Origin: Parcubacteria group bacterium Gr01-1014_8
GTDB taxonomy: Bacteria > Patescibacteriota > Minisyncoccia > Phycocordibacterales > UBA2100
Direction: 5' to 3'
NCBI GenBank assembly: GCA_007376385.1
Contig: VMGC01000002.1
Span: 32,001 to 96,000, forward strand
DNA: 64,000 bases
The notes under the pieces were generated by a model that was given only the letters and a program-made list of their open reading frames with translations, ran no database searches and was not told where the DNA came from. This document shows, piece after piece, positions 1 to 64,000 of the stretch. The number at the start of each line of letters is the position of its first letter. The first letter of the stretch is position 1. Made by a program: the position numbers and the translations under genes.

Positions 1-1501
1 CGAAGGCGTTATTTTGCTCGTTGATGCGACGCAGGGGGTGGAAGCTCAAACACTGTCCGTACTTGCTGTCGCGAAGCAGTTGGGGCGCGTTATCATTCCG
101 GTCGTATCGAAGATAGATGCTCCACATGCACGCAGAGCCGACATTACGACGGAGCTCGCCATGCTTCTTGGCATCGAAGAATCGCAGGTACTAGGATGTT
201 CGGGTAAAACGGGGGAGGGCGTTGTAGAGCTTCTCGATGCAGTTGTGGCTCGGATACCTCCACCGCAAACGATAGGTATTGGAGCGCAGGGTTTGATATT
301 TGATTTCGGATATTCAGACCACCGCGGCATTATCGTGTATCTGCGCATCTTTGGAGGACAATTCAAAAAAGGAGATTATTTGCGCTTTGTCGCTGCGGAC
401 GCGGATTTCATAGCGCTTGAGGTCGGTGTATTAACACCTGGCGAGACGCCCCGCGAATCGTTAGGCGAAGGGGAGATAGGCTACATCGTGACAGGAATAA
501 AAAAGCCTGGCATAGCGTCTGTTGGTGACACCATCACGCAAGCAAAACGCCCTGCAGAGGCACTGCATGGCTACCAGGCGCCTACTCCGGTTATATGGGC
601 GAGCGTGTACCCTGAATCGCAAGATGACCTTACCATGCTGCGTCAGTCGCTCGATAAATTGAAGTTGTCGGATTCGTCGCTTTCGTACGAAGAGGAATCA
701 TCCGGCGTGATGGGCCGAGGGTTCCGCTGCGGTTTTTTAGGGATGCTCCATTTGGAGATAATCATCGAGCGCCTTAAACGCGAATTTAATATGGCGCTTG
801 TAGTAACGCAGCCAACGACAGTGTATGAAATAACGAAGATGAACGGGAATGTAGAGGAAATATATGCGCCAGCGAAGTTTCCCGATGATGGGACGACAAA
901 GTTAGTGCGGGAAAAATGGGCGAGCGTGACCATACTCACGCCGCCTTCGTATATCGGAAGCATTTCGCAGCTCCTGTATGACCATGAAGCTTCCGTGGGA
1001 CATACTGAAACGCTGCCGGATGGCAAAGTCGAACTTCATTCGGAAATGCCATTGCGGGAGCTGATGCGGGGTTTTTTTGATAAGTTGAAAAGCGCGTCGT
1101 CAGGATTTGCGTCGCTATCCTACGAAATACTGGGCCTTCGCGAGGCGAATGTTGTCAGACTCGATGTGTTGGTGGCGGAGGAAATGGTCCCTGCTTTCTC
1201 GCGCATTGTATCAAAGCGGCGTATCAATACCGAAGCAGAAACTCTCGTAGATAAGCTTGAAGAGCTTTTGCCCCGACAATTGTTCGAGTTAAAGATCCAA
1301 GCGAAGGCAAAAGGGAGGATCATTGCTTCGCGTCGTAAATCGGCGATGCGAAAAGATGTGACGGGTTATCTGTATGGCGGGGACATCACACGAAAGATGA
1401 AATTGTTGGAAAAACAGAAAAAAGGGAAGAAGAAAATGCTTGCACGCGGTAAGGTGGACATTCCAAACGAGGTCTTTTTAAAGGTCGTAAGAGAAAGCTA
1501 G
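1..1501 (+). CDS. lepA: Elongation factor 4 (LepA), 5-prime partial; C-terminal roughly 495 aa
   Basis: ORF 14..1501 continues off the window edge; translation shows the LepA C-terminal domain. Confidence 0.85.
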   Translation, partial: EGVILLVDATQGVEAQTLSVLAVAKQLGRVIIPVVSKIDAPHARRADITTELAMLLGIEESQVLGCSGKTGEGVVELLDAVVARIPPPQTIGIGAQGLIFDFGYSDHRGIIVYLRIFGGQFKKGDYLRFVAADADFIALEVGVLTPGETPRESLGEGEIGYIVTGIKKPGIASVGDTITQAKRPAEALHGYQAPTPVIWASVYPESQDDLTMLRQSLDKLKLSDSSLSYEEESSGVMGRGFRCGFLGMLHLEIIIERLKREFNMALVVTQPTTVYEITKMNGNVEEIYAPAKFPDDGTTKLVREKWASVTILTPPSYIGSISQLLYDHEASVGHTETLPDGKVELHSEMPLRELMRGFFDKLKSASSGFASLSYEILGLREANVVRLDVLVAEEMVPAFSRIVSKRRINTEAETLVDKLEELLPRQLFELKIQAKAKGRIIASRRKSAMRKDVTGYLYGGDITRKMKLLEKQKKGKKKMLARGKVDIPNEVFLKVVRES

Positions 1502-1506
1502 GTCTT

Positions 1507-1634
1507 TATGCAACGAGCAGGTTGATGACGCCTGGTGCGAAGAAAAATACCATGCCGAGGGCAATGATGACCGCCAATATACCCCAGACGAATTTCATTA
1601 CGCGTCGTGTTTTATGATGGAAAAGAAAGCTCAT
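1507..1634 (-). CDS. Small hydrophobic peptide, 42 aa (MSFLFHHKTRRVMKFVWGILAVIIALGMVFFFAPGVINLLVA)
   Basis: Hand-translated ATG..TAA ORF below the 60-aa cutoff; one predicted TM helix; sits between lepA and the ftsB-like gene. Confidence 0.3.
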
Positions 1635-1676
1635 GTGTTTATTGCCTAAATTTTAAGAATGGTAGGATTATAGCCT

Positions 1677-2051
1677 ATGCGGCCGTTCCTTGAAAGGAAA
1701 GATCCGGTTCGACTTTTGCGGCGGCGGCTCCTCATAGTTTGTCTTCTTCTGCTGATCGCGGTCACGGTGCGAGGTGTCTGGGGAGTCTATAAAAAAGAAC
1801 ACGAATCAAGAGTGCTTCGGGATGAAGCGGAGATACAATTGGCAGACCTTCGAGCACGCGAAGCTTCATTGCGGGGAGATATTTCCAAGCTTAAGAGTGA
1901 TAGAGGAATGGAGGAAGTGCTTAGAGAAGAATATGAACTTGCGAAGCATGGCGAGGGGCTTATCGTCATAGTAGAGCCAAATGCCTCCCTTCCGGATGAG
2001 AAATCTCGAACAATGGAATGGTTGCACAGGGCTCTGCCGTGGTGGTATTGA
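1677..2051 (+). CDS. Septum formation initiator family protein (FtsB/DivIC-like)
   Basis: N-terminal TM helix then a coiled coil (LRDEAEIQLADLRAREASLRGDISKLKSD). Confidence 0.65.
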   Translation: MRPFLERKDPVRLLRRRLLIVCLLLLIAVTVRGVWGVYKKEHESRVLRDEAEIQLADLRAREASLRGDISKLKSDRGMEEVLREEYELAKHGEGLIVIVEPNASLPDEKSRTMEWLHRALPWWY

Positions 2052-2066
2052 GGACGCTCGATGACC

Positions 2067-2149
2067 ATACTTCTTTCGGGCACGTGATTTTCCTGCTAGA
2101 AAATCACTCAAATCCTCGCCCGTCGGCTGCGGGGTCCCTCCAGAAGTAT
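2067..2149 (+). repeat. Conserved structured element downstream of a gene, copy 1 of 3 (outer stem ATACTTCT/AGAAGTAT, CCGGGCAC-like box CGGGCAC, inner hairpin, then CTGCGGGGTCCC box)
   Basis: Alignable with copies at 26511-26626 and 57700-57783; both stems covary between copies. Confidence 0.7.
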
Positions 2150-2306
2150 GGCCACGCTCGCTTAGAGTAGTCAATGCAAAAAAAGTCTTACATTTGGCGG
2201 CAAAACAACTTATAGTTACATCAGTAAGCTCTGGATTAGTATAGAAGTTAAGGAATCCGTTTTGCGGGCGTAGTTTAGTGGCTCTGTTTTGGATTGCGGC
2301 CGGTGT

Positions 2307-2377
2307 GCGGGATTGGTTCAGTGGTAGAACGACTGCTTCCCAAGCAGTAGACACGAGTTCAATTCTCGTATCCCGCA
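2307..2377 (+). tRNA. tRNA-Gly (anticodon CCC)
   Basis: Canonical cloverleaf: GCGGGAT/ATCCCGC acceptor, GTTC..GAAC D-stem, anticodon loop TTCCCAA, T-loop TTCAATT; no encoded CCA. Confidence 0.85.
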
Positions 2378-2394
2378 CAGCGACCGCAAAAAAT

Positions 2395-2418
2395 GAAAAG
2401 CTCCTTAAACCGCTTTTC
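2395..2418 (+). terminator. Hairpin GAAAAGC-N10-GCTTTTC followed by a T-rich tract, directly downstream of tRNA-Gly
   Basis: Perfect 7-bp stem seen in sequence. Confidence 0.35.
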
Positions 2419-2534
2419 ATTCCCTCGCATTAGAAAGGGGTTCGATTCCCCTCGCCCGCACAAAAAATGTCCACAGGGCGCTTAACCAAGGCGTGGTATA
2501 CTGTCTTTCCTTATAAATAATTGTCTGTAACGTT

Positions 2535-2777
2535 ATGGCGGCGCAACCACAGGTAACAATTTATTCGACTCCGACGTGTCATTTTTGCCGTGAAGCAAAG
2601 AATTTTTTCGATGACAACAAGGTCGCCTACACAGACTACAATGTCGCATCGGATATGGTGAAGCGAAAGGAAATGATACAAAAAAGCGGTCAAATGGGAG
2701 TGCCCGTGATCTATATCGGCGACAAACTCGTTGTCGGATACGATCAGGATCAACTTAAGCAATTGCTTAACCTCTAA
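2535..2777 (+). CDS. Glutaredoxin-like protein (NrdH/YruB type), 80 aa
   Basis: CHFC active-site motif in a thioredoxin-fold context (VTIYSTPTCHFCREAK...GVPVIYIGDK). Confidence 0.8.
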   Translation: MAAQPQVTIYSTPTCHFCREAKNFFDDNKVAYTDYNVASDMVKRKEMIQKSGQMGVPVIYIGDKLVVGYDQDQLKQLLNL

Positions 2778-2810
2778 TTCTTTCGTGGAAAGTTTGCTAC
2801 AGTGCGGTCA

Positions 2811-2883
2811 CCCCGCGTAGTTCAATGGATCAGAACGGACCCGTCCTAAGGGCCTGATCTCGGTTCGATTCCGGGCGCGGGGA
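2811..2883 (+). tRNA. tRNA-Arg (anticodon CCT)
   Basis: Cloverleaf with C1:G72 acceptor (CCCCGCG/CGCGGGG), D-stem GTTC/GAAC, anticodon loop GTCCTAA, T-loop TTCGATT. Confidence 0.7.
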
Positions 2884-2968
2884 ATAGTGTGTGGATAATC
2901 GATTCTGTCCGGCCTGAAAGGTACTGTACAATGGCGGGTAGCGATATATTAAATAATTATTCATACCT

Positions 2969-3196
2969 ATGAAAAAGCATCTATTGAAGTGTTGGTTGTG
3001 GAAAGCATTGTGGGCGCTCAGCGTGATTGCGTTCGTGCTTGCGTGGGTGAGCGTGATCCGGCGCGCACCGATAGGTCAGTTTGATCCGCTGTTCTTGTTC
3101 TGGAATGCGCTTATTCTCGGAGTTCTTGCAGTTCCAATAAAGTTAGATTGTCAGACATGTGAGACATGCACGGTGCCCGCTCCTCGGCAGATGTGA
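2969..3196 (+). CDS. Hypothetical small membrane protein
   Basis: ORF with two hydrophobic segments; no recognisable motif. Confidence 0.4.
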   Translation: MKKHLLKCWLWKALWALSVIAFVLAWVSVIRRAPIGQFDPLFLFWNALILGVLAVPIKLDCQTCETCTVPAPRQM

Positions 3197-3199
3197 GCC

Positions 3200-3517
3200 A
3201 TGCAGATAGACGACTTGGATAGAACAGAGCTGGAACAGATATTGAAGCTTACGAAGGAGAATAATCGCATGCTGCATGCGATGAGGCGCAACGCGTGGCT
3301 GGGCGGTATCTTTAAGGTCTTGCTTTGGGCGGGACTTATCATTATCCCGTTCTGGCTGTATATGCAATATCTCGCGCCTGTTATGCAGAGCGCGATGGAC
3401 ACCATGGATCAGCTGCAGGGAACCGGTGCCAAAGCTCAAGCGCAATTCAGTGACCTCAATAACGCGATGCAGAAGCTTCAGGATCTGTACCCGCAATATT
3501 TTCAGAGTAAACAGTGA
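3200..3517 (+). CDS. Hypothetical membrane protein
   Basis: ORF with a central TM hairpin; starts 4 nt after the previous ORF. Confidence 0.45.
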   Translation: MQIDDLDRTELEQILKLTKENNRMLHAMRRNAWLGGIFKVLLWAGLIIIPFWLYMQYLAPVMQSAMDTMDQLQGTGAKAQAQFSDLNNAMQKLQDLYPQYFQSKQ

Positions 3518-3681
3518 AGCGCGAGCTTCACTTTTAAGAACCCACGGTTCTCAACGCTCGCTCTGCTCACTGCTCTCCTCCTCGGGAAAACTACAGTTTT
3601 CCCGACCCCTTTCGAACTCGCTTTACCTTATTCAAGGCTAAGAACATAGATGGCAAGCGAGGTAGATGGTATAGTGCCTCA

Positions 3682-3752
3682 CGCGCCTGGATATATGTGT
3701 ATCCAGTCGTCGCTCGGAGAAAATGCAAAAGCGAGCTTCCGCATTTTGCTCC
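3682..3752 (+). repeat. Two adjacent hairpins (CCTGGATA..TATCCAG; AAAATGC..GCATTTT with CGAGC in the loop) related to the hairpin/CCGAGC-box repeat family
   Basis: Inverted repeats seen in sequence, directly upstream of tRNA-Phe. Confidence 0.4.
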
Positions 3753-3758
3753 TTGTTA

Positions 3759-3832
3759 GCCTGGATAGCTCAGGTAGTCAGAGCATTCCCCTGAAGAGGG
3801 AAGGGTGGTCAGTGCAAGTCTGACTCCAGGCA
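3759..3832 (+). tRNA. tRNA-Phe (anticodon GAA), with a non-canonical T-loop TGCAAGT
   Basis: Acceptor GCCTGGA/TCCAGGC, D-stem GCTC/GAGC, anticodon arm TTCCC-CTGAAGA-GGGAA, T-stem GTCAG/CTGAC; G at position 55 is unusual. Confidence 0.6.
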
Positions 3833-3836
3833 CAAT

Positions 3837-4247
3837 CTACTTCTCTTCTTTTAGGATCTCACTTTCAACGAGAGCTATGGCTGTCGCCATGGGAATGCCA
3901 ATTGCGGTAAAACGTCCTATGAGCCAACCTCTGTGCTGATCCCGAAAAGCCTCGACGATCTCAGGCGCTTCGTTGGAAGATCCATATTTTTCCATAGTTC
4001 GTCGGTGATGTTCCTTTGTTTCCCGTAACGTCGTTTCAAAATCCTCGTTCGCCTTTTCAAGCGCCCTGTCGTCGTCAACTGGGTAACCCATGTTGATAAT
4101 ATCTTGCACGATTTTTGCACGGATCCCCGTAAGAGGTTGGCCAGTACCGTATATGGCGACGTTTTTTAGCTCCTTTGCCCTACGTTCCTCGGGCGCCTCT
4201 GCTTTTTCTGGGGCTTGCGTTCTTGTGGGGGTAAGCTCATCGTCCAT
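3837..4247 (-). CDS. Hypothetical protein, 136 aa
   Basis: ORF only; acidic N-terminus, no recognised domain. Confidence 0.45.
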   Translation of the reverse strand: MDDELTPTRTQAPEKAEAPEERRAKELKNVAIYGTGQPLTGIRAKIVQDIINMGYPVDDDRALEKANEDFETTLRETKEHHRRTMEKYGSSNEAPEIVEAFRDQHRGWLIGRFTAIGIPMATAIALVESEILKEEK

Positions 4248-4251
4248 GTTC

Positions 4252-4746
4252 TTATCTGCTTCTCACTTTCAACTTCGTCTGCCTCTTCTTGTTTATTTTT
4301 GGCAATCGGATCATCAAGATCCCGTGCTTTTCTGATGCCTCAGCAAGCTCTACATCTACCTCCTCTGGCAAGAGAATGGTTCGTGAAAATGAGCCCCAGT
4401 AAAGCTCTCGTTGGAAATAGTTGTCCTCCTCAACCTCACGCTCGTCTTCTCGGGTGCCGCTGATGGTAAGCATCTCGCGGGTTAGGGAGATATCAATGGA
4501 TGTAGGCTGCACTCCGGCAACAAGAGCCTTTACCACTATGGCATCCGGCGTTTGATACACATCTACTGCCAACTCACCCCCTTCCTCCGCCTCTCCTAAG
4601 TCGCCTTGGTCGCCAGTAGTGACGTGGGCGTGGCGCTGAGAGCCGCTGCCAGTGAACTTTACATGTTCTGCCTGCGGGTCATCAAAATAGTCATCGTATT
4701 GGTCACCTGCGCCCGTTAGTCTCGCGAAAAATGAGGGTTTTTTCAT
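4252..4746 (-). CDS. Hsp20/alpha-crystallin family small heat-shock protein
   Basis: Alpha-crystallin domain signature (AVDVYQTPDAIVVKALVAGV...ISL...LTISG...GSFSRTILLP...GILMIRLPK). Confidence 0.8.
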   Translation of the reverse strand: MKKPSFFARLTGAGDQYDDYFDDPQAEHVKFTGSGSQRHAHVTTGDQGDLGEAEEGGELAVDVYQTPDAIVVKALVAGVQPTSIDISLTREMLTISGTREDEREVEEDNYFQRELYWGSFSRTILLPEEVDVELAEASEKHGILMIRLPKINKKRQTKLKVRSR

Positions 4747-4764
4747 GTGTCTCCAAGCTTAATT

Positions 4765-5460
4765 CTAATTTCTTCTCCAGCGAGGTTTGATACGTTTTAC
4801 GAACTCAATGCCTCCCAACACAACAATCACACCTGCCCATACTATAGCAAACGTTTGAAGCAGGGACTCTTCCGGAGCGTTCAGTATAAGAAAATTGAAG
4901 CCGCTGTGCAAAAGAGATGCGAGGATAACTCCGGCGGCTACGTACCATGCATGGATTTTGTGCGGTTTGTAGAACGAGAAGGCAAGGGCGAGCCCGACGA
5001 CGGCAGAAGAGAGCACGTGAAGCAATGTAGCCCCGACAAATCGCAAATTTCCGGTCATGATGGTCTCGATAGGGGTATTCCCCGCGAGCGGACTCATCAG
5101 AAAAAGGGTATTTTCAAGCGCGGCAAAACCGAGCGCGACAGCAACCATATAGATTACAGGGTCAATCGGCTCATCATCTTCGTGCCGCCAGAGGACCGCG
5201 ATACGCGCCGCGACATATTTCATCACTTCTTCGATGACAGACCACGCTGTAAAAATAGCCGTCGTGCTGACGAGAAAGGGTGCAACGAACTTTTGGAGCG
5301 GAATGACGACACCGACTGTTATCATTCCTGCGAAAAAAGCGAGGGCAATGAGCCGGCGAGGTTCTGGATGAGAATCTTCCCGCCGCCAGAACCAGAGCCA
5401 TGCAAGGGCGGGGAAGAGCCCTCCTGCTATCGCCGCGAGAAACGGATAAAACTCTGACAT
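4765..5460 (-). CDS. PrsW-family intramembrane metalloprotease
   Basis: Multi-TM protein with the EEVMKY, FAALEN and HSGFN motifs characteristic of PrsW. Confidence 0.7.
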   Translation of the reverse strand: MSEFYPFLAAIAGGLFPALAWLWFWRREDSHPEPRRLIALAFFAGMITVGVVIPLQKFVAPFLVSTTAIFTAWSVIEEVMKYVAARIAVLWRHEDDEPIDPVIYMVAVALGFAALENTLFLMSPLAGNTPIETIMTGNLRFVGATLLHVLSSAVVGLALAFSFYKPHKIHAWYVAAGVILASLLHSGFNFLILNAPEESLLQTFAIVWAGVIVVLGGIEFVKRIKPRWRRN

Positions 5461-5474
5461 TGCGTTAAATTGTA

Positions 5475-5804
5475 TCAGGCTTCTGGCCCGTCCTTCTTCA
5501 CACCTCTTGCCGCCCGCGAGGCGTTAACTAGGGTTCGCATGTCTAGATTCTCAATCGGAATTATCACACCACCGACTCGTTGTCCTGGATCATGGAACGT
5601 TCCGCGCAGTTTGGCAGATATCGCATCCATATCTTCGCTACCTGCTGTCCACCACAAATATTTACAATTCTGTCTGAGTGCCTGCTCTTTGAGACTTTTT
5701 ACAAGCTTACTATTAATACCAGCCGCCCGCTCCGCCTCCAATACTTCCAGGTCGATAATGAACATCACATTTCCTTTTATTCTTCCAAGGTTGACCTCCA
5801 TCAC
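5475..5804 (-). CDS. GNAT acetyltransferase-like C-terminal segment (motif A-like RAAGINSKLV)
   Basis: ORF; overlaps the upstream ORF by 4 nt (ATGA). Confidence 0.4.
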   Translation of the reverse strand: MMEVNLGRIKGNVMFIIDLEVLEAERAAGINSKLVKSLKEQALRQNCKYLWWTAGSEDMDAISAKLRGTFHDPGQRVGGVIIPIENLDMRTLVNASRAARGVKKDGPEA

Positions 5805-6016
5805 ATCCCAAAAATTACGCCAATTGGCTGGGTGTCTCTACGCAATATCATTCCCGATTCAGGTGTAAGAACCGGAAGCTCCTCCTCTTTTGGGTCAAGC
5901 CCTACAACTCCCGCTTCTATTTCGCGAACGTCTTCTTGGTCTTTGCCGCTTCCCGTGATTACTTCCCAGCGTGAAGGTTGCTTCTCAACTTTGATATCTC
6001 CTTGGTCACTCATATG
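5801..6016 (-). CDS. Short ORF (71 aa) that may be the N-terminal part of the same GNAT gene in another frame
   Basis: ATGA overlap with 5475..5804; combined length fits a GNAT fold of about 180 aa. Confidence 0.3.
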   Translation of the reverse strand, partial: HMSDQGDIKVEKQPSRWEVITGSGKDQEDVREIEAGVVGLDPKEEELPVLTPESGMILRRDTQPIGVIFGM

Positions 6017-8133
6017 GGCCACTTTGCGACCATGAGGAGTGGTTCGTCCTTGTGCGGCATCTTTTGCCAGATAGCTTCCGTCACGAACGGCATGAACGGG
6101 TGGAGCAGTTTGAGAGAAGTTACAAGCAGCTCGTAGAGCAATCGTTGGCGGGACTGCCTCTCTGTGGGGTCTTCGCTTTTGAGAATGGATTTCGATTCTT
6201 CGATGACTTCGCTCGCGAAGCGATTCCAAAGGAAATGATACAGGTTTTCAGCTGCCAAATAGAATCGATATTTATCTATACTCTCTGTCGTGTCTGCTAT
6301 CACGTACGACATTTCATTAATGAGATCTGCGTCGTAGGTCGTGAATTCTGCCTTCAGGAAATCTGCTGATGCATCTGTATTCTCAAGGACAAAGCGCGCA
6401 ACATTCCAGAGTTTATTCGAAAAGAGTTTATACGCCTTTATCTTTTGTTCGGAGAGGGCCATGTCCATGCCCGGTGTGTTGCCGACAAGGAGCGCCATGC
6501 GCAGTGCGTCGGTCCCAAATACTCTTGTAACTTCCAGGGGGTTGATAACGTTGCCTTTGCTCTTGCTCATTTTCTGTTTCTGGGCATCGCGCACAAGTCC
6601 GTGCAAAAAGACATCCCGGAAGGGAACTTCACCGGTTCGATACAGGCCAAGCATTATCATGCGCATCACCCAAAAGAACAGGATGTCATAACCTGTTTCC
6701 ATGACTGACGTCGGATAGTAGGTTTTGAAGTCCGGCGAGTCAGGATAGCCAAGTGTGGCAAACGGCCACTGTCCTGACGAGAACCATGTGTCGAAGGTGT
6801 CGGGATCCTGTACCCATCCTTCGCCTGGGGATTCCGCTTGAATTTTTATCTCGTCGTCTTTGAACCATGCGGGTATTGGTATGCCCCAGACTATCTGCCG
6901 CGAAATATTCCAATCGCGGAGCCCTTCGAGCCAGTGGAAGAATATCTTTCTGTACTGTTCACTGACGAACGTGATGCGGCCGTCTTCAACTGCCTTGCCT
7001 GCCATATCAGCGAGAGGCTTTATCTTTACGAACCACTGCGGCATGACACGAGGCTCGAGGATGTCGTGCTCGCTTTTGTAATTGACAAGGACGTTGTGCG
7101 TGTACTTTTCATCGACTTTCACGAGCATACCTTTCTCTTCAAGGTCGCGAGCAACGGCTGCACGAGCTTCAAGTATTTTCATGCCCGCATATTTTCCGCA
7201 TTTTTCATTGAGACGCCCAAATTTGTCGATGACTTCGACAACAGGCAAACCATGTCGCTGTGCCACCGCGAAGTCATTTGGGTCATGTGCCGGCGTGATC
7301 TTGACAACGCCCGTACCGAATGCTTGGTCGACGTATTCATCCGCGATGACCTTGAGCTTCACGGTGCCCGTGAGACCCTCGAATTCGATCTCCTTGCCGA
7401 CCCATTTTTTATATCGTTCATCATTCGGATTTACTGCGACGGCTGTATCGCCGAATTTTGTCTCTGGTCTCACGGTCGCGAGTACGAAGGGCCCGTATTT
7501 CAGGTAGTACAGCGGGTCATTTCTCTCGACCACCTTAGTTTCGAGATCGGAAAGCGATGTCTGGTATTTGGTGCTCCAATGAACGGGACGCGAGCCCCGC
7601 ACGACGAGTCCGTCGTTGAACATCTTTTTGAATGTGCCGTAGACGGTAGATACAATTTTCGGGTCGAGTGTAAAGGTATTGCGGCTCCAATCGCACGAAG
7701 CGCCAAGCTCACGCAGCTGTCCTTCCATGAATTTTTTGTTCTCAAGCGTGAAGGCAAGCGTTTCTTTGTAGAATTCATCTCGCGGCATTTTGAAACGCGA
7801 ACGGCCCTCTTTTTCAAGTTTTTTCTCGAATACGATCTGGGTCTCGAATCCGGCATGGTCGCCTCCCGGCAGCCAGAGGGTCTTGTATCCCCGCATTCGT
7901 TTGTAGCGTATAAGAAGGTCTTGGAGGGTTACGAAAAGCGCGTGGCCAACATGAAGAGAGCCGTTGGCGTTCGGCGGCGGCATGATAATGCAGAATGGCT
8001 CCTTGTGTTCTTCGGGAAGGTTATCTGGATTAAAGTAGCCGCTTTGTTCCCATAAGGAATAGATGCCCGGCTCAGTGTCCGCCGGATCGTACGGTTTGAG
8101 GAATTCTTCTGGTGCGCTGCCTCGATTCTCCAC
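6010..8133 (-). CDS. valS: Valine--tRNA ligase, compact form (707 aa, no C-terminal coiled coil)
   Basis: PPPNANGSLHVGHA (HIGH), KMSKSKGN (KMSKS), TFDTWFSS; class I editing-type synthetase architecture. Confidence 0.85.
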   Translation of the reverse strand: MENRGSAPEEFLKPYDPADTEPGIYSLWEQSGYFNPDNLPEEHKEPFCIIMPPPNANGSLHVGHALFVTLQDLLIRYKRMRGYKTLWLPGGDHAGFETQIVFEKKLEKEGRSRFKMPRDEFYKETLAFTLENKKFMEGQLRELGASCDWSRNTFTLDPKIVSTVYGTFKKMFNDGLVVRGSRPVHWSTKYQTSLSDLETKVVERNDPLYYLKYGPFVLATVRPETKFGDTAVAVNPNDERYKKWVGKEIEFEGLTGTVKLKVIADEYVDQAFGTGVVKITPAHDPNDFAVAQRHGLPVVEVIDKFGRLNEKCGKYAGMKILEARAAVARDLEEKGMLVKVDEKYTHNVLVNYKSEHDILEPRVMPQWFVKIKPLADMAGKAVEDGRITFVSEQYRKIFFHWLEGLRDWNISRQIVWGIPIPAWFKDDEIKIQAESPGEGWVQDPDTFDTWFSSGQWPFATLGYPDSPDFKTYYPTSVMETGYDILFFWVMRMIMLGLYRTGEVPFRDVFLHGLVRDAQKQKMSKSKGNVINPLEVTRVFGTDALRMALLVGNTPGMDMALSEQKIKAYKLFSNKLWNVARFVLENTDASADFLKAEFTTYDADLINEMSYVIADTTESIDKYRFYLAAENLYHFLWNRFASEVIEESKSILKSEDPTERQSRQRLLYELLVTSLKLLHPFMPFVTEAIWQKMPHKDEPLLMVAKWPI

Positions 8134-8249
8134 AGGGCGATGGTAACAGATTCAGAAGAACCCTGCGAGACGCGTCTTCTATTGTGCTATCGCTTTTCGT
8201 CGGCTACTATGCTTCCGTACCGATCATATAAAGTAGTCACATAGATACT

Positions 8250-17502: not shown

Positions 17503-18690
17503 ATGTCCGAAGCATTAAGAAGAAATGAGAATCTTGTTGACGAAGAGGCTCCGGAAGTGACGGAATATGAAAGACTGGTTGAAATGCTAAGACACGGAGA
17601 CGCGCAACAGCAATCTGAAACCGTCCCAACAGCTGAAGTCAGCCGGAGATCTGTGTTGCGTGGAGGGGCGGCATTGGCGGCAGTAGCCACGGCTCCGATT
17701 CTCGACCTTGTAATATCAGCTACCACTTCTCCTGCCGAAGCCGCAGAAAAGAAAAAAGAAGTTTATGATGCTGCGCGCAAATTGCTTGCAACCACAAGAA
17801 TCCACAATGGTGTACACATGGTTAACGTGTTCCACAATGGTGCGATAGTGCCTTTGGGTGAACTAAACACACAGGCTCCACTACGGGAGCAGCAGGATGA
17901 GATTGAAGATGACAGAATAGATCAAGTATTTGAAGAGTTGGGTTTCAGCGATGCCGTAGCCTTTGCGGAACGCTATAATGCAGATTTTCCACATCGCGCA
18001 GCAAATGACAAGACACGACTTGTCGAAGACGCGAACTTTGTCGCAAGAATGCGCGCTGCGAATGTAGATATTCCAATCCGTAATCCTCAATTCATTAACA
18101 TTCGCTTGGCAGTAATGATCTGGCTCGCGAGTGAACGTTTGACGCAAGATCATTCCAAAACGTTCATGTTGGGAGGAAAAACCTTTAACACGCCTGAAGC
18201 ATTAAAAGTCTTGCCAGGGCTGAAAGGAAATGGCCTTGCGCGTCTTTTGCTTGACCACGAATTGACTCCTCACTTGGAATTGATGATGGAGCTCGCGAAA
18301 AAGAATCTCCGAATCCCAGATTTAACGCGCCCTTCTGTTCCCGCGGTCGCTCAATTTATACGAGCTGTTGCAGGTGTCACCGCAGGAGGACAAATACCGG
18401 AAGGCATTTTTAGTCAGATGACCAGTATTTATCATCGGATGAGTCCCGATTTACACGGAAAAGGAACGGGAAGCGGCCCATCTTTTATTTACGGTCAATT
18501 CATCGCATCCCCCGTTGGAAAGCAATACAATGCTTTTCTCGATTTACTAAATGGTACGAAATTACCTCGTAATCAATGGGGCGATACGGAGGTTACAAAT
18601 TCAGATTTCGCGAGAGCACTTGAGAAGTTGCCGGCGGATGATCCAAATTTCGTCACCATCAACAAATATCTTCCGTGGTGGGGAAATTAA
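17503..18690 (+). CDS. Hypothetical secreted protein with a twin-arginine-like signal (SRRSVLRGGAALAAVATAP)
   Basis: RR motif followed by a hydrophobic h-region about 45 aa into the ORF; the true start may be the internal MLRHG. Confidence 0.5.
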   Translation: MSEALRRNENLVDEEAPEVTEYERLVEMLRHGDAQQQSETVPTAEVSRRSVLRGGAALAAVATAPILDLVISATTSPAEAAEKKKEVYDAARKLLATTRIHNGVHMVNVFHNGAIVPLGELNTQAPLREQQDEIEDDRIDQVFEELGFSDAVAFAERYNADFPHRAANDKTRLVEDANFVARMRAANVDIPIRNPQFINIRLAVMIWLASERLTQDHSKTFMLGGKTFNTPEALKVLPGLKGNGLARLLLDHELTPHLELMMELAKKNLRIPDLTRPSVPAVAQFIRAVAGVTAGGQIPEGIFSQMTSIYHRMSPDLHGKGTGSGPSFIYGQFIASPVGKQYNAFLDLLNGTKLPRNQWGDTEVTNSDFARALEKLPADDPNFVTINKYLPWWGN

Positions 18691-18725
18691 GGGCAATAGC
18701 AGATTAGATAATTCTGTACGATGCA

Positions 18726-18785
18726 CCTCGCCCTTTTCCATTTTTCTACTCGTGGTTTGTTGAGAGTGGAGGGAAAGGGGCGAGG
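18726..18785 (+). other. Long imperfect hairpin CCTCGCCCTTTTCC-N32-GGAAAGGGGCGAGG downstream of the 17503..18690 gene
   Basis: 14-bp complementary arms seen in sequence; no T-tract follows. Confidence 0.35.
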
Positions 18786-18809
18786 CGTAATATATGTTCT
18801 AGCCGGCAA

Positions 18810-19991
18810 ATGCATACAGTAGGAGTTTTATTTCGGATTTGCGATACAATCATTTCTATGAGTAAACTCGACCAGCCAGGCATGAGTCCTGATTTTAATT
18901 CCGACAATTATCTTGCCCGACTCGGCTTGGAGGCTGGCGCAAACAAAAATGATATCCAACAGGCGTTTCGCAGACTCATGAAGGCAAACCATCCTGACTT
19001 ACATCCTGAAGAGCGCGATAAGTTTGTGGAGATAAGTAAATCATTGGGCGAAGCGTACGATGGTCTGAAGAATGGAGTTACTCAAAAACCAAGCGGGCCG
19101 AACATTGCTGCAAGTGGTGTAGGAAACCCATTTGACTCGCCAGAATTCAGGGCAGCTGCTGCTGCGGAGATGCAAATGGAGCAGGCTTGGTATGACGCGG
19201 TTCAATCTCAATACGATGCAGCATACAAAGAGCTGAAACCGCAAGTTGATCTCGTACAAGACGAGTTATGGAAGAAATACGGCATAATAATTTCTACCGT
19301 CCCGCGGAAAGGCGAGAAATATGAAAATCCGAACATACAAGACGTTCTTCGATTGCTGAAAGATGTTGTTGAAAAGGTCGAAAATCTCCATCCGGATGAG
19401 CGTGCGCTTTTGCGAGGTTCTATAATCACGATAGAGACAGAAGAGCATACAAGTCCGTTCAAGTTTAGTACGAATGGCCGTTTTTACAGCGTGTCGAACC
19501 AGGTATATATGTGGGCAAATATTCCTGGCTTTCCATTTTCGGATACCCCATCCTTCGAAATTGCGCAAGACGCAAAACGTCTAAAATGGGCGTCCGGATT
19601 TACGGCGGCGAGTGGAACTTCAAAAATTGACGCGCAGATGATCCGATTGAGCATAACAGGCAAGCGGGAACCGGAGAAAGTAAGCCCGGATCCTTGGATC
19701 AGATTGTTGTCTGCGTTTGCGAGAGATTCCGGGGTTGCTGTCGCGTATGCCCGGGGCGAAAGGTCTCGAGATATTGCCCTGCAAGCAGTTGCAGACCTCC
19801 TATATTTGAAAGAACAGTGCATTGACCTGGGAGTTGATCTCAAGAGTCGCAATTTCAAAATCGAAGGCAAATTTGATACTGAGAAAAAATATTACGTGTA
19901 TACGCTGTTTATAGATGGTCGCAAAGGATACCATCCTGAAGATATGGTCGGAACCGTGTTGCGAATAAAAGATTTAATACGAAATCACTGA
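18810..19991 (+). CDS. J-domain (DnaJ-like) protein with a large unknown C-terminal domain
   Basis: YLARLGLEAGANKNDIQQAFRRLMKANHPDLHPE with the HPD motif; the start could instead be the MSKLD at 18858. Confidence 0.65.
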   Translation: MHTVGVLFRICDTIISMSKLDQPGMSPDFNSDNYLARLGLEAGANKNDIQQAFRRLMKANHPDLHPEERDKFVEISKSLGEAYDGLKNGVTQKPSGPNIAASGVGNPFDSPEFRAAAAAEMQMEQAWYDAVQSQYDAAYKELKPQVDLVQDELWKKYGIIISTVPRKGEKYENPNIQDVLRLLKDVVEKVENLHPDERALLRGSIITIETEEHTSPFKFSTNGRFYSVSNQVYMWANIPGFPFSDTPSFEIAQDAKRLKWASGFTAASGTSKIDAQMIRLSITGKREPEKVSPDPWIRLLSAFARDSGVAVAYARGERSRDIALQAVADLLYLKEQCIDLGVDLKSRNFKIEGKFDTEKKYYVYTLFIDGRKGYHPEDMVGTVLRIKDLIRNH

Positions 19992-20103
19992 AACGAACAG
20001 TATATCTTCAGAACATCGCTCCTGCCGGAAAGGCAGAACCCCGAACGCTAGCTTCGCCGCTCGAAAAGAGTTCGGACAAAGGATATAATTTCACCGCACG
20101 AAA

Positions 20104-20140
20104 GAAAACTGCGTCCCATGGGACGTTTTTTCTTTCAGAG
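20104..20140 (+). terminator. Rho-independent terminator CGTCCCATGGGACG followed by TTTTTTCTTTC
   Basis: Palindromic stem plus T-tract downstream of the J-domain gene. Confidence 0.6.
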
Positions 20141-20230
20141 GAAGGGATCCGAAAGGCGGAGCGAGGAGTGAAGCGACGAGTGAGTCTAGTGCCGAACCGT
20201 GTCTGTAAATGACCTGGTACACTGTTCGCA

Positions 20231-20356
20231 TGTTTGAGGTGGCCGACCTGTTTGGATATGCTGGAACCCTTACCGGGATATCGTTCATGATTCCCCAGGT
20301 ATATCACACGTACAAAACAAAAAGTGTTGAAGACATATCATGGACGCATATGTGAC
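20231..20356 (+). pseudogene. PQ-loop/SemiSWEET-like N-terminal fragment (…GISFMIPQVYHTYKTKSVEDISW…) truncated by a stop after about 41 aa
   Basis: PQ(V)xxxxKxKSxxxIS signature; the frame ends at a TGA that overlaps the next fragment. Confidence 0.45.
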
Positions 20357-20543
20357 GCCTACGTTCCGAGGCAGGGGGATTTTTACGTCATTACATTCCA
20401 GGGCAGAGGAGTATCTTCTCCGTGCCGAGCCCATAAAGCTCATTAGGATCACTGTTCTGTCAAACAATGCAGAGGCTGTGCATGCTTACAAAAAGGCTGG
20501 ATATGAGCCAGAAGAGCTCATCATGGTAAAAAAAGTGGTGTAG
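20340..20543 (+). pseudogene. GNAT acetyltransferase C-terminal fragment (RGRGIFTSL...YKKAGY)
   Basis: 67-aa ORF with GNAT motif A/B only; no N-terminal half in frame. Confidence 0.45.
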
Positions 20544-20633
20544 GCGGCTATCCAAGGGGGGTTGCACACAAAAGGCATAAGGGATGGTACTATAAGGGCA
20601 TAGCAAACAATTAATCAGATAACTAATTCACGT

Positions 20634-20885
20634 ATGGCGAAATCGAATTCAGCATTTATGAAGCCGAAACAGTTGAGTCCAGAGTTGGAAGCTGTGGTTG
20701 GAAAAGGACCAATGCCTCAATCCGAGGTTGTTAAGCAGATGTGGGTATACATCAAGAAGCACGATCTCCAGAACCCAAAGAATAAGAGGAACATCTTGGC
20801 AGACGACAAGCTTAAGGCGATCTTCGGAAAGAACGAAGTCACGATGTTCGAGATGAGCGGGCTCGTCTTCAAACACCTCTCTTAG
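20634..20885 (+). CDS. SWIB/MDM2 domain protein, 83 aa
   Basis: PELEAVVGKGPMPQSEVVKQMWVYIKKHDLQNPKNKRNILADDKLKAIFGK matches the bacterial SWIB signature. Confidence 0.8.
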   Translation: MAKSNSAFMKPKQLSPELEAVVGKGPMPQSEVVKQMWVYIKKHDLQNPKNKRNILADDKLKAIFGKNEVTMFEMSGLVFKHLS

Positions 20886-20933
20886 AAGTCAGTTTTGAAA
20901 AAATGAAAGACACGCTATCATAGCGCCTCAGCT

Positions 20934-22226
20934 ATGAATGCTCTTCTGCGTTACCACAATGCGCTAGCCTATATTGAGGGGCTTGCAAATCTGCCGCACT
21001 CGGACGACTACATGTCGGGTCGTACAAAGCCGGCACTATTCTTAAAAAGAACGCGCGCCTTTCTGGACGCGCTTGGCCGCCCTGAGAAGGGCTTCAAGTA
21101 TGTCCACATCAGCGGTACCGCAGGAAAGGGAACTGTGACGACCATGATCCATGACGCGCTACATGCATCAGGGAAGCGCGTGGGTTCGTTCACGTCGCCG
21201 TACGTTACCGCGGCAATAGAAAAAATACGAGTAGGCCTGCCGGGAGAGGGGAACACATATATCTCTCCTGATGAATTTGCCGATATCGTCGATGAATTGA
21301 AACCACACATTGATTCTGCGCACTTTCGCGGTGCCTATGGGCGCCCTTCATATTTCGAGATCTACTTGGGGATGGCCCTCGTCAACTTCAGACAGAAAAA
21401 ATGCGAGTGGGTTATTCTGGAAGTTGGTGCGGGAGGTACGTATGACGCAACAAATATAATTGAGAAACCAGAGGTTACCGCCATCACCAGCATTGATTAT
21501 GACCACGTACAGATATTGGGGAAAACACTCCGCAGCATTGCCGATAACAAAGCGGGGATCATAAAAAAGGGTTCCACGTTCTTCACGTCAGAAAAAAGAC
21601 CCGGTATCGTAAACATGTTCAAAAGAACATGCGACCGCGTTAATGCCGATCTTACATACATCGCTCCCGAAACGGATCATCAGGAAACGAATAAAAAATT
21701 GGCCCAAGCAATATGTGATCATATCGGTCTCAAATCTCACATTTCAAAGAAAGCCATCGATAGCTCGATGCTCCCGTGCAGATTTGAGGTTATCGGGAAA
21801 CGTCCTCGGATCGTGCTTGATGGCGCACACAATCGGGCGAAAATGCAAAGTACTGCGGCAAACATACAAAAACTCCCATTTTCGCGATTGCATCTGGTAT
21901 TTGCAGCCGGCGCAATAAAAGATACGACCGCACTGTTTCAAGTGATAGCGCCTTTTGCGGACTCGGTGTATCTGACCAGATTTCAACACGCCATGGTGCC
22001 TTGTGCGGATCCAAAGATCCTGGCAAAAGACATCAAAAAATATCTCAAGCGCAGTGCATCAGTAACAATGCACCTGGATCTTAATGATGCCTTTGATGCC
22101 GCGCTTCGGGCTGCGGGTGCAGATGACATCATTCTTGTAACCGGTTCTTTTTATTTGAGCGGAGAGTTACGCAAGCGCTGGTATCCAGAGACGTGGGTCC
22201 TGTCGCATCGAAAAAGTTTTCGTTAA
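20934..22226 (+). CDS. folC: Mur-ligase family protein (FolC-like folylpolyglutamate/dihydrofolate synthase)
   Basis: ISGTAGKGTV (ATP-binding loop), VILEVGAGGTYDATN and the Mur-ligase C-terminal domain. Confidence 0.7.
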   Translation: MNALLRYHNALAYIEGLANLPHSDDYMSGRTKPALFLKRTRAFLDALGRPEKGFKYVHISGTAGKGTVTTMIHDALHASGKRVGSFTSPYVTAAIEKIRVGLPGEGNTYISPDEFADIVDELKPHIDSAHFRGAYGRPSYFEIYLGMALVNFRQKKCEWVILEVGAGGTYDATNIIEKPEVTAITSIDYDHVQILGKTLRSIADNKAGIIKKGSTFFTSEKRPGIVNMFKRTCDRVNADLTYIAPETDHQETNKKLAQAICDHIGLKSHISKKAIDSSMLPCRFEVIGKRPRIVLDGAHNRAKMQSTAANIQKLPFSRLHLVFAAGAIKDTTALFQVIAPFADSVYLTRFQHAMVPCADPKILAKDIKKYLKRSASVTMHLDLNDAFDAALRAAGADDIILVTGSFYLSGELRKRWYPETWVLSHRKSFR

Positions 22227-22288
22227 TTTGGTAGACTTATCGCCATGCACATCAGCGCGAATAGCAGGAGGGCATAGTCACTTCGGAC

Positions 22289-22870
22289 ATGTTCTTTGAT
22301 CACTATGTTGCAGTTGGGATCGTAGCTACGACAATTGGCCTCATAAGCTACATACCGTACTTTCGAGATATTTTTCGTGGTACAACGAAGCCTCATCCCT
22401 TCTCGTGGTTTGCGTGGGGGACAATTACCGCAGTCGCATTTGCAGCGCAGATCGTTAAAGGCGGCGGAGCAGGAACATGGGCGACAGGCATCACTGTCGT
22501 TGCGTGTTATGGAATTGCGGCGCTCGCTCTTGTCAAAGGAGAGAAGACCATCTCAACGTTAGATTGGTTCTGTTTTGCAGGCGCTCTCTTTGGCATAGCG
22601 CTCTGGATAGCAACGTCAAACCCGCTTGCTGCGGTCGTTATTGTTTGCATTGTTGATCTTATAGCGTTCGTTCCGACGTTTGCAAAAGCATACCGCAAGC
22701 CTGATGAAGAAACCGTCAGCACATATTCACTTGGCGTTGCAAAATGGATCCTCAGCATTCTTGCGCTTCGCTCGGTTAATCTCACAACAGCGCTGTTTCC
22801 CGTCGTTGTTACCGTGCTCAATGCGGTCTTTGTAGTGATGGTTCTATTGAAGCGCAGACGCGCAGCCTAA
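22289..22870 (+). CDS. Hypothetical six-TM membrane protein, possibly a degenerate PQ-loop repeat
   Basis: IPYFRDIFRGTTKP and VPTFAKAYRKPDEETVS at equivalent positions in two 3-TM halves. Confidence 0.45.
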   Translation: MFFDHYVAVGIVATTIGLISYIPYFRDIFRGTTKPHPFSWFAWGTITAVAFAAQIVKGGGAGTWATGITVVACYGIAALALVKGEKTISTLDWFCFAGALFGIALWIATSNPLAAVVIVCIVDLIAFVPTFAKAYRKPDEETVSTYSLGVAKWILSILALRSVNLTTALFPVVVTVLNAVFVVMVLLKRRRAA

Positions 22871-22871
22871 A

Positions 22872-23747
22872 ATGGCCGAAGTCGCATGGCAAAATATACG
22901 AAGTCCTGTTACGATACCAACCATGGAGCGCCATTTCGGGAATCTTCTCGAGGCCCAATGGGACAAGGGCCATTTTTTGTGCGTGGGACTGGATCCGGAT
23001 ATTGAAAAAATTCCTACGACAGAAAAAAAGGCGAGTATTCGCGAGACCATCGCAAGCTTTAATCGCGCCATCGTTGATGCTACAAAAGATATTGTATGCG
23101 CATACAAACCCAACCAAGCGTTTTACGAAGCACAAGGTACCGAAGGCTGGGAAGCGCTCAAAGATACGGTCAGTTACATCAGAGAAGTTGCCTCGAATGT
23201 TCCGATTATTTTGGATGCGAAACGCGGAGATATTGGGAACACCAACAACGGGTACGAACGCATGGCGTTTGATTTTTTCGGCGTGGACGCTATCACCGTG
23301 CATGCGTATCAGGGATGTGAGGCGCTTGAACCTTTTTTTGCGAGGAAAGACAAAGGCGTATTCATACTGGCGCGAACGTCTAATCCCGGGGCGGGCGAAT
23401 TTCAAGACCTTGAAGTGGAAGGTGAGCCGCTCTACAAGATAATCGCACGAGCTGCTGTCAGATGGAATACAAATGCAAACGTGGGCGTTGTCGTCGGTAC
23501 GACATATCCAAAGGAACTGGCCCTCGTCCGAGCAGTTGTCGGAGAAATGCCGATATTGATGCCCGGAACGGGAGCACAGGGAGGCGACTTAGAAGCATCT
23601 GTTCGCTTAGGAAAAAATAAAGTTGGAAAGGGGATCATCATCAACGCATCGCGGGCGATACTGTACGTTTCCAAAAATGCGGATTTTGCGCGTCTGGCAA
23701 GAAGCAAAGCAGAAGAACTTCATAGCGCAATTCAAAAGGCACTGTAA
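22872..23747 (+). CDS. pyrF: Orotidine 5-prime-phosphate decarboxylase, long (type 2) form
   Basis: LCVGLDP, DAKRGDIGNT and the C-terminal GxGxQGG region. Confidence 0.85.
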   Translation: MAEVAWQNIRSPVTIPTMERHFGNLLEAQWDKGHFLCVGLDPDIEKIPTTEKKASIRETIASFNRAIVDATKDIVCAYKPNQAFYEAQGTEGWEALKDTVSYIREVASNVPIILDAKRGDIGNTNNGYERMAFDFFGVDAITVHAYQGCEALEPFFARKDKGVFILARTSNPGAGEFQDLEVEGEPLYKIIARAAVRWNTNANVGVVVGTTYPKELALVRAVVGEMPILMPGTGAQGGDLEASVRLGKNKVGKGIIINASRAILYVSKNADFARLARSKAEELHSAIQKAL

Positions 23748-23854
23748 TATGACCCCGTAACGAAATGTGCCTTAGGCTTGAACATCATATGAAAACAAAT
23801 CACCAAAACGGACAAATCAACAAAGTCGAACTTTATCTGTCGAGGATAGCAAGC

Positions 23855-24075
23855 GAAATGCGAAAGCGCAGGTTTCGCATTTCCGAGCGACACAGACAGC
23901 AAAGGTTTAAAACCCCGCGGCTTGCCTGCCTGTGCGATGCACGCAGACAGGCCGCGGAATTTGGGAAACGAGCAGCGCTCGTTTTCCAGAGTCCAGGGCT
24001 TGCCCTGGGGGTTGAAACCTTTCATCCGACCACGCCGCGGCAGCCGGCAGGCGTCTGCCGCAAAGGCACATTTTC
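23855..24075 (+). repeat. Structured intergenic element, copy B of the hairpin/CCGAGC-box family (GAAATGCGAAA..TTTCGCATTTC hairpin, CCGAGCGACACAGACAGCAAAGGTTTAAAACCCCGCGGCTTGCC core, internal palindromes, then GGGTTGAAACCTTTCAT)
   Basis: 50-nt core differs from copy C at 31361-31412 by one mismatch; lies between pyrF and pyrE. Confidence 0.6.
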
Positions 24076-24084
24076 TAACGGAGT

Positions 24085-24726
24085 ATGACGAGCACGATGA
24101 CAGAAGCTGATGTACTGGATCTCTTAGAGCGTGTTGGTGCCTTCCGAAAAGGGCATTTTGTGCTTACTTCCGGAAGACACGGTGATACGTATATAAACAA
24201 AGACGCCATATATCCTTACACCCGCGAAACATCTGCGCTGTGTAGGGCGATGGCAGAAAAATTCAAAGACCTCAATATAGAGGTTGTCGTAGGTCCGGCG
24301 GTCGGTGCGGCCATTCTTTCTCAATGGGTCGCCTACCATTTGTCCGAGATGAACGGCCACGATGTACTGGGCATCTATGCGGATAAGGATGGCCAGGGCG
24401 GATTTATCTTGAAACGAGGCTTTGACAAACTGGCGGAAGGGAAACGAGTGATCGTTGTTGAAGATCTGATGACGACAGGCGGCTCGGTAAAAAAGGTCAT
24501 TGATGTCGTCCGTCAAAAAGGAGCAGAGGTCGTCGGAGTCGGGGTTGTGTGCAATCGAGGCAATGTGCTCCCCGAAGATATCGGGGATCCGCCGAAGTTG
24601 ATATCGCTTGTTGATGTGCAGCTCGATTCGTGGGAGGCAGCGGATTGCGCCTTGTGCGAGAGAAAAATACCCGTAAATCCAGACATCGGTCATGGAAGAG
24701 AATTTCTAGCTACGCATGGAATATAA
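24085..24726 (+). CDS. pyrE: Orotate phosphoribosyltransferase
   Basis: FVLTSGRHGDTYINKD and the PRPP-binding VIVVEDLMTTGGS. Confidence 0.85.
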   Translation: MTSTMTEADVLDLLERVGAFRKGHFVLTSGRHGDTYINKDAIYPYTRETSALCRAMAEKFKDLNIEVVVGPAVGAAILSQWVAYHLSEMNGHDVLGIYADKDGQGGFILKRGFDKLAEGKRVIVVEDLMTTGGSVKKVIDVVRQKGAEVVGVGVVCNRGNVLPEDIGDPPKLISLVDVQLDSWEAADCALCERKIPVNPDIGHGREFLATHGI

Positions 24727-25792
24727 AGTGCTAAGGCGGCGTACATGCGCCACATGTGCAAGTCTCGCTTTTTTATTATTACCTGTTGCCGCCGCAGCGC
24801 ACGAAGTATACGTCCTGACGCCTGAAGAGATCACGGCAGCGATGGCAGGGGAGCGCTCCTCTCACGTAGCGACCATCGCAGAACACCTCGGTCAATTCAT
24901 GTTCTGGGGTCTTGTTACGTCCATCGTTGTGACCACCGTATTTTTCATGTCCATTTCGCATTGGCTTGAGAATCTCAGCGCGCCATTCTTCCGACGGATC
25001 AAAAGCTACGCGCCGTACGTGTTGCAAGTCGGGTTGGGAGTCAGCCTCCTCTGCACAGCATGGTACGGAGCATTCATGGGGCCGGAGCTGCCCTTCAACG
25101 CAATTTTTGGTTCTGTCGCGTGGCTTGCGAGGGTGATACTCGTACTGTGCGGGGCGAGCATCCTCCTTGGTTACAACGCGCGTTCGGCGGCAATAGCCGC
25201 ACTTCTTCTTTTCCTGCCGGTTGCGGCGAAACACGGAACGTACCTGCTTACATACACTGAATACATCGGCGCGCTCCTATTTGTTGCGATAGGGGGCGGT
25301 GGGTATGCAACACGCATGCCTGTGCGACGCACGCAGACAGGCGAGGCGCGCCTTGCAGCGAGGCTTGAGTCGTGGATGCGAGTGCTTCTGCAATACCGAT
25401 ACGCTATCCTTCGTATGTCATTCGGGTTTGCCGTTATGTTCGCCGCGGTCTACGCAAAAATAGTACACAACTCGCTCGCACTGGCGGTTGTTGATACATA
25501 TGATCTCACAAGCTATGCGCTATTCTCCGCCTTCGAGCCGAACTTTCTTGTTCTCGGAGCGGCACTGATAGAATTTTTGGCCGGCCTCCTCTTATTCTTA
25601 GGCATAGAGATACGACACACGGTTGTGTTTCTGGCGTTCTGGCTGACGCTCTCACTTTTATTCTTTGGCGAGGCTGTGTGGCCGCATATCATACTCTTCG
25701 CGATAGCTGGAACGCTCTTTCTCTACGGATACGACGCGTACTCGCTTGAAGGACGATTCTTCAAGAAGGGGGGCAGGGAGCCTGTTTTGTGA
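24716..25792 (+). CDS. Hypothetical polytopic membrane protein with an N-terminal signal peptide
   Basis: Roughly 8 TM helices; overlaps the pyrE stop by 11 nt. Confidence 0.5.
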   Translation: MEYKVLRRRTCATCASLAFLLLPVAAAAHEVYVLTPEEITAAMAGERSSHVATIAEHLGQFMFWGLVTSIVVTTVFFMSISHWLENLSAPFFRRIKSYAPYVLQVGLGVSLLCTAWYGAFMGPELPFNAIFGSVAWLARVILVLCGASILLGYNARSAAIAALLLFLPVAAKHGTYLLTYTEYIGALLFVAIGGGGYATRMPVRRTQTGEARLAARLESWMRVLLQYRYAILRMSFGFAVMFAAVYAKIVHNSLALAVVDTYDLTSYALFSAFEPNFLVLGAALIEFLAGLLLFLGIEIRHTVVFLAFWLTLSLLFFGEAVWPHIILFAIAGTLFLYGYDAYSLEGRFFKKGGREPVL

Positions 25793-25912
25793 TAAAGGTT
25801 CCTCATTGAACCTATGTTGACTCCTCGCTCCGAAGTGAACATGCGTACATGCCCGCTTCCCTCGCAACGCTCGTCAATGAAAGGGTCTTCTTGTCTAGAG
25901 CGAGGGAGTGAT

Positions 25913-26020
25913 ATACCCCGTGAGATATGTATAAAAAAGGCATCTTAACTAGCTGATTATTCATTTGAATTTATAGATTGTGATGAGAAATTTGGAGTGT
26001 ACCTATCTCATGGGGTATAC
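25913..26020 (+). promoter_or_regulatory. Inverted box pair ATACCCCGTGAGATA ... TATCTCATGGGGTATAC around a 76-nt spacer, about 25 nt upstream of the 26045 start
   Basis: Family member; arms pair G:U as RNA. Confidence 0.55.
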
Positions 26021-26044
26021 TTCTCACGACAGGCGCTTGTAACC

Positions 26045-26503
26045 ATGAAGTCGATAATTTCGATCGTAGCAGTGTTGCTGATGGCAGGAGTCGCGTACAT
26101 TATATGGCCGCAGTTCGCGAATGCACCGCAAATAGATGATCCTAGCGCGACAGAACGGGTCTCGGAACAGAAGAATGTACCGGTGGATGAGCAATTTGCA
26201 ACACTTATTACGTACACAGATGGGGGGTATAGCCCGCAAACGGTTTCAATAAAAAAAGGTCAGACAGTCAGGTTCGTTAATAACGCAGAACGCCAGGATA
26301 CATGGCCTGCGTCCGCCATACATCCCACCCATTCGATCTATCCGCAAAAAACGGACAGCGATTGTCTAGGGAGTTCATTCGATCCATGCCACGGATTAAA
26401 GCCGGGAGAGTTCTGGGAGTTTACGTTCAATGAAGTCGGGGAGTGGGGTTTCCATGACCACTTGCATCCGTCGAAGTTCGGGAAGATCCTCGTTACTGAA
26501 TAG
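26045..26503 (+). CDS. Secreted cupredoxin-like small protein (possible copper-binding beta-sandwich)
   Basis: Signal/anchor MKSIISIVAVLLMAGVAYI, then beta-rich region with His/Cys/His/Met-type ligand candidates (HPTHSIYP, CHGLKPGEFWEF, HDHLHP). Confidence 0.4.
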   Translation: MKSIISIVAVLLMAGVAYIIWPQFANAPQIDDPSATERVSEQKNVPVDEQFATLITYTDGGYSPQTVSIKKGQTVRFVNNAERQDTWPASAIHPTHSIYPQKTDSDCLGSSFDPCHGLKPGEFWEFTFNEVGEWGFHDHLHPSKFGKILVTE

Positions 26504-26510
26504 AGAGAGA

Positions 26511-26626
26511 TACTCGGCGGGGGTATGTGTTTTTCCGGGCACCGATCTTTCTTGGAAGAAAGATCCTCGAGTCCTCGGTCGTCACCTGCGGGGTCCCTGC
26601 GAAACACATACCCCCGTGCTCGCCGG
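26511..26626 (+). repeat. Conserved structured element downstream of a gene, copy 2 of 3 (outer stem GGGGGTATGTGTTT/AAACACATACCCCC, CCGGGCAC, inner hairpin GATCTTTCTT/AAGAAAGATC, CTGCGGGGTCCC)
   Basis: See the copies at 2067-2149 and 57700-57783; sits between convergent genes. Confidence 0.7.
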
Positions 26627-26651
26627 AAGCTAGAATGCAAAGATCGAATAC

Positions 26652-27578
26652 CTATTTTTGGGCGTGCAATGTAAGATAGATATCCTCTAGAGCTTTCACG
26701 GCGTCTCCCGCAGCTATGTTATTTTGATGGAAAAGGCCGTCGGTCGAATCGCCAGCTGCCCAAATACCTGGCGTTGAGGTGCGCTGCGTGCGGGGGTCAA
26801 CCTTAATACGCGCCCACTCGTTCAATTCCACAACTCCTTTAGCAAGATCTGTCGACGGCACCATGCCGATCTCCACGAAAATGCCAGCGGCAGGGATCTC
26901 CGATGTTTTTCCCGTTGCCGTGTTCTTAACGACAATGCTTTGCACGAACTGCCCTCCTTTTATTTCAATGGGCGCGGTATTGGTAAGCGCTTTCATATTC
27001 GGATGTTTGAGGACAGCTTCTACCGTCGAGGCATCTGCTTTCGAGAAATCTGGGCCGCGATGCAGCAGCGTGACTGATTTTGCATACGCAAGAAGCTGCG
27101 CTGCCGTCTCGAACCCAGCGTTGCCCCCGCCGACAACGATAGTATCTTGGTCTGCGAAAAGAGGTCCGTCGCATGATGCGCAATACGTGAGCCCTTTATT
27201 CTCGTACTCCTTTGCACCAGGGATCTCGAGTTGTTTTCGAAAGCCGCCTGTTGCGATGAGAATTGCCCGCGTATCGTATGCGCTTTTATTTGTTTTTACT
27301 GAAAAGCCTTTCTCGGTTTTTTCTATTTTTTCAACTCGTTCGCCGATGTGTATATCCAGGCCCTGGCTCGCATACGCCCTCAAGTGGCCTTCGAACGCCT
27401 TCGCGAGGTCTTGCCCTGTTATTTTCTCAGTGCCTATCCAGTTCTGTATCTCATTTGAATCAAAACTCTGTCCTCCTATCTTCTCTGCAACGAGAACTGT
27501 CTTGAGGCGTTTTCTCGCGGCGTATACGCCGGCAGATACTCCTGCTGGCCCGCCTCCGATTATGACTAGATCGTACAT
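26652..27578 (-). CDS. trxB: Thioredoxin-disulfide reductase
   Basis: GGGPAG FAD motif, redox-active CASCDG and the NADPH-binding GGGNAG. Confidence 0.9.
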   Translation of the reverse strand: MYDLVIIGGGPAGVSAGVYAARKRLKTVLVAEKIGGQSFDSNEIQNWIGTEKITGQDLAKAFEGHLRAYASQGLDIHIGERVEKIEKTEKGFSVKTNKSAYDTRAILIATGGFRKQLEIPGAKEYENKGLTYCASCDGPLFADQDTIVVGGGNAGFETAAQLLAYAKSVTLLHRGPDFSKADASTVEAVLKHPNMKALTNTAPIEIKGGQFVQSIVVKNTATGKTSEIPAAGIFVEIGMVPSTDLAKGVVELNEWARIKVDPRTQRTSTPGIWAAGDSTDGLFHQNNIAAGDAVKALEDIYLTLHAQK

Positions 27579-27637
27579 AGTAGGTCAAAGAATAACATGG
27601 CCGTTTGTAGTCCGGCCTCGCTTCGTTCCCACGGTGC

Positions 27638-28804
27638 TTATTTTCGACGAAGGAAGGAAGGAAGTCCACCCCATGCGTCATCGTCGTCGTCAGAAGCCGG
27701 ATCGCTTGCTCGCGGAATTTCCCTTGGAGATGGCGTTTCGCTTGGCTTTTGCGTTTCCACGCTCTTTCTCTCCATTCGCAAAGGCGGCAGCTCGTCAGCC
27801 TTGCGGCCGGCGAGTCTTTGAGGACCAAAAAGCTGTCTCCCTGTTCCTTCTGGAAAGCCTGTCGCGATGACCGTGACTCGTACCTGGCCTTTCTTGAGAT
27901 TGTCGTCCGTAACAGCGCCAAAAATAACCTTTGCCTCCGGGTCGATGGCTTCTGTTATGACATTGGCTGCATCCTGGATCTCCAACATGCCGAGATCCTC
28001 GCCGCCTGCGATGGAGAAGAGGACGCCCTTCGCACCTGTTATAGAAACTTCGAGGAGGGGAGAGTTTATTGCGGCACGAGCAGCGGACTCTGCACGCTTC
28101 TCACCCATAGCCGTTCCGATGCCCATAAGCGCCGAGCCCGCATTTTGCATGATGGTGCGCACGTCCGCGAAGTCTACGTTTATGATACCCGTTGTTGTAA
28201 TGAGGTCGGAAATACCCTCGACCGCCTGTTTTAAGATATCGTCACACATCGCGAAGGCGTTCTTGATGCCAGTATCTCTCGAAACAATAGAGAGAAGTTT
28301 TTCGTTCGGTATGATGATGATGGCGTCAACTGCCTTCCGGAGCTCCGAGATGCCTTGCTCTGCAAGCCTCATTCTCTGCGCTCCTTCAAATGCAAAGGGT
28401 TTCGTGACTACTCCAACCGTGAGGGCGCCAAGCTCGCGCGCTACTTTCGCGATGACGGGAGCCGCACCGGTCCCCGTGCCGCCGCCCATTCCACCGGTAA
28501 TAAACACCATGTCGGAACCTTTGAGGGCATCTTGAATATCTTCCTTCGTCTCTTCCGCCGCTTGTTTGCCAATATCAACATTCATGCCTGCGCCAAGTCC
28601 GCGCGTCAAACTTTTGCCGATATGGATCTTTTTCTTGGCTCTCGATTTATGGAGGTCCTGCGCGTCTGTGTTTATTGAAATGAAATCTACGCCGACGACG
28701 TGGGACGCCACCATGTGATTAACGGCGTTTCCGCCGGAGCCGCCGACGCCAACTACGCGTATCCGAGCAAATGACTCAACGTCGGGCTTGATCTGCTTGG
28801 CCAT
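27638..28804 (-). CDS. ftsZ: Cell division protein FtsZ
   Basis: GGGTGTG tubulin signature with GVGGSGGNAV; start placed at MAKQIKP, internal to ORF 27638..28840. Confidence 0.9.
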   Translation of the reverse strand: MAKQIKPDVESFARIRVVGVGGSGGNAVNHMVASHVVGVDFISINTDAQDLHKSRAKKKIHIGKSLTRGLGAGMNVDIGKQAAEETKEDIQDALKGSDMVFITGGMGGGTGTGAAPVIAKVARELGALTVGVVTKPFAFEGAQRMRLAEQGISELRKAVDAIIIIPNEKLLSIVSRDTGIKNAFAMCDDILKQAVEGISDLITTTGIINVDFADVRTIMQNAGSALMGIGTAMGEKRAESAARAAINSPLLEVSITGAKGVLFSIAGGEDLGMLEIQDAANVITEAIDPEAKVIFGAVTDDNLKKGQVRVTVIATGFPEGTGRQLFGPQRLAGRKADELPPLRMERKSVETQKPSETPSPREIPRASDPASDDDDDAWGGLPSFLRRK

Positions 28805-28988
28805 GGTGAGCCCATGATAGCAGGGTTTTACGAAAGGCAAACCCGCACGCTAATGGTGCCTTGGTTGCGAAGTGTTTTCACAATATTACCAACAAAATTG
28901 CAAGTGTGATATCAGAATATGCGCCGCGGTGACTGACGCTGGAGGGGCAACAAAAACACAAAGGCACCATTTAGTGTGCGGGCAAATC

Positions 28989-29096
28989 GTTGACCCCGTG
29001 AGATAAACATGGTGACGTTCGAGTCGAACATGTGGTTTTGTTGTGGCTCTCAAGCACCGCCTAACAATAAGGAATGGGTTATCTCACGGGGTTGAC
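28989..29096 (+). promoter_or_regulatory. Inverted box pair GTTGACCCCGTGAGATAA ... TTATCTCACGGGGTTGAC (18-nt perfect inverted repeat, 72-nt spacer) in the ftsA-ftsZ intergenic region
   Basis: Family member with extended arms. Confidence 0.55.
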
Positions 29097-29137
29097 TTTA
29101 TCTATCGTTTATTGCGGCTAGCGAGGAATCGAGGCGA

Positions 29138-29290
29138 GAGATTGCTCTCATCTCGTCCGAGCGACGACGCAACATACGGGTCGAATACCCCGCGGCTTGC
29201 CGCGGGTGAGGACGTGCGAAGCGCGTTCCTCATGGTGGGGCTTGCCCCGTGGTATGAATACCCTTTTTATTCCCTGGTGTACGAGAGGGA
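29138..29290 (+). repeat. Hairpin/CCGAGC-box family copy F plus three GC-rich hairpins (CCCGCGGCTTGCCGCGGG; GAGGACGTGCGAAGCGCGTTCCTC; GGGGCTTGCCCC)
   Basis: Shares CCCCGCGGCTTGCC with copies B and C. Confidence 0.5.
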
Positions 29291-29297
29291 GGTGAGG

Positions 29298-30470
29298 TTA
29301 GGGCAAAAGCGTCCTAAAACCAGTGCGAAGCGAGTCGATCGTGCGGGAAAGAATGTCTCCAAACGTATGCATTGGCGCGGCGGCGTCTTCCGTGTACGCC
29401 CAGCGGCACAGCCCGTAGGCGACAGCCCACGTCGCGTCCAGACTACCAAGGCGCGGGATACCTGCTGGGACGCCGATCTGCGAAGGAATGCGAAGCGTTG
29501 TGCGTGCAATATCTGTCGCTTGTGCTACACCAGAACCGCCGCCGGTAATAACGATGCCAGCGGGAAGCAGCCGGTGCCGCCCGATAGTTTTTAAGTGTGC
29601 ATTCATCAGCAGGTACATTTCTTTGAGTTGGCTGGAAACAATGCTTCCCATTTTGCGCGGAGGAATGTCGCTGCCGGTTACCGCCCCTCGTTTCATCTGC
29701 TCTGCTTCCGAAAGCGGGATTTGGAACGAAAGCGCTATCGCGTTAGTGATATCCGATGAGCCGATAGGAAACACTTTCACGGAAATAGGTACATCGTTGT
29801 CATAGACGATGATGGAAAGCGTTTCAGCTCCGATATTCGCAAGAACTACACCGGCTGTCTTTTGCGCTTTGGTAAGTGTGACAAAACTCGCGGCGAGAGG
29901 GGAAGCCATCACGCCTTCTACTTCAATGCCGGCCGATTCGACTGCGTCAATAAGATCATCATGGTGCTGCGTCAGGATAGAAATAATGAGCGTGTCTACG
30001 GAAAGTTTTGTACCCTGAAGACCGTGCGGGCGGCCGCGAACAGGGATGCCGTCTATGCGGTACTCAAGAGGTATGGTATGCAGTATTGTACGATTTATGA
30101 GCCTGGAAATTGCCTTTTTTTCACTCTCGCGCTGTGAGCGCTCGATCTCTCTCTCGGTCGCAATTCCTCCCGATGTCGTTAGCGTGACATCTCCGGTCGA
30201 GCGCATTTCTTCTAAGCTGACTCCTCCCATTGCGATGCGGGCGCTCCGTACAGGCGTTTTTGACGCTTGAGCCGCCCTACCGACTGCCTCGCGGATGCTC
30301 CGTGTTACTTCCTTAGGGTCTACAAGATATCCGTGGCGCATGCCTTTCGAAGAGGCAGAGCCGGTGCCGATGATGGTCATTGGCAGCTCGGGTGAATCCG
30401 GGGGACTCGCAATGACTGCTTTCACATGGTACGTACCGATATCAATTCCTGTATAGATAGTTCGGCGCAT
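29298..30470 (-). CDS. ftsA: Cell division protein FtsA (actin-like ATPase)
   Basis: MRRTIYTGIDIGTYHVKAVIA phosphate-1 motif, 390 aa, directly upstream of ftsZ. Confidence 0.85.
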   Translation of the reverse strand: MRRTIYTGIDIGTYHVKAVIASPPDSPELPMTIIGTGSASSKGMRHGYLVDPKEVTRSIREAVGRAAQASKTPVRSARIAMGGVSLEEMRSTGDVTLTTSGGIATEREIERSQRESEKKAISRLINRTILHTIPLEYRIDGIPVRGRPHGLQGTKLSVDTLIISILTQHHDDLIDAVESAGIEVEGVMASPLAASFVTLTKAQKTAGVVLANIGAETLSIIVYDNDVPISVKVFPIGSSDITNAIALSFQIPLSEAEQMKRGAVTGSDIPPRKMGSIVSSQLKEMYLLMNAHLKTIGRHRLLPAGIVITGGGSGVAQATDIARTTLRIPSQIGVPAGIPRLGSLDATWAVAYGLCRWAYTEDAAAPMHTFGDILSRTIDSLRTGFRTLLP

Positions 30471-30532
30471 ATGCGTAGCGCCTCATTGTAGCGCGCAATA
30501 CCTGGATTCCAAATGCAGATACGTCGTGGATA

Positions 30533-30931
30533 TTAAAATCCCGCTTTTTTCACGTACCGCTGTTCGAGATCGTCCATTTTTTTACCATGCTTAAGACCCT
30601 TGAGATGCAAACAGCCATGAACAAAGAGAAATGCGGTGTGTCTAGCGATCGAAACTCGAAGTGCGCGGGCTTCCCGCTCGGCTTTTCGCATATTCAGGAA
30701 TATCTCGCCCTCGCTCCTACTAATAGGGAATGAAAGTACGTTTGGCGAGTAGTCTTTTTTGCCTGACCGGCCAGGTCGATATTTTTTGTTTATGACGCGT
30801 GAAAGCGCGTCTCCGCAGACCACAAGGGAGAGAGAATAGTTATTTCCGAGAATTGCTCTCGCTATTTTCTCAAACGAAACGCGCGGCAGCGTGCCGCGAA
30901 TGGAGACCGTAGTATCGAACTGAAATGACAT
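30533..30931 (-). CDS. ybeY: rRNA maturation RNase YbeY
   Basis: HGCLHLKGLKHG matches the H-x3-H-L-x-G-x-x-H zinc motif. Confidence 0.8.
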   Translation of the reverse strand: MSFQFDTTVSIRGTLPRVSFEKIARAILGNNYSLSLVVCGDALSRVINKKYRPGRSGKKDYSPNVLSFPISRSEGEIFLNMRKAEREARALRVSIARHTAFLFVHGCLHLKGLKHGKKMDDLEQRYVKKAGF

Positions 30932-31267
30932 CTACCGTGCTATCGGAGTATCCTCGCCGAAACGCGCAGGTGTGGGGGAAGCAGGCGAGCTTTCTCGTGG
31001 AGCAGAGTTTTGCGGCCGGCCGCGGAAACCTCGGCGTGTCGGTGCTTCAGCAATTTTGCCTTCTTTTACGAGACGGCGGAATTCATCGCGACGTTTGATG
31101 CGCTTCAGCGCTTTTTTCTTTGCAACTGCCTTTGATGTGGTACGCACGTAGTACCTGCGTTTTCGAGCATTTTGGATGAGACCGGTGCCCTGTACGCGTC
31201 GGCTGAACTTCCGAATGACCGAGAGCGGGCTTTCGTTTCCGGCCTTATTTACTTCTGCGTTTACCAT
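30932..31267 (-). CDS. rpsU: 30S ribosomal protein bS21 with a C-terminal extension
   Basis: ESPLSVIRKFSRRVQGTGLIQNARKRRYYVRTTSK aligns to the S21 consensus (E-P-FD-ALRRFKR...G.L.E.RRREFYEKP); start at the internal MVNAEV. Confidence 0.75.
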   Translation of the reverse strand: MVNAEVNKAGNESPLSVIRKFSRRVQGTGLIQNARKRRYYVRTTSKAVAKKKALKRIKRRDEFRRLVKEGKIAEAPTRRGFRGRPQNSAPRESSPASPTPARFGEDTPIAR

Positions 31268-31340
31268 TGCGCTGGACAATAGCACGAGATACACACGTAG
31301 GCAAATAGAGGGGCCCTCTTTATTTGCGAGCGTTGCGAGA

Positions 31341-31434
31341 GAAACGCAGAAGAGCACTTTTGCATTTCCGAGCGACGCAGACAGCAAAGGTTTAAAACCC
31401 CGCGGCTTGCCCGTATGGGTTGAAACCTTTCATA
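31341..31434 (+). repeat. Hairpin/CCGAGC-box family copy C, with the same 50-nt core as copy B, directly followed by GGGTTGAAACCTTTCAT
   Basis: GCATTTCCGAGCGACGCAGACAGCAAAGGTTTAAAACCCCGCGGCTTGCC; potential stem AAAGGTTT/AAACCTTT. Confidence 0.6.
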
Positions 31435-32623
31435 CGAGAGATGTCGCCGCGATTGATTTGTAACGGCGCAGATAACCAGGAAGTTCTGTGAGTGCAACGG
31501 CTTCCTGCGAGTTCGTTGCGACCTCTCGCACGAGCACCGTTCCTTCCATTGCTTCTTTGTGCCCCATCAGTAAGAGGTGAGACACGCTTGTCTTCTTTGC
31601 GTGTTCCATTTGTTCGCCTAGGCGCTCATACATAAGGGATTGATGCACCGGAATTCCTGCGTGGCGGAGCGTTTCGAGCACAGAGAGTGCCTTGCGGCGC
31701 GCTTCCATGCCAAGGTGTGCGAAATAAAGGGATGGTGCCATGCGCACGGCAGGTTTAACGCGCGTCTTTCCTCGCAGCTCGCAAGCGATGGATACGACGA
31801 CAGCAGGAGTCTCTCGTGCGGCAAAGCGCGAGGCTAGAGGGTCATAGCGTCCGCCGCTTGCGAAAGGAATTCGCGAGCCCGTTTCTTCATCGACTGACGC
31901 CATTTCAAATAACGTATGCGCCCAAAAATCGCGGCTTCCGAGTACGCTGGGCGAGAGTTCGTATGGAACGCCGAATACTTCGAGATATTCAAGGAGGTCC
32001 CAGAATCTCTTTCGTTCATCCTCGGTCAAATATTCCATACTTTGGGGAGCGCGAGGCGTGGCGGGATGTCCTCTCTCGAAAAGCTGCGTCAGCGTGCCGA
32101 GAGGATCAGTTGCGGCTCGCGGTCGAAGTGTCGGAGAAATGCTGTCGATGTGTTTTCGAAGAAATGTTCCGATATCGCGAACAAATCGGTTCGATGAGTC
32201 TACGGAGCCGATGGAATTTATCGAAAGAACACGGCGGCTTATTCCCGCATCAGCGGCGATCGCATCAGCAACCACGATGAGGAGAGCCTCGGCCATCGCA
32301 TGCGGTGCGCCAACGATATGCAGCTCTATCGTGTGGCACGGAATGTTGGAGCGGTCACGCGCTGCATTTTTATTAAGACGCCAGATGAGGAGAACATCAT
32401 TTTGATTACGGGCGGCAGAGATGCACAATTTAGCAGACAGCATCAAAGAACGTTCGTCCCGCCTCGCAAATGACATCTCGGGCTCTCGTTTTGACGAGGG
32501 AGCTTGAAGACGAACGCGCTGCAATTTGTCGATGGGCGTGAATCCGTAATATTCAGCGATGCGGATGGCGCTTCCGAGAAATCCTGATGTGTTCGGGTGC
32601 CGTGTGTCTTTTAGACGGATCAT
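31430..32623 (-). CDS. hisS: Histidine--tRNA ligase-like class II aminoacyl-tRNA synthetase
   Basis: FASGGRYD motif-3 region and a C-terminal anticodon-binding-like domain; motif 2 is not obvious, so a HisZ-like paralog is possible. Confidence 0.6.
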   Translation of the reverse strand: MIRLKDTRHPNTSGFLGSAIRIAEYYGFTPIDKLQRVRLQAPSSKREPEMSFARRDERSLMLSAKLCISAARNQNDVLLIWRLNKNAARDRSNIPCHTIELHIVGAPHAMAEALLIVVADAIAADAGISRRVLSINSIGSVDSSNRFVRDIGTFLRKHIDSISPTLRPRAATDPLGTLTQLFERGHPATPRAPQSMEYLTEDERKRFWDLLEYLEVFGVPYELSPSVLGSRDFWAHTLFEMASVDEETGSRIPFASGGRYDPLASRFAARETPAVVVSIACELRGKTRVKPAVRMAPSLYFAHLGMEARRKALSVLETLRHAGIPVHQSLMYERLGEQMEHAKKTSVSHLLLMGHKEAMEGTVLVREVATNSQEAVALTELPGYLRRYKSIAATSLV

Positions 32624-32759
32624 ATTAGATTTTGTTAGCGAATAAAATGAGCTTAGAAAATCTTATACCCTGTTAAATACGACCTTTCCAAGGTCGTCCA
32701 GCCTCCGGCGGGATTTAACAGGGTTTAGAAAAATATAGTCGCTCATATTCATTCGCTCG

Positions 32760-33416
32760 TTATATTTCTAAATACCGCGCTTCTGCCGGAAGCACGCCCA
32801 ATTTCGAAATAGGGAACAATCGCAGGAGGACACGTCCGACGATATTTTCGCGCGGGAGAATTCCCCACGTACGAGAGTCTGATGAAACGCGGCGATTGTC
32901 TCCGAGTACAAAAAATTGATCGGACCCGAGCGTAACGGTTGTGCCCATTGGCCCGCCAATATTCTCAAGCGAGAGATATGGCTCATCGAGATAGAACCCC
33001 TCTGTGTTCTCAGCATTTTGGATCCTGACGCCTTGGCTATCTACCTGAACTGTTTCTCCGGGGAGGCCGATAATTCGTTTTATAAGTGTTCGGGAGTATT
33101 CTTGCGGCAAGTGAAAGACAATAACGTCACCACGCTGAGGTTCCTCAAAGCGGTACGATATCCTATCAGTTATCAAATAGTCCCAATTATTGAAGTTGTG
33201 TTCCATCGAACTGCCTGCAACGACGTACGGAGCTGCAATAAAGAAGCGAATGATGAGCGCGAGGATGAGCGCGAACACCGTGTAGCCGAAAAGAGCGCCG
33301 CGACCACTCGACGACTGTACGGGCTCGAGAGAAATCGAAGAAATGTGTCGCAGCGCGGCGTCAGACCCACTATTTTCCTGGTTTCCTTCCCGTCCATTTT
33401 GAAAAAGTTCACTCAT
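32760..33416 (-). CDS. lepB: Signal peptidase I
   Basis: N-terminal TM, GSSMEHNF catalytic Ser region, RIIGLPGETV, VLGDNRRVSSDSR. Confidence 0.85.
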   Translation of the reverse strand: MSELFQNGREGNQENSGSDAALRHISSISLEPVQSSSGRGALFGYTVFALILALIIRFFIAAPYVVAGSSMEHNFNNWDYLITDRISYRFEEPQRGDVIVFHLPQEYSRTLIKRIIGLPGETVQVDSQGVRIQNAENTEGFYLDEPYLSLENIGGPMGTTVTLGSDQFFVLGDNRRVSSDSRTWGILPRENIVGRVLLRLFPISKLGVLPAEARYLEI

Positions 33417-33699
33417 AAAGTGACTTCAGGCGGGTACATCGCGCGCATTCTACTACTTAACAGTAATTGACACCAAGCGGGAGGGGTGTTGTATGTGGAA
33501 AACAATATATTTTTTCTCGCACGGATATTTTTTTGCTAAAAAAGTTCGCTCGGTATTCCTCTCGCTGAACCCGAGCGCATATTTCCGGCGATATGTGCCC
33601 TTATGCTTCAACGCGCAACTCCTCACTTCATTCGGAGACCCAGGCTTGCGCGTTTCCAGAGATTCAGCGAGAGGAATACCCGCTTGAATGAAAAATATT

Positions 33700-33761
33700 T
33701 ATTGGCGAGCGTTGCGAGTGACGCGAAAATGTACTCATTTTCATGTCCGAGCCGGGGAGCC
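33700..33761 (+). repeat. Hairpin/CCGAGC-box family copy D (GCGAGCGTTGCGAG, GAAAATG-N4-CATTTTC, ATGTCCGAGCCGGGGAGCC)
   Basis: Family member between lepB and pth. Confidence 0.5.
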
Positions 33762-33940
33762 AAAACAGGGTCGAGTGCCCTTTATCTGCTATGATGTTTC
33801 GTTATGACCCGGTAGTAGAATTTCGGCTTGTCTTGTCTAAATCGAATAACACAATTAATCTATATATTCAAAGATGACCCTATGACGTTTTTACGACCAC
33901 GACCTGCGCGTCGCGCCAGCCGAAATTCCACTAACCGGGT

Positions 33941-34534
33941 ATGACATGGGTGATCGTTGGCCTCGGAAATCCAGGAGAGGAGTATGAGCATACTCGCCAC
34001 AACACCGGCAGAATGGCTGTCCAGCACTTTGTGCGCTCAAAAAAGATAGGTGAGTGGAAAGAAGATGCAAAAGCGAAGTCGCTTGTCGCGCGAGGCATGG
34101 TTGAACGCTCGCTCGCCGCGTTCGTGTTGCCTGAAACGTTCATGAACAAGTCGGGAGGCGCGCTCACGAAATTCGTAAAGAGCATGAAAGCAGCAGAAAA
34201 TCTCGTTGTGGTCTACGATGAGCTTGATCTGCCTCTTGGAGCGATGAAAATTTCGTATGACCGTGGTAGCGGTGGACACAAAGGCATTGAATCCATCATG
34301 CGTGCAGTCAAAACGAAAAAATTCTGGCGCATTCGCATCGGTGTTTCGCAGTCTACGGCTGGAGGAGAGATAAAAAAACCTCACGGCGGCAAAGCGGTGA
34401 ACGATTTTATACTTGATATATTCAAACCGCACGAACACGCGGTTCTAAAGACCGTATTCAAGCGCGTCGAGAACGCACTCGAAAGTATCATCGTCGACGG
34501 ACCTGAGAGAGCGATGAATCAGTTCAATTCATAA
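33941..34534 (+). CDS. pth: Peptidyl-tRNA hydrolase
   Basis: MTWVIVGLGNPGEEYEHTRHNTG canonical N-terminus. Confidence 0.9.
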   Translation: MTWVIVGLGNPGEEYEHTRHNTGRMAVQHFVRSKKIGEWKEDAKAKSLVARGMVERSLAAFVLPETFMNKSGGALTKFVKSMKAAENLVVVYDELDLPLGAMKISYDRGSGGHKGIESIMRAVKTKKFWRIRIGVSQSTAGGEIKKPHGGKAVNDFILDIFKPHEHAVLKTVFKRVENALESIIVDGPERAMNQFNS

Positions 34535-34539
34535 AGCTC

Positions 34540-34992
34540 ATGAGCGAGCAAAAACGTGGCCGCGATAAAACTCCGCCGTTGTCGTTGAAAACGGTACTTA
34601 AAGAAGGAGACATTCTTCTCGAAACATGGCTGGATGCACATCACAAACAATTTCTCGGAAAGGTTGAAATCGAACCGCACGAGGATTTTCATTATCTTCG
34701 TGATACGGAAAGTTTAGTTACAACGAAAGGAATTGCGGGCGTTATGATCGATACGGTGAATCGTTTCCTTGAATCCGAAAAGAAAATAGGACTCCTTACG
34801 GAAGTAATAAGTCCTGATTCTCAGTACGCAAACGGTATGTATGAGCGGCGCGGTTGGAAACGCGTCCATCCGCACATGGCCGTACTGGTATACGTGCCGA
34901 ATGGTCTTAAAACCCCGTCGGCATCTGAGGCATTCGCAATGCGGCGAACGGTGCGTTATTTTGCTCGCCGTTGGCCCAATGCTTCTGATTGA
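34540..34992 (+). CDS. Hypothetical protein, 150 aa (possibly a GNAT-like fold)
   Basis: ORF; lies inside the putative inserted segment between pth and the pth 3-prime-end duplicate. Confidence 0.4.
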   Translation: MSEQKRGRDKTPPLSLKTVLKEGDILLETWLDAHHKQFLGKVEIEPHEDFHYLRDTESLVTTKGIAGVMIDTVNRFLESEKKIGLLTEVISPDSQYANGMYERRGWKRVHPHMAVLVYVPNGLKTPSASEAFAMRRTVRYFARRWPNASD

Positions 34993-35034
34993 ACGACTTA
35001 AGCAACAGGTTTCAGAGTCATCCGAATGTCCGAG

Positions 35035-35760
35035 GTTCGACCTCGGACATGTTGTGCTTAATCGGTATTAAGCTTGTATGCAAGCCACTCATTTATGTGC
35101 TTTTTGAATTCGGAAGGTGTTGAGAAATATTCCGGCATCGCTTTAGCGTCAATCAGCTTATTTTCAGGACGTTCCACTCCCGAAAAATCGAGATAGCTTG
35201 AATAAGGATACCTTTCTAGAGATTTTAAATTCGCGAGAGCAGACAAAGTCTCCTTTTCAAACGTCTTCGTAAGTGCGACTGGATTCAGATGCACGTACGC
35301 TATGAGGTATTTGAGATACCGATCATCTTTTGCATGAACGGCTTTGAATTTTCCTTGAAGGAGTGCTCCGTTGCGTTCATGTCGTTTGTTGAAATACATC
35401 GTATAGCCTGTTATGACTTTCTGCATGAATTTACTTATCCCGCCCACGCCAATTTCTCGGAGTATCAGGTGAAAATGATTTGGCATGAGGCAATACGCCG
35501 CGACGTCCACAAGTGGAGAGCCACGCGGCAGTTCCAAAGCTTCACGCAGTGAGTATCTACTTAGCCGTTCATCGAGCCGTTCTTCCTGGTTGCAGGAATA
35601 AAGGAGGGTTAGGAACCGCTCATAGTCACCGCGTGAGCTAAAAATCGAGCGCTTCTCGGTTCCCCGATTGTAGACATGATATATCTCATCGCTTGCGAAC
35701 TCTATTTGCCGTGTCACCCGGTGATTATAAAACAAATGTCCGAGGTCGAACCTCGGACAT
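35035..35760. mobile_element. Y1 transposase (IS200/RayT-type) gene flanked by inverted 25-nt palindromic REP-like hairpins ATGTCCGAGGTTCGACCTCGGACAT (35035-35059) and ATGTCCGAGGTCGAACCTCGGACAT (35736-35760)
   Basis: The two hairpins are exact reverse complements of each other and bracket the transposase ORF. Confidence 0.75.
35058..35735 (-). CDS. IS200/IS605-like or REP-associated tyrosine (Y1, HuH) transposase
   Basis: YHVYNRG, YCLMPNHFHLIL (HuH), KYLIAYVHLNPV (catalytic Tyr region). Confidence 0.75.
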   Translation of the reverse strand: MFYNHRVTRQIEFASDEIYHVYNRGTEKRSIFSSRGDYERFLTLLYSCNQEERLDERLSRYSLREALELPRGSPLVDVAAYCLMPNHFHLILREIGVGGISKFMQKVITGYTMYFNKRHERNGALLQGKFKAVHAKDDRYLKYLIAYVHLNPVALTKTFEKETLSALANLKSLERYPYSSYLDFSGVERPENKLIDAKAMPEYFSTPSEFKKHINEWLAYKLNTD

Positions 35761-35767
35761 TGTGGAT

Positions 35768-35852
35768 AAAATAGTTTTCAAGCGCGTCGAGCATGCGCTT
35801 GAGACAATTATCCTCGATGGCGGAATGAAAGCGATGAATCAGTTCAACTAGA
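35768..35852 (+). pseudogene. Diverged duplicate of the pth 3-prime end (encodes ...KIVFKRVEHALETIILDGGMKAMNQFN*)
   Basis: About 75 percent nucleotide identity to 34450-34534 (pth ...TVFKRVENALESIIVDGPERAMNQFNS*). Confidence 0.6.
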
Positions 35853-35871
35853 TATCCAGAGCGGCAAGATC

Positions 35872-36336
35872 ATGTTGTTTCTGTGCAATAATAAACGCAT
35901 GGCGGATCCGTCAGAACAAATGCGACCAAATTATCTGCGTCCAGATCCGGAGCTTGAGATAAAGCAGACTCCTGATGAGTGGGGAGTCTTTTTGGCAACG
36001 AGATCTTTTAATGATATTAAGAGTAGATTCGAATTAGAGATTGGCAACATTGAACGCCGAATTAGTGGTGCAGAGGAAGACATGCGTAATCTCTCAGGAA
36101 AATCAGATGATGTTTCAAGAAAATGGCGTGAATACTCTATGCAAACACTGCAGAGTTGTTTAAACGAAGTAATTCCGGCACGTCTGCCGGGTTTTCAGAG
36201 AGGCGTGGATAGAGTCAATGCACGTCAAGAATTTACCGAACTGCAAAAGGAAGAGATTGCGGCAATCGTCGATAGGCTAAAAATAGCTCGTGGCCAAGCT
36301 GAAAGCGCACTAGCGAAATTTACGCTACCGGCTTGA
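35872..36336 (+). CDS. Hypothetical protein, 154 aa
   Basis: ORF only. Confidence 0.45.
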   Translation: MLFLCNNKRMADPSEQMRPNYLRPDPELEIKQTPDEWGVFLATRSFNDIKSRFELEIGNIERRISGAEEDMRNLSGKSDDVSRKWREYSMQTLQSCLNEVIPARLPGFQRGVDRVNARQEFTELQKEEIAAIVDRLKIARGQAESALAKFTLPA

Positions 36337-37534
36337 GCGTCATCCTTCGCTCCTTGGGTTCGAAGAGCGTGATAGAGAACGGATACACTTTGCCGAGCTC
36401 TAATTTTGCGCGAAGTTCTGCTTCGTCCTTGAATTCAGAGACGTGTACGAGTCCTGCAACGCCTTCTTCGATAGATGCAAGAGCGCCATGCTTGTTGTAT
36501 TTGATGATGACCGCATTCACCGTCTGATCTTTTTTATACTGTGCAGCGGCAGATTTCCACGGGTCGTCGGTGAGCGCCTTTATGGAGAGGGATACTTTAT
36601 CGTCTTTTATCTCGATGACCTTTACATTCACTTTCTCGCCGACTTTGTAGCGAGTTTTAGGATTCTCAACGAGCGCCCAATCCATTTCTGAGATGTGCAC
36701 CAATCCCTCTAAGCCTTCTTCGAGTTTTACGAATACGCCGAAGTCTGTTGCGCCAGTCACGATGCCTTCAAGCGTATCGCCGACGTGATATTTCTCAACA
36801 AGGGAGGAGCGCTCCGTGCTTCCTGCGCCCTTCTCGCTGAAAATAAGTTTTTGTTCTTTCGGATTTGCGGTAATGATGAGAACTTCCAGGCGCTGGCCGA
36901 TAAGTTTTTTCAATTCCACGAATATCTTGTCCTTATCTCCATCCGGCACTCGCGGATAGTGCGCAGGTGCGAGCTGGGAAGCAGGAAGAAATCCCTGCAA
37001 GCCGTTCCAGGCGATGATGAGACCTCCCTTGTTTGCATCAGTGATGGGAAGTTCGAGCACTGTTTTCTTTTGCGATGCTGTTTCCGCCTCGTTCCAGATG
37101 AGCGCTTGGCGCGCTTCGCGGAGAGAGAGCTCAATGTAACCTTCAGTGTTGTCGCTTCCAACGACCTTAGCTGTAACAGTGTCTCCGATGTGAACGTTCT
37201 TGAGAGCCTCTCGTGCAGAGAGGTATTCACGGCCGTAGATAATGCCTGTCCCGAATGGGTGGAGGTCAACGAACACGCGCGCGCGGCCCACCGCAATAAC
37301 GGGTCCTTCGACAACGTCATCATTTGCAGGAGGTTTAGGCGCGCTCTCCATGAGCTCAGCCATCGGGCCCTGCTTTGCTGCCGCTACTGCTTCTTCTTCA
37401 ACGTCTTCGAGCTCTTCCTTTTCCTTAACTTCTTTTATTGCTGTGACCATCGTTGTGTCAGCTGTGGGTACTTCCGCTCCTTCCGTGTCTGTCGCCGAGA
37501 TTTTCTTGACGGCACTCCGTCTTAGAAAATCCAA
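36320..37534 (-). CDS. rpsA: 30S ribosomal protein S1 (four S1 domains, short form)
   Basis: Repeated S1 OB-fold motifs (GxxVxGxVxxI...GLVHISE). Confidence 0.75.
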   Translation of the reverse strand: MDFLRRSAVKKISATDTEGAEVPTADTTMVTAIKEVKEKEELEDVEEEAVAAAKQGPMAELMESAPKPPANDDVVEGPVIAVGRARVFVDLHPFGTGIIYGREYLSAREALKNVHIGDTVTAKVVGSDNTEGYIELSLREARQALIWNEAETASQKKTVLELPITDANKGGLIIAWNGLQGFLPASQLAPAHYPRVPDGDKDKIFVELKKLIGQRLEVLIITANPKEQKLIFSEKGAGSTERSSLVEKYHVGDTLEGIVTGATDFGVFVKLEEGLEGLVHISEMDWALVENPKTRYKVGEKVNVKVIEIKDDKVSLSIKALTDDPWKSAAAQYKKDQTVNAVIIKYNKHGALASIEEGVAGLVHVSEFKDEAELRAKLELGKVYPFSITLFEPKERRMTLKPVA

Positions 37535-37712
37535 GTGTAGTCGCGCAGCGAGCTACTGTGAGGCGGGTGAGTATAAACCCAAGCGTCCTATTAACTAGTA
37601 ATTAAAAATGCCCCTTGGGGCGTCGAGCACTATATATTGTATTAAACTTTGTTGCAAGAGGATGATGCCGCGAGAGTCAACGGATCGCTAAGAAACTGCT
37701 ATAATCCCGACC

Positions 37713-38348
37713 ATGATTCTTACCTACCACGAGGGGGGATGCATCCGAGCGAGTGCGGGCGATACAACTCTTGTTTTCGGGCCGGTCTCGAAGCAATCGA
37801 AAAATTTCAAGCCGACGAGTTTCGGTGCGGATGTTGCGTTCATTTCCGTGAACCATCCCGATATGAATGGCGCAGAAGAAGCCGGCCGCGGCGAGAAGCA
37901 GCCGTTCATCATCGCGGGCCCCGGCGAGTATGAGGTGAACGGCATCATCGCGGCCGGATTTTCGTCGAGATCGAAATATGACCTGTCCGGTCAGGGAGGC
38001 AGAGACCGTATCAATACAATATATGCCGTGGATTTTGATGGACTTTCTGTTCTTTACCTTGGCGCAGAATCAGAATCTGACATGCCGAAGGAGCTTCTTG
38101 AAATGGACGCGCCCGATATCCTCATTACGCCGATAGGAGGGTCAGGCGTTCTTTCTGCCGCCGATGCGCAAAAGCTGGCAGTGAAACTTGAAGCAAAAAT
38201 AGTCATTCCGATCTTCTTTGATGCAAAAACGCTGAAGACATTCCTAAAAGAGGCTGGTTCCGAAGGTGTAAAGCCGGTAGACAAACTGACGCTCAAGTCA
38301 AAGGACGTTGCCGGCAAGGAAAATGAGGTCGTCGTCTTGAGTGCATAA
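37713..38348 (+). CDS. Metallo-beta-lactamase-fold hydrolase
   Basis: MILTYHEGGCIRASAGDTTLVFGP N-terminus typical of the short MBL-fold hydrolases. Confidence 0.6.
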   Translation: MILTYHEGGCIRASAGDTTLVFGPVSKQSKNFKPTSFGADVAFISVNHPDMNGAEEAGRGEKQPFIIAGPGEYEVNGIIAAGFSSRSKYDLSGQGGRDRINTIYAVDFDGLSVLYLGAESESDMPKELLEMDAPDILITPIGGSGVLSAADAQKLAVKLEAKIVIPIFFDAKTLKTFLKEAGSEGVKPVDKLTLKSKDVAGKENEVVVLSA

Positions 38349-38766
38349 ACCGAGCGGTACGTCGCTAAAAGTGTGGCAAAATGGAGATATCCGTTTCTAC
38401 GGCTCGCACTCTATGGTAGTTCAAAAAGCAATCGCTAACTTAAAGGATAAATCGAAGGATGAAAAAAAGGCCGTCGCGAGCGGCATTGCGATCGGCGTTG
38501 TTGCGATCCTTCTAATTGGGTGGGGATTTCTTTTTGTGAAAAAAATCCAGCAGGGCGGAAAGATGAATCTCGGCGGCGGCAGACAGGCAGAGTTCGATTT
38601 TTCGAGTGTTCGTGATGCGCAGGAGCAGTTGAAGCAAGGCATTAATGCTACACAGGATGAGTTGCGGGCGATCCGCGAGTCTGCTGTATCAAATCAAGCG
38701 CCGACCGAACAGCAAGTGGACCCGTATACTCCAGAAGACCAGTTTGGCACGGATGGTTCGTTGTAA
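38341..38766 (+). CDS. Hypothetical membrane-anchored protein
   Basis: ORF; single TM helix (IAIGVVAILLIGWGFLFV). Confidence 0.4.
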   Translation: MHKPSGTSLKVWQNGDIRFYGSHSMVVQKAIANLKDKSKDEKKAVASGIAIGVVAILLIGWGFLFVKKIQQGGKMNLGGGRQAEFDFSSVRDAQEQLKQGINATQDELRAIRESAVSNQAPTEQQVDPYTPEDQFGTDGSL

Positions 38767-38906
38767 GTGCTCGACAAGTGGGTGGAGAGGTATCTAATTA
38801 GACGCGGAGGGAGAACACGCCTTGAGCGTGGGTTCTGGATCGTCTGCTCGTGGATGCGTCTAACGCGCCGACTTGCAGATACATTCAGAAATAATCCCTA
38901 CTGAGG

Positions 38907-38942
38907 GGCTCACGGATCTGGTCTTGCCGTGAGCCTTTCTCC
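38907..38942 (+). terminator. Hairpin GGCTCACGG-N11-CCGTGAGCC followed by TTTCTCCC
   Basis: 9-bp stem downstream of 38341..38766 and upstream of gyrA. Confidence 0.45.
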
Positions 38943-38995
38943 CTATAAAAAAAGCTCCCAAAAAGAGGGATTTTGTGATACAATTTCGCTGATAT

Positions 38996-41509
38996 ATGGC
39001 ACGGGAAAAGAAGGGAATTCCGCCTGGCGGCCTGTCCGGCCAGGGAGACGGCGCCCCGGTGGCGCCGCTTAACGTTGTATCCCGCTCCATCACGACTGAA
39101 ATGCGCGAGTCGTATCTTGACTACGCGATGTCAGTCATTACCGCCAGGGCGCTTCCAGATGTACGCGACGGGCTGAAACCTGTGCACCGCAGGGTCCTTT
39201 TTGCCATGCAAGAACTGGGACTTACCGCTTCCGCGAAGACGCGAAAATCTGCAACTGTTGTTGGTGAGGTGCTGGGTAAATATCATCCCCACGGCGACGC
39301 TAGCGTGTACGATGCGATGGTGCGTTTGGCGCAGGATTTCTCTATGCGGTATCCCTTGATAGTTGGCCAGGGAAATTTCGGTTCCATTGACGGCGATAAT
39401 GCAGCAGCGATGCGATATACGGAGGCAAAAATGTCACGCTTGGCAAGCGAGATGATGAAAGATATTGAGAAGGATACCGTTGATTTTAGACCCAACTACG
39501 ACAACACCAAGCAAGAACCGACTGTTCTTCCTGCGGCGGCTCCGAATCTTCTCATCAATGGGACACTCGGCATTGCGGTCGGTATGGCATCGAACATTCC
39601 GCCGCACAATATTCGAGAAGCATGTCAGGCCTCTGTTCATCTCGTTGAAAATCCCGATGCGACAACGGACGACCTTTTAAAATTTGTGCAGGGTCCTGAT
39701 TTTCCGACTGGCTGCATCGCATTCAACCAGAAAGACCTCGCGCATGCATATTCGACTGGTCGCGGGGGCGTTGTTGTTCGCGGCGATGCGGAGATCGTCG
39801 AGGGGAAAAAGGAGGACTACACCATCATCATCACATCCATCCCATATCGCGTGAACAAAGCGGACCTTTTGCAGAGGATTGCGGATCTTGTACACGAAAA
39901 AAAACTGGAAGGCATCAGAGACGTCCGAGATGAGTCAACCAAGGATATCCGTGTCGTCGTTGAGCTGAAAAATAATGCAAATGCTCAGACTGTTCTCAAT
40001 TATTTATACAAACACACGCAACTCGAAGAAACGTTCCACTACAATGTCGTCGCGCTGGTGGACGGCGTGCCTCAAACACTGTCCCTGAAGGCCGTTCTTG
40101 AATCGTTCATATCTCACAGAAAAGAGGTTGTAACAAGAAGGACGACATTTGATCTGGATCGTGCGAAGGAGCGAGAGCACATTCTCCTGGGTCTAAAGAA
40201 AGCGCTCGATCACATAGACGAGATAATCAAACTCATAAAAAAGAGCAAAGACGTTAACGACGCGCGAGCGAGCTTGATGGCGAAATTCAAATTCTCGGAA
40301 ATTCAGGCGAACGCAATTCTCGACATGCGTCTGCAGAAGCTGGCCGGACTGGAGAGAAAGAAGATAGAAGATGAATTAAAGGAAGTGCAGGCGCTCATTG
40401 AGGAGCTGACGATACTTCTCAAAAGCGAAAAGAAACTCATGGACCTCATCAAGAAAGAGATCATCGAGATAGGCGAGAAATATGGCGACGAGCGACGTAC
40501 GAAGATCGTGAAGCGCGCGGCGCAAATGCTTTCGGCGGAAGATCTTGTTGCAGACGAGGACAGCGTGCTTGTTCTCACACAGGGCGGCTACATCAAGCGA
40601 ACGAATCCAAACGAATATCGCAGACAGAAACGCGGGGGAGTCGGTGTTGTGGACCTCGATACGAAGGAAGAGGATTTTGTCACGCAATTTCTTACCACGA
40701 GCGCGCACAGCGACCTTCTTTTCTTCTCCGATCGCGGCAAAGTGTATCAGCTGAAAATGTATGAATTGCCGGAAGGGAAGCGCGCAACCAAAGGTAAATC
40801 AATAATGAATTTCATATCTCTCGAGCAAGACGAGTCCATCACGTCAATTTTAGCGATGCCGAAGAATATGAAGGGAAGCGAAGGCTTGTCTCTTTTGATG
40901 GCGACAAAAGATGGAACGGTCAAGAAAACAGCCGCCGACAAATTCAAAGAAGTGAGGAGGAGCGGGCTTCTTGCGATATCGCTTGATAAAGGTGACTCGC
41001 TCATTTCGGCGCAATTCGTGCGAAAAGGGGATTCGGTCGTGCTCACTACCTCGAAGGGGCAATCTATCCGTTTTAAGGAATCGGATGTGCGTGAGATGGG
41101 GAGACAAGCCGCAGGCGTCCGCGGCATGAAACTCGGCGGAAGCGATGTTATTGTCGGCGCCGGAGTCGCGTCTGGCGCTGTTAACGATGGTGAACTTCTC
41201 GTCATATCTTCAACCGGATACGGAAAGAAGACCAAGCTCTCTGAATACAAGATACAAGGCAGGGGTGGAAGCGGCATCAAAACAATGTCAATAACACCGA
41301 AAACAAAACAACTTATCGGTGCGGCGGTCATTGCAAAGAAAGGCGGCGAACTAGTGGCGATGTCGAAAAAAAGCCAGACCATCCGAACGGGTCTCGATGA
41401 GATACCAACTCTTTCCCGGGCAACACAGGGCGTGCGCGTGATGAAAATGCGCGAGGGCGACCAGGTAGCGTCATTTGTTGTGTTCGAAGGAGCTGAAGAG
41501 GAGGCGTAG
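38996..41509 (+). CDS. gyrA: DNA gyrase subunit A
   Basis: [10 protein letters not shown] active-site Tyr region, [10 protein letters not shown]-terminal beta-pinwheel repeats. Confidence 0.9.
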
Positions 41510-41523
41510 TTTACGCGCGTTCC

Positions 41524-42141
41524 ATGGATCTCTTGCTGCAGGGATTTGTTCTTGGGGCCGTAGGGGGCATTGTTCCTGGCGCCGTTCTGACTATCTTGCT
41601 GGTGAGCGCTTTGCAGGGCGGTTTGTACTTGGGGCTTCGAACCTTTTTCTGGGCAATGCTTTCAGAGATCGCGGTCGCTGGCGCGCTGCTTCTTCTCGCT
41701 ACTCAAATACCTCTCAATGAACGTCTGTTTATGGGCATGGGTCTCGTCGGGGGTTTTGTTCTCGTATATTTTGCCTTTAAGGTTTTCACATTGAAGTCGG
41801 TCGGTATACCCGAGCATGAACGAACAGTATTTACTCCCCTCAGAATTCTTATTTTATCTGCGACAAATGCTCCGCTCTACATCTTTTGGATATCAATATG
41901 TTTTCCGCTCATATGGCAGCTGGCTGCAAGCTGGGGTCTTTCTGCAGCAGCAGTGTCGTATTTTGTTGCATTTGAACTTGGGTGGGGAATCAGCACATTC
42001 ATGATGCTTATGCTCTTTATCTTTTCACGCTCCGTGCTGATGGATGAACGGATAATGCGCAAGGTATTTGTCGCACTCTCGATAATTCTTGCGGGGTTCG
42101 GTATCAAGATGTTCATAACGTCAGTTCAGTTATTTCAGTGA
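41524..42141 (+). CDS. LysE/RhtB-type translocator family membrane protein
   Basis: Six TM helices, N-terminal GAVGGIVPGAV motif. Confidence 0.55.
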   Translation: MDLLLQGFVLGAVGGIVPGAVLTILLVSALQGGLYLGLRTFFWAMLSEIAVAGALLLLATQIPLNERLFMGMGLVGGFVLVYFAFKVFTLKSVGIPEHERTVFTPLRILILSATNAPLYIFWISICFPLIWQLAASWGLSAAAVSYFVAFELGWGISTFMMLMLFIFSRSVLMDERIMRKVFVALSIILAGFGIKMFITSVQLFQ

Positions 42142-42156
42142 GGTATACTGATTGCA

Positions 42157-42729
42157 ATGGATCCTGTTGATGCAGGAGTTGCTTCGCATGAGAGTTTTGC
42201 GCATCCGCACCGCAACGTTGCGGTTCTTGGGGTGCAACCGGGCATGAAGGTTGCCGACTTTGGGGCCGGAAGCGGGGCATATGTACATGCAATAACGGAC
42301 GCGCTCTCTGGCACGGGTACCGTATATGCCATCGACGTTCAAAAGGACCTTCTGCGGCGGATCAAGAATGATGCAACAAAGCGCGGTTTTCATAACGTGG
42401 AAGTGGTGTGGGCCGACCTTGAAAAACTAGGCGCATCAAAGATAAAAGAACAGGTGCTCGATCTTGTTCTCATCTCTAATGTGCTGTTTCAATTGCATGA
42501 CAAACACGTCATATTTGAGGAGGCAAAGCGCATATTGAAAAAGGGAGGGCGGCTCGCTGTCATCGATTGGAGCGATTCGTACGGGGGCATTGGTCCTACC
42601 AAATCAGACGTAATGAAGAAGGAAGATGCCATCAAGCTTGCGAGGAGATCCGGATTCGAACTCCCGCGAGAATTTCAGGCGGGAGCGCACCACTACGGAT
42701 TAATTTTCAGAGTAAAGATGGGATCGTAG
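42157..42729 (+). CDS. Class I SAM-dependent methyltransferase
   Basis: VADFGAGSGAYV motif I and the acidic motif II region. Confidence 0.75.
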   Translation: MDPVDAGVASHESFAHPHRNVAVLGVQPGMKVADFGAGSGAYVHAITDALSGTGTVYAIDVQKDLLRRIKNDATKRGFHNVEVVWADLEKLGASKIKEQVLDLVLISNVLFQLHDKHVIFEEAKRILKKGGRLAVIDWSDSYGGIGPTKSDVMKKEDAIKLARRSGFELPREFQAGAHHYGLIFRVKMGS

Positions 42730-42743
42730 TATCATAAAAAATC

Positions 42744-44042
42744 ATGACCAAACTTTCATTTTTTCAGATAGTCGTACTCTCATCCTTCGGTGCTCTCGCG
42801 ATCGCGGGCGTAATGATATTTGCGTTCGTGGTCGGCGGCTCCGGAGGCGAGGGCATAGGAGAAGTGAAAATTTGGGGCACGCTGGACGCTGGCGCATTTG
42901 CAACGATACTCCGTCAGCTTGCGGAAGAGGACACTCGCATGAAAGCTGTAACGTATACCCAGAAAGATCAATCAACCTTCGATCGGGATGTGACCAATGC
43001 GCTCGCGTCCGGTGCGGGGCCTGACCTGTTCGTTCTCCGCAGTGATTTCGCAGAAAAGGAGGCAGCGAAGGTGTCGGCAATACCGTATGCGCTATTTTCG
43101 GAAGAACAATTTCAAAATACGTTCATCGAAGCGGCGAACGTATACATGGGTCCGGAAGGAGTGCGCGCCGTTCCGCTTGTTGTGGACCCGCTCGTACTCT
43201 ACTGGAATCGCGACATGCTGGCCTCATCGGGCTTTGCGAAACCGCCCGTGTTTTGGGACGAGTTGTTCGACATGGCGACAAAAATGACCAAAAAAGACGA
43301 TACGAATTCCATCATAAAGAGTACCATCGCGCTCGGTGAACATCAGAACGTGGATCATGCGAAAGAGATACTCTCGCTTCTCATCATGCAAGCTCAAGGC
43401 CGCATCACGCAAAGAGATGGTACGGGGAAATTGCAGACGGCGCTTGTGGCGCGCGCAGGAGATGTACAGCAGCCGACAGAATCGGCGCTCCGGTACTACA
43501 CTGAATTTGCGAACCCTATCAAAGCGCACTACACATGGAATCGCGCACTTCGAGAGAGCCGTTCAGCGTTCGCATCGGGAGATCTCGCACTTTATATAGG
43601 CCTCGCAAGCGAGGAGCCGTTGGTACGCCGCATCAATCCGAATTTGAACTTCGCTATTGCGCCAGTGCCGCAGATACGGGGCGGTGCTCGGAGCTTGAAT
43701 GTGGGACACGTATACGCATTTGCCGTACCAAAAGCGGCCAAGAATCTGCAAGGCGCTCTCACGGTTGCCTATACTCTTGCATCAATGGATACGTCAAAAC
43801 TATTCTCTAAGGCTCTTGGCATGCCTTCTGCAAGGAGAGATGTTCTTGCGGAGCCTGCGACGGGCAATGATGATCTTTTCAACAAGCAAGCCATCCTTGC
43901 GAGAGCGTGGGTAGACCCGGACCCGGAAAAAACTGATGTTATATTTAGAGACATGATACAGAGTGTCACCAGCGGCTCTGCGCGTCTCGGCGAAGCGATA
44001 CAGAGGGCGGATAAGACGATGAGCGACCTTCTCAGCATATGA
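42744..44042 (+). CDS. Membrane-anchored extracellular solute-binding protein (ABC substrate-binding, family 1-like)
   Basis: N-terminal TM helix then a periplasmic binding fold of about 400 aa. Confidence 0.55.
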   Translation: MTKLSFFQIVVLSSFGALAIAGVMIFAFVVGGSGGEGIGEVKIWGTLDAGAFATILRQLAEEDTRMKAVTYTQKDQSTFDRDVTNALASGAGPDLFVLRSDFAEKEAAKVSAIPYALFSEEQFQNTFIEAANVYMGPEGVRAVPLVVDPLVLYWNRDMLASSGFAKPPVFWDELFDMATKMTKKDDTNSIIKSTIALGEHQNVDHAKEILSLLIMQAQGRITQRDGTGKLQTALVARAGDVQQPTESALRYYTEFANPIKAHYTWNRALRESRSAFASGDLALYIGLASEEPLVRRINPNLNFAIAPVPQIRGGARSLNVGHVYAFAVPKAAKNLQGALTVAYTLASMDTSKLFSKALGMPSARRDVLAEPATGNDDLFNKQAILARAWVDPDPEKTDVIFRDMIQSVTSGSARLGEAIQRADKTMSDLLSI

Positions 44043-44144
44043 CCCCATGAGAGAAATACTTTCGATATACCTATGAACATGATTGAACAGATCTACATGT
44101 GGGAGACAACAAAACATTCAAGCAGTCTCTCTCACGGGGTATGA
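44043..44144 (+). promoter_or_regulatory. Variant box pair TATGACCCCATGAGAGAAAT ... TCTCTCACGGGGTATG. The 5-prime box overlaps the TGA stop of 42744..44042 and the 3-prime box abuts the ATG of 44141..44488
   Basis: Same arrangement as between infB and rbfA (50709-50814). Confidence 0.55.
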
Positions 44145-44488
44145 CGAACATCAGACGAGTACTGAGGATCGCACACTGGACATTTTTCTTCGTGCTGCTG
44201 CCGTCCTTGGTTATGGCGCAAACGCTGCAAAATCCGACGCAGTTTCCGACCATTCAGCGTTTTATTGAAGGCGTACTGAAGGCGGTCGTATACATTGCGA
44301 TGCCTATCATTGCGCTTTTTATGGTGTATGCCGGGTTCCTTTTTGTTAAGGCGCGCGGAAATTCTGGAGAACTCGAGAATGCCAAGAAAAATTTTGTGTA
44401 CGTCATTATTGGCGCAATTCTCATCCTCGGCGCATGGGTATTTGCAACGCTTATCGGCGGAACCGTCAGTCAGCTCGTCGGCTCATAG
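44141..44488 (+). CDS. Small secreted two-helix membrane protein, pilin-like paralog 1
   Basis: Signal peptide ...LPSLVMA|QT, then two hydrophobic helices (YAGFLFV; ILILGAWVFATLIGG). Confidence 0.55.
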   Translation: MTNIRRVLRIAHWTFFFVLLPSLVMAQTLQNPTQFPTIQRFIEGVLKAVVYIAMPIIALFMVYAGFLFVKARGNSGELENAKKNFVYVIIGAILILGAWVFATLIGGTVSQLVGS

Positions 44489-44489
44489 C

Positions 44490-44795
44490 ATGACTACATT
44501 TAGACGCATTGGATATCTGATTCTCATCCTCGGCGCGCCGCTCGTCGTCGCGGCAGCGCCTCGCACCTATAGGGAACTTGTCGAATACCTCATTAAAATA
44601 ATGAATTACACGATAGGTACGTTGATAGTTCTTGGGCTGGTGACGTATTTTTACGGCGTTGCGCACAATATAATAAGATCTAAAGAAGGCGATTCAGGCC
44701 AGCAGAGGAGTTTTATTTTGATGGGTGTCGTCGTGATATTCGTCATGGTGTCGGTGTGGGGAATACTTCGTCTCCTTAGAACGACGTTCTTCTAG
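44490..44795 (+). CDS. Pilin-like paralog 2
   Basis: MTTFRRIGYLILILGAPLVVAAAP signal, then helices ending IFVMVSVWGILRLL; ATG 2 nt after the upstream TAG. Confidence 0.55.
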   Translation: MTTFRRIGYLILILGAPLVVAAAPRTYRELVEYLIKIMNYTIGTLIVLGLVTYFYGVAHNIIRSKEGDSGQQRSFILMGVVVIFVMVSVWGILRLLRTTFF

Positions 44796-44803
44796 TTTGA
44801 AAT

Positions 44804-45118
44804 ATGCGCGCGATCCGGGAACAGAGGAGACAATGCTTTGCCGGGGCTTCCGCCGTCATTTTCGGGATGGTCTCGCTTCCTTTTTTAGCGAACGCCCTCA
44901 CGCTCGCAGAAATGCGCGATGCGGCCGTACCCTTTCTGTATGGGATCATTGGTTTTTTCGGGGCGCTTGCATTCGGCATTTTTGGGGCAGGTCTTGTTGT
45001 TTATCTGGTTCGTATGAGTTTGGATAATCGTATGTATGGTATCGATATCATGATATGGGGGGTTACCATCCTTTTTGTCGTTGTCCTTCTCATCGGGCTT
45101 CTGGTGTGGATACAATAA
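44804..45118 (+). CDS. Pilin-like paralog 3
   Basis: Signal-like N-terminus, helices ...MIWGVTILFVVVLLIGLLVW. Confidence 0.5.
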   Translation: MRAIREQRRQCFAGASAVIFGMVSLPFLANALTLAEMRDAAVPFLYGIIGFFGALAFGIFGAGLVVYLVRMSLDNRMYGIDIMIWGVTILFVVVLLIGLLVWIQ

Positions 45119-45217
45119 GTGATTAGAAGGGGGGTTATTATGGCTGGAGGGCGAAATCGCGCGGGCCGCAGGCTTGCATGATCCACGAGCGAAGACGCAA
45201 AATCACGTATTCGTGCA

Positions 45218-45380
45218 CGCCCATGAACCAATTTTGGTTTTTGACAACCAGATCTAGCGCGTAAGAAATGTAAAGGTGTATGCCATGTCAGCGAACCCGA
45301 GGCGTATTCGAAACGATCGGCCGAACCAAAATTTGGTGCTGGGTTATCCACACAGAACCGACCTTGGCGCCTTTTTGCGC
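45218..45380 (+). repeat. Leader-type repeat, copy R1 (orphan; no gene follows)
   Basis: Shares CGCCCATGAACCAATTTTGG, TATGCCATGTCAGCG and CCAAAATTTGGTGCTGGGTTATC blocks with R2 and R3. Confidence 0.6.
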
Positions 45381-45427
45381 TATCAGGGGGATACAATAAG
45401 ACTACTTACTGGCGACGTAAGGCGAGA

Positions 45428-45470
45428 GAAACGACAGTGTAACTCACTTTCGTTTCCGAGCCGAGGAGCC
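45428..45470 (+). repeat. Hairpin/CCGAGC-box family copy E (GAAACGA-N15-TCGTTTC then CGAGCCGAGGAGCC)
   Basis: Family member between R1 and R2. Confidence 0.5.
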
Positions 45471-45524
45471 AGCAAAAATATTTTTTTACCAAGTCAACTT
45501 ATTGATATTTACTATGAGCGCACG

Positions 45525-45680
45525 ACCTGCCCATGAACCAACTTTGGCCTCCAACAACGGTCATCGTGTAGGGAAAGAAAGTTTGAAATATGCCTTGTCA
45601 GCGTACGCTGGGGTGTCGCGAAATTTCTTGGCTAGGCCAAAGTTTGGTGCGGGGTTATCGACTATGTGGGTGCTGATAGC
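45525..45680 (+). repeat. Leader-type repeat, copy R2, running into the start of pilin-like paralog 4
   Basis: Contains the identical 24-mer ACCTGCCCATGAACCAACTTTGGC found at 9818. Confidence 0.6.
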
Positions 45681-46011
45681 GGGCACTTTTCTTTTGCCTG
45701 CACTCGTCTCTGCCCAGACTCTCCTGAACACGCTCGCGCTCGTCAATACGTTCCTCAACGCGCTCATCGGTCTTTTCATTACCCTTGCCATCGTCGCGTT
45801 CTTCTGGGGACTCATCAAGTACTTGGTCAATATGGGTTCCGAGAATGCGAAAGAAGGCATTCAGATAATGCTCTGGGGCATCATCGCAATTTTCGTCATG
45901 GTCTCCATTTGGGGAATCATCCGGTTGCTCCAAGCTACGTTCCGTGTCACATCAACTGACCCGGTCATTCCAAAAGGTATTCAGATCAACACTGGAGGGG
46001 GAAACTTTTAA
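45664..46011 (+). CDS. Pilin-like paralog 4
   Basis: MWVLIAGTFLLPALVSA|QT signal, helices ...FFWGLIKY...IFVMVSIWGIIRLL. Confidence 0.55.
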   Translation: MWVLIAGTFLLPALVSAQTLLNTLALVNTFLNALIGLFITLAIVAFFWGLIKYLVNMGSENAKEGIQIMLWGIIAIFVMVSIWGIIRLLQATFRVTSTDPVIPKGIQINTGGGNF

Positions 46012-46074
46012 ACGTGGCCATTTTGATTCGAACCTGCGGGATTCTGGATTGGGGTTCCTAGGTCTGGGATAGCT

Positions 46075-46377
46075 ATGGAAGCTGGAATGATGGTGCTGCA
46101 GAGGTTCAAGGAATATATCCTTGACCCGACTATTTATCTTATCCTGACAGCAGGACTCCTTTTGTTTATTTACGGTCTTGTGCTCTTTATCTACAAGATG
46201 CGAGAGGGCAGCGACTATAAGGAGGGCCTGTCGCACATGCTCTGGGGCATAATCGGCATGTTTATTATGGTATCCGTGTACGGCATTATCGCGCTCATCA
46301 TAAACACGATCGGCGCTGACCCGACTCAACCTGATCTAAGCAGGATACCTGAAGCAAATCCCGGATTCTTTAAGTAA
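46075..46377 (+). CDS. Pilin-like paralog 5 (no cleavable signal; two TM helices)
   Basis: LFIYGLVLFIYKMREG...MLWGIIGMFIMVSVYGII, related to paralogs 2 and 4. Confidence 0.5.
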   Translation: MEAGMMVLQRFKEYILDPTIYLILTAGLLLFIYGLVLFIYKMREGSDYKEGLSHMLWGIIGMFIMVSVYGIIALIINTIGADPTQPDLSRIPEANPGFFK

Positions 46378-46852
46378 TTGTCGAAATGACAGTCGGCCAT
46401 CGCCGCCTGTACTCCAGATAAACGAGTACTATTATCGCGCAGTCATATGCGGAAAGTGCGATAAGCCATAGTGAATGCGTCTGTGTGTACAGATACAGCT
46501 GAAATAGTGCAAAAAGAGCGAGGAGTACTGACGCGATGGGGAACATTATTTTTTTGTGCATTAAGAGCCCCGATGCGAGAATCAGATTTATCAGTGCACT
46601 AATGAATAAATACAGAGCGGCAAATTCTTTTCCCGCTTGCGTGACATGCGACACGTTTGAAAGCAGCACGTTGGCTAATACATCATTCGGGTCCTCTACT
46701 AACTCCTTTGAGACGACGCTTATTGCGAGGGCAGAAAGGGTTGCGCCGCTTGTGAAAAAGATGATTACCGCGCCGATCAATTCGGCAATTGCGTGAAGTC
46801 CTTTGAGGATGACAGCAACCTCGAAGAAGCGATGCAGAAATGACCGTTGCAT
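46370..46852 (-). CDS. Hypothetical four-TM membrane protein
   Basis: Start at the internal MQRSFLH; the upstream ORF extension would overlap tRNA-Leu. Confidence 0.45.
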   Translation of the reverse strand: MQRSFLHRFFEVAVILKGLHAIAELIGAVIIFFTSGATLSALAISVVSKELVEDPNDVLANVLLSNVSHVTQAGKEFAALYLFISALINLILASGLLMHKKIMFPIASVLLALFALFQLYLYTQTHSLWLIALSAYDCAIIVLVYLEYRRRWPTVISTIT

Positions 46853-46854
46853 AG

Positions 46855-46936
46855 TGGGCAGGGGGAGATTCGAACTCCCATGCCTTGCGGCGCCGCGTCC
46901 TAAGCGCGGTACGTCTACCAGTTTCGCCACCTGCCC
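46855..46936 (-). tRNA. tRNA-Leu (anticodon TAG), type II
   Basis: GGGCAGG...anticodon loop CTTAGGA, long variable arm, T-loop TTCGAAT, CCTGCCCA. Confidence 0.85.
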
Positions 46937-47062
46937 GACAGGACGAATATACCATGACAAGGTACTATTTCGTGCTATATTTTTCGAACCGCCCACTCAC
47001 GAAATTCGTGTGGACGGGCAAACGGAGGCTAAGCAAATGAAAATGCCTTTCGCTCCGCATCA

Positions 47063-47135
47063 CCGCCCGTAGCTCAGTTGGTAGAGCAGCTCGCTCTTAA
47101 CGAGACGGTCGTAGGTTCGATTCCTACCGGGCGGA
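47063..47135 (+). tRNA. tRNA-Lys (anticodon CTT)
   Basis: C1:G72 acceptor CCGCCCG/CGGGCGG, D-arm GCTCAGTTGGTAGAGC, anticodon loop CTCTTAA, T-loop TTCGATT. Confidence 0.75.
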
Positions 47136-47825
47136 CTGGATCGTGTCCTCTGCAACATCGTGTTTCTTTTTGCGCACAAGAATGAGTAGAACCCAAACGG
47201 CAATGAACGCCAGTACGAATTTCGGACCTATCGCCGCTATCGCTTTATCACCAAGAAAATATGCGAGCGTGGTCCACATCGTATTCCAAAGCAAGGTGGC
47301 AGCGATCGAATAGAGTGCGACCGTGCGAAATGGCATTGAAAGAATTCCTGCTGCGGTGGATGTGAGTGCGCCGAGGTTCGGGTGCCAATAGGTGAGGAAG
47401 ATGGCACGCGGACCGTATCGTATTAGTTGTGACTTTGCTTTTTCGAGGGCTTCTCGAAATCCCAGTGCAACAAGGAGCCGATACCAACCGTATTTGCCGA
47501 TGTAAAAATTAAACGTGTGAGCGACCAAAAAACCGAGAGATGTGATAAATAAGACCTCACCCAATTGTACGAGGTCGGAGCCCGCGAATATTGCACCGAG
47601 TACGATCACAAGACTGCCCGGATAATACCAGCCAACCATCAGCGCGGCTTCTAAAATTGCGCTCACAAATACCGTAAGCAGTCCGTAGTTGTCAAAATAC
47701 TCTCGTGCGAGCGAAATGATTTCCTCTTGCGGTGGCAGGTCGAGCAAAGTCCATACAAGATAGAACGAGACGAACGCCGCGAGCGAAAACAAAGGCAACC
47801 AAATGGCAGCTAAAATATCCTTCAT
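47124..47825 (-). CDS. DedA/VTT-domain family membrane protein
   Basis: Characteristic DedA core (GWYYPGSLVIVLGAIFAG...FREALEKAKSQLIRYGPRAIFLTYWHPNL). Confidence 0.75.
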   Translation of the reverse strand: MKDILAAIWLPLFSLAAFVSFYLVWTLLDLPPQEEIISLAREYFDNYGLLTVFVSAILEAALMVGWYYPGSLVIVLGAIFAGSDLVQLGEVLFITSLGFLVAHTFNFYIGKYGWYRLLVALGFREALEKAKSQLIRYGPRAIFLTYWHPNLGALTSTAAGILSMPFRTVALYSIAATLLWNTMWTTLAYFLGDKAIAAIGPKFVLAFIAVWVLLILVRKKKHDVAEDTIQSAR

Positions 47826-47830
47826 AAGGC

Positions 47831-48934
47831 TTACGTCGTATCAATTATTCGCGGAAGTTGTTCAGGAATATGCGCCAGAACTTCATAGGGAATAGTACCT
47901 ATCATTTTCGCTATGGATTCGACTGAGTTCTTATCATCGGGGTTGCGGCTCATAAGGATCACGTCGTCGCCGATCGCTGTCTCGGGAGCATCTGTTATAT
48001 CAACGCCGATCATATTCATGCTTACTCGCCCGACAATGGGGCAGGTCTTATCTTTGGTAGTTACGAATCCTGTATTCGAAAGCCTGCGGTCGATCCCTTC
48101 GAAATATCCGCCGGGGATGGTGGCGATGACCATAGGGTGTTCTGCTGTAAAGGTAGCGTTGTAGCCGACTGATTCGCCCGCGTTAATTCGCCGAATTGAA
48201 GCCACGACCGAGCGCATCTCAAGAACTGGTTTCAGATCCATCCTTTTATTATTTGACACATCGAATCCATACAGACCGATTCCGAGCCGAGCCATATTTG
48301 TGTTTGCTGCTGTTATAGATGCAAAGCCAGTCGTAGCGGCTACATGGCGGTATCGAATGCTTGAGAACGCGCGGTCAAAGAAATCCGATGCATCACTCCA
48401 ATTTTTCAATTGTGTATTGGTAAACGAAGGGTTTTCGCCGTCTGCATCGGCAATGTGCGTGCAGATACCTTCAACTGTAAGAAGCGGCTGAATTTTTATG
48501 AGCGCGATCGCTTCATTAAAATCGCTCTCGGCGATTCCTTGCCGATGCATGCCTGTATCGATCTTTATATGAACTCTGAGCGGAGTTTTGATGATTTTGG
48601 AGAGCTGTCTCAGCTCCTCAATGTCTGTTATAGCGAGCGTAGTATCAGAAGGGATACTGGATACGACGTCCGATGGCCTCACATACCCTACTATCAATAT
48701 ATTTTTCTTGCTGCGTGCTTTTCGCAATGCGACAGCCTCCGAAAGGGAATTTACGACCAGAAAAGGAATTGTTTCTGATTCTAAAATGTTCGAGACTTCG
48801 GGAAGTCCGTGTCCGTAGGCATTGCTTTTGACAACAGGAGCGATGTCGATGTTCGGATATACACGCTGGTATTCTTGCAGATTGTGCAGAAGATTCTCCT
48901 TTGAAATGCCGATTTGTATTAAGGAAGTATCCAT
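47831..48934 (-). CDS. alr: Alanine racemase
   Basis: PVVKSNAYGHG PLP-lysine motif; start at the internal MDTSLIQ. Confidence 0.8.
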   Translation of the reverse strand: MDTSLIQIGISKENLLHNLQEYQRVYPNIDIAPVVKSNAYGHGLPEVSNILESETIPFLVVNSLSEAVALRKARSKKNILIVGYVRPSDVVSSIPSDTTLAITDIEELRQLSKIIKTPLRVHIKIDTGMHRQGIAESDFNEAIALIKIQPLLTVEGICTHIADADGENPSFTNTQLKNWSDASDFFDRAFSSIRYRHVAATTGFASITAANTNMARLGIGLYGFDVSNNKRMDLKPVLEMRSVVASIRRINAGESVGYNATFTAEHPMVIATIPGGYFEGIDRRLSNTGFVTTKDKTCPIVGRVSMNMIGVDITDAPETAIGDDVILMSRNPDDKNSVESIAKMIGTIPYEVLAHIPEQLPRIIDTT

Positions 48935-48936
48935 TG

Positions 48937-49019
48937 TGCCGGGAGTGGGACTCGAACCCACACGCCCTTGCGGGCATTCGATCTTAAGTCGAACGCGTAA
49001 ACCATTCCGCCATCCCGGC
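48937..49019 (-). tRNA. tRNA-Leu (anticodon TAA), type II
   Basis: GCCGGGA...anticodon loop CTTAAGA, long variable arm, T-loop TTCGAGT. Confidence 0.85.
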
Positions 49020-49074
49020 ATTGTCTCGCCTTAGCTTTAGCGTCGGCGGACGTACTATTTCTACCACGCCGCTG

Positions 49075-49503
49075 CTATTTTTGCCCTTCGCGTTTTGCTT
49101 TTTCTTGCTCGTATACGCGCCTGCGTAATTCGCTTGTGGAAAAGCCGTGGTCTCGGGTGTTGAAATGCACGGGGATAGGGAGGTCGTGTCCGGTAAATTC
49201 CTTTCCCTTCCAGTCTGCGCCGACTATTCGGATATCAATACCGAGTTTGTTTTCTTTCAGCAAATTGTATAAATCTGCCTCTCTATCATATACGACGACC
49301 TCGTCCACGTATTTGACGCTTTCAAGGATTATTTTTCGCTCTTCAAGCGACATGACCGGCTTATTTTTTTCCGGCCGGTCGAGTGAAGGGTCGCTCTGGA
49401 GCCCAACGATGAGGTAGTCGCACACTTTTTTGCACTCCTGGAATACGAGCATGTGCCCGGCGTGACAGAGGTCGAATGCTCCAGCGGTGAATCCTTTCTT
49501 CAT
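49075..49503 (-). CDS. Cytidylyltransferase-like nucleotidyltransferase (HxGH family)
   Basis: GAFDLCHAGH motif near the N-terminus. Confidence 0.7.
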   Translation of the reverse strand: MKKGFTAGAFDLCHAGHMLVFQECKKVCDYLIVGLQSDPSLDRPEKNKPVMSLEERKIILESVKYVDEVVVYDREADLYNLLKENKLGIDIRIVGADWKGKEFTGHDLPIPVHFNTRDHGFSTSELRRRVYEQEKAKREGQK

Positions 49504-49602
49504 ACGTGCATCCTGCAACAATGGGATGGCGCAGTCAATTTCAACGTGTGGGCAGGCAGCCGTCTGGATAATTTCTTAAAACGGCGTTACCATCCGCGGA
49601 TG

Positions 49603-50142
49603 CACATAACATTCATCCAGACAGGGGGAACCATTGATAAAGATTATCCGCGTGGAGAAACGAATCATGGATACGAGTTTGCCATTACGGATGCTGCGGT
49701 AAAGTCTATACTGCCGTTTAGCCACGCGATGTTTACCTACGATATTGTTGAAGTCGCGAAGAAAGACAGTCTCGATCTCACCGATAGCGATAGGCAAAAT
49801 ATTTTGGAAGCAGTTCAAAAGGCTGGATCTAATCACGTTGTCATTACTCATGGCACAGATACCATGGTAAATACAGCAGAGGTACTGTCAGGAAACGTTG
49901 AAGGGAAAACAGTAGTCATGACTGGGGCCATGCTGCCAGAGAAATTTATTAATTCAGATGCACGGTTCAATGTAGGTATGGCCGTCGCGGCCGTGCAAAG
50001 CTTAGGCTCCGGTGTTTATATTGCACTTTATGGATGCGTCGTTCCCTGGAAGGAGTTCAAAGCGTTGAACAACGAATACGAATTGCGCTCGAGATCTGTT
50101 CTGACGCACGGCAAGGACTTCGATGATCCCGTTCGTTTTTGA
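49603..50142 (+). CDS. Short L-asparaginase/glutaminase-like protein (N-terminal domain only)
   Basis: FIQTGGTID and ITHGTDTM motifs; start at the internal MHITF. Confidence 0.65.
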   Translation, partial: HITFIQTGGTIDKDYPRGETNHGYEFAITDAAVKSILPFSHAMFTYDIVEVAKKDSLDLTDSDRQNILEAVQKAGSNHVVITHGTDTMVNTAEVLSGNVEGKTVVMTGAMLPEKFINSDARFNVGMAVAAVQSLGSGVYIALYGCVVPWKEFKALNNEYELRSRSVLTHGKDFDDPVRF

Positions 50143-50145
50143 GTG

Positions 50146-50218
50146 AGGCCTGGGCGGGAATTGAACCCGCGAATAGCGGTTTTGCAGACCGCCGTGTTAG
50201 CCACTTCACCACCAGGCC
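50146..50218 (-). tRNA. tRNA-Cys (anticodon GCA)
   Basis: GGCCTGG...anticodon loop CTGCAAA, T-loop TTCAATT, discriminator U. Confidence 0.85.
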
Positions 50219-50380
50219 GATGTGGGCAAATATAGCAGAGATTATTTGTTTTTGCGCGTCTGCCCGGTGAGTGAATTTCGGCTTGCGCGAAGCGCGTCGC
50301 GGTCGGCAGAACTGAATATTTACCTCGTTGAGGGGACAGGTTAATTATGTTGTGCAGTCTGAACAAGACAAGTCGAAATT

Positions 50381-50710
50381 CTACTTCCGGGTCAGTTCAT
50401 CTATTCGCTGTCGATTTTCTTCCCCAATATCAAGCACAAAATCGACGGTGGGAACGTTCATTAAAACCGTCTTTGCTTTCAAAAAATCGTGAAAGTCGGT
50501 TCGCACGCGCTTAAGGAACGCGATGGCATCTCCTTGCTGCTCCTTCGGAAGCACCGAAACGAATATCGACACATTTTTTAGGTTGGGGGAAATGTCTGCA
50601 CGGGTCACAGTGATGAGAGATTTGCGGTTTGATTCTCGAGCGATGAAGTCAGCTGCGTGGTGCGCCATCGCTTCGGCAACTTTAATTTGTCGGCGGGACG
50701 GAGCGTTCAT
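50381..50710 (-). CDS. rbfA: Ribosome-binding factor A
   Basis: N-terminal SRRQIKVAEAM aligns to the RbfA consensus (RxxRVAxxM); lies downstream of infB. Confidence 0.8.
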   Translation of the reverse strand: MNAPSRRQIKVAEAMAHHAADFIARESNRKSLITVTRADISPNLKNVSIFVSVLPKEQQGDAIAFLKRVRTDFHDFLKAKTVLMNVPTVDFVLDIGEENRQRIDELTRK

Positions 50711-50814
50711 ACCCCGTGAGAGAAACTATCTAAAGCTACTAAGCTTGGTCGCATGCTGTTGGAAAGGATTGATTTCATATATATTTTAAAGAATATTCTC
50801 TCATGGGGTCATAC
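50709..50814 (-). promoter_or_regulatory. Variant box pair bridging the infB stop and the rbfA start (on the minus strand: TGACCCCATGAGAGAATAT ... TTTCTCTCACGGGGT-ATG)
   Basis: One arm overlaps the infB TGA, the other abuts the rbfA ATG; 14-bp potential RNA stem. Confidence 0.55.
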
Positions 50815-52317
50815 TGTTTTTGTTACGAAACATTCAAGCATGTCGCCCTGTGCGACCTCAAATTGCGAAGTTATCTCTGCGCCGAATTCGCCGCCTGTTT
50901 CGACTCTATCCACATTTTGCTTATGCGATTGCAAGTTTGTTATTTTTCCCAAGCCTACTTCTACTTTCCGCCTCGTTACTCGAACGGAGCACCCGCGCTC
51001 GATCTTCCCTTCGCTTACGGAGCCGCCAATGACGTGGATATTTTTTCGTGAGCCAAATTGTTTCAACACTTTTGCTCGGCCTAGCTGCTCTTCGATGTGC
51101 CTCTTAGGTGCTGCTTCCTTCAATAATTCCTCAAGTCGCTCCGTCAACTTATAGATGATGTCGAACGTCTCGATGTGAATACCGTGCTGTCTCGCTCGCT
51201 CGCGGGCCGTTGCGTCTACGGTTACGTTGAATCCGACAACGGTTGCGGGAGTTGCCGAAGACGCGATAGCCGATTTCACATCGTTCTCGGAAATGTTGCC
51301 GATTTCCGACTGCACGATGCGCACCGCCGCGTGCTCGTCTTTGATGCGCGATACTTCGTGAACAATGGCTTCAAGCGAACCCGATGCGTCCGCCCGAACG
51401 ATAATGGGCAAGATAAATTGTCCCTCTGGCGTTTCTCCTGAAAGGGAATCACTCTCGCGTTTTTGATGCGAGAACTCTTTTGACCGTGCTTCTTCCGCGT
51501 CGCGCTTGTTCTTAAATGTCTGAAATCCGATCCCGACAGTAGGCAATTCGTCGAAACCAACGAGAAGAACAGGGGTTGAGAAGCTGGCCTCTCGGATGCT
51601 TTTTCCCTTATGGTCTTCCATAATTCGTACCGGCGCGATTGCCCGCCCTGCTTGAATTGCCATGCCGCTTTTTAACGTTCCATCCGTTATCACCAGCGTT
51701 GCTGCAATGCCGCGTTTTTGGTCTCGGTGCGCTTCTATCACATATCCCGTCGCGGGTTTCGAGGCGTCTCCCTTATATTCCTGCAATTCAGCAACAAGGA
51801 GGACGAGGTCTAGAAGTTCTGTTACGCCGGTGCCTGTCTTTGCGGAGATAGCCGTCCACGGCACATCGCCGCCGAGCTTTTCAAGGAAGACGCCTCTTTC
51901 GAGCAAACTTCCTTGCGTTCGTGCTATGTCGGCATTCGGCTTGTCTATTTTATTTATCGCGACAACGAGAGGAATGGCGCTCTCCCGAATACTCGCAAGA
52001 GCTTCGACCGTTTGGGCCTTGACGCCATCATCTGCTGCAACTACAAGGATCGCGATATCAGCTATGTTCGCACCGCGTGAACGTATCGCTTGAAATGCAG
52101 CGTGTCCTGGTGTGTCGATGAACGTGATGCGCTTTTTAACGCCGTCTTTTTCGTGCTCGACTTCGTATGCCGCGACGTGCTGCGTGATGCCGCCTGCTTC
52201 TCCTGCGACGACGTTGGATTTGCGGATGAAATCTAAGAGCGTCGATTTACCGTGATCGACGTGTCCCATTACAACAACGATAGGGGGCCTCTCCGTGTTG
52301 TTGGTTGTTGGTGTCAT
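50809..52317 (-). CDS. infB: Translation initiation factor IF-2 (compact form, 502 aa)
   Basis: G-domain GHVDHGKSTLLD, DTPGH, NKID; C-terminal beta-barrel domains. Confidence 0.9.
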   Translation of the reverse strand: MTPTTNNTERPPIVVVMGHVDHGKSTLLDFIRKSNVVAGEAGGITQHVAAYEVEHEKDGVKKRITFIDTPGHAAFQAIRSRGANIADIAILVVAADDGVKAQTVEALASIRESAIPLVVAINKIDKPNADIARTQGSLLERGVFLEKLGGDVPWTAISAKTGTGVTELLDLVLLVAELQEYKGDASKPATGYVIEAHRDQKRGIAATLVITDGTLKSGMAIQAGRAIAPVRIMEDHKGKSIREASFSTPVLLVGFDELPTVGIGFQTFKNKRDAEEARSKEFSHQKRESDSLSGETPEGQFILPIIVRADASGSLEAIVHEVSRIKDEHAAVRIVQSEIGNISENDVKSAIASSATPATVVGFNVTVDATARERARQHGIHIETFDIIYKLTERLEELLKEAAPKRHIEEQLGRAKVLKQFGSRKNIHVIGGSVSEGKIERGCSVRVTRRKVEVGLGKITNLQSHKQNVDRVETGGEFGAEITSQFEVAQGDMLECFVTKTV

Positions 52318-52351
52318 AGGGAGTTCGTGATGCCATACGAATTGGGCGAGT

Positions 52352-52455
52352 ATACCCCATGAGATAAAAAACTCATAGCCCAGTGATATAGGGTATTTGT
52401 CAAATCAAAATTCGTCGCGCAAAAAGTGTCAAGCGATCTATCTCACGGGGTATAC
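52352..52455 (+). promoter_or_regulatory. Inverted box pair ATACCCCATGAGATA ... TATCTCACGGGGTATAC (72-nt spacer) between divergent infB and the cysteine desulfurase gene
   Basis: Family member. Confidence 0.55.
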
Positions 52456-52533
52456 GCCCAAAAGTCAAAATTTGAAAGTCAGCGGCGCGTGCAGTCACTT
52501 CCGAAATTAAGTATTTAAGCCTAGAATCACGGC

Positions 52534-53715
52534 ATGCTTGGTTTTTTTAAAAAGAAGCGGATTTACTTTGACTACGCAAGCGCGACTCCGGAGAGAGGGG
52601 AATCAGCGCGAGCAGTCGAAAAGGCACGTGCAACTTTTGGGAATCCCGGGGCAATACATGCTGAAGGGGTAGAAGCTAAGGCAGTCTTGGAGAATGCGAG
52701 AGAGCGTATCGCGCTCCAACTTGCATGCAAGGCGCGGGAGATCATTTTTGTCTCCGGCGGTACGGAAGCGAACAACCTCGCTATCCTGGGTTTTGCCCGC
52801 AAAATCGAAATGAAAGGCGATGAACTGATGCGTACACACTGGGTAACAAGTTCTATTGAACATCCGTCGGTTTTGGAATGTTTTGCAGATATAGAACGCA
52901 GGGGCGCTGTTGTGACTCATGTCGAACCGGACAGCCGGGGAATCATCCGACCCGAAGCCCTGAAGCATGCGCTTCGGCCAGAGACTGTTTTCGTTTCTAT
53001 CCAAAGCGCGAATCATGAGATAGGAACTATCCAGCCGATCCGCGACATCAGTGCTGTATTGAAAAAACACGAAGAAAAGTTCAAGGGCATTGTCATCTTC
53101 CACTCTGACATGGGGCAGACGCCTCTGTATCGCTCGCCGCGGGTGCATGGTTTCGGCGTCGACATCGCCTCCTTTGATTCGGGAAAATTGTACGGACCGC
53201 GAGGCGTAGGGTGCGTGTATTTGAATAATCGAACAGAACTCGCGCAAGTAATATTGGGCGGTGGACAAGAACGAGGACTCCGCGCAGGCACGGAAAATGT
53301 TGCGCTCGCGGCAGGTTTTGCGGAAGCCCTCGAGTGCATCTCGCGAGAAAGAGAGTCTGAATCAGCGCGAATTCATATTCTCCGCGATACACTTTGGTCG
53401 CACATAGAAAAAGGTATCGAGGGAGTCGAGTTGAACGGAAGCCTGAAGCACTCGCTGCCGCATATACTGAATATTTCTGTGCCGAATATTTCAAGCGAAT
53501 ACGTCACGCTCGTTTTGGATAATGCCGGCATCGCAATTTCCACAAAAAGCGCGTGCAAAGAAGGCGAAGAACGCCGTTCGCATGTCGTTGAAGCTCTCGG
53601 GGGAGAAAAGTGGAGAGCGGCGAACACACTGCGTTTCTCTTTGGGGCTCGCGACGACGGAAAAAGATGTCGCAGCCGCCGCGCGTGAACTTACCGCAGCC
53701 GTTGCCCGCCACTGA
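52534..53715 (+). CDS. Cysteine desulfurase (class V aminotransferase, NifS/IscS/SufS-like)
   Basis: FDYASATP, SGGTEANN, SANHEIGTIQPIRDIS, HSDMGQTP. Confidence 0.8.
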   Translation: MLGFFKKKRIYFDYASATPERGESARAVEKARATFGNPGAIHAEGVEAKAVLENARERIALQLACKAREIIFVSGGTEANNLAILGFARKIEMKGDELMRTHWVTSSIEHPSVLECFADIERRGAVVTHVEPDSRGIIRPEALKHALRPETVFVSIQSANHEIGTIQPIRDISAVLKKHEEKFKGIVIFHSDMGQTPLYRSPRVHGFGVDIASFDSGKLYGPRGVGCVYLNNRTELAQVILGGGQERGLRAGTENVALAAGFAEALECISRERESESARIHILRDTLWSHIEKGIEGVELNGSLKHSLPHILNISVPNISSEYVTLVLDNAGIAISTKSACKEGEERRSHVVEALGGEKWRAANTLRFSLGLATTEKDVAAAARELTAAVARH

Positions 53716-53860
53716 ACTTGTGTCTGGTTTCGCGGGAGCAATTTTAAGTGATGTTTCAGCGTGCGCTTAAAGAGCAATTGATGTATGAATGAAGCACAAA
53801 GGCGAAACGAAAAATGCCAAAGTTAGTGCTCGGACGTTGCAAAATCTCGTCCATGATACT

Positions 53861-54069
53861 CTACCCCGTGAGATAAAGTCATTCGGTGTATGTGGAGGTG
53901 ATGTTGCTTGGTGACTAATATCGAACGCGGCTCATAACTTTTCGCCATATCTCATGGGGTCTACCCCGTGAGATAACTGTTCGTCTTTTGTTTCGAATTG
54001 TAGTTCATGTATCCATAGTACAATGTCGGTAATGAGACATCTATACACCTCCTATCTCATGGGGTATAT
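53861..54069 (+). promoter_or_regulatory. Two tandem inverted box pairs: CTACCCCGTGAGATAA ... ATATCTCATGGGGT|CTACCCCGTGAGATAAC ... TATCTCATGGGGTATAT, ending 13 nt before the 54083 start
   Basis: The central 29-nt near-perfect palindrome is formed by abutting boxes. Confidence 0.55.
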
Positions 54070-54082
54070 ATAGAAGAAAGCT

Positions 54083-54943
54083 ATGGATATAGAAAGACTC
54101 AACAAATCTCAAATAGTTCTCCTGACGCTTTTGGTGAGCTTTGTTACCTCCATCGCAACGGGCATTGTCACCGTTTCCCTGATGGACCAGGCGCCTCCTT
54201 CCATCGCACAGACGGTGAATAGGGTTGTCGAAAGGACAGTCGAAAAAATGGTCCCATCCGGCCAGGCGGCAAGCGCGGCGGTTACTACAGAGAAAACGGT
54301 GGTAGTGAAGGAGTCTGATCTCATCGTAAGGGCGGTTGAATCCATATCACCATCTGTCGTTCGCCTCTATGCGACTGGGTTGGATGCCCCGGGCGACAAT
54401 GATAAAGAGGTCTTTCTGGGGCTTGGCGTCATTATTGCTGAAAGTGGGACCATCGTGACAGACGCTGCAGTGTTGCCCGCAAGCGGCTCTGTGGAGATCG
54501 CGCTCAGCACAGGGACGCGTATCCCAGTCTCCTTCGTATCAAGTGACGCTCTGAGCGGCATCGCGCTTCTTCAAGGTGCGACGTCAACCGCAGAGGGACC
54601 TGTATCCTGGAAGGCGGCTACGCTCTCGGCAGACAAGCCTGCTCTTGGGACGTCTGTTATCGCTATTTCCGGGCGCGGGGCAACGCGAATTGCCGACGGC
54701 ATTATAACGGCTCTTCCTGCCGCCGAGGCCAAAGACGAAGAGGCGATACTCGAAACCAGCATACCGTCCTCATCTATCGCATACGGAAGCCCGCTGGTGA
54801 ATTCGAGCGGAGAGATAGAGGGAATAAGTACGGGAGCGAGCCGCCTTGTGTCTGAGGGTTCGTTTCTGGCATCACTTTCTGTCATAATGTATACTACAAA
54901 AACAAAAGCGGCAGACGAAGACGAGAAAGCCGAACAGCAGTAA
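54083..54943 (+). CDS. Membrane-anchored trypsin-like (S1/HtrA-like) peptidase-domain protein with an atypical Ser motif (AYGSPLVN)
   Basis: N-terminal TM, GLGVIIAESGTIVTDA and C-terminal GSPLVNSSGEIEGI; catalytic His and Asp not confidently placed. Confidence 0.5.
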   Translation: MDIERLNKSQIVLLTLLVSFVTSIATGIVTVSLMDQAPPSIAQTVNRVVERTVEKMVPSGQAASAAVTTEKTVVVKESDLIVRAVESISPSVVRLYATGLDAPGDNDKEVFLGLGVIIAESGTIVTDAAVLPASGSVEIALSTGTRIPVSFVSSDALSGIALLQGATSTAEGPVSWKAATLSADKPALGTSVIAISGRGATRIADGIITALPAAEAKDEEAILETSIPSSSIAYGSPLVNSSGEIEGISTGASRLVSEGSFLASLSVIMYTTKTKAADEDEKAEQQ

Positions 54944-54992
54944 TAAGTTGCCGCACGATCCGTCACTACCAGGCGGTACATAAGAAAAATCT

Positions 54993-57680
54993 ATGACACC
55001 ATTCAACAATTTCACCACCAAAGCAAAGGAGGCCATTCAAAGAGCTCACCAGCTTGCCGTCGAACGCGGCCACAACCAGGTTTCGACCCTTCATCTTCTG
55101 GCCGCTCTCATGATGCAAGAGGAAAGCATGGTTATCCCGATGCTGGACCAGCTTGATATTGATACGGCGCATCTTACCGACTCTATACTGGAACAGATAG
55201 AAGGAGGGACCGGGACGACCGTCTCGCCATCGTTCCAGCTGTATCTCACACCGGAGTTGGTGCGAGTGTTCGAAGGCGCGCCGCGCATCGCTGCAAGTTT
55301 CAACGACCAATTCGTTTCTCCTGAGCATTTGCTTCTTGGCGTTGCCGAGCATCCGGGCCCTGCTGTAGACCTTCTCCAGCGATTTCGTATCGATAGAGCC
55401 GCACTGGCTCGCATTCTTGCAGATATCAAAGAAGGCAAGATACGCGACGCAGAAGAGCCGAAGAAGCCGCGCGCGCTCACTCGCTTCGCTCGTTCGCTCA
55501 CCGAGCGCGCACGCGAAAACAAACTTGACCCTGTCATCGGGCGCGATACTGAAATAATCCGCGTCATTCAAATTCTTTCCCGCCGCACAAAGAACAATCC
55601 AATCCTCATAGGCGAAGCTGGAGTCGGAAAAACCGCCGTCGCAGAAGGTCTTGCCCAGCGCATGGCCTCCGGCGACGTGCCGGAATCGCTTCGCGGGAAG
55701 GAGCTCGTCCAGCTCGACCTCGGGCTTCTCGTTGCAGGTACGAAATACCGCGGAGAATTCGAGGAACGATTGAAGGCTGTCATGAAGGAAGTTGAGAAGG
55801 CGGAAGGGAAGATAATTCTATTTGTTGACGAGCTGCATACGCTGATAGGTGCAGGGGCAGCGGACGGCGCACTTGATGCGTCGAATATGCTCAAGCCGGC
55901 TCTCGCTCGTGGCGAGATACGCGTTGTCGGCGCAACTACTCTCAAGGAATACCAGCGCCACATCGAACACGATGCAGCGTTCACTCGCCGCTTTCAGCCT
56001 GTCTATGTGAACGAGCCCTCGCTCGACGATACAGTCGCAATTTTACGCGGTCTCAAGGAACGTTATGAGCTTTTTCACGGTGTCCACATTACAGACGATG
56101 CCATCATTTCTGCGGCACAACTTTCCAGCCGCTATATCACAGAGAGATTTCTGCCGGACAAAGCCATAGACCTCATAGACGAAGCCGCTTCCGCGCTCCG
56201 ACTCTCGCTTGAGAACAAGCCGCCAGCCCTCGAAGAGGCGCATCGCAAAGTAACCCGTCTCGAGATTGAAAAAGAGGCGCTCAAGAAAGAATCCGACGCA
56301 AGCGAAGGCAAAGCTCGCACGCGCGTCAAATCCATCGAGAAAGAGATAGCAGACCTTCGCGACGGAACGCGCGAGCTCGAAATGAAATGGAAGAACGAGA
56401 AAGAAACGTTGACCGAAATTGGTCGCCTCAAGAAAGAATTGGAAGCGGCTCGGCTTGAAGCAGAAGGTGCCGAAGCCAGAAGCGACCTTACGAAAACCGC
56501 TGAAATACGGTACGGTCGCATTCCGAATCTCGAAAGGGACCTCGACACAGCGTCGAAAAAACTTCGCAAATTGCAATCCACCAGGCGCGTACTCCGCGAA
56601 GACATCACGTCAGAAGATATTGCGGCAGTAGTCTCGCGCTGGACGGGCGTGCCGGTCTCTCGAATGCTCGAGGAAGAAGCAGAAAAACTCTCTCGCATGG
56701 AAGCCGACATAAAGAAACGCATCATCGGTCAAGACGAGGCAGTCCAGAAAGTTGCGGATGCCATCAAGCGAAGCCGCGCAGGGATTGCAGACCCGAACAG
56801 ACCAGTTGGCTCGTTTCTATTCCTTGGTCCAACCGGAGTTGGAAAAACAGAGCTCACCAAAGCGCTTGCAGAATTTCTTTTCAACAGCGAAAAGGCGCTT
56901 ATACGCGTAGACATGTCCGAGTACATGGAAAAGCACTCTGTCTCCAAAATGATTGGTTCGCCTCCAGGATATGTCGGACACGACGAAGGTGGGGGACTCA
57001 CGGAATTGGTTCGTCATCGTCCGTACTCTGTCATTCTCTTCGACGAGATCGAAAAAGCGCATCCGGAAGTATTCAACGTGCTTCTGCAGGTCTTGGACAA
57101 CGGCAGGCTCACAGATTCAAAGGGGCGCACCGTGAACTTCAAGAATACTGTCATCATCATGACGTCGAACATCGGCAGCGAGCACATAGACAAAATGTCG
57201 AATCTTGGCTTCAACCAGGGTCCGGCGGGTTCGGCACACGAACAGTACGAGCAGGTGAAAGTAAAAGTAATGAGCGCGCTCAAGGATTTCTTCCGACCGG
57301 AATTCTTGAACCGTCTCGATGAGATAGTGCTCTTCAACATCCTCTCGCCTGAATCGGTGCAGACAATAGTGCGCATTCAGGTAGACCAAGTCGTAAAGAG
57401 GCTCGAAGAAAAACACATCAAGCTCACGTTCTCGGATGCAGTTATCGAACACCTCGCAAAGGAGGGCTACAACCCGCAATACGGTGCGCGTCCGCTGAAA
57501 CGACTTATCCAGAGCAAAGTTCTAACCGCGGTTGCAAACATGATGGTCGCGAGGGGAGTCCTCGAAGGCGGCTCCGTCCATGTTGATATGAAAGATGGCG
57601 AATTCTCGTTCGATGTACGAAAGAGCGCTGAACGTGTACGAGGAGCAAGAGCGAGGGCGAAATCGGCGAGTGCTGCATAA
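54993..57680 (+). CDS. clpB: ATP-dependent chaperone ClpB
   Basis: Two AAA+ modules (GEAGVGKT; GPTGVGKT) separated by a long coiled-coil M-domain. Confidence 0.9.
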
Positions 57681-57699
57681 AAAGGGTCGCTCGAAGGTA

Positions 57700-57783
57700 G
57701 TGCTTCCTCCGGGCACGGATTTTTCTTACTAGAAAAATCCTCAAAATCCTCGGTCGTCACCTGCGGGGTCCCCCCAGAAGCAC
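57700..57783 (+). repeat. Conserved structured element downstream of a gene, copy 3 of 3 (outer stem GTGCTTC/GAAGCAC, CCGGGCAC, inner hairpin GGATTTTTCTT/AAGAAAAATCC, CTGCGGGGTCCC)
   Basis: See the copies at 2067-2149 and 26511-26626; sits between convergent clpB and 57816..58667. Confidence 0.7.
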
Positions 57784-57815
57784 AACCTCACTCGCTGGAG
57801 ACGGGGGAGCGTTCG

Positions 57816-58667
57816 CTACTTGTCTGTAGCCTTAGGTTTTTTCATCTTGAGTAAAATTTCTTCCACAGTATCCTTAAATTTGGCAGGCAGTTGATCCAAT
57901 ACTTCTCGAACTTCAGCCATAGTTTCTGCCTTCATTCCAGGGAACACCTCCTCTTTCAAGGTTTCGAGGCATCTTGGAATTCTCCACTCACCCGGGGTCC
58001 CCATTGTTTCCTTTATGGTCCGTAAAGGAATTAATATTGCGCCCATTCGTCCTTCCTTAGAATACATATATGTTTCCAGTTCACGAATTCGCATTTCAAG
58101 ATCGGTAATTGTGAGTTGTTGTCGATTTTGAGTCGCGCCTTGCGAGGCAACATCCTTCTGTTGTGATACAGAAGCGGTGGTTAACTTGGAAATTTTCTCA
58201 TCCACTGCACGTATTTCTTCAATCATTTCACCTTTTTCTTTTGACAATGCCAATGCAGTAGTTGCGGACGATTTAGCCAAAATATCCTCTTCCGATTTCT
58301 TTATTAGAAGCTTTGTGTCTTCGCGAATTTCGTTGGATAGAGCTCCAATCTCTGCCCTCAATGCGGTCACGGAAGACGTTACTTGGGATTCAAGTGCTTG
58401 GCGTGCATCTACGATACTTGACGACTGTTTTTCCAATTCTTTCTCTATGGGTCGTAAACTCATCAAATAAAATATCCCACCAAGAGCCAATACAACGGTA
58501 ATTGCAAATCCAATATGCTCAAGGGACGCTGTGTTTAATTGGTGAATCAAATCAAGCTGCCATCTTACAAGGTCAGATCCGGAAATTGGTGTAACTGCAG
58601 ATATTGTCGTTGTTGCCATACGGAATGACACTACGCCTGCCGTCAGTTCCTTGCAAGCGACTAGCAT
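57816..58667 (-). CDS. Hypothetical membrane-anchored coiled-coil protein
   Basis: One TM helix followed by heptad-rich sequence. Confidence 0.45.
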   Translation of the reverse strand: MLVACKELTAGVVSFRMATTTISAVTPISGSDLVRWQLDLIHQLNTASLEHIGFAITVVLALGGIFYLMSLRPIEKELEKQSSSIVDARQALESQVTSSVTALRAEIGALSNEIREDTKLLIKKSEEDILAKSSATTALALSKEKGEMIEEIRAVDEKISKLTTASVSQQKDVASQGATQNRQQLTITDLEMRIRELETYMYSKEGRMGAILIPLRTIKETMGTPGEWRIPRCLETLKEEVFPGMKAETMAEVREVLDQLPAKFKDTVEEILLKMKKPKATDK

Positions 58668-58899
58668 TATTTATCGATGGGGGTTTAGATGCTTACGTAC
58701 ACCGCCCACTTTCCCGTCGTCCCGATCTGCTGTAAAGAGGGTCAGTAATTTAGGAGGGCAATAAATTGGCTTGATTACAGTGTTTTTATTGGTTACTATA
58801 GGTTAACCAATGAAATATGAGCAAAGAGAAAGGTGAGCCACTAGTATTTTTAACAACTCCGCAGATCACTCAGTTAGAGCAAAATTTCACATTTCGGTC

Positions 58900-59427
58900 T
58901 TGCCAAGAAGACGTACAGAAGCGTACAGTGCCGCTATGCAGACAGGCGAAGCTCTGAAGTGGTTTTTTCAAAACCTTTGGGTTGAGATACTATTTGGAGT
59001 TGTTCTGATACCTCTCACTGGCTGGGTGTTTATGTGGCTTTATCATCGTTTTTATAAAGCCCACATGATAACTCGTGTTCTTCGCGTGCATAATAATCCA
59101 ACTCGCACATGGCGGAAGGGTGTTTATGCGGCTGATCGGTTCATGGATATATTTGAAGCAGGCAGACCCGTTCGTTCCGAGGCAATATTGATGTATGGAG
59201 GTGGCGATGGAGGTGGTGCTTGGCACAATTCGTACCTCGATAAAGGGATACTGGAAAAATATGGGTTAGTTGAAACTTTTGAGGAGGGCGGACAAAGAAT
59301 GGTAAAGGCGACTCAGACTTCTCTCACAAAGGCGGTATATAAGATACTGTTCAGTCAAGACGAGCGAGAGAAGTTGAAAACAAACTCATTTTCGAGAGGC
59401 GATGGACGTCGTAATCTTACTCCCTGA
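58900..59427 (+). CDS. Hypothetical membrane protein
   Basis: ORF; one TM helix. Confidence 0.4.
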   Translation: MPRRRTEAYSAAMQTGEALKWFFQNLWVEILFGVVLIPLTGWVFMWLYHRFYKAHMITRVLRVHNNPTRTWRKGVYAADRFMDIFEAGRPVRSEAILMYGGGDGGGAWHNSYLDKGILEKYGLVETFEEGGQRMVKATQTSLTKAVYKILFSQDEREKLKTNSFSRGDGRRNLTP

Positions 59428-59887
59428 CATACACCACCCCAGCTCCTGTCTTCCCGATTTGTTTGATCTTGCCTTCCCTTTTGAGGATGGTGAGGTACCG
59501 CGTGGCGGTGGCATCGGAAACATGCAGGAGTTTCTCTACCTCGTCGTTCGTTATCTTTCCGCTCGCAGTCAGTGTTTCCAATATCATGTCTAGTTTCTTT
59601 CGTTTCCGGATCTGCGTTTTTTCGTGTGCTTTCTTCAACAATTCCGGCTTCGGGTCTGCGGGGGCAACAATCGGCTCATTTGTAGGGGTAAACGGCTCAA
59701 CGACCGGTCGTTGAGCCGTTTGGGCTTCAGCTGGAATTGCATCTACTGGCTCTGGAATCGTGATTTCCGGCGCAGGCGGCGCAGGTTCTGGCACTGCAGC
59801 TGCAGTAGGAATTTCTGGAGCGGATTGCGGTTCCACCGGCGGCGCAGGCGGTTCAGGCACTGAGGGAGGCGGCGTATCATCTGCCAT
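59417..59887 (-). CDS. Pro-rich protein with a C-terminal winged-helix DNA-binding domain
   Basis: N-terminal PEPPAPPVEP repeats; C-terminal ITNDEVEKLLHVSDATATRYLTILKREGKIKQ helix-turn-helix. Confidence 0.5.
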   Translation of the reverse strand: MADDTPPPSVPEPPAPPVEPQSAPEIPTAAAVPEPAPPAPEITIPEPVDAIPAEAQTAQRPVVEPFTPTNEPIVAPADPKPELLKKAHEKTQIRKRKKLDMILETLTASGKITNDEVEKLLHVSDATATRYLTILKREGKIKQIGKTGAGVVYVRE

Positions 59888-59940
59888 AAAGCAATTTTAA
59901 CTCATCTGCGCCCGAGGCGGACAAAATTGGGACGACTCTG

Positions 59941-61164
59941 TCAGACTGACTCAAAAATAGTGGCGGTTCCAAAACCTCTGACTTTGCCCGCTGACCTCAG
60001 CCACTCCTGTTTCTCAAATAATTGTTCAATTGGACCTAGGCAGACGATCTTTATGTGCTTATTGCTTGCGACTCTTTTTAACTTTGTTACCGTACCTGCT
60101 GCGGTTTTAGGTGTAAAAGGACTGAATAAATAAAATACATCGCCGTCGGAAATATCTTGGTCGAGAACATTTCCCGCTCGAAATTCAACGTTCGGAAGAC
60201 CCAATTTTTCTTTTGCTTTATTGCAGGCTTCAACACGTTCTCGTACCAATTCGATACCAACGAATTTCGCCTCGGTTATCAATGCCCCATATAGAGGGAT
60301 TCTTCCATGTCCCGAACCCAAGTCGTAGAATACTTGCCCTTTTTCGGGCTTCAATGTTCGCAAGAGATTTCGTATCATCTCGTAGTCCGTTCCTTGGTAC
60401 GGCCATCTTTCACCCTTGTGTTTTATTGCTACGTCAGAGCCAACGAGGTTGATGTCGTCCAGATATCCCGTAACTCCAAGCAATGCATCCATTTTTCGTT
60501 CGTCAATTTTTGCATTCCCCGCATGTATGGCGGCGATGTCGCCCTTGATAAATGCTCTTTCTCTATCTGGGGTAATTTTGTTAGAGGGCTGGTCCCTATT
60601 AGCGTCGCTTTTATTTGAAGTGTTAGAAGGCGTATCTTCGTCGAGAAGTATTCTGAAATGCCGCTGTTCGCCGTACGGGGATACGAAATCGTGCTTTTCC
60701 AAAATCCTGCTTCCATAATGCCTTTCAATGCTATCGGCATATCCGTTGGCTTTTAAGGCATCTCTCGAAAGAAATATGCAGCCGCACTTACGCAATCCGC
60801 TCTCAAGTTTTTCCATAAGCGGACCGATGAGTCCTTTCCCTTGATGCTTGGGTTTTATCATCGTCGTTGTGACGTATGCAGTCTTCTGCGTTTCATCTAC
60901 ATCAGCCCATGAAAAGCCGACGACTATTCCTCGTGCATCATAGAGAAGGGCGGTGACGACATTATCCTCTTTCATTTCTATGACGTTATTGCTTGAGAGG
61001 GGAAGTGTCTTTTGGTTTAGCTGTTCAATTTCAGCTAACTGAATGGCAAGTTCAGCCCAATTTGCGGTGCGTTTGTCTAAAATTTTGCTTGAGAATCCCG
61101 CAATTGCTTCCGAATTTCTTTCTGGCTTGGCGCGGGGCGTCTTGTTTGATCCCAGGTCGGTCAT
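59941..61164 (-). CDS. Fusion protein: N-terminal GNAT acetyltransferase plus C-terminal class I SAM-dependent methyltransferase
   Basis: HQGKGLIGPLMEKLE (GNAT motif A) and VFYDLGSGHGRIPLYGAL (methyltransferase motif I); start at the internal MTDLG. Confidence 0.6.
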   Translation of the reverse strand: MTDLGSNKTPRAKPERNSEAIAGFSSKILDKRTANWAELAIQLAEIEQLNQKTLPLSSNNVIEMKEDNVVTALLYDARGIVVGFSWADVDETQKTAYVTTTMIKPKHQGKGLIGPLMEKLESGLRKCGCIFLSRDALKANGYADSIERHYGSRILEKHDFVSPYGEQRHFRILLDEDTPSNTSNKSDANRDQPSNKITPDRERAFIKGDIAAIHAGNAKIDERKMDALLGVTGYLDDINLVGSDVAIKHKGERWPYQGTDYEMIRNLLRTLKPEKGQVFYDLGSGHGRIPLYGALITEAKFVGIELVRERVEACNKAKEKLGLPNVEFRAGNVLDQDISDGDVFYLFSPFTPKTAAGTVTKLKRVASNKHIKIVCLGPIEQLFEKQEWLRSAGKVRGFGTATIFESV

Positions 61165-61269
61165 GTGTTGAATTATACGCGATGGCGCGCGCCAGAGGTG
61201 GCCGGAAAGCAATACGTTACCGGAACGCTGATCGAAAACACCCTTGACGGGTGTTTTTCAAACTATCTG

Positions 61270-61294
61270 TGCGCCGGACTGGATTCGAACCAGC
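61270..61294 (-). pseudogene. Inverted partial copy of the tRNA-Tyr 3-prime end (GGTTCGAATCCAGTCCGGCGCA)
   Basis: 20 of 22 nt identical to the 3-prime end of tRNA-Tyr at 62043-62064; no 5-prime half present. Confidence 0.55.
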
Positions 61295-61364
61295 GAAGAC
61301 CGAAGCCAACGCGTCTGTGCACAAGTCGCCTTGACCATAACCAGGCGTTATTTATTCTTTATGT

Positions 61365-62012
61365 ATGGTACGCATCCTAGCAATACCGAGAACGAAATGG
61401 AACGGAATAATAGGTCAGTACAAATCAGGGCTTTCGATGCAACAAGTTGCCGACAAGAATGGCGTATCGATTGATGTTATTACTTACATACTTCGTAAGT
61501 CTAAAGTGCCGCGGCGTTCATTTATTGACGCAAATAGAATTGCGTTTGAATCAAAGAAACCCTCTTTTGCGCTACGCAATCAGAACTCGGATTCATCAAA
61601 GGAGTTAGATTTGATTGGAGCGATGCTCTATTGGGCAGAGGGATATAAGAGAAATACGGCTAGCGGAATAGATTTTGCGAATAGCGATCCTGATATGGCC
61701 TTATTATTCTGGCGATTCCTGAAACATCGTTACAAACTCGACCTCAAGAGGCTCTATTTCTCTGTTTATCACTATGACGATCAACACTTATCCGCTCTTG
61801 TGAAGTTTTGGAAGCATAAGTTGGGTATCTCTGAGGAACTATTTCGACACTCATATATGAAGGGAAATTCGAATCCGAATGCGCGCAAGTTGCCATACGG
61901 TGTTTTACACATTCGCTATATGGATAAAAAGCTTTTGAGAGACGTGCTAACTTTGATAGAATCGTATAAACTACGGTTCTGCGTCGGTGGCGGAGTGGTC
62001 AATCGCAATTGA
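61365..62012 (+). CDS. HTH protein with a C-terminal LAGLIDADG-like (homing-endonuclease-like) domain
   Basis: N-terminal LSMQQVADKNGVSIDVITYIL helix-turn-helix; LIGAMLYWAEGYK resembles a single LAGLIDADG motif; the 3-prime end overlaps the tRNA-Tyr 5-prime end. Confidence 0.45.
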   Translation: MVRILAIPRTKWNGIIGQYKSGLSMQQVADKNGVSIDVITYILRKSKVPRRSFIDANRIAFESKKPSFALRNQNSDSSKELDLIGAMLYWAEGYKRNTASGIDFANSDPDMALLFWRFLKHRYKLDLKRLYFSVYHYDDQHLSALVKFWKHKLGISEELFRHSYMKGNSNPNARKLPYGVLHIRYMDKKLLRDVLTLIESYKLRFCVGGGVVNRN

Positions 62013-62064
62013 CTGTAGATCAATCGCCCTTTGGGCTACGCAGGTTCGAATCCTGCCCGGCGCA
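61981..62064 (+). tRNA. tRNA-Tyr (anticodon GTA), type II
   Basis: GCGTCGG/CCGGCGC acceptor, anticodon arm ATTGA-CTGTAGA-TCAAT, long variable arm, T-loop TTCGAAT. Confidence 0.8.
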
Positions 62065-62115
62065 CAAGTAAGATGGTCAAATTGGGGAGCTTTTTCGCGT
62101 GCTACAATATTCCAG

Positions 62116-62499
62116 ATGAGAGCAGTGCGTTTTGCGCTCGCGTACCTAACTCCCGTTTCTTTAGCGCTTCTGCCGCTCGTTTCAAACGCTGCTTTGCCGG
62201 ATTCCATCGTTCCGTGTAAGGGGCTCGACTGCACAGTGTGCAGCTTGGCGACACTTGCTCAAAACTTGCTGAATGCGGGGATTTTCATGGCTATCTTCAT
62301 ATCCGCGCTTCTCTTTGCCTATGCAGGGTGGCTGTATCTCACCAACGAAGCTATCGGTCAGCAGCAGAAGGCAAAAGGCATGTTTCTGAATGTGGTAGTT
62401 GGACTCGTTCTCATTCTCGGCGCATGGCTCATCGTTGATACTTTGATGAAGGTTATGCTCGGAGGCAGCTACATGCCGTGGAATAGCGTTTGTTCATAG
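62116..62499 (+). CDS. Pilin-like paralog 6 (homolog of 44141..44488)
   Basis: Signal LPLVSNA|AL, helices FAYAGWLYLT and VVGLVLILGAWLIVD; parallels VYAGFLFV and ILILGAWVF in paralog 1. Confidence 0.55.
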   Translation: MRAVRFALAYLTPVSLALLPLVSNAALPDSIVPCKGLDCTVCSLATLAQNLLNAGIFMAIFISALLFAYAGWLYLTNEAIGQQQKAKGMFLNVVVGLVLILGAWLIVDTLMKVMLGGSYMPWNSVCS

Positions 62500-62521
62500 G
62501 CCCTGCACGTCTTCGTATTGA

Positions 62522-62608
62522 CCCCATTAGAGAAGGATCATTTCCTTCCAGCTTGTTCTGCGTATTCGCTCTTCAAAAATTGATCGAAATAGGACCAAAG
62601 CATTCTCT
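62522..62608 (+). promoter_or_regulatory. Inverted box pair variant ATTGACCCCATTAGAGAA ... CTCTAACGGGGTTGAC, about 50 nt upstream of rpmG
   Basis: Diverged family member. Confidence 0.45.
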
Positions 62609-62658
62609 AACGGGGTTGACCTAGAGCCGCTATTTGGCTATAGTGCGCCCGAATCGAT

Positions 62659-62817
62659 ATGTCACAAGATCAACTCATAAAACTCGCGTGTTCGAAGTGC
62701 GCACGCATCAACTACTGGTCCCGCAAGAACAGAAAGCTTGTTACGCGCAAGATAGAAATGAAGAAGTACTGCAAGTGGTGTAAGGCGCACACCATGCATA
62801 AGGAATCTAAAAAGTAA
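62659..62817 (+). CDS. rpmG: 50S ribosomal protein L33 (52 aa, zinc-ribbon type)
   Basis: Hand-translated MSQDQLIKLACSKCARINYWSRKNRKLVTRKIEMKKYCKWCKAHTMHKESKK with CxxC...CxxC. Confidence 0.8.
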   Translation: MSQDQLIKLACSKCARINYWSRKNRKLVTRKIEMKKYCKWCKAHTMHKESKK

Positions 62818-62820
62818 GCC

Positions 62821-63142
62821 TTGCCCACTTGCAGTGAGAAGGGGCCGGGAAGCGGGAGCGACCAATCATTCTTAGCGGTACTCCGCTTTAGAATGATGAA
62901 GTACTCCTGTGGTGTTTCCCGTGGAGGAAGGCAGCGTGTGAGTTTTGGACGAGCATTGGAAAACCGTGGGCGACCAATTTTTCTTGCCGGTACTCCGGCT
63001 TAGAAAAATGGAGGTACCCTTGAGGTGTGACCAAGAAAATAACGAGGAACGAGTATATTTTCTGAAGTACTCTTGCGGTGTTTCCAAAGTTTTCTTGTGT
63101 TGCCGCAAGCATACGCCGCACAAAGAAGCGAAGAAATAGAAG
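62821..63142 (+). repeat. Two to three degenerate tandem repeats derived from the rpmG 3-prime half (GAAGTACTCCTGTGGTGTTTCC / GGAGGTACCCTTGAGGTGTGACC / GAAGTACTCTTGCGGTGTTTCC ... TGCCGCAAGCATACGCCGCACAAAGAAGCGAAGAAATAG)
   Basis: Nucleotide and peptide similarity to the rpmG tail (KKYCKWCKAHTMHKESKK versus KYSCGVS...CRKHTPHKEAKK). Confidence 0.55.
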
Positions 63143-63161
63143 CGCTTGATATACTGCGTGC

Positions 63162-63764
63162 ATGGTAGAGGAGCTCGGACGAGTGCGCTTGTCATACAAC
63201 AATGAGTTGGACAAGCTTCGTGCCGAACCGGAGAAATTGAGCGATTTACGCAAATTCATCGGCCTTGCCGCTCGCACTGCATATGGTGAATTATTGTTGA
63301 TTCAGGTCCGTGCGGGTATCCCAATCGTGAATGCCGCCCCGGGTCTGCTCAAACTGTTGGACCAGTCTGCGGACAAGGCCGAAGAGTATGAGAAATTAAT
63401 AAGCGGAATCGCATCGAAAGACGAACTCGAGGATAGGGAACGCGGTTTCTGCGTCCTCTTTGTGATACGACCGTTCTTAAATTACATAGCGGAGGTGCAT
63501 GCACACACGCCAGAGAACAACCATAATGCGCGGGCGGCACTCTTATCAATGATGAATGATTTTGTAGAGATAGCCGGACACATGGCCGGAAAAATCAAAG
63601 ATGAAACTGAACGGGATAGAGCCCAAAAAACGGTCGCTGAGTTGAAAGGCATGATAAAGAACAATGTGGTAGGGGAAGCACAATACATTGAGAGAGTAGA
63701 GATTTGTCGTGGCGCTGTTGGGCGTTTTTTCAACATCCTAGACGAGAGATGCATCGTTTGCTGA
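63162..63764 (+). CDS. Hypothetical protein, 200 aa
   Basis: ORF only. Confidence 0.45.
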   Translation: MVEELGRVRLSYNNELDKLRAEPEKLSDLRKFIGLAARTAYGELLLIQVRAGIPIVNAAPGLLKLLDQSADKAEEYEKLISGIASKDELEDRERGFCVLFVIRPFLNYIAEVHAHTPENNHNARAALLSMMNDFVEIAGHMAGKIKDETERDRAQKTVAELKGMIKNNVVGEAQYIERVEICRGAVGRFFNILDERCIVC

Positions 63765-63809
63765 TATTATATAACAGAAGTCTTACAACCATCAATTATA
63801 GTCTGATTA

Positions 63810-64000
63810 TGAAGTTAGTTGAGCATGAGCGCGCAATTTCGTTGCGCAAGCAAGGGCGTTCAATGAAGGAAATAGCAAACACTTTGTTTGTTGCAAAGAG
63901 TACAGTTTCGCTTTGGGTTCGAGATATTTCGTTGAGTAGACCTGCACGAAAACGCATACGTTTACTCTATACAAATGGACAGATCGCATCGCAAAAAGCC
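63810..64000 (+). CDS. HTH-domain protein, 3-prime partial (continues beyond the window); N-terminus paralogous to 61365..62012
   Basis: MKLVEHERAISLRKQGRSMKEIANTLFVAKSTVSLWVRD helix-turn-helix. Confidence 0.45.

Follow-up and report, generated by a model that had tools for sequence, protein, structure and literature searches.

Integrative elements enter the 3' halves of tRNA genes and restore the gene end, leaving an att duplication; these elements are several kb long. In fungal mitochondria there are free-standing homing-endonuclease genes and mobile introns accompanied by duplicated host-gene ends. The bridge RNA of IS110 and the omega RNA of IS200/IS605 are guide-bearing RNAs of mobile elements, while repeats of the REP/MITE type are small, multi-copy, hairpin-rich sequences located in intergenic regions after genes. 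Finally, group I introns are common in the tRNA genes of Patescibacteria (PMC13011429).

Here we analyse a stretch of 64,000 nt from Parcubacteria group bacterium Gr01-1014_8 (the window), in which rpmG, the gene for ribosomal protein L33, is followed by a repetitive, strongly folded region. We consider it likely that positions 62818-63139, to which the last 13 codons of rpmG should probably be added, form one copy of a small protein-less mobile element, common among Paceibacteria and in other Patescibacteria as well. Every copy that we inspected has the same order of parts: an intact gene end (copy 1), a spacer or an intrinsic terminator, a segment complementary to 12-25 nt of copy 1 (anti), a folded core, and a second version of the gene end (copy 2). 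The element measures 0.12-0.33 kb and encodes no protein.

Like the integrative elements of tRNA genes, the element repeats the 3' part of the gene directly, keeps the gene working with an end of its own, displaces the native fragment and has its crossover in the T-loop/T-stem. However, the present element is far smaller, has neither an ORF nor an integrase nearby, carries an inverted target copy and a conserved folded core, and has targets too diverse for one sequence-specific recombinase. As with the fungal mitochondrial endonuclease genes and introns, insertion is near the gene end, the replacement end is foreign and the differences are mostly synonymous; unlike in these systems, there is no ORF and the target is apparently chosen by nucleic-acid complementarity. 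Compared by description, not by homology, the element resembles bridge and omega RNAs in setting a structured scaffold beside a programmable segment that matches its own insertion site, but no recombinase or TnpB/IscB gene adjoins it, it has one guide rather than two loops, and it contains a long gene-end duplication. Being small, multi-copy, hairpin-rich and located after genes, it is like REP/MITE-type repeats; its flanks (anti and copy 2), however, are target-derived, and neither terminal inverted repeats nor a short fixed target duplication were seen. With group I introns (PMC13011429) it has in common the phylum, the kinds of host gene, a segment complementary to the upstream gene, the lack of an ORF and a patchy distribution. 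It differs from them in its core of 50-70 nt, which has no P3-P9 catalytic core and no match to Rfam Intron_gpI, in its location at the T-loop/T-stem or at the end of a protein gene instead of the anticodon loop, and in a host gene that is complete without splicing by virtue of the duplicate gene end: rpmG has an unbroken ORF, and ARAGORN and Rfam both find the upstream tRNAs complete.

Results

The rpmG locus and its neighbours

The L33 protein of the window has 121 homologues, found in Paceibacteria/Kaiserbacteria, and so assigns its source to this group; an exact-sequence look-up returned no record. A sigma-70-like promoter lies ahead of the gene at 62616-62644, and no intrinsic terminator was found 3' of rpmG on the plus strand of the window. 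The features that we assign to the locus are collected in Table 1.

Table 1. Features of the element downstream of rpmG and of a second core in the window
Feature	Position	Strand	Basis
rpmG (ribosomal protein L33, 52 aa), intact	62659-62817	+	Pfam PF00471, E 5.9e-18
Target site 'ab' in rpmG (codons Y37-C-K-W-C-K-A43), complementary to anti	62768-62786	+	Inverted repeat I7, 11 nt, 100% complementary; extends to AAGGC/GCCTT
anti, reverse complement of the target site, 18 nt, beginning 1 nt past the stop codon	62818-62835	+	Inverted repeat with 62768-62786
Unpaired AGGGG(C/U) strand, start of core	62840-62845	+	Invariant in 106 aligned copies (alignment A2)
P2 helix, 62846-62853 pairing with 62914-62921	62846-62921	+	Covariation, MFE fold
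Extension module A in P2 loop	62854-62913 (hairpin 62866-62896)	+	60-nt insert in covariance-model alignment
Unpaired UGGAGGAAGG strand	62922-62931	+	Invariant in alignment A2
Optional P3 region, variable hairpin; similar version in L023	62932-62956	+	Comparison of copies
P4 helix, 62957-62965 pairing with 63080-63086	62957-63087	+	Covariation
Extension module B in P4 loop	62966-63027 (hairpin 62978-63008)	+	Module covariation
Extension module C in P4 loop, in tandem with B	63028-63079 (hairpin AGAAAAUA..UAUUUUCU)	+	Module covariation
a*, altered upstream half of target copy (..TTTTCTTG)	63088-63097	+	Identity of copy 2 with copy 1 ends here
Copy 2, probable displaced rpmG 3' end (C-C-R-K-H-T-P-H-K-E-A-K-K-stop), partly decayed	63098-63139	+	blastn
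Second element core, full copy with P3 hairpin	3531-3614	-	Covariance model R1, 53.7 bits, E 3.5e-14

The surroundings of rpmG have several features of their own. The tRNA-Tyr/rpmG locus is bracketed by two paralogous ORFs, 61365-62012 and 63809-64000, in which a helix-turn-helix at the N-terminus is combined with the LAGLIDADG-like motif LYWAEGYK; the first of them overlaps the start of tRNA-Tyr (61981-62065). Between tRNA-Tyr and rpmG, ORF 62116-62499 gives a weak, below-cutoff match to a type IV secretion pilin (PF18895, E 1.8e-4), and such gene content is typical for Patescibacteria. On the minus strand, a 423-aa ORF (59941-61212) combines a GNAT acetyltransferase domain with a SAM methyltransferase domain.

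The second core in Table 1 sits between tRNA-Phe (3759-3833, plus strand) and the 3' end of ORF 3200-3517 (plus strand), and what its anti and copy 2 seem to match is an intergenic sequence of hairpin-like form rather than a tRNA. A further candidate at 26152-26252 was discarded, being a weak covariance-model match inside coding sequence.

Repeats downstream of rpmG

The original prediction was that the 320 nt after the L33 gene hold two to three degenerate tandem duplications of the rpmG 3' half, each with a hairpin that changes in a compensatory manner between copies and each followed by a segment similar to rpmG codons 33-52. The repeats are real. The members of a 52-nt direct repeat (62850-62901 and 62962-63013) are 77% identical, a 23-nt repeat is present in three copies (starting at 62897, 63010 and 63063), and neither pattern was matched in 100 shuffles, so that the similarity is significant against chance. 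The compensatory changes are borne out as well: the two hairpins differ by four base-pair changes, all fully compensatory, and in 15 copies of the module hairpin from many contigs 10 of the 13 pairs carry compensatory changes (0/500 shuffles). The region as a whole folds better than its shuffles (z -3.9 to -4.3).

The repeats are, however, nested modules and not tandem copies of rpmG. The rpmG-like piece that they share is only about 17 nt long (GAAGTACTCNTGNGGTG), and aligning it to rpmG requires a 1-nt gap that breaks the frame. The same 17-mer is the 3' flank of modules nested in three tRNA-linked elements and of modules that stand alone in L124 and L135, with a variant in L017; it is therefore part of the module and not a local duplication of rpmG. 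This flank is similar to rpmG codons 35-41 and shows the AAG-to-UUG change known from the a* of rpmG-linked copies, so that the module may descend from an element of that kind. Among the matches listed, the P4 loop is 3 nt long in 107 of 119 copies, compared with 113 nt in the window, and in about eight copies it holds a module of about 55 nt composed of GCGACCAAU, a hairpin and GAAGUACUCUUGUGGUG. Judged by these comparisons, the window repeats represent an optional hairpin module that is present three times within the P2 and P4 loops of a single element, and it is this nesting that makes the window copy unusually large.

The extension module is also found outside any recognisable core, with an outer closing helix of its own, at L017:1271-1327 (minus strand), L024:1832-1882, L124:~871 and L135:~7253 (minus strand). 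In this form it may represent a small element, or an RNA motif, in its own right.

One part of the predicted relationship to rpmG is genuine. The last segment of the region (ending in CRKHTPHKEAKK and a stop codon; copy 2 in Table 1) is a true homologue of rpmG 3' ends, and blastn aligns it with the final 43 nt of rpmG from many other genomes (84% at best, E 1e-6). An additional feature, absent from the original prediction, is the 18-nt inverted copy of rpmG codons 37-43 that directly follows the stop codon. Sequence comparison thus assigns an rpmG origin to only two pieces of the post-rpmG region, anti and copy 2. The suggestion of a pseudogenised member of a Zn-binding/Zn-free L33 pair fails: a second full ORF is absent, the 64-aa ORF at 62945-63139 scores 13.7 bits against PF00471 (cutoff 25) and does so over residues 53-63 only, and a 60-aa ORF has no Pfam match.

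A conserved core shared by many loci

We sampled 80 rpmG loci, one per species-level genome. Five of them (L004, L012, L014, L023 and L027) have a simpler version of the window arrangement, in which the stop codon is followed by the reverse complement of the C-K-W-C codons, then by GAGGGGGUCGGGGAAC-loop-GUUCCCCGUGGAGGAAGGAAUGGGAAAACCGUGGGUUUCCCAG, and then by a second rpmG 3' end running to its stop codon. At a further locus, the conserved sequence lies after tRNA-Trp and is flanked by the reverse complement of the 3' part of the tRNA and by a tRNA-3'-like copy. In total, 7 of the 80 related species-level genomes carry the element next to rpmG or tRNA-Trp, and its distribution among relatives is patchy. 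A scan for the core pattern yielded at least 120 stretches in Patescibacteria metagenome contigs and no copies in 2.9 million viral contigs.

We aligned 106 distinct cores among the matches listed (alignment A2). The core consists of two hairpins, P2 and P4, with the invariant UGGAGGAAGG strand between them and an invariant AGGGG(U) ahead; P3 is optional and variable, being present in about 40% of copies and in at least three sequence types. Pairing in P2 and P4 reaches 98.9% across the 106 cores. Doubly compensated cells number 98, compared with 25.8 in shuffles (0/500), and the slid-register controls for the two helices all collapse. The covariation is well illustrated by P4 pair 93:112, which is GC in 69 cores, UA in 18 and CG in 16. 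A covariance model, R1, built from this alignment has about 69 model positions, of a core with some 50-70 conserved nt, and it matches the window copy at 62836-62980 with 36 bits (E 5e-9) in spite of a 60-nt insert. The window copy has the core, the anti just 5' of it and an altered gene end just 3' of P4.

The invariant purine strands have no partner inside the core. The strand UGGAGGAAGG..UGGG (62922-62960 in the window) resembles GGAGGAAGGUGGGGA, a conserved stretch of 16S rRNA, and it is also Shine-Dalgarno-like; the Rfam SSU models gave no match. The consensus of a*, CUUGU, could pair with the P4 loop GUGGG, and no covariation is evident on inspection. A mini-hairpin motif, GCGAAGC or ACGAAGU (a C-GAA-G triloop), recurs in the spacer, in P3 and in the position of a*, where it takes the form of the replacement GAGAUAGCGAAGCG. 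It is located between the tRNA end and anti in many loci (for example L093, L112, L123, L173 and L194) and occurs in the P3 of many cores. The oligonucleotide d(GCGAAGC) is an unusually stable DNA mini-hairpin, and the recurrence of similar motifs might hint at a single-stranded DNA stage.

When the window region and seven related loci were searched against Rfam 15 at permissive thresholds (E<=1-10), only tRNAs were found, and the small self-cleaving ribozymes among the Rfam 15 families (HDV-like, hammerhead, twister, twister-sister, pistol and hatchet) gave no match. Nor did a literature search of incomplete coverage, made by topic and by core sequence strings, return a description. On a conservative reading, the core defines a well-supported new structured RNA family with more than 100 members. 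Taken with its flanks, it is apparently an undescribed family of small guide-bearing insertion elements.

Targets and layout

Among the matches listed, about 75 of 124 copies (~60%) have a same-strand tRNA ending 27-80 nt upstream, and many isotypes are represented. The element is also found at the 3' ends of rpmG and rplK, at the 5' end of rnhA, where the intact gene is the downstream copy, and, in antisense orientation, at the 5' end of a GT4 glycosyltransferase gene. The original prediction of a structured autoregulatory 3' region is thus right in that the region is strongly structured, and wrong in tying it to L33, since the same core accompanies tRNAs, rplK, GT4 and rnhA. Contigs with two copies also occur (L182, L123/L145 and L111/L156).

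In all copies linked to rpmG or to tRNAs there is an anti. Copy 2 starts where the target complementary to anti starts, and the change in a* lies a few base pairs from the core, at the point where identity with copy 1 breaks; in most rpmG-linked copies it converts AAA or AAG to TTG. Where the element is linked to a tRNA, copy 2 often has a truncated or decayed acceptor tail (four such loci are L091, L139, L151 and L193), as expected for a displaced relic. In many copies, such as L095, L109 and L166, an intrinsic terminator separates the gene end from anti. These terminators speak against obligatory co-transcription of the element with its target, and this counts against a mobile element of the kind that we propose.

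We looked for an enzyme within 2.5 kb of the copies by clustering ORFs, and found no transposase, integrase or other recombinase, reverse transcriptase or nuclease family enriched. The only ORFs that recur are LAGLIDADG-like, at five metagenome loci. They belong to the same family as the two paralogues that bracket the window locus, and a tie between these ORFs and element mobility is possible. As for an origin as an IS-derived MITE, the boundaries defined by L004 and L145 (see below) lie inside target-homologous sequence, and no terminal inverted repeats were noticed on inspection.

A locus of mixed content is L018:2660-3945, where rpmG with a spacer and anti like those of L129 is followed by a 1.2-kb insert, from which the core is absent, and then by tRNA-Trp. 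The insert has an uninformative 358-aa ORF on the opposite strand and no Rfam intron match. We considered it as an autonomous version of the element and dropped the idea, as the insert holds nothing else; the locus is either an element remnant or a second insertion into an element.

Pairing of anti with the two gene copies

Of the positions under anti at which the two gene copies disagree, 158 show the anti segment matching copy 1 and 7 show it matching copy 2; anti is therefore tied to the intact gene. Its pairing with copy 1 comprises 1431 Watson-Crick and 51 G.U pairs over 1651 positions, with 32 A.C combinations set against the 51 G.U; with copy 2 there are 69 G.U against 29 A.C (p 6.6e-5). 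Such a sequence bias points to selection on pairing of the plus strand, either as RNA or as single-stranded DNA. The preference for copy 1 weakens a helix between anti and copy 2 as the primary functional helix. In the predicted folds, an uninterrupted proximal anti/copy 2 helix of at least 8 bp is present in only 5 of 101 copies among the matches listed, although the geometry of this helix (P1) is parsed from minimum-free-energy folds and is noisy.

Two other candidates were rejected. Fold-back priming from the GCGAAGC-like spacer hairpin of tRNA copies does not fit the rpmG copies, in which target and anti are separated by 31-35 nt that have not been copied. A small ORF starting from AUG/UUG in P4 behind a Shine-Dalgarno-like GGAGG is discounted because P4 pairs 92:113 and 93:112 already fix the U and G, because L023 does not preserve the frame and a stop interrupts it in L027, and because the tRNA-linked copies would encode random peptides.

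Transfer of the unit between lineages

The two gene ends differ in a manner that is informative about their history. Over the 12 codons past the junction in nine rpmG-linked loci, 31 codons are identical, 67 differ synonymously and 10 nonsynonymously. Neutral decay of a duplicate made in place can therefore be set aside as the origin of copy 2; the codon differences fit gene ends that diverged while functional in different lineages. In the window itself, 1 of the 12 codons is identical, 6 differ synonymously and 5 nonsynonymously. At 7 of 9 loci, copy 2 is nearer than the 3' part of copy 1 to the rpmG ends of the closest element-free relatives (0.754 versus 0.720), so it looks native, as would a pushed-out original gene end. 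Copy 2 of the window (...C-R-K-H-T-P-H-K-E-A-K-K) is probably the native C-terminus of L33.

The clearest case is the pair L004 and L145, whose outer flanks are unrelated. In rpmG codons 1-36 the two loci differ at 25 of 109 sites (23%). Over the stretch that begins with TACTGC and takes in the rest of rpmG with its stop codon, the spacer, anti, the core and a*, they differ at only 9 of 183 sites, with a single difference in the first 67 nt, and in the remainder of copy 2 they differ again at 7 of 34 sites (Fisher p 6.6e-6 and 0.005 for the two contrasts). It follows that a unit of gene end, spacer, anti, core and a* has moved between lineages, with its boundaries at the target in both copies. 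As read from this pair of sequences, the unit moves horizontally, and on entering rpmG at codons C-K-W-C it pushes the native end of the gene aside. By analogy with L004 and L145, the last 13 rpmG codons in the window (about 62779-62817) were probably supplied by the element.

Several observations count against this interpretation. The clean transfer signal comes from the L004/L145 pair alone, other pairs being ambiguous. Residues specific to a lineage are often common to copy 1 and copy 2 (L088, L134, L148), and two-fold codons differ at 45 of 71 positions (63%), above the saturation ceiling (p 0.016, with loci that are not independent); neither point is explained by simple transfer from a distant donor. 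We also compared codon choice in L004, L023, L088, L129, L134, L145, L148 and L166 together with the window (62779-62817 versus 63098-63139). Copy 1 codons are biased towards A/T endings and copy 2 codons towards G/C endings (43 versus 14, p 1.5e-4), with GC3 of 0.50 and 0.74, respectively.

Discussion

Alternative explanations

The best surviving alternative, which we nevertheless regard as unlikely, is a small intron. Here anti would serve as an internal guide that keeps the end of exon 1 (..a) next to the start of exon 2 (the b of copy 2), and everything from the b of copy 1 to a* would be removed by a ribozyme in the core or by a host enzyme; the element's own gene-end copy would then be a fail-safe product in the absence of splicing, and mobility would come from reverse splicing or homing. 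The geometry is indeed like that of group I P1/P10, with copy 2 starting at the target start and the a* mismatch exactly beside the junction, the boundaries of the transferred unit are a|b and a*|b, and the excess of synonymous changes (67 versus 10) means that the coding capacity of rpmG copy 2 has been kept. The presence of group I introns in so many Patescibacteria tRNA genes (PMC13011429) is also in its favour. Nonetheless, the core has only about 50-70 conserved nt and matches neither Rfam Intron_gpI nor a ribozyme family, many copies have terminators within the would-be intron, the upstream gene is always complete without splicing, and in tRNA-linked copies such as L091, L139, L151 and L193 the decayed acceptor tail of copy 2 would leave a dead spliced product.

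It is rather improbable that the region is a resident cis-acting RNA, that is, a 3' processing, stability or termination module of highly expressed genes whose closing helix arose by in-place duplication. Most copies do lie on the same strand downstream of highly expressed genes, the conserved fold covaries, and in the window the element would be co-transcribed with rpmG, which has no intrinsic terminator of its own. Such a module would, however, hardly be antisense to its target (the GT4 class) or upstream of it (rnhA), nor patchy among close relatives (7/80). Its anti would be expected to follow its helix partner, copy 2, whereas it follows copy 1 (158 versus 7); the L004/L145 identity tract crosses the divergence of the hosts; and an in-place duplicate decaying neutrally would not yield 67 synonymous and 10 nonsynonymous differences.

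Finally, that we are dealing with tandem pseudogenised rpmG 3'-half duplications (L33 paralogues) or with an L33-specific autoregulatory structure is very improbable: the final 42 nt are indeed homologous to rpmG 3' ends and the 17-nt module flank resembles rpmG codons 35-41, but that resemblance needs a frame-breaking gap, the repeat units are a module that is also nested in tRNA-linked elements and present alone in unrelated contigs, the 64-aa ORF stays below the L33 threshold, and the core also follows tRNAs and other genes, hence is not L33-specific.

A possible mechanism

We therefore return to the protein-less mobile element. Its unit would consist of a replacement gene end, a spacer (often a terminator), anti, the folded core and a*, a short altered half of the target. 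The unit would enter a target gene at the site matched by anti, which is codons C38-K-W-C41 in rpmG and the T-loop/T-stem in tRNA genes. The gene would stay intact because the unit carries its own copy of the gene end, and the native end would be shifted downstream as copy 2 and then decay. Anti would act, as RNA or as single-stranded DNA, as the guide that chooses the insertion site, and may do so by aligning the a*|b junction of the element with the a|b junction of the target; a crossover at this point would give exactly the observed order. Strand exchange could be performed by a trans-acting enzyme or by the RNA itself. The chemistry may accordingly be RNA-catalysed, as in a very small intron that inserts by reverse splicing, or involve a folded single-stranded DNA, or depend on a guide-dependent protein. 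There is a precedent for the second option in CTX-phage integration, which acts on folded single-stranded DNA. One point counts against this scheme: the occupied allele retains a perfect target for its own anti, and guide-directed cleavage would consequently need self-protection.

More tentatively, the family may represent an undescribed miniature class of mobile element, in which a core of about 70 nt, directed by a programmable antisense guide, enters essential genes (tRNAs, L33, L11) at the site that the guide specifies and brings along a rescue gene end, the strand exchange being carried out either by the RNA itself, as a minimal splicing/reverse-splicing ribozyme, or by a guide-dependent enzyme. 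If this reading of a guided element of about 70 nt is true, the family would be a natural counterpart of engineered 'home-and-rescue' drives.

Implications

If our explanation is correct, Patescibacteria harbour an abundant mobile element without a protein gene of its own, which chooses its sites by base pairing and spares its host by carrying a spare gene end. It would add a new form of nucleic-acid-guided mobility to those of group I/II introns, bridge RNAs and omega RNAs, and the agent behind it could be a ribozyme of very small size, or else a new recombinase or nuclease whose specificity is programmed by a guide. Many cases of a puzzling "duplicated gene end" or "extra tRNA fragment" in Patescibacteria genomes would be accounted for as well; for annotation, short ORFs and pseudo-tRNA 3' fragments beside tRNA and ribosomal-protein genes would then be relics of the element.
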